Virus record (IMG/VR): IMGVR_UViG_3300027542_000007
Span: 54,860-74,859 of that record
Source of the DNA: an uncultured virus (IMG/VR IMGVR_UViG_3300027542_000007)
Taxonomy: Duplodnaviria > Heunggongvirae > Uroviricota > Caudoviricetes
Length of the DNA: 20,000 nucleotides
Direction: 5' to 3' (one strand)
Shown here piece after piece: positions 1 to 20,000 of this stretch. The notes beneath the pieces were generated by a model, which saw nothing but the letters and a program-made list of their open reading frames with translations, had not been told where the DNA came from and did not search any database. Each line of letters opens with the position of its first letter. Position 1 is the first letter of the stretch. Position numbers and translations under genes: made by a program.

Positions 1-13
1 GTATTTTATTCAT
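1..13 (-). CDS. 5' end of a gene running off the left edge (MNKI...)
   Basis: Reverse complement reads AAAGGAGG-N10-ATG AAT AAA ATA; a TACA-N6-TAAT promoter-like motif lies upstream (42-55, minus). Confidence 0.7.
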
Positions 14-41
14 ACCGCAATGACCTCCTTTCTCTATATTT

Positions 42-55
42 ATTATTATAATGTA
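42..55 (-). promoter_or_regulatory. variant late-type promoter TACA-N6-TAAT
   Basis: Minus strand TACA-TTATAA-TAAT, back-to-back with the plus-strand motif at 61-74 and upstream of an RBS. Confidence 0.5.
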
Positions 56-60
56 CGAGA

Positions 61-74
61 AACATCTTGATAAT
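61..74 (+). promoter_or_regulatory. late-type phage promoter AACA-N6-TAAT
   Basis: AACA-TCTTGA-TAAT just upstream of RBS AAAGGAG and ATG 96; the motif recurs before most structural genes. Confidence 0.7.
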
Positions 75-95
75 CAAAATCAAAGGAGAAAAATT

Positions 96-653
96 ATGGG
101 AGATATTTATATTAAAACTGATGGAAATAGAAGAGTTACTGCTATTCATTATAATCCATTTGATCCAGTTCAAGGAACTGGAGAAACAAGAGAAGAGATG
201 GAGAAGACCGGTTTTTTCGTAGATGAAGTTCCAGAGCCAAATAATATTACTGGTAGAAGGGCTATAGCTATGTATAATCCAGATACTAGAAAAATTTATT
301 ATGAATATGTCGGCATTCCGTTATCTGATAAAGAGAGATTGGATTTGATAGAGAACACTATGAACGAGATTCTTGTAGGAGTTTCTAATATTATTGGAAT
401 TGGAGTTGCGTTAGAGCCAGCAAAGTTAATATCGTTGGATGGGGAGACGGAGAGTTTAAGCGTCGGAGAAGCAGGGGAACAAGCCAATATTGAGTTTTCT
501 GATGAACAATTGGAATCCTTAAAGAATACTGCTAAATATATAGCTCATCAAATTATTTCTGGAAATATGGAATTGGAATTTGCATATAAAAACTTCCCAA
601 ATATTGCTGGTATAATTAAAGATGAGTTACAGGCAAATGGAATTCAGGGTTAG
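96..653 (+). CDS. tail-fibre-associated/XkdW-like protein with a C-terminal XkdX-like small domain (185 aa)
   Basis: Start moved to ATG 96 (RBS AAAGGAG). N-terminal HYNPFDPVQGTGETREEMEKTGFFVDEVPEP...YNPDTRKIYYEY resembles Firmicute phage proteins that follow tail-fibre genes; C-terminal AKYIAHQIISG... resembles the small gene that usually follows them. Confidence 0.5.
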   Translation: MGDIYIKTDGNRRVTAIHYNPFDPVQGTGETREEMEKTGFFVDEVPEPNNITGRRAIAMYNPDTRKIYYEYVGIPLSDKERLDLIENTMNEILVGVSNIIGIGVALEPAKLISLDGETESLSVGEAGEQANIEFSDEQLESLKNTAKYIAHQIISGNMELEFAYKNFPNIAGIIKDELQANGIQG

Positions 654-660
654 ATGTGTT

Positions 661-684
661 GAGGTGGTGCATACGTGCCACCTC
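661..684 (+). terminator. intrinsic terminator-like hairpin
   Basis: GAGGTGGTGC-ATAC-GTGCCACCTC followed by TATTATTTTT, right after stop 653. Confidence 0.7.
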
Positions 685-712
685 TATTATTTTTCGATTA
701 AAGGGTGATTAT

Positions 713-2332
713 ATGAAAGTAGACGTTTTTAATACTTCTATTGTAATTAGTGATTACGAGTGGGACAGTTGTCTAACACTTCAAAATAATTTTAAAATAA
801 GAATACCAGTTACTGTAAGTTATACGACATATGGGTATTTTGGTATTTATTATGATAAGGAAAACAAAAAGCTTTACCTTCCAAGAGGGATAGATATATG
901 GTATCTTGAGTCTATATTAAATACTACAGCAATTATTCATAAGAATGAAGCATATAAATATGATAGATATAACGATTTTAGAGTAAAGAAAATGCCAAGA
1001 GACGAAGTACAGGAACAAGCTCTGAGATTTATGGTTGGAAGGGGAGAATACAGGTCTACAGCAACAAAAAGCCAGTTATCATTAAATCTTAACACAGGGA
1101 AGGGTAAAACGTATGTTGCTATATCTACAATAGCAATATTGCGTATGAAGGCTTTGATAATTATGTACTCCACAAATTTAATTGAACAGTGGAAAGAGGA
1201 AATCTTAAATATAACCAATTTGACAAATAAACAGGTCAAGATTGTATCTGGTTCTATTAATATTAAAAGGCTGTTGAGCAAAGATTCAGATGATGGTGTT
1301 ATATATCTAATCACGCACGGAACGTTGGAAAGTTATGCCAAGACAAACGGATGGGAAGCCGTTGGAGAATTTGTTAAGCATTTAAAGGTAGGCATCAAGA
1401 TATTCGATGAAGCACATCAAAATTTTGAAAATCTGTTAATGATAGATTTCTTTACCAATGTGTATAAAAATTACTATCTTACTGCTACAGCTTTACGTTC
1501 GTCTACAGATGAAGATAAGATTTATCAATTAAGCTTTAAGAATGTTCCACAAATAGATTTATTTGATGAAGAGACTGATCCACATACTAGATACACTGCT
1601 ATTAAATTTTCATCTAATCCATCTGCTATAGAGATGTCTAGCTGTAAAAATCAATATGGTTTAGATAGAAATAAGTATGTAGATTATCTGGTTTCTAAGC
1701 CTAAGTTTTATAGCATATTAAGAATAATGATGGATATAGCTATCAAAAGAACAAATAATGGTGGCAAGTGTTTAATGTATATAGGCACCAATGCAGCTAT
1801 ACAAAAAGTATATGAATGGATGGTGCATAATTATTCATGGTTAGAAAACGATATTGGTATTCTAAGCACGTTGGTATCAAGTGAGGAACGAAAAAGAAAC
1901 ACAGAGAAAAGAATCATGCTGTCCACAACCAAATCAGCGGGTACTGGAATAGATATTAAAGGGTTAGTATTAACCATACTTTTAGCTGAGCCATTCAAGT
2001 CCGGAGTATTAGCTAGACAAACTCTTGGGAGAACCAGAGATTCCGATACAGAATATATAGAACTAGTCGATACATCATTTCCGCAATGTAGAAAATATTA
2101 TGGATTCAAGAAACCTATATTCTTAAAATATGCTACTGATTGTAGAGAAATGATAATGACTGATGATTTTATTGACTGTAAATTATTAGATTTATACGCT
2201 GGGTCTATACGTGAATTCATAGAACGTAATTATTATAATTGGAATGTACCTGGAATGGTATATAATTGTGGTTTAACTCCCGGGATGATTTATGACTATG
2301 GACTAACTCGGGGGATGGTTTATGATGAATAG
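713..2332 (+). CDS. superfamily 2 DNA helicase (UvsW/ResIII-like), 539 aa
   Basis: Motifs LNTGKGKT (Walker A), IFDEAH (II), LTAT (III), GTGIDIKGL (V), QTLGRTR (VI). Start set at ATG 713 (RBS AAGGGTG) because the upstream in-frame stretch is the hairpin. Confidence 0.9.
   Translation: MKVDVFNTSIVISDYEWDSCLTLQNNFKIRIPVTVSYTTYGYFGIYYDKENKKLYLPRGIDIWYLESILNTTAIIHKNEAYKYDRYNDFRVKKMPRDEVQEQALRFMVGRGEYRSTATKSQLSLNLNTGKGKTYVAISTIAILRMKALIIMYSTNLIEQWKEEILNITNLTNKQVKIVSGSINIKRLLSKDSDDGVIYLITHGTLESYAKTNGWEAVGEFVKHLKVGIKIFDEAHQNFENLLMIDFFTNVYKNYYLTATALRSSTDEDKIYQLSFKNVPQIDLFDEETDPHTRYTAIKFSSNPSAIEMSSCKNQYGLDRNKYVDYLVSKPKFYSILRIMMDIAIKRTNNGGKCLMYIGTNAAIQKVYEWMVHNYSWLENDIGILSTLVSSEERKRNTEKRIMLSTTKSAGTGIDIKGLVLTILLAEPFKSGVLARQTLGRTRDSDTEYIELVDTSFPQCRKYYGFKKPIFLKYATDCREMIMTDDFIDCKLLDLYAGSIREFIERNYYNWNVPGMVYNCGLTPGMIYDYGLTRGMVYDE
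2249..2329 (+). repeat. ~2.7 tandem 30-bp coding repeats at the helicase C-terminus
   Basis: PGMVYNCGLT / PGMIYDYGLT / RGMVYDE, with synonymous divergence between copies. Confidence 0.8.
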
Positions 2333-2352
2333 TTATATATTATATTCATGAA
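2333..2352 (+). promoter_or_regulatory. early-type phage promoter box TTATATATTATATTCATGAA
   Basis: 19/20 identical to 16589-16608; both precede non-structural operons; TATATTA core resembles the phiKZ early consensus TATATTAC. Confidence 0.7.
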
Positions 2353-2366
2353 TACAAAAATATAAT
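2353..2366 (+). promoter_or_regulatory. variant late-type promoter TACA-N6-TAAT
   Basis: TACA-AAAATA-TAAT directly between the early box and RBS AAGGAGG. Confidence 0.4.
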
Positions 2367-2383
2367 AAGGAGGTCGTCTGGTT

Positions 2384-3100
2384 ATGGAACAGGGAATGAC
2401 ATACCTTGATTATGATAAGATATCCGACGACCTCTGTTGGCTTGGAAAAAGTATTGTAGTTAGAATGGTTGTCGGTTTATCAAATAAATATAATAATGAA
2501 AGAAAGCATTTTCATAAAGAATATGGCTATGAAAGCAACTTTGGCACTTTATATACAATAAGAAGATCTTTTAATTATTATATTTCTATTGACCATCTTC
2601 ATAATAAGGAAAGTGTTATAATATCAATAAAGGATATTCTATTATTAAGGATGAAGATAAATGAAGCGTTCAGATGGTTTAGTGATGGAACGTTTGCTAT
2701 TAAAAAAGATAATCTTATAATTACAGACAGAAAGAAATGCATAATAGATGGGTTGACATGTAAAAAAGAAATGATGCTCGAACCCATTATAATTGAAGAC
2801 GAGCAGAAAGTTCAGTCACAAGGTATAAGAATGACATTAGTAAATACTGAGACATATAGTGATATTCATATTAATGCATTTGCTGGATTTGTTTATCTGA
2901 TGAACCAAATAGATATGTATGCGGCTGCGCAAAATTTAATTAATTACGTTGGTCGCCCAGAATTTGGAACAAATCTATATACTTTTGAAAATCCTAATTA
3001 TGGTTTAAACCAACCGCAACCTGAAAACAATATTAAAATTAGAGAACTACCAAAGAAAGATTCTAATAAGTCATTTTTTGATAGATTAGACGATATGTAG
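2384..3100 (+). CDS. hypothetical protein (238 aa), possibly nucleic-acid binding
   Basis: RBS AAGGAGG; beta-rich core with a low-complexity linker and tail KSFFDRLDDM; no family recognised. Confidence 0.8.
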   Translation: MEQGMTYLDYDKISDDLCWLGKSIVVRMVVGLSNKYNNERKHFHKEYGYESNFGTLYTIRRSFNYYISIDHLHNKESVIISIKDILLLRMKINEAFRWFSDGTFAIKKDNLIITDRKKCIIDGLTCKKEMMLEPIIIEDEQKVQSQGIRMTLVNTETYSDIHINAFAGFVYLMNQIDMYAAAQNLINYVGRPEFGTNLYTFENPNYGLNQPQPENNIKIRELPKKDSNKSFFDRLDDM

Positions 3101-3115
3101 AAGGGAGGTAATTCT

Positions 3116-3454
3116 ATGGACAACGGTTATATAGTTGCTAAACTACAAGAATACTTTATTAGATATAATCATAATCATGAAACAGTATCACCAATTGGAA
3201 ATTTACAGGTGAAATCGCATATAACACAGGAAGGAATCAATGTGGATATAATATCTGTTGGAAATGATAGCGCATTTGCTGTATTTGTATATGGTGATGA
3301 GGATTATGGATGTGCTACAATTAAAGCCAATGGCCATCCAATACATACAGATTTTGTACAATTTGTACAAAAACCAGATTTCATCACCGATTCCACATTA
3401 GGATTATATAATTATATTTCTACCATTATTACTACAATGAAAGAGAGGGATTAA
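3116..3454 (+). CDS. hypothetical protein (112 aa)
   Basis: RBS GGGAGG, operon context; no family recognised. Confidence 0.75.
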   Translation: MDNGYIVAKLQEYFIRYNHNHETVSPIGNLQVKSHITQEGINVDIISVGNDSAFAVFVYGDEDYGCATIKANGHPIHTDFVQFVQKPDFITDSTLGLYNYISTIITTMKERD

Positions 3455-3456
3455 AA

Positions 3457-3801
3457 ATGAATTTAACACAAGACAAAATAGCTATTGTAAATAATATAAC
3501 TGATAGAAAATCAGAAGTAATAGCTAAACAATTAGAAGCCACATACGGAATGACTTTCAAGGTATTAGAAAATGATAAGTTTCAATACGTTCATTCACTT
3601 AAGGGTGAAAGAAATTCTGGTATTTTGAAATCCGATTATCCGCAAAACTATATAAATGCAGTTGTGATGGAATCTATGAAAATGGAATGTGATGGAGTAG
3701 TTATTAATACTAAGGATACCGGCATTCTTGATGAAATAACTAAAAGAACCCAAACTCCAATTGCAATGTTTACAGAGCGTCATTCTATGTTTGGAGCATA
3801 A
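3457..3801 (+). CDS. hypothetical protein (114 aa)
   Basis: RBS GAGGGA, 2 nt after the previous stop; no family recognised. Confidence 0.75.
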   Translation: MNLTQDKIAIVNNITDRKSEVIAKQLEATYGMTFKVLENDKFQYVHSLKGERNSGILKSDYPQNYINAVVMESMKMECDGVVINTKDTGILDEITKRTQTPIAMFTERHSMFGA

Positions 3802-3816
3802 GGAGGGTACAAGATT

Positions 3817-4203
3817 ATGAAGAAAATACTTATAAACAAATCTTGTTATGCATCTACTAAATTGAGAGATATGATCATTGATATATTTAAAGCAAACTCC
3901 GCTGAAATTATAAATATAACAATAGTACCAAGTAGTTTGTACAAAGAGACGGATAGTGAAGATTATATAGATGCCATTCGAGCAGCGATGTCAAAAGAAA
4001 GAGATGATATTATTATAGTAGATGGTATTGATGAAAATGACATTACAACAAGTTTTCCAGATTTCTCTAGAAATAATATTATGAAGTTTGAGAATAACGA
4101 ACTGTTAATACAGTTTAAAGTGTCAAACAGTGAATTCATCAATGATCCAAAAATAAATGAATTAGCAGAAAATTTAAAATCTCAAATGCATTTTAGTTTG
4201 TGA
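3817..4203 (+). CDS. hypothetical protein (128 aa)
   Basis: RBS AAGGAGG; ends before a bidirectional terminator; no family recognised. Confidence 0.75.
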   Translation: MKKILINKSCYASTKLRDMIIDIFKANSAEIINITIVPSSLYKETDSEDYIDAIRAAMSKERDDIIIVDGIDENDITTSFPDFSRNNIMKFENNELLIQFKVSNSEFINDPKINELAENLKSQMHFSL

Positions 4204-4230
4204 AATCATATCATTACGCTTAAAACAAAT

Positions 4231-4256
4231 GTGGAGTAGGGAAATCCCTACTCCAC
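4231..4256. terminator. bidirectional intrinsic terminator
   Basis: Perfect 11-bp stem GTGGAGTAGGG-AAAT-CCCTACTCCAC between convergent genes, with A-rich and T-rich flanks. Confidence 0.85.
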
Positions 4257-4273
4257 CTCATTTATTTTTTGTC

Positions 4274-5041
4274 TTATACTGTAAATATCATAGGTTGGTT
4301 CTTATTAGCAGCAGAAACATATCCTTCTTTTATTTGTTGTATAACTTCATCTCGTTTTCCGGCTTCTGCCTCTAAGTCTTGAAGTTTAAGATCTATAGTG
4401 GTATATACAGTTTGAAGCTGATCGTAATACTTTAAGAATCGGTATAAGAAGGTTGCTACATCTGCTTGTGCCAATGCTTCGAACGTTTCCATTTGCGTTG
4501 GAGATATTGTAGTTAGATTCTTGTTATGCTCTAAGAATATCCCTATATGGAATTTTCTCATATTCAATCCCAAATCACGACTAGTGGTACTTACTAGCCT
4601 TATACGATTTGGAGGATCAAATTCTGGGTATATTCCATTGTTAAACAGAGACATGTGATCTGCTCTCATTTGCAATAGAGCCACGTCGTCCATTCCATAG
4701 TTCATTCCTAAAAAATCATAAATACCATATCCAGAATTTTGCTGAATAGACAAAGAATCCACAGCAAAATCTTCCCAGCTTAAATCTCTAATGCCTAAAA
4801 CTTTAGCGTCCCCAAGATAATCCTCATCTATATAGTACCACCCATCAACTCTATCATCTGGTCCAAATTCATAATTAAATAAGTATGGGAAATATCTAGA
4901 GAATGTAACAAGTGTATCATTTTCTATTACATTAGCCCATTTATTTTTTTTCACTTCATCTGGTAAATTCAAGGGTTTAGTGCCTAGTCTTATCTCAAGT
5001 TTGTCTAATAACTTAGACATATTATTTGCATATCCTGCCAT
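4274..5041 (-). CDS. neck / head-tail adaptor protein, T4 gp13-like
   Basis: N-terminal LLDKLEIRLGTKPLNL...TLVTFSRYFP and C-terminal FEALAQADVATFLYRFLKYY...IDLKLQDLEAEAGKRDEVIQQI parallel the gp13 terminal helices; co-transcribed with the prohead protease. Confidence 0.7.
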   Translation of the reverse strand: MAGYANNMSKLLDKLEIRLGTKPLNLPDEVKKNKWANVIENDTLVTFSRYFPYLFNYEFGPDDRVDGWYYIDEDYLGDAKVLGIRDLSWEDFAVDSLSIQQNSGYGIYDFLGMNYGMDDVALLQMRADHMSLFNNGIYPEFDPPNRIRLVSTTSRDLGLNMRKFHIGIFLEHNKNLTTISPTQMETFEALAQADVATFLYRFLKYYDQLQTVYTTIDLKLQDLEAEAGKRDEVIQQIKEGYVSAANKNQPMIFTV

Positions 5042-5053
5042 ATAATATCACCT

Positions 5054-5902
5054 CTATTTGATAAGTTTAAGGGCATCATTCATTATCTCATCATGAATAT
5101 AACTTTCAAGATTTGCTACAAAGATACCTCCAACTTTATCTGTGAGCTTAACTTGTGTTCCTCCGTTAATAAGTTCGATATTATCATAAAGAAGATCATA
5201 AGATTCTTTAATAGTCTTAAAGTTTGCTGACTCTTCTTTTATGTAATTTAATACCGAAGTATTAGTAATCGGAATTATCATACCTGCGTCGTTCTCTTGT
5301 ACGACTAATTGATTTCCGTTTCCATCTACTATAGAACCAGCAGCAGACTCAGAAACGATTCCAGTACCATATGCTCTCGGGTGAGACGGATAAATAACTC
5401 TATCCCATGTAATTACTTTAATACCTTTAACTTCTGCTCCTCTAGAGGTATTCTGTATAGTACCTAATGCTCTTAACGACCATGATGGAATAAACCCGTC
5501 TCTGAGATCTTTATCAAACTCATCTCCAAATGCATTGTTTGTACCACGATACCAGGCCTTAATAAAGTTTCCATCCGTCCAAAGCTTAAGGAAAATAGCA
5601 GTAGCCATAGCTGGATCTATTGTTTGTTGTCTGATAAGCTCTTTAGACAGCGGATGACCGTTTTCTGCACGAAGATTTCCAGTGGTTAAAAGTTCCAAGG
5701 TTCTAGGAGCAGATACTTGCGGGAATAAATCCCTAGAATCATAGTATCTTCCATTACGATTTTTCTCATTTGCTTCTTGAAGATTTCCTTCTCCTATTAG
5801 CTTTCCGCTACTATCTCTTTTTACTATTTTAGCAGGTTCTGGATTTATGATAGTCTGCGTTTCTATAATAACGTATCCGATATTTGAGTTCGGCTGAATC
5901 AT
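5054..5902 (-). CDS. prohead (maturation) protease, T4 gp21-like
   Basis: EGNLQEANEKNRNGRYY, AENGHP (His), SWSLRALGT (Ser) and WDRVIYPSHPRA (Asp) match gp21-family motifs; RBS AAGGAGG. Confidence 0.9.
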   Translation of the reverse strand: MIQPNSNIGYVIIETQTIINPEPAKIVKRDSSGKLIGEGNLQEANEKNRNGRYYDSRDLFPQVSAPRTLELLTTGNLRAENGHPLSKELIRQQTIDPAMATAIFLKLWTDGNFIKAWYRGTNNAFGDEFDKDLRDGFIPSWSLRALGTIQNTSRGAEVKGIKVITWDRVIYPSHPRAYGTGIVSESAAGSIVDGNGNQLVVQENDAGMIIPITNTSVLNYIKEESANFKTIKESYDLLYDNIELINGGTQVKLTDKVGGIFVANLESYIHDEIMNDALKLIK

Positions 5903-5932
5903 TTTATTTATCCTCCTTTATACGGTAATCAT

Positions 5933-5947
5933 ATTACTATTGATGTT
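5933..5947 (-). promoter_or_regulatory. late-type promoter AACA-N7-TAAT for the protease-neck operon
   Basis: Minus strand AACA-TCAATAG-TAAT upstream of the RBS. Confidence 0.6.
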
Positions 5948-5972
5948 CAATTTGGCCAATTTTGATAGGTTT

Positions 5973-5986
5973 AACAATATATTAAT
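5973..5986 (+). promoter_or_regulatory. late-type promoter AACA-N6-TAAT
   Basis: AACA-ATATAT-TAAT upstream of RBS AGGAGG and ATG 6017. Confidence 0.7.
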
Positions 5987-6016
5987 CATTAAATCTTTAT
6001 ATTAGGAGGGCTGAGT

Positions 6017-8560
6017 ATGAAATCAGTAATACCATTTAGAAAGGTATTGTCCAGGAAATTTGATGTTGGAAATGTGTATGGGAACGGTGGATATGTATTA
6101 AATTATGGCGCTCTAACAGCAAACCCAACTCATACTAATGTAAAACTATTTGTTGAATTCGGAGTAAGCGATTCTCCTGATATTAAGTTTAATCAGACTT
6201 TAGATTTAGTTAATCTTCTTAAAGAAGAAGACAGGGATGGACTTACTGATACCATTTTAAATTTAATGGATGGGATAGTAAATTTAGAGAATGCTATAGA
6301 AAAAATATCATCTTCAAAATTTGATAGTGATTCTAAAAATGAATTAATTGAGAGATGCAATGTTTTAGAAGCATGTGATCGTGTTTTAAGAAACAGAGCA
6401 AAGATACAAAAAAGATTTAATTTTGACAAAGTCATAAGAGAAAATAAATATGGAGACTTAAAGCATACTGTAAATGAATTATGCGCATTAATAGATACTT
6501 ATGATATTTCTAGTAAGGCTAAACTGAATATTGCTATAGAAAATATAAATTATTCTTTCTTAGCATCTGGAAATGAACAAAATGTAAATGAGGTTACGGA
6601 TTATATTGTCGGCTATTTTTTGTCTAGAAGTCCTATAATTACTGATAAAGATGCCAATGGGTATATTGATGTATTAGAAAACAACCTATTTATTGATAAA
6701 GATTCTATTCCAGCATATCATACTATGATATATAATAGAGATAATGAATTTGGTTGTACATTTGTAAATGCTATAAATAATATAGCAGTACAATGTGAAA
6801 GTGCGGAGATGACAAGTTTAATTGAATCTATGCCTCGTATAACTACAGAAAAGACGGCATCTGGTTTTATGGATAGATTTAAGAAATTATGCCAAGAAGA
6901 AACTATTCCTGATTCTGATATAATGAATGGAATAAAGGCATTCTGCACTCTTCCACTTATAGGTTCAATAAATAGTGAATTTATTTGCTATCAATTGGAT
7001 AAACAAATAGATTTGGAAATAAAGGATAGAATTAAAGATTACGAAGGAGATATTACTGTATCTACGGTAATCAAAAATAATGATTTAGTTACCATGTCAG
7101 AATTTGTTTCATCCATAACAGAGGCAAAGGCATTAAAAGATGACGAAGATGAAGAACAGATAGATCTTCTTGAGGCTTTATTGGATAACGATAATTTCAA
7201 GAAAGATATAGAGTCTTTTAAAACTAGCCAGAAGAAAACTCCATCTGCTTTTAAGGCATTAATCAATAAAGCGCTGACAAAATCGCCAGAGGCTTTATTA
7301 GATGAAGCTCCAGATTTATTAGCTCTTGGTAGAGGCATGATATATATTTGTATAGCAGCTTTACTACCATATGGTCCAGTTATTGCTGGTATATCCATGC
7401 TAATTATGAAATTAATAGGAATGAAGTTAAATATCAATAAGGCCAAGCAATTAATGAGACATCTTAAGAAAGAAAAAGAAGCTGCTGTAAAGAAAAAGGA
7501 TAAGCTTAAAAGTGATAAAGAGAAAAAAGCCACAGAGGAATATATCGCTTGCCTTGATAAAGGTATCAAGAAATTAGCTGATTATATCCTTGACATAGAT
7601 GATGAAGACGACGAAGCATCAGATGCATCTATTGGTAGCCTTTCAAAAGATGATGATGAATTTGATTTTGGCGATGATAATGATGATTTCGACTTTGGAG
7701 ATTTTAGCTTTGAAGAAGCAGTATCATTTACCGGAAGATTATTGGAAGCAGTAATAGATATAGAAGAAACCTCTTCAGTATTTATACCTAATATTCCATC
7801 GTATCTTGTAGGGGAATCTTTGACAGAATGCAGTGGGCTGTTTTCTAATTGCCCAAAGGAACTAAGAGACCAATTTTATTCTACTATAGATTTACAATTA
7901 AAGCAGAGCAAAGACTCTATAACAAATACGATATGCACAATCTTATTGGACTCTAAAGACAGAGATATATTAGAAGCAAATACATATGCTAAAGTCTTTT
8001 TGCAAAGAGATGCTATGAAAGAAGCAATACGTGTTGTGAACGAAGCATTTGACCTTAATACTCTTAAGCTTGCATTTGTGAATTTTAAGAATAAAGCTAA
8101 ACAGCTTAAATCTAAAGAGCAAGCGGTATGGAGAAATATTGATATTGCCGCATCGGGTTTGAGTAAAGGATTTCAGAGAGCTTTAACCTCAGACAGAAGA
8201 GAAGCAATTATTAAAGGTTCAATTATACCTTCATTTTCAAAAATAATCAAATCAGCATTAGCAGTTGGGGCCGTTGGTGCATTTACTGGACCTGTAGGAG
8301 CCGCTATAACTGCATTAGGCGGATTTGCTGTATCTAAGTCTTTAAATCATAAAGAAAGAATGCTTATTTATGATGAAATAGATACAGAGCTTCAAGTAGT
8401 AGAGAAACAACTACAGCTTGCCGAAAGCGAAGGAGATATGAATCAATATAGATTCCTGCTTAATTATCAAAAGAAATTGCAGAGAGAAAAGCAGCGTATC
8501 AAATATGGTATTAAGATGCAAGGAAGAGATTTACCAGAAATTAAAGGTGGTGACAAATAA
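6017..8560 (+). CDS. large putative internal head/virion protein (847 aa) with two hydrophobic-hairpin domains
   Basis: Located in the head operon with a late promoter; many [LIV]-x-E-[AS] motifs; two GPV-centred hydrophobic segments each followed by a charged helix; acidic DFDFGD linker. Confidence 0.6.
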   Translation: MKSVIPFRKVLSRKFDVGNVYGNGGYVLNYGALTANPTHTNVKLFVEFGVSDSPDIKFNQTLDLVNLLKEEDRDGLTDTILNLMDGIVNLENAIEKISSSKFDSDSKNELIERCNVLEACDRVLRNRAKIQKRFNFDKVIRENKYGDLKHTVNELCALIDTYDISSKAKLNIAIENINYSFLASGNEQNVNEVTDYIVGYFLSRSPIITDKDANGYIDVLENNLFIDKDSIPAYHTMIYNRDNEFGCTFVNAINNIAVQCESAEMTSLIESMPRITTEKTASGFMDRFKKLCQEETIPDSDIMNGIKAFCTLPLIGSINSEFICYQLDKQIDLEIKDRIKDYEGDITVSTVIKNNDLVTMSEFVSSITEAKALKDDEDEEQIDLLEALLDNDNFKKDIESFKTSQKKTPSAFKALINKALTKSPEALLDEAPDLLALGRGMIYICIAALLPYGPVIAGISMLIMKLIGMKLNINKAKQLMRHLKKEKEAAVKKKDKLKSDKEKKATEEYIACLDKGIKKLADYILDIDDEDDEASDASIGSLSKDDDEFDFGDDNDDFDFGDFSFEEAVSFTGRLLEAVIDIEETSSVFIPNIPSYLVGESLTECSGLFSNCPKELRDQFYSTIDLQLKQSKDSITNTICTILLDSKDRDILEANTYAKVFLQRDAMKEAIRVVNEAFDLNTLKLAFVNFKNKAKQLKSKEQAVWRNIDIAASGLSKGFQRALTSDRREAIIKGSIIPSFSKIIKSALAVGAVGAFTGPVGAAITALGGFAVSKSLNHKERMLIYDEIDTELQVVEKQLQLAESEGDMNQYRFLLNYQKKLQREKQRIKYGIKMQGRDLPEIKGGDK

Positions 8561-9447
8561 TGAGTGTTTTTATAGCGGCTGCAGAAACCAGAGATTCGTT
8601 TAAAAAGAAAATGTTAGATGAATTAGCCGGAGGGGATATTGAAACTGCTAAAGACCTATATGGCATATCTGTTAAAGAAGAAGTGGACCCCACTTTGAGA
8701 TTTTTTACAGATGAATTGTTTGATGAGATGATCCATGAGTTTGATGTAAACGGAGAAAATAGGGACTCCGACGATAACGAAGAATTAGACGCCGAAGAAG
8801 GAAATCCTGATGGGGAAGCAGAGGAAAATGAAGGAGAACAACCGGAGTCTCAAACTGAATCCGAAGAAAATACTGAAGAACCTGATAACGATGAAGACTT
8901 CGAGCTTCCAGAAGACGAAGAAGAACAAGAAGATGACAACACTCCGTCAGATGAAGACGGAGCTAATGGTGTTAACGCGCCAGAAGAGGAAGAAAATGAT
9001 GAAGACTTCAATATGGATGGAGAAAACGAAGAGGGAGAAGATACACCAGATGATGATACTTCTGAAGCAGACACTGACGCCGATGACTCATCAGATGATT
9101 CGTCTAAGTTAAAAGATTTGGAAACCGTGGCTTTTGCCGAATTAAATGAAGCAGAAAAGGAAGCTAAGATTAAGGAGTTAAAGGGGATATATATAAATAT
9201 CTACGATAAATGCAAAACATTATCAGACAAGACAAATGATATTAAAAAGGATGACTCAACGATTCAAATCATAGAGTATATAAATAATTCCCTTACTGAT
9301 CTTAGGCAATATATTTTAGATTATATCGAGACAATATTTGATTCCAAAACATACCCGGAAAATATTGCTCAAGTACAAAAATACATTGCTGTACTTACTT
9401 CTATAAAAACCATTTTTGCAGAGTTAAAAAAGGATTTTGTTGAATAA
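8560..9447 (+). CDS. acidic scaffold-like head protein (295 aa)
   Basis: TAATG overlap with the upstream gene; ~120-aa D/E-rich disordered region plus C-terminal helical bundle; immediately upstream of the capsid gene. Confidence 0.55.
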   Translation: MSVFIAAAETRDSFKKKMLDELAGGDIETAKDLYGISVKEEVDPTLRFFTDELFDEMIHEFDVNGENRDSDDNEELDAEEGNPDGEAEENEGEQPESQTESEENTEEPDNDEDFELPEDEEEQEDDNTPSDEDGANGVNAPEEEENDEDFNMDGENEEGEDTPDDDTSEADTDADDSSDDSSKLKDLETVAFAELNEAEKEAKIKELKGIYINIYDKCKTLSDKTNDIKKDDSTIQIIEYINNSLTDLRQYILDYIETIFDSKTYPENIAQVQKYIAVLTSIKTIFAELKKDFVE

Positions 9448-9474
9448 ACTCCTCAGATGCCTATATCGGAAGAT

Positions 9475-9488
9475 AACAATATAGTAAA
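9475..9488 (+). promoter_or_regulatory. late-type promoter AACA-N6-TAAA for the capsid gene
   Basis: AACA-ATATAG-TAAA, followed by an AU-rich leader and RBS AAAGGAGG. Confidence 0.7.
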
Positions 9489-9558
9489 TATTTAATGTTA
9501 AAATTAAATATAAAACCAAAATTATTTAGAAATAAATTTAAAAGGAGGATATAAAACA

Positions 9559-11334
9559 ATGGCTATTGCTGGTGAAAGAAAAAGTAAGCATTTGGCTGAG
9601 GGCTACGAAACTCATTCAATGTATCCATATGCTGCAGCTGTTTGTGAAACAATGACAAATATTCGTCATGAAAATCATGTAGACGTTTTTAAAGATGCTC
9701 GTGATATGATCTTAAGCGACGGAGCTAATGCTACGATGAGGAACTTCTTTGTAGAGAACTCTTGCGACCCGGCTGGAATGACAGCGGCTCAACTTGAAGA
9801 TCACAGAATTACAATGGAAAATCAGTATGAAAATGATGTTGAGGCTATCCGCGAGAACGTTGGTACTGCTGAGATGAATCCGGTAGTCGGTATGACTTTC
9901 CCGATGCATAAGAATATCTTAATGAATATGGTATTTGATAAGGGTTCTATTCAGAAAGTAGTTGCAATTAGTCCATCTATTCCGTTGACGATGGAGACCC
10001 GTATCTTAGTAGACACAGAAGGTAATGAAATTGATATGTTCTTAGAGCAGAACAAGATGACTGCTGCTATTGACAAGACATCCGGGGAAAGAGATTTTGA
10101 AATCGATCTTCCGCTGAAAGACGACGTAGAGCTTGTTCATACATACCTTGGTGGCCTTGCTGGAGCAGATGAACTTTCCAGAGGTACTTATGTATCTGCA
10201 GTTCTGGTTAAGGATGTATACTATGAAGTAGGAGATATTCTTCCGGATCCGGATACCGGATATGTAGAAAGAAACGGAGAGAGAGCAACAACGGCTGGTA
10301 CCCATGATACATGGTACAAGGTTCAGCTTCCGTTCACACCTGGTTATCAGGGATTTGAAAGATCTCTTATGCAGCCTATTAAGATTGCACATAAGACTCT
10401 TGACGGTACAGACGTAAAAGTTACGGAGTTTAAGGATATGCTTTCCGGTTCTATGGAGAAATCCAGAATCAACCTTATGTCTCTGAATGGAAACGTTACG
10501 AAAGTAAGGATTCATTCTAAGCTGGATACATCTAATCATCGTCAAACGACATGTTCTGTTAAGTGGAAACAGAAAACAGATCTTATCGAGATCGATGAAG
10601 CTATTCCGATCAATACAACCATCTCTCCGATGGAAGTAAAGGATATTAGTGCCCTGTACAATATCAATCAGCTTACGAAGATTATGGAGCTGATCAAGAC
10701 GGTGCTGGCGAATTACAAGGATGATAAGATTCTCGAATTCCTTGATAATTCCTTCGACAGATTGGACGCGAGGTCCTCTAATTACACTAACTTCGATTTC
10801 GCGCCGAGAGTAGGATATAGTGGAGATCACATCCAGCATCGTAAGGATACGTTCATGGAGCATCTTGATCGCCATGTTACGATTCTGTCTCAGGCTCTGA
10901 ATGATCCGAGTATGACAGTAACAATTTTCGGAAATCCGGATATTGTCAGCAGGCTTACTCCGAATGAATACACATATCAGTCTCCGGCTTCAATCGGCCC
11001 GATGGAGCTTGATTATCAGAAGACTGTTGTAAATTCTACAATGAAGAGAGTTTACAACTTCATTAGTTCTGATAAGATGCGTAACCGCGATGAGCTTATT
11101 GTTATCATGACTCCGACTGGTAATTCTAATCGTATTACCTACAGAATATATGATTATCAGATGTACATCGCTAATGAAATCAGAAATTCCAATAATCCGG
11201 CACTTCCGGCTATTACGGCATTCGAGCGTTGGAAACCCGTAGAGTATCAGCCGGTACAGGGAAGAATTAATATTCTGAATCCGTCTGGAATCACAGAAGA
11301 TTACAATGCATTCCCGGTACGTGTATTAGATTAA
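9559..11334 (+). CDS. major capsid protein precursor (591 aa)
   Basis: Own promoter, strong RBS and terminator; markedly different codon usage (CCG, CTT/CTG, CGT) suggesting very high expression; follows a scaffold-like gene near the protease; IRE/NVGTAEMNPVVGMTFPMHK resembles the processed N-arm of T4 gp23-type capsids. Confidence 0.75.
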   Translation: MAIAGERKSKHLAEGYETHSMYPYAAAVCETMTNIRHENHVDVFKDARDMILSDGANATMRNFFVENSCDPAGMTAAQLEDHRITMENQYENDVEAIRENVGTAEMNPVVGMTFPMHKNILMNMVFDKGSIQKVVAISPSIPLTMETRILVDTEGNEIDMFLEQNKMTAAIDKTSGERDFEIDLPLKDDVELVHTYLGGLAGADELSRGTYVSAVLVKDVYYEVGDILPDPDTGYVERNGERATTAGTHDTWYKVQLPFTPGYQGFERSLMQPIKIAHKTLDGTDVKVTEFKDMLSGSMEKSRINLMSLNGNVTKVRIHSKLDTSNHRQTTCSVKWKQKTDLIEIDEAIPINTTISPMEVKDISALYNINQLTKIMELIKTVLANYKDDKILEFLDNSFDRLDARSSNYTNFDFAPRVGYSGDHIQHRKDTFMEHLDRHVTILSQALNDPSMTVTIFGNPDIVSRLTPNEYTYQSPASIGPMELDYQKTVVNSTMKRVYNFISSDKMRNRDELIVIMTPTGNSNRITYRIYDYQMYIANEIRNSNNPALPAITAFERWKPVEYQPVQGRINILNPSGITEDYNAFPVRVLD

Positions 11335-11354
11335 TAACCGATCTTTGCAGCTTG

Positions 11355-11378
11355 GGGAGGTGCCTTATGGTACCTCCC
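11355..11378 (+). terminator. intrinsic terminator
   Basis: GGGAGGTGCC-TTAT-GGTACCTCCC followed by TTATATTTTT. Confidence 0.85.
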
Positions 11379-11404
11379 TTATATTTTTCTTTATCATAGG
11401 CTGA

Positions 11405-11419
11405 AACATTTATAATAAT
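11405..11419 (+). promoter_or_regulatory. late-type promoter AACA-N7-TAAT
   Basis: AACA-TTTATAA-TAAT between the terminator and RBS AGGAGG. Confidence 0.55.
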
Positions 11420-11439
11420 ACACATATAGGAGGTTAGCA

Positions 11440-12702
11440 ATGGATACAGATAGAATTATTATAGAAAATGGAGAAATGAAATATGACTTTGGTTACTTGT
11501 TAAAGGGTTTATCTAGCATATATGATAGAGATGCAGCCATAAGATCCAAAGCTAGAGAAACTATTATAGATGAATTAAATAAGTTTTTTACGGATATCAG
11601 ATGTTCAGATGTAAAAATATCTGACAATACCGATAATGACTTCTTTGGCGTTCAAATTATACCATATTTTAGAGACTCATCTGCTATGGCTTCACAAATG
11701 ATGAATCCTGACATGTTTAATATCAAGAGTTCAGAAATTAAATTTGACCACTATGCATTAGATATAGATAGTAAAGTATTTGATGAAGTGTATGAATTCT
11801 CTCCGTTAGTTCTCGCCGCATTGATTATACATGATATAAATGCAATTAATAATCCGCAAGTTGTAAAAGACTTTGTTGCTGCTATTGACTATGTATCCGT
11901 AAAGTCAGGAGTTTTACTTAGACAAAATGATATACAACTTGATCAATACCTGATGCAATTTGTAATGACAGAGTATGTAAGAAAAGTAACATCTTCATTT
12001 GAATTATGTAACGAAAATTTAGTGCTTGCTGATGATTTCATTAGAAATTACGGTCTCACAGAAGCCTATGACCGTGGAATAGAGTGTGTCAAAAAAGCTA
12101 AAAACAATTTAAAGGATCAGATATGTTGTCCTACACTTATCATTAACTGGTATTTATCAGTATACAGATATTCGGGAAATCTGTTTGACCAAAAGACAGA
12201 AATTTCGGATGTTATTGAAGATTCTATTAGGCTCTGTGGTTCTAAATTACTGAGAAAGCTTATGGTAGCTATAGTTGACTATAATAATACTTCATATGAT
12301 AGAAATATTAGAGATTATAGAACAGCATTAACTGAATCTTCTAAAAAGAAGTCTTCATTGTTTACCCAAATTAAAAAGTCTGGAATGAAATCTATAGAAG
12401 ACGATGTATATGAATATCGTATAAGAATAAAGAATATTCAAACGGAATATGAAGCATTAAATCTTATGCGTGAGCTTAATGGAAGAATGGTTATAATAAC
12501 GGATTATTTGGATAATGAAGAGGAGTTATCAGAGCATGAAAAAGAAAGACTTTATAAATTGTATGATAAATATGATAATCTCAGAGAAGAACTTTCTAAG
12601 CAGCCTATATATAATAGAAAGATGTATGGATTATTTGTAGATTACAATGCTTTAAAGCAGATGTCAGATGCTAATATGACTACCATGAACACTTATTATT
12701 AA
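11440..12702 (+). CDS. putative virion protein with a degenerate zincin-like motif (420 aa)
   Basis: Late promoter; LAALIIHDINA and LVLADDFIRNYG recall HExxH...ExxAD peptidase folds; an LTES motif precedes a helical C-terminal domain. Confidence 0.5.
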   Translation: MDTDRIIIENGEMKYDFGYLLKGLSSIYDRDAAIRSKARETIIDELNKFFTDIRCSDVKISDNTDNDFFGVQIIPYFRDSSAMASQMMNPDMFNIKSSEIKFDHYALDIDSKVFDEVYEFSPLVLAALIIHDINAINNPQVVKDFVAAIDYVSVKSGVLLRQNDIQLDQYLMQFVMTEYVRKVTSSFELCNENLVLADDFIRNYGLTEAYDRGIECVKKAKNNLKDQICCPTLIINWYLSVYRYSGNLFDQKTEISDVIEDSIRLCGSKLLRKLMVAIVDYNNTSYDRNIRDYRTALTESSKKKSSLFTQIKKSGMKSIEDDVYEYRIRIKNIQTEYEALNLMRELNGRMVIITDYLDNEEELSEHEKERLYKLYDKYDNLREELSKQPIYNRKMYGLFVDYNALKQMSDANMTTMNTYY

Positions 12703-12716
12703 AACATATTTATAAT
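12703..12716 (+). promoter_or_regulatory. late-type promoter AACA-N6-TAAT with no downstream protein gene
   Basis: AACA-TATTTA-TAAT immediately after stop 12702; predicted +1 at A12714 using AR9 spacing. Confidence 0.7.
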
Positions 12717-12775
12717 AGCTGCTGGTTAATCGGGGTCGGATGCAAAAAGGTTGGCTGGTGGCTATTAAATGGCAT
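12710..12775 (-). CDS. possible 21-aa peptide MPFNSHQPTFLHPTPINQQLL, antisense to the candidate sRNA
   Basis: Minus strand AGGAGG-N8-ATG, open for 21 codons to TAA; lies downstream of the minus-strand holin-like operon. Confidence 0.3.
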   Translation of the reverse strand: MPFNSHQPTFLHPTPINQQLL

Positions 12776-12833
12776 TTTTGGTGCCTCCTGGGTGGAATTA
12801 TAGAGGGCCGAAGCGACCGGCCCTCTGTATTTT
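12714..12833 (+). ncRNA. candidate ~120-nt structured small RNA
   Basis: Flanked by a promoter and terminator; uninterrupted 18-bp stem 12714-12731/12749-12766 (11 Watson-Crick + 7 G-U pairs); second hairpin 12771-12785; CCUCCU at 12784-12789; GC-richer than the flanks. Confidence 0.65.
12799..12833 (+). terminator. intrinsic terminator
   Basis: TATAGAGGGCCG-AAGCGAC-CGGCCCTCTGTA followed by TTTT. Confidence 0.8.
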
Positions 12834-12893
12834 ACCTACTTCGTATTTTGTTTTTGCATGATAGTTCTCTAACAAAAGGTTCCGGTAGCACAA

Positions 12894-13343
12894 CTAGGTG
12901 CTACCGGGATCTTTTTCACTTTTATCTTTCGTGGTTTCGGCTGAGTCAATAGCATCTGGAAGTCGAGCATTTTCTTTCTCTGCCATTGACGCGACATCCT
13001 TAATTATTGGATCTGCACTCTTAGCGAATATCTTTAATAGACTAGTCATAAACTTTCCATTTAATGCGAATTTGATAATGACATAAGCCCACATTCCTAA
13101 CAATATGCATACCACTGCGTATATACTAAATGGAATATTTATTTTTAAATAATCCGCAGCCGCGCACATTAAAAATGTCGAGAATATCGTGGAAGCCACG
13201 ATTTTCGGGATGTTCAATGCACTATTTTTCTTTGATGAGGTCATGGTTTCTCTTATCAGTGATCCCAATAAACACATCAAGAATGTAACCGCAAATCTAT
13301 TGTATAAGAATTCCAATAGTATATCGAGAGTTATATTGTCCAT
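12894..13343 (-). CDS. holin-like membrane protein (3 predicted TM helices, charged C-tail)
   Basis: Hydrophobic segments FAVTFLMCLLGSLI, IVASTIFSTFLMCAAA and IYAVVCILLGMWAYVII; hydrophilic tail; lysis-type neighbourhood. Confidence 0.55.
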   Translation of the reverse strand: MDNITLDILLEFLYNRFAVTFLMCLLGSLIRETMTSSKKNSALNIPKIVASTIFSTFLMCAAADYLKINIPFSIYAVVCILLGMWAYVIIKFALNGKFMTSLLKIFAKSADPIIKDVASMAEKENARLPDAIDSAETTKDKSEKDPGST

Positions 13344-13381
13344 TATACCATCGATACCTCCTTATACATGTATTTAGCAAA

Positions 13382-14440
13382 TTATGATTTAGCACAATTT
13401 GGGTTATCATCTTTAGTTATTGTATCGCTGTCGTCTGTATCGACGCTTTCATTTTCATGCTCGACTATCATATTGTATAGGCTACAAAAATAGAAAATGA
13501 GTCCACACACTGCGATTACTAATGCGACTCCAAATAGGTATAGTATTCTAATAGTCTCAGAATATTCATCTCGTATTACTTCTATGATCTCATCATCATC
13601 TGTTAGATAAGAAGCATTATTTATGATTTGATCATAAAGATTGAATTCCTGAACTATTATTATTTTATTATTATCTTGCTTTACTCCATGAATTATATCT
13701 TCTTGTCCAAATATATCTCCATTACTGGTTATATAGTATGGAATATACACTTGATAGTTTCTAAGCCCATCTAAGCCTTCATTGAGATAAACCTTTTTAA
13801 CTTCATCATATGTAAATTCCTTTATCATTATATGAGAATCCTGCCCATTAATGAGATTATACGGTTCAAATGCAATAATTCCATTAGTACGATTTAATAA
13901 CTTATCGACGCTAACTTGTGCTAATGAACTGTTAAATGAATTCTCTATCTCATGTTCCCAAGATCTGTTAGTAATATGAGTATTACTGTTTTGGGATATA
14001 GTTTCGGCTCTTCGGTAATTAAAATCTTCCAAAACACCATTTGATGTCATAGCAAGCATACTATTTTTGGAATTATTAACACCTTTGAAATCCTTACCTT
14101 TTATATTATTATTAATTATTTCATGAAGAACTGGATTGTGAATATCATTACTCATGTCTTCTTGAATGTCTTTGAGCTGCTCTTTTGGCAATGACAATAA
14201 ATCTCTTTTGACATCTTCGCCTGTTTGATCCACCTCTTCTTTAGCTTCGTCCATAAGAATATCAAGATAAGTATATATAGAATTATACATACTATTCTTT
14301 AAATATCTTATGTTGTTATCTGAAGACTTTTTGAGATCATTTATAACGTTCGTATAAAGGATAACAGACGAAGAGAAGGCAACAATAATAAATATCATTA
14401 GTCTTATTAGAACTAATGACTTCTTATTTTTTTTATTCAC
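13382..14440 (-). CDS. membrane protein with two TM helices flanking a ~270-aa extracytoplasmic domain
   Basis: GTG start with RBS AAAGGAGG; basic N-terminus followed by TM1 (LMIFIIVAFSSSVILY), TM2 (ILYLFGVALVIAVCGLIFYFCSLY) and a short acidic tail. Confidence 0.75.
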   Translation of the reverse strand: MNKKNKKSLVLIRLMIFIIVAFSSSVILYTNVINDLKKSSDNNIRYLKNSMYNSIYTYLDILMDEAKEEVDQTGEDVKRDLLSLPKEQLKDIQEDMSNDIHNPVLHEIINNNIKGKDFKGVNNSKNSMLAMTSNGVLEDFNYRRAETISQNSNTHITNRSWEHEIENSFNSSLAQVSVDKLLNRTNGIIAFEPYNLINGQDSHIMIKEFTYDEVKKVYLNEGLDGLRNYQVYIPYYITSNGDIFGQEDIIHGVKQDNNKIIIVQEFNLYDQIINNASYLTDDDEIIEVIRDEYSETIRILYLFGVALVIAVCGLIFYFCSLYNMIVEHENESVDTDDSDTITKDDNPNCAKS

Positions 14441-14496
14441 ACCGATTAATCCTCCTTTCTTTTATTATTTTTGATACGTGTGAACAACCATTATAG

Positions 14497-14510
14497 GTTA
14501 TATTAATGTT
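14497..14510 (-). promoter_or_regulatory. late-type promoter AACA-N6-TAAC
   Basis: Minus strand AACA-TTAATA-TAAC upstream of GTG 14440. Confidence 0.6.
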
Positions 14511-14543
14511 CTGCTACGCCAGTAGATAAAGTAATATACATCT

Positions 14544-14557
14544 AACTTATAAATAAC
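14544..14557 (+). promoter_or_regulatory. variant late-type promoter AACT-N6-TAAC
   Basis: AACT-TATAAA-TAAC upstream of the holin RBS; the same variant occurs at 16631. Confidence 0.4.
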
Positions 14558-14581
14558 TTTGTAGAAAGGAGGAGCACCAAT

Positions 14582-14986
14582 ATGACGGGAGATGTTATGC
14601 AGCAGCTCTTAAACGAAGTGATACGTAATGTGGATATGGTTGTTTTGATCTGTCTCTTGGCTTTAGGGTTTTGTATAAAACACTTTAAGTTCTTAGCAAA
14701 GGTACAGAACGATCTCATTCCGCCGTTTTTGCTTTTCGTTGCTATTGTAATTGAGTTCATCCAGCATGGATTCTCTATTACTAGTATTGTGATTGCCATA
14801 GTCACTACTGCTATAGCCATCGGTCTACATACCCAGGGGAAGAATATATTTACGGTTACCATAATTCCTAAAATTATTGAATTGCTAAAGGGAATTAGTA
14901 GTGGCATTGAAGATTCTCTTCTCGGGGAGGACGATGAATACGAATGCGACGTAGGTGAAGAAGAAGCAGGAGAAGATAGCGATTAG
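14582..14986 (+). CDS. phage holin (Phage_holin_5_2-like)
   Basis: VVLICLLALGFCIKH...NDLIPPFLLFVAIV...FSITSIVIAIVTTAIAIGLHTQGK pattern typical of clostridial phage holins; RBS AAAGGAGG. Confidence 0.7.
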   Translation: MTGDVMQQLLNEVIRNVDMVVLICLLALGFCIKHFKFLAKVQNDLIPPFLLFVAIVIEFIQHGFSITSIVIAIVTTAIAIGLHTQGKNIFTVTIIPKIIELLKGISSGIEDSLLGEDDEYECDVGEEEAGEDSD

Positions 14987-15004
14987 ATCATTATAAAGCT
15001 GCAT

Positions 15005-15035
15005 AATCCCGGAGGAGAAATCCTCCGGGATTTTT
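15005..15035 (+). terminator. intrinsic terminator
   Basis: AATCCCGGAGGA-GAAA-TCCTCCGGGATT, with the 3' arm running into a T-tract. Confidence 0.9.
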
Positions 15036-15056
15036 ATTGTGAAGGGAGTAATTATA

Positions 15057-15650
15057 ATGAATAGATACGGAGAGATAAAAAGAGAAGAGAAGGGAACGAA
15101 TATGTCTATTTGGAACGTGTTAAAGATTCAAAGAGAAAATGAATATAAAGAATACATCAACAATCACATTCGCAATGTGCACGTAGCATGGGACAAATTA
15201 AAAGAAACCCCGGGATTCAAAGAGCTACTAATAGATGAATTGCATTTGACCGAGCATGAATATGAAAATATGATTCTTATTTTAGACCATGACATTGATC
15301 AACACGATAGATCAAAATGGGATAGGGAAGAATTTGATGCATATAGAAAAGAATATTATTCCATTACACCAGAAGAAAAAGAAGGCAATAAAAATGATAT
15401 AGAAAGAGCATGGAGACATCACTATACTCACAATCATCATCATTGGAATTGGTATCATGAAAATGGTTGTGAAAGCAAAATGCCTATGAAAAATGTAATT
15501 CATATGGTTGTAGATTGGGAAGCGATGAGCTATAATCCGAATAATAGCAGCACAAAGGAATGGTATAATAAGAACAAGAAAGATATATACCTAGGGGAAA
15601 AACAAAGAAATTTTGCTGAAAAGCTAATGGGTTTAATGAATAACAAATAA
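15057..15650 (+). CDS. HD-superfamily DUF5662-like protein (~197 aa)
   Basis: HIRNV, HDRSK, AWRHHYTHNHHHW and HMVVDWEAMS motifs. Start placed at ATG 15057 (RBS AAGGGAG); ATG 15102 is an alternative. Confidence 0.75.
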   Translation: MNRYGEIKREEKGTNMSIWNVLKIQRENEYKEYINNHIRNVHVAWDKLKETPGFKELLIDELHLTEHEYENMILILDHDIDQHDRSKWDREEFDAYRKEYYSITPEEKEGNKNDIERAWRHHYTHNHHHWNWYHENGCESKMPMKNVIHMVVDWEAMSYNPNNSSTKEWYNKNKKDIYLGEKQRNFAEKLMGLMNNK

Positions 15651-15654
15651 GAAG

Positions 15655-15680
15655 CCGGTTGTGGGTTTCTCCACAACCGG
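15655..15680. terminator. bidirectional terminator
   Basis: CCGGTTGTGG-GTTTCT-CCACAACCGG between convergent genes. Confidence 0.85.
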
Positions 15681-15688
15681 AAACTTTT

Positions 15689-16525
15689 TTATACTCTATT
15701 GCTGTCATTAATGTAACCTAAAATATACTCTTCTCCTCTTTTCAAGTCCTCTGCAGATTTTACAACCATATACCTCCCATTATACTTTTTAGCACTATAA
15801 ATATAATAATCTCCAGTGATTGATCTAAATGGAACAGTATCATCTGGGTTCTTATATAGATTAACTGCATTTAATTTTATCCTGCTACCAGTTTTTGGAA
15901 CTATAGCAGGAATATGCTCCTCTAAGTCCATTTTAGCCTTGACCTCTTCTGTTAAGGCATTTACATAAATCGGCTTTCCTCTAGAATTAAACACTGAATA
16001 TCCAAGCCACTCGTCACATACCTTCTTAGCCTCATCCAAGTCAAAAGTAGCTATTTTCTCCGTCTTGTCTTTAAATGACTTCCTTACACGGTATAGATCC
16101 ATAAACGGCGTACTATCTATTTCTATTATCGTTCTTTTTCCACTGTACATATCTTTCAAAACTTTTTTATCAATCTCGTCTAATTGATATGCTTTGATTA
16201 TTTCTATAAGAGTATTAATCTTATCTCCCAGTCTTAAAGATTTTACCACCGAAGTATAATCATAGTTCCCCAATACCCCTTTATAACCATTAGCTATAAT
16301 CCCCATGTCTACAAAACAATCGAAACACTCTTCTATAGATTTGAAAATAAAGAGTTTATCAGTTTTCATACTTCTTAAATCTAGTGGATTATTGTACAAA
16401 ATCTCCCTCTTGCTATCTGATATTATAACCGATTCTGCTATAAGAATTGATGCTAATATTCTTCTATTTTGCATTGTTTCTATAGCTGCTGGCTTTACCA
16501 AATCTATTATTTCTAATCTATCCAT
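15689..16525 (-). CDS. degenerate GH73 glucosaminidase-like protein with two cell-wall-binding-type domains
   Basis: IIDLVKPAAIETMQNRRILASILIAESVIIS...NNPLDLRS and LIEIIKAYQLDEID align to GH73; LYRVRKSF...GYSVFNSRGKPIY and the C-terminal SH3-like domain resemble Lachnospiraceae lysin modules. Confidence 0.7.
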   Translation of the reverse strand: MDRLEIIDLVKPAAIETMQNRRILASILIAESVIISDSKREILYNNPLDLRSMKTDKLFIFKSIEECFDCFVDMGIIANGYKGVLGNYDYTSVVKSLRLGDKINTLIEIIKAYQLDEIDKKVLKDMYSGKRTIIEIDSTPFMDLYRVRKSFKDKTEKIATFDLDEAKKVCDEWLGYSVFNSRGKPIYVNALTEEVKAKMDLEEHIPAIVPKTGSRIKLNAVNLYKNPDDTVPFRSITGDYYIYSAKKYNGRYMVVKSAEDLKRGEEYILGYINDSNRV

Positions 16526-16546
16526 AAAGCAAATCTCCTTTCCTTA

Positions 16547-16560
16547 ATTATTTTAGTGTT
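16547..16560 (-). promoter_or_regulatory. late-type promoter AACA-N6-TAAT
   Basis: Minus strand AACA-CTAAAA-TAAT just upstream of RBS AAAGGAG. Confidence 0.7.
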
Positions 16561-16588
16561 CTTGAGTTATATTAAAATAGTAATAAGA

Positions 16589-16608
16589 TTATATATTATA
16601 TACATGAA
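16589..16608 (+). promoter_or_regulatory. early-type phage promoter box TTATATATTATATACATGAA
   Basis: 19/20 identical to 2333-2352. Confidence 0.7.
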
Positions 16609-16630
16609 AGTGGAATAAAATAATTCCTAG

Positions 16631-16644
16631 AACTTATCATTAAA
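16631..16644 (+). promoter_or_regulatory. variant late-type promoter AACT-N6-TAAA
   Basis: AACT-TATCAT-TAAA between the early box and RBS AAGGAGG. Confidence 0.4.
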
Positions 16645-16665
16645 TCACTAAGGAGGTAATTAGAA

Positions 16666-17415
16666 ATGGCATTAGGTAATGCAGACAACAATTCAAGAAA
16701 CAATAATGGGCCGGTAGTATTTTCATCTTATAACGCCGGAAACAGTACAGGAATGGATCCATCATCGATAAATTATACATTTATCAATCGTATGCTTAAA
16801 ATTGCAATCGCACCTCTTAAACAGGATAACGGCAGCGAAATAGCATATGACCATAAGAATGAAGCGTCTATATGGATCACACATACAAAGGCCAGGACTC
16901 TACTTAAGGAAATAAGAAGAGTTCAGAGTGGCGAAATCAAGAATGGAGGAGTTAACTCTGGAAAAGATGGACTTATTCGATTCTGCAATGGAGAAGAATT
17001 CGGTATCGATGGTCCGTGCCTTGTAATCAATAAGCTCAATGAAAATGGAGAGGTGCTGTCTACGTATATGTATCAATTCAAGAAAAAGCACCATTATGGT
17101 ATTGAAAACTTCAGCCAGGAAGATTCTAAACATAAGAAAGTGTATTATGATGATACAGAAGTAGAACAGCTTTGTGATCTTCTTGAGGAATACTATAAAG
17201 CTATGAGCGGCGGGCCGGCTTATGCGATTATGGATGCTCAGTCATTTACTCAGACCCGTCAAGAAACTAAACTTGATCTGGTTATGAGTAAACTTGGAAT
17301 CGAATACAGGCAGGGGACTACATCTCGATCATCTTCGCAGCAGTCATTCTTCAATAATAATTCTTCCGAGCAGGGAAGAAGTATGAGGTCATCGGCAATA
17401 GAAGACCTCGAATAG
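16666..17415 (+). CDS. highly expressed hypothetical protein, possibly ssDNA-binding (249 aa)
   Basis: Strong RBS, capsid-like codon bias and own terminator; beta-rich core, S/N/Q-rich linker and acidic end (IEDLE), an SSB-like architecture. Family not recognised. Confidence 0.55.
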   Translation: MALGNADNNSRNNNGPVVFSSYNAGNSTGMDPSSINYTFINRMLKIAIAPLKQDNGSEIAYDHKNEASIWITHTKARTLLKEIRRVQSGEIKNGGVNSGKDGLIRFCNGEEFGIDGPCLVINKLNENGEVLSTYMYQFKKKHHYGIENFSQEDSKHKKVYYDDTEVEQLCDLLEEYYKAMSGGPAYAIMDAQSFTQTRQETKLDLVMSKLGIEYRQGTTSRSSSQQSFFNNNSSEQGRSMRSSAIEDLE

Positions 17416-17429
17416 ATGATATCAATCAT

Positions 17430-17456
17430 AGGGGTGCAGGTTTATCTTGCACTCCT
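17430..17456 (+). terminator. terminator-like hairpin
   Basis: AGGGGTGCAGG-TTTAT-CTTGCACTCCT (2 G-U pairs), then TAAAATTTTTT. Confidence 0.7.
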
Positions 17457-17476
17457 TAAAATTTTTTGGAGGAAAA

Positions 17477-18127
17477 ATGGAAAAAATATATATACCTTCT
17501 AATATGCTCTTAGATTTAGACCATGGATTATGCCGTATGTTAACCATAGCTTCTAATCAAGCAGTAGACGTGAATAGAATAAATTCCATTCTTAACAAAA
17601 GACAAAACCCATGCCCAATTGAGGAATTTATTATACAGTATCCAATAGTAAAATTAAATGGTTTAACCTCAGATTCATATCCGTGGCTAATGAATAACCA
17701 TGGGGATATGATTATTAGCCTGTCACCATTTCATGGACCAATACTTAATATAGTCTCCACTGCTATTATAAGTGGACTATCTGGAGAAGTTCAATTTGTA
17801 ATTGGATACGATAAAGACAAAGAAAATGATGTCTTAGAAAACTTAACCAGAGACTCAAAAATTCTATCATCGTCTAAGATAATTATTCCTAGAGAACACA
17901 ATAAAAGTATAAATCTTAATGAGTTTGATACTATATTCGTTAAAGTTTTAGATGAAAATGTTTTAAGAAGATTTTCAGATGAAAACATAACCATGAAAAA
18001 AATATATGTAGCAGACTATGATTTTAACGTCATACAAGATGACAATGGAAAGAGAGTAATACCATTAGAATATATGATGGAATTTGAAAAATTAGGCTGC
18101 GTAGTATATACGATATCAATGTATTAA
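17477..18127 (+). CDS. hypothetical protein (216 aa)
   Basis: Start moved to ATG 17477 (RBS GGAGG); the upstream in-frame part is the hairpin; alpha/beta pattern, no confident family. Confidence 0.75.
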   Translation: MEKIYIPSNMLLDLDHGLCRMLTIASNQAVDVNRINSILNKRQNPCPIEEFIIQYPIVKLNGLTSDSYPWLMNNHGDMIISLSPFHGPILNIVSTAIISGLSGEVQFVIGYDKDKENDVLENLTRDSKILSSSKIIIPREHNKSINLNEFDTIFVKVLDENVLRRFSDENITMKKIYVADYDFNVIQDDNGKRVIPLEYMMEFEKLGCVVYTISMY

Positions 18128-18140
18128 GGAGGAAAACAAA

Positions 18141-19880
18141 ATGGATATGAGATATACTAATATTGTTTCAAAAAATAAATTAAGAGAGGTGCAATTAGAT
18201 ACACTTCAGGTACTTGCCGATGCTGTTTCTCAAACTGCGGGTCCTTATGGTTCTAATACCCAGATACTTAAGCAGGGGTACGCTAATACGTATACTAAGG
18301 ATGGACACGATGTAATATCAGATATTCAGTTTTATCGACCTATTGAAGCGGGTATTCAGAAAGAGATGAAGGAGATCACCAGATACATTGTAAAGTCCGT
18401 AGGAGACGGAACCACTTCGGCAGTTATCCTGGCTTACAATATATTTAAAGGACTGTGTGATATTGAAAAAGAAAATCACGCTAGACCGTATCTGCTTATA
18501 CGCCTGTTTCAAAAGGTTGTTAATAGCATGATTGAAAAGATTAAAACTAATACAAGAGAATGTACTATTGATGACATCTATGATATATGCATGACTTCTA
18601 CAAATGGGAATGAAGATGTTTCCAATGCGATTACTCAGATCTATCAAAAGTTCGGAAGAGGAGTTTTCATTGACGTAGCAGCATCTATGGATGAACATCA
18701 TCGTCTAAAAGAGTACGATGGTTTAACTCTTGGTAAAGGGTTTGCTTCTCCGGCGTTTATCAACACCCCGGATGGTAAATGCAAGATTCATAAACCGCGC
18801 ATCTATTCATTCAAAGATAATATTGATGATGAAAATATGGTAGAGCTTTTCAAGGCAATCATATACTATAACATTCAGCAGCCAATGATGAATGGAGATT
18901 ATGATTCCTATGTTCCTACAGTTATTCTGGTGCCAAGTGTTACACGAGACATTCAGCAATGGCTCAAGGATATTGAGTTGATGATGTACAGTGCTGATGA
19001 GAATAAAATTCCAAAGCCGCCGCTTTGTATTGTGGCTCAATCAAACACTGTACAATTTCAATTAGATGATATTGTTACATTATGCGGTATTCCAGAAATC
19101 GGAAAGTATATTAATCCAGATATATATAAGAGAGATGTAGAGGAAGGAAAAGCTGCCACCATAGAAAATGTATATAAATTCTGTGGAACCGCAGAAGAAT
19201 TTGTTTCCGATATCTCTAATTCAAGCTTTATCAGGCCAGGGAAAATGTTTGAAACCGACGAAAACGGAAAGGAAGTTTATTCTTCTGTATATAAGGGATT
19301 GATTAATTTCTGTAAAAAGGAATTAAAGAATGCTCAGGATAACATGGAAGATGCTAATGTTACTGGTAACCTTAAGAGGAGACTTAATTCTCTTCAAGTT
19401 AACTTCGTAGAGTATTTTATCGGAGGAGTAACAGTAACAGATAGAGATTCATTAAGAGCTTCCGTCGAAGATGCCGTTCTCAACTGTAGATCCGCAATGA
19501 AAGATGGCGTAGGTTACGGTGCTAATGTCGAAGGATTACGATCCATTATTGAAGTGAAAAAGTTTGATGAGAAAGAACATCGGTTAGAAAGAAATATAGA
19601 GAATATTATCTATGAAGCATATAAGGAAACGATAACAAATCTTTATAAAACCTGTGTAGATGAGGACGAGGCACATGATTATTGCGGGACAACACAAGAC
19701 AAATATATGCCTCTTAACCTTGCAACTATGAGGTATGATGGAAAAGTGTTAACTTCCGCGATGACAGATATAGCTATTCTTGAAGCTATAAGTAAAGTTA
19801 TAACTATCATGGTTACAGCAAATCAGTGTCTACTCCCATCGGCAAATCAAAATGTCTATAGAGACGAAGACGGTAACTAA
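18141..19880 (+). CDS. groEL: phage-encoded GroEL-like chaperonin
   Basis: TAGPYG, TKDG, GDGTTSAVILA and VEDAVLNCRSAMKDGVGYG motifs; 579 aa; divergent apical domain and no GGM tail. Confidence 0.92.
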   Translation: MDMRYTNIVSKNKLREVQLDTLQVLADAVSQTAGPYGSNTQILKQGYANTYTKDGHDVISDIQFYRPIEAGIQKEMKEITRYIVKSVGDGTTSAVILAYNIFKGLCDIEKENHARPYLLIRLFQKVVNSMIEKIKTNTRECTIDDIYDICMTSTNGNEDVSNAITQIYQKFGRGVFIDVAASMDEHHRLKEYDGLTLGKGFASPAFINTPDGKCKIHKPRIYSFKDNIDDENMVELFKAIIYYNIQQPMMNGDYDSYVPTVILVPSVTRDIQQWLKDIELMMYSADENKIPKPPLCIVAQSNTVQFQLDDIVTLCGIPEIGKYINPDIYKRDVEEGKAATIENVYKFCGTAEEFVSDISNSSFIRPGKMFETDENGKEVYSSVYKGLINFCKKELKNAQDNMEDANVTGNLKRRLNSLQVNFVEYFIGGVTVTDRDSLRASVEDAVLNCRSAMKDGVGYGANVEGLRSIIEVKKFDEKEHRLERNIENIIYEAYKETITNLYKTCVDEDEAHDYCGTTQDKYMPLNLATMRYDGKVLTSAMTDIAILEAISKVITIMVTANQCLLPSANQNVYRDEDGN

Positions 19881-19891
19881 ATTAAAGTATA

Positions 19892-19915
19892 GGGATGCCA
19901 GATTCTTGACATCCC
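19892..19915 (+). terminator. imperfect terminator-like hairpin
   Basis: GGGATGCCAG-ATTC-TTGACATCCC (one mismatch) followed by ATTATTTTTT. Confidence 0.6.
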
Positions 19916-19939
19916 ATTATTTTTTAAGGAGGAATAAAA

Positions 19940-20000
19940 ATGCCAAATTGGTGCTGTGGAAAGGTTAGATTTTATGGCGCAAAACAAAATGTACAGCGAT
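19940..20000 (+). CDS. 5' end of an MPNWC-type protein (YubB/DUF1281-like N-terminus), truncated by the window
   Basis: RBS AAGGAGG; MPNWCCGKVRFYGAKQNVQR. Confidence 0.65.
   Translation, partial: MPNWCCGKVRFYGAKQNVQR

Follow-up and report, generated by a model that had tools for sequence, protein, structure and literature searches.

A candidate late non-coding RNA of an AR9-like jumbo phage with two predicted pairing sites in the mRNA of a GyrB-like topoisomerase

The locus and its late promoter

The window, a stretch of 20,000 nucleotides, comes from an uncultured giant phage of the mouse gut. The gene upstream of the element studied here (11440..12702, plus strand) adjoins the major head protein gene and is a late gene encoding a 420-aa protein of no known family; among the 120 matches listed, out of 232 relatives of this protein, none carries a Pfam domain, and its closest relatives include one at 74%. 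No match among 50,697 phage records was obtained either with the segment 11400-13400 (megablast) or with the 420-aa protein (tblastn). The only named relatives of the head protein are those of AR9/PBS1 and of Staphylococcus jumbo phages (26-30% identity), and the phage contains an ORF for an RNA polymerase beta-like protein (741 aa; PF00562, 44.5 bits versus a cut-off of 23.4), the single subunit that was looked at.

The sequence AACATATTTATAAT (12703-12716) begins where the 420-aa gene ends, its AACA starting immediately 3′ of the TAA stop codon. It had been described as a perfect copy of an AACA-N6-TAAT promoter. The copy is indeed perfect, while the pattern is weak as a statistic: five occurrences in the window versus 2.35 expected, a number reached in 12 of 200 shuffles. 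The shorter word AACA-N6-TA (AACATATTTATA, 12703..12714, plus strand) was assigned as an AR9-type late promoter on the basis of its sequence, its enrichment as a motif and the mapped AR9 late consensus, AACA-(6N)-TA/G, in which the last base is the transcription start site (PMC5312081). Within the 74.9-kb record 16 of 61 copies of AACA-N6-TA touch non-coding DNA, which constitutes 7.8% of the record, and 14 of these 16 are located 29-98 nt upstream of a gene on the same strand. In the 129-kb contig of the same phage (G001) the corresponding figure is 29 of 113 copies (8.1% non-coding DNA). AACA-N6-TA is clearly a promoter word, gene-proximal throughout the genome. Two non-coding copies in the record lack a same-strand gene 29-98 nt downstream, and that at 12703 is among them; its predicted start is A12714, the last base of the word. 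Four related lineages (L042, L020, L019 and L043) also have the word over the stop codon.

No terminator was identified between the 420-aa ORF and the element. The mRNA of the 420-aa gene must therefore include the element, which would also be carried on it as a 3′ UTR.

A predicted structured RNA on the plus strand

From the predicted +1, AAUAGCUGCUGGUUAAUC (12714-12731) forms an uninterrupted helix with GGUUGGCUGGUGGCUAUU (12749-12766), enclosing a loop of 17 nt (12732-12748). This 5′-terminal stem-loop (12714..12766, plus strand), with an 18-bp helix composed of 11 Watson-Crick and seven G-U pairs, is exactly the one given in the original prediction, and it is both the MFE and the centroid structure. 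As had been anticipated, the RNA folds better than shuffled controls: segment 12714-12833 of the plus strand reached -50.6 kcal/mol (z -4.33), with none of 200 shuffles as good, and the z of -2.17 obtained for its minus strand is due to the terminator only. The 5′ stem alone gave -19.5 kcal/mol on the plus strand (z -4.26; 0/200 shuffles) versus -2.2 kcal/mol on the minus strand (z 0.07; 95/200 shuffles), so the helix is specific to the plus-strand RNA, in agreement with the earlier proposal.

The stem-loop is followed by a second hairpin, GGCAUU-UUU-GGUGCC (GGCAUUUUUGGUGCC, 12771-12785, plus strand), recognized in the sequence. Together with the adjoining CCUCCU it contains a segment complementary to a translation initiation region: CAU (12773-12775), eight nucleotides, and CCUCCU (12784-12789). 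The hairpin, CCUCCU and the CAU-N8-CCUCCU arrangement had all been predicted, and are present at 12771-12789.

Two further hairpins close the element. The first, T1 (12799..12833, plus strand), was found by terminator prediction and has 12 pairs and the tail UGUAUUUU, hairpin and T-run occupying 12799-12829; a terminator-like structure is thus present where a strong terminator had been proposed, and represents the first terminator or, alternatively, a structural hairpin. The second, a bidirectional terminator (12874..12915), has 18 pairs on the plus strand and 10 on the minus strand, with T-runs on both; it ends a minus-strand gene encoding a 149-aa protein, serves as the second plus-strand terminator and is kept in L042. 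The U-rich spacer between the two hairpins (12834..12873, plus strand) includes a block, GTATTTTGTTTTTG, that is also kept in L042. In sequencing runs X15 and X20, 9 substitutions and 2 indels turn T1 into a different hairpin with the tail AAAUUU, and in L042 its position is taken by another hairpin with a poor U-tract. Given the poor U-tract in L042 and in a natural variant, the RNA may run for about 205 nt to the second terminator. The length of about 120 nt proposed originally is accordingly uncertain.

None of the sequencing runs listed with the stretch is recorded as RNA. Run X20 (labelled metatranscriptomic, possibly DNA) contains a 181-nt contig that covers 12722-12891 and has an 11-letter adapter remnant at its start, and nothing in this run covers 12384-12721. 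The pattern fits an RNA from near 12714 that reads through T1. We excluded this contig as evidence: it is one contig from one study, and contigs show neither ends nor levels.

Occurrence in related phages

Conservation of the stem and of the seed was assessed on two sequences, the window and L042, the nearest relative compared. Helix 1 of L042 keeps 17 of the 18 pairs despite 10 substitutions in its arms; six pairs are changed on one side, one on both sides and one is broken. The stem conservation looked for in relatives was thus found, in one relative and with one pair changed on both sides. The 13-nt seed core GGCAUUUUUGGUG is identical at 13/13 positions, and the loop is nearly unchanged, with one base deleted; the RNA of L042 has an additional UG between GGUG and CCUCCU. 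The suggested pseudoknot between loop 1 and hairpin 2 (CAAAAA/UUUUUG) would lose its C-G pair in L042, again in a comparison of two sequences.

The same arrangement, with the promoter lying over the stop codon and followed by a structured RNA and a hairpin, was observed in L042, L020 (z -7.1) and L043 (z -8.3). For L019 only the promoter could be observed, as the contig ends. Downstream of the promoter the RNA sequence is beyond alignment across the four promoter-keeping lineages. The RNAs of four lineages all have a C/U-rich anti-SD word before the last hairpin and are otherwise different, and the mirror image of the RNA in L020, L019 and L043 reads MKK.... Distant relatives that share the head module have a terminator only at this place, and the element is absent from them: searches with the model R1 gave no match in the records of all five (5/5). 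In G002, a distant but complete genome, the gap after the homologue of the 420-aa gene contains neither an R1 match nor a specific complement to a start region. This gap holds a repeated early-type promoter word. A scan of IMG/VR with one conserved word of the RNA returned the same phage and seven chance matches in unrelated contexts, and a scan with a second conserved word returned the same phage only. Judging from these sequences, the element is not general to the wider clade.

Complementarity to a GyrB-like gene

The target search covered contig G001, which makes up only about half of the genome; the other half may contain a better target. Windowed duplexes and cofolding were applied; full-length RNAduplex runs of the 120-nt RNA gave unrealistic long-range duplexes.

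The anti-start-site seed, defined by complementarity and cofolding, comprises hairpin 2 and CCUCCU (12771..12789, plus strand). Nucleotides 58-71 of the RNA can pair over 14 contiguous bp with positions 14196-14209 of G001, i.e. with the spacer, the AUG and the two following bases of a GyrB-like ORF, and beyond a 1-nt bulge UCCU pairs with AGGA of its SD sequence (4 bp). The cofold gain at this site (-23.1 kcal/mol) ranks first among 140 start regions (z -4.66), for which the mean is -5.7, the standard deviation 3.7 and the next best value -18.8. The RNA of L042 also ranks this start first (-22.7 versus -17.3 for the next), whereas the RNAs of two unrelated lineages, compared with the same 140 start regions, gave top z values of only about -2.9. 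Taken alone, this first site has a chance of about 1 in 10 (p ~0.1) against 111 start regions under a start-site-like null, in which 7 of 6105 pairs of real start regions share at least 14 nt. An antisense match of at least 14 nt somewhere in the 129 kb was produced by 38 of 500 shuffles of the RNA body. The holin start region, which shares GAGGAGCACCAA with the GyrB-like start, was considered as a target and rejected, as it ranks 77th of 140. No notable complement of 12827-12925 was found in the 129-kb contig.

The second site involves the loop of the 5′ stem-loop. Its segment UCGGAUGCAAAAA (12736..12748, plus strand; nt 23-35 of the RNA) has a perfect 13-nt complement at positions 15280-15292 of G001, within codons 359-363 of the same GyrB-like ORF. 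Only 2 of 20,000 shuffles of the loop reach such a match in the GyrB-like mRNA, and the real loop has no other match longer than 10 nt in 2 x 129 kb, its own locus excepted. Formation of 13 bp inside a loop of 17 nt would impose topological strain. The base deleted from the L042 loop would put a bulge into the 13-bp site if the target were unchanged; GyrB homologues at 85% and 76% identity have the same residues (IFASED) at this site.

As to the identity of the gene, GyrB/Toprim/HATPase domains are present in 120/120 homologues among the matches listed. A search of IMG/VR for its relatives returned the same contig only. The word TATATAAT-N-TGAA, located 21 nt before the SD region, fits the early consensus of AR9, AAATATATATTAT-(6N)-G (PMC5312081), and all seven of its copies in the 129-kb contig (7/7) touch non-coding DNA. 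No late promoter word was found within 100 nt upstream of the gene. None of the 120 GyrB homologues among the matches listed starts with MKK; the one at 76% identity begins with MSK. A GyrB start is hence not what the RNAs of L020, L019 and L043 mirror, and the target in these lineages, if any, would be another gene.

On these grounds we put at roughly one half the probability that the element of this AR9-like jumbo phage encodes a late non-coding RNA that acts in trans and would shut off an early replication gene. The original suggestion of an RBS-blocking antisense RNA, acting in cis or in trans, thereby gains a candidate trans target, namely the GyrB-like start together with a second site in the same mRNA.

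Alternative explanations

A different role for such an RNA, which we regard as rather doubtful, is that of a general late regulator. Its CAU-U-rich-CCUCCU segment would mimic the 16S rRNA 3′ end together with the anticodon side of a start site, and the RNA would either damp many mRNAs (phage early or host) or titrate an RNA-binding factor, the fit to the GyrB-like gene being the best of many. The seed does pair with several other start regions (-18.8, -16.7 and -14.1 kcal/mol), because most phage start regions read AGGAGG, an A-rich spacer and AUG, and the first two of these values are good enough that it may be unspecific. The C/U-rich anti-SD word shared by the otherwise differing RNAs of all four lineages points in the same direction. 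However, a general RNA leaves unexplained both the 13-nt loop complement in the same ORF (2/20,000) and the exact match of the 8-nt spacer and two post-AUG bases to one gene.

It is unlikely, too, that there is no separate RNA gene and that the element is a structured 3′ UTR or terminator of the 420-aa gene, involved in mRNA stabilisation or termination, with the promoter word and both complementarities arising by chance. Such an arrangement is consistent with the lack of a terminator between the 420-aa ORF and the element, with the distant relatives that have a terminator only here (R1 absent in 5/5 records) and with the p of ~0.1 for the first site alone under the start-site-like null. Yet four lineages with unalignable downstream RNAs retain the promoter word over the stop codon, a 3′ UTR needs no helix that begins exactly at the predicted +1, and the statistic of the second site (2/20,000) speaks against chance.

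As for coding potential, the absence of a credible plus-strand gene was upheld: in L042 the frames that span 70 aa and 30 aa in the window have a length of 4 aa or are absent. The mirror of the seed on the minus strand is AGGAGG-N8-ATG (12789-12773), which precedes a frame of 21 codons (12710..12775, minus strand) that we judged not to be a gene. We think it very unlikely that this frame is expressed with the plus-strand RNA as its cis-antisense partner, in the manner of a type I toxin-antitoxin system. The canonical spacing of SD and ATG occurs in the window, L042 and L020, and in weaker form in L043, but the frame itself is not kept, with 21 aa in the window, 36 aa in L042, 13 aa in L020 and 24 aa in L043 and no mutual likeness; owing to a 1-nt indel, the L042 frame differs from that of the window after residue 2. 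A conserved small hydrophobic ORF opposite the RNA was not found, and the peptide of the window is not hydrophobic. Moreover, the seven G-U pairs of the helix point to the plus-strand RNA as the object of selection, the frame has no late promoter word facing it, and the minus-strand unit is closed by a terminator of its own (12907-12882).

A search of Rfam with 12000-13500 gave seven matches at E ≤10, all far below the gathering score and none of them 6S or pRNA; the best within the element was GcvB (19.9 versus a gathering score of 42), and ARAGORN found 0 genes. At the gathering score no Rfam family matched, in line with the original prediction, in which no known family had been recognised. 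A virion structural or assembly RNA resembling the phi29 pRNA, part of which idea was already in the original prediction, or a decoy against host defence such as a CRISPR-repeat mimic, would suit the position beside head genes, the late promoter and the quick sequence turnover between lineages, but with no Rfam family at or above the gathering score and the element absent from distant relatives that have the same head module, we consider it extremely improbable.

Proposed mode of action

In the proposed mechanism of GyrB-like shut-off, the late RNA polymerase of the phage would start at A12714 from the AACA-N6-TA word abutting the stop codon of the 420-aa gene, and the transcript would end at T1 (~120 nt) or at the bidirectional terminator (~205 nt). 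Its first 53 nt would form the 18-bp G-U-rich helix, which may protect the 5′ end and would display the conserved 17-nt loop. The segment GGCAUUUUUGGUGCCUCCU would pair with the SD sequence, spacer, AUG and first coding bases of the GyrB-like topoisomerase mRNA, whose gene stands behind an early-type promoter with a predicted 21-nt leader, and the loop would pair with the second site, 1.08 kb inside the ORF. With the start region covered, 30S subunits would be excluded and the duplex might become a substrate for cleavage, so that an early replication enzyme would no longer be synthesized after the onset of late transcription. Production of the RNA, its late timing, its pairing in the cell and repression as the outcome are inferred.

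Comparison with known systems

The c4 RNA is known to use more than one complementary segment. In the OxyS-fhlA pair one sRNA contacts one mRNA through two kissing sites, at the RBS and in the coding region, and employs a hairpin loop. This two-site layout is shared with the RNA described here, for which an RBS site and a coding-region site are predicted. OxyS is, however, a host stress sRNA of E. coli, depends on Hfq and forms pairings of 7-9 bp, while those predicted here comprise 14+4 and 13 bp, the second site being located 1 kb downstream. T4 RegA performs the task proposed here: it occludes the start regions of early mRNAs and so ends their translation at a later stage of infection. There the effector is a protein and here it would be an RNA.

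Among phage RNAs, c4 of P1/P7 and sar of P22 are short molecules that block translation of a phage mRNA by pairing with its ribosome-binding region, and c4 presents its complementary segments in loops (PMC12197685). The RNA described here would resemble them in these respects. Those RNAs belong to temperate phages and control an antirepressor in immunity, whereas the present phage is a jumbo phage of the virulent type and the RNA would serve a temporal programme; furthermore, the sar gene lies opposite its target and c4 is processed from the operon that contains its target (PMC12197685), in contrast to an RNA located about 69 kb from the proposed target and provided with its own late promoter. 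PAK_P4as15 of the virulent Pseudomonas phage PAK_P4 is said to repress translation of a gene of its own phage, but this antisense RNA is encoded in cis, measures about 550 nt and is directed against the endolysin gene (PMC12197685), unlike the short trans-acting RNA proposed here.

The late units of AR9, which include antisense transcripts and are read by its non-virion RNA polymerase, have the same promoter word, with the start at its last base as predicted here (PMC5312081). The present phage likewise has an RNA polymerase beta-like gene, an AR9-like head protein and an AR9-like early word before the proposed target. Internal and antisense late promoters have been reported for AR9, and the parts of the AR9 transcription paper considered here mention neither small or non-coding RNAs nor a trans-acting late RNA with a defined target (PMC5312081).

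Implications for jumbo phages

Next to nothing is known of regulatory RNAs in virulent and jumbo phages. The sections considered here of a 2025 review on phage sRNAs do not mention jumbo phages (PMC12197685), the one sRNA predicted in the phiKZ dRNA-seq paper is unconfirmed, and a 2026 review on jumbo phages says only that phiKZ expresses non-coding RNAs. The present analysis adds a candidate late RNA with a named target, two pairing sites and a temporal logic, in which a late promoter is set against a gene with an early promoter. If real, it would mean that phages with RNA polymerases of their own have a post-transcriptional RNA arm in their early-to-late switch. Such an RNA could also offer a natural template for programmable silencing of the genes of jumbo phages, which are hard to reach at the DNA level.

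More speculatively, AR9-like jumbo phages may possess a class of fast-evolving late sRNAs transcribed by the non-virion RNA polymerase, the RNA of each lineage mirroring and silencing the start of one early gene and being re-targeted as lineages diverge. These would be an RNA counterpart of T4 RegA, directed in the present phage at two sites of the GyrB-like mRNA. We advance this wider view tentatively. If it is true, temporal shut-off in AR9-like jumbo phages would be programmed by antisense RNAs.

Genomic setting of the candidate RNA

The window (bases 54860–74859 of a 74.9-kb IMG/VR virus record of 30% estimated completeness) differs at 1 of 20,000 positions from the 129-kb contig G001 of the same phage, which is also present as a 231-kb contig (L018). 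Sequencing runs containing this stretch carry the label mouse gut. The phage genome has a G+C content of 34% and strong AGGAGG ribosome sites, and it encodes an RNA polymerase beta-like ORF. For its major head protein, named relatives are confined to AR9/PBS1 (Bacillus) and Staphylococcus jumbo phages (26–30% identity). Elsewhere in G001, runs of 10–11 G or C just 5′ of three genes (~98700, 113730 and 126240; L066, L067 and L068) could be slippage-prone tracts, and the region at ~28400–28900 (L063), outside the window, is probably a tRNA cluster, since its upstream sequences look tRNA-like (GGTTCGAATCC).

The candidate RNA is housed in a 191-nt gap (12703–12893) between two converging genes, a 420-aa gene that belongs to no known family, downstream of the head protein gene (11440–12702, plus strand) and a 149-aa gene (12894–13343, minus strand). 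The 420-aa protein has 232 relatives; nearly all of the 120 listed are 385–441 aa long, and Pfam domains are absent from all 120. The C-terminal YGLFVDYNAL shows no variation, and the protein probably serves as a conserved part of the head module in this group of jumbo phages.

Late promoter and coding potential

The original prediction placed an AACA-N6-TAAT promoter at the start of the gap. On its own this strict pattern lacks significance (5 matches versus 2.35 expected; 12 of 200 shuffles reach 5), but the shorter AACA-N6-TA behaves like a promoter word. It occurs 61 times in the 74.9-kb record, with 16 copies touching the non-coding fraction (7.8% of the DNA), and 14 of these 16 are located 29–98 nt 5′ of a same-strand gene, that of the head protein included. 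Of the 113 copies in the 129-kb contig, 29 touch the non-coding fraction (8.1%). The word matches exactly the mapped AR9 late-promoter consensus, AACA-(6N)-TA/G, whose last base is given as the transcription start in the AR9 study (PMC5312081); this assigns the +1 to A12714, where the helix described below begins. Only two non-coding copies, that at 12703 among them, lack a gene in the 100 nt that follow.

The absence of a credible plus-strand gene was borne out by comparison with L042, the closest of the relative loci gathered, in which the window frames of 70 and 30 aa are reduced to 4 aa or absent. A minus-strand gene was also considered, as the mirror image of CAU-N8-CCUCCU forms a canonical start site at the head of a 21-codon frame. 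This frame is shifted after residue 2 by a 1-nt indel in L042 (36 codons), the corresponding frames of the relatives L020 and L043 have 13 and 24 codons, and the four peptides show no mutual resemblance. The start-site image was thus attributed to the plus-strand RNA, and a minus-strand gene was rejected.

Predicted fold and terminators

All sequence letters quoted in the original prediction are present in the window, and the proposed structure coincides with the predicted fold: an 18-bp helix with a 17-nt loop, followed by hairpins of 6 bp and (terminal) 12 bp. For 12714–12833, the plus strand folds at −50.6 kcal/mol (z −4.33; 0 of 200 shuffles as good) and the minus strand at −28.2 kcal/mol (z −2.17; 4 of 200). 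For the 5′ stem (12714–12766), the values are −19.5 kcal/mol (z −4.26; 0 of 200) and −2.2 kcal/mol (z 0.07; 95 of 200), respectively, in agreement with the claim that the helix forms on the plus strand only. In these folding models the minus-strand signal over 12714–12833 is due to the terminator alone, so the helix would exist only as plus-strand RNA. A search of Rfam for a known family gave no match near any gathering score, placing the RNA in no Rfam family, and ARAGORN reported 0 genes.

Two terminator-like sites follow on the plus strand, T1 (12799–12829) and a bidirectional one at 12874–12915. In a natural variant of the stretch carried by sequencing runs X15 and X20, 12559–12806 is unchanged, and 9 substitutions and 2 indels turn T1 into a different hairpin whose U-tail is weakened; T1 of L042 likewise has no good U-tail. 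Because of these weak tails, T1 may be a structural hairpin, in which case the RNA would end at the second terminator (~205 nt). The swap at 12799–12830 resembles a cassette-like exchange of the terminator stem.

Conservation of the locus

Loci of the 420-aa gene were gathered from IMG/VR, metagenomes and GTDB genomes. In relatives at 25–37% protein identity a terminator as a rule directly follows the stop codon, and the RNA element is absent. A covariance model of the two copies that could be aligned found no match in the records of five of five distant relatives, one of them complete, and hit the 129-kb contig once. In all four closer loci (46–91% identity over the matched part) AACA-N6-TA overlaps or abuts the stop codon; one of these, L019, is cut off by the contig end.

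L042 is alignable with the window (83–85%). Despite 10 substitutions in the arms of its helix, it keeps 17 of 18 pairs: six pairs are changed on one side and one on both (A-U to G-C), and one is lost. Its loop has a single deletion, with the core GGCAUUUUUGGUG unchanged. The RNAs of L020 and L043 cannot be aligned with that of the window; both are strongly folded (z −7.1 and −8.3), with a stem near the predicted start and a C/U-rich word ahead of the final hairpin. The L020 RNA (3713–3900; 47% identity of the 420-aa protein) is 188 nt long, with a 15-bp G-U-rich 5′ stem (−72.9 kcal/mol). In the distant complete relative G002, the gap after the 420-aa homologue (L004 3698–3990; G002 27713–28012) contains an early-type promoter word that recurs at at least 15 places in the genome, on both strands.

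A GyrB-like mRNA as candidate target

Short words of the RNA were searched against the 129-kb contig, about half of the genome. The two best antisense matches both fall in one plus-strand gene, a 788-aa ORF ~69 kb from the RNA locus, whose homologues have GyrB, Toprim and HATPase domains on record and which by this similarity is a GyrB-type topoisomerase subunit. Its start codon is confirmed by the closest homologues among the matches listed, which begin MPKEL.../MSKEL.... At site 1, RNA nt 58–71 (12771–12784) are the exact complement of G001 14196–14209, spanning the last Shine-Dalgarno base, the whole 8-nt spacer, the AUG and the two bases after it; past a single bulged C, UCCU can pair with AGGA in the Shine-Dalgarno sequence. 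At site 2, RNA nt 23–35, i.e. 13 of the 17 loop bases, ending exactly at the 3′ edge of the loop, are the exact complement of G001 15280–15292 (codons 359–363). The closest GyrB homologues among the matches listed keep the same residues there.

Chance could account for site 1 alone at about 1 in 10 for a start-site-like sequence, given that 7 of 6105 real start-region pairs share at least 14 nt. Among random shuffles of the RNA body, 38 of 500 have an antisense match of at least 14 nt anywhere. Site 2 is the stronger statistic. Only 2 of 20,000 loop shuffles reach 13 nt in the GyrB-like mRNA, and the real loop has no other match above 10 nt on either strand of the 129 kb, its own locus aside. 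Taken together, the two sites make a specific relationship with the GyrB-like mRNA the most economical reading.

The proposed check for start-region complementarity was run by cofolding with 140 start regions. The GyrB-like region ranked first of 140 (gain −23.1 kcal/mol; mean −5.7, sd 3.7, next −18.8), as it did with the L042 RNA (−22.7; next −17.3), while the control RNAs of L020 and L043 gave top z values of ~−2.9. Fair pairing of the seed was likewise seen with a few further start regions, and the L042 loop deletion would bulge site 2, given an unchanged target. The holin start region (14560–14584) shares 12 nt (GAGGAGCACCAA) with that of the GyrB-like gene; despite this, it ranked 77 of 140 and was rejected as a partner. 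The RNAs of L020, L019 and L043 mirror an MKK start, and none of the 120 listed GyrB homologues begins with MKK, so any targets of these RNAs must be other genes.

The promoters of the proposed pair appear to differ in timing. The word TATATAAT-AATAT-TGAA ends 21 bases upstream of the GyrB-like start codon (G001 14170; L062), and the 100 nt upstream of the gene contain no late word. TATAT[AT]AT-N3-6-TGAA has seven copies in the 129-kb contig, each of them touching non-coding DNA, and several precede genes, e.g. the RNA polymerase beta-like ORF. The word agrees with the early consensus of AR9, AAATATATATTAT-(6N)-G, and the AR9 study lists a gyrase subunit among the early genes (PMC5312081). The pair would therefore match an RNA from a late promoter with an mRNA that has an early promoter and a short leader. 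Within the window, two early-type words (~2336–2352 and 16592–16608) lie 5′ of the genes at 2384 and 16666.

Comparison with known regulators

OxyS pairs with fhlA at two sites, a geometry that the one predicted here resembles. P22 sar and P1/P7 c4 are likewise base-pairing RNAs occluding a start region, according to a 2025 phage-sRNA review (PMC12197685). The window RNA differs in that it comes from a virulent-type jumbo phage, has an nvRNAP-type late promoter and lies ~69 kb from its proposed target. The text of that review does not mention jumbo phages, the main text of the AR9 transcriptome paper (PMC5312081) does not mention small or noncoding RNA, and a phiKZ study left its one sRNA candidate unconfirmed. 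No description of such an RNA was found in the literature searched.

The analysis confirms the original observation, and supports and sharpens its reading of a dedicated late sRNA that blocks a ribosome-binding site. Judged from sequence, a real late non-coding RNA is probable (about 0.75), and the odds that it represses the GyrB-like gene by two-site pairing seem evenly balanced. In T4, temporal shut-off is the task of a protein, RegA. Here an RNA would perform it, occluding the GyrB-like start region and pairing at a second site in the mRNA, and so shutting off a replication enzyme late in infection.
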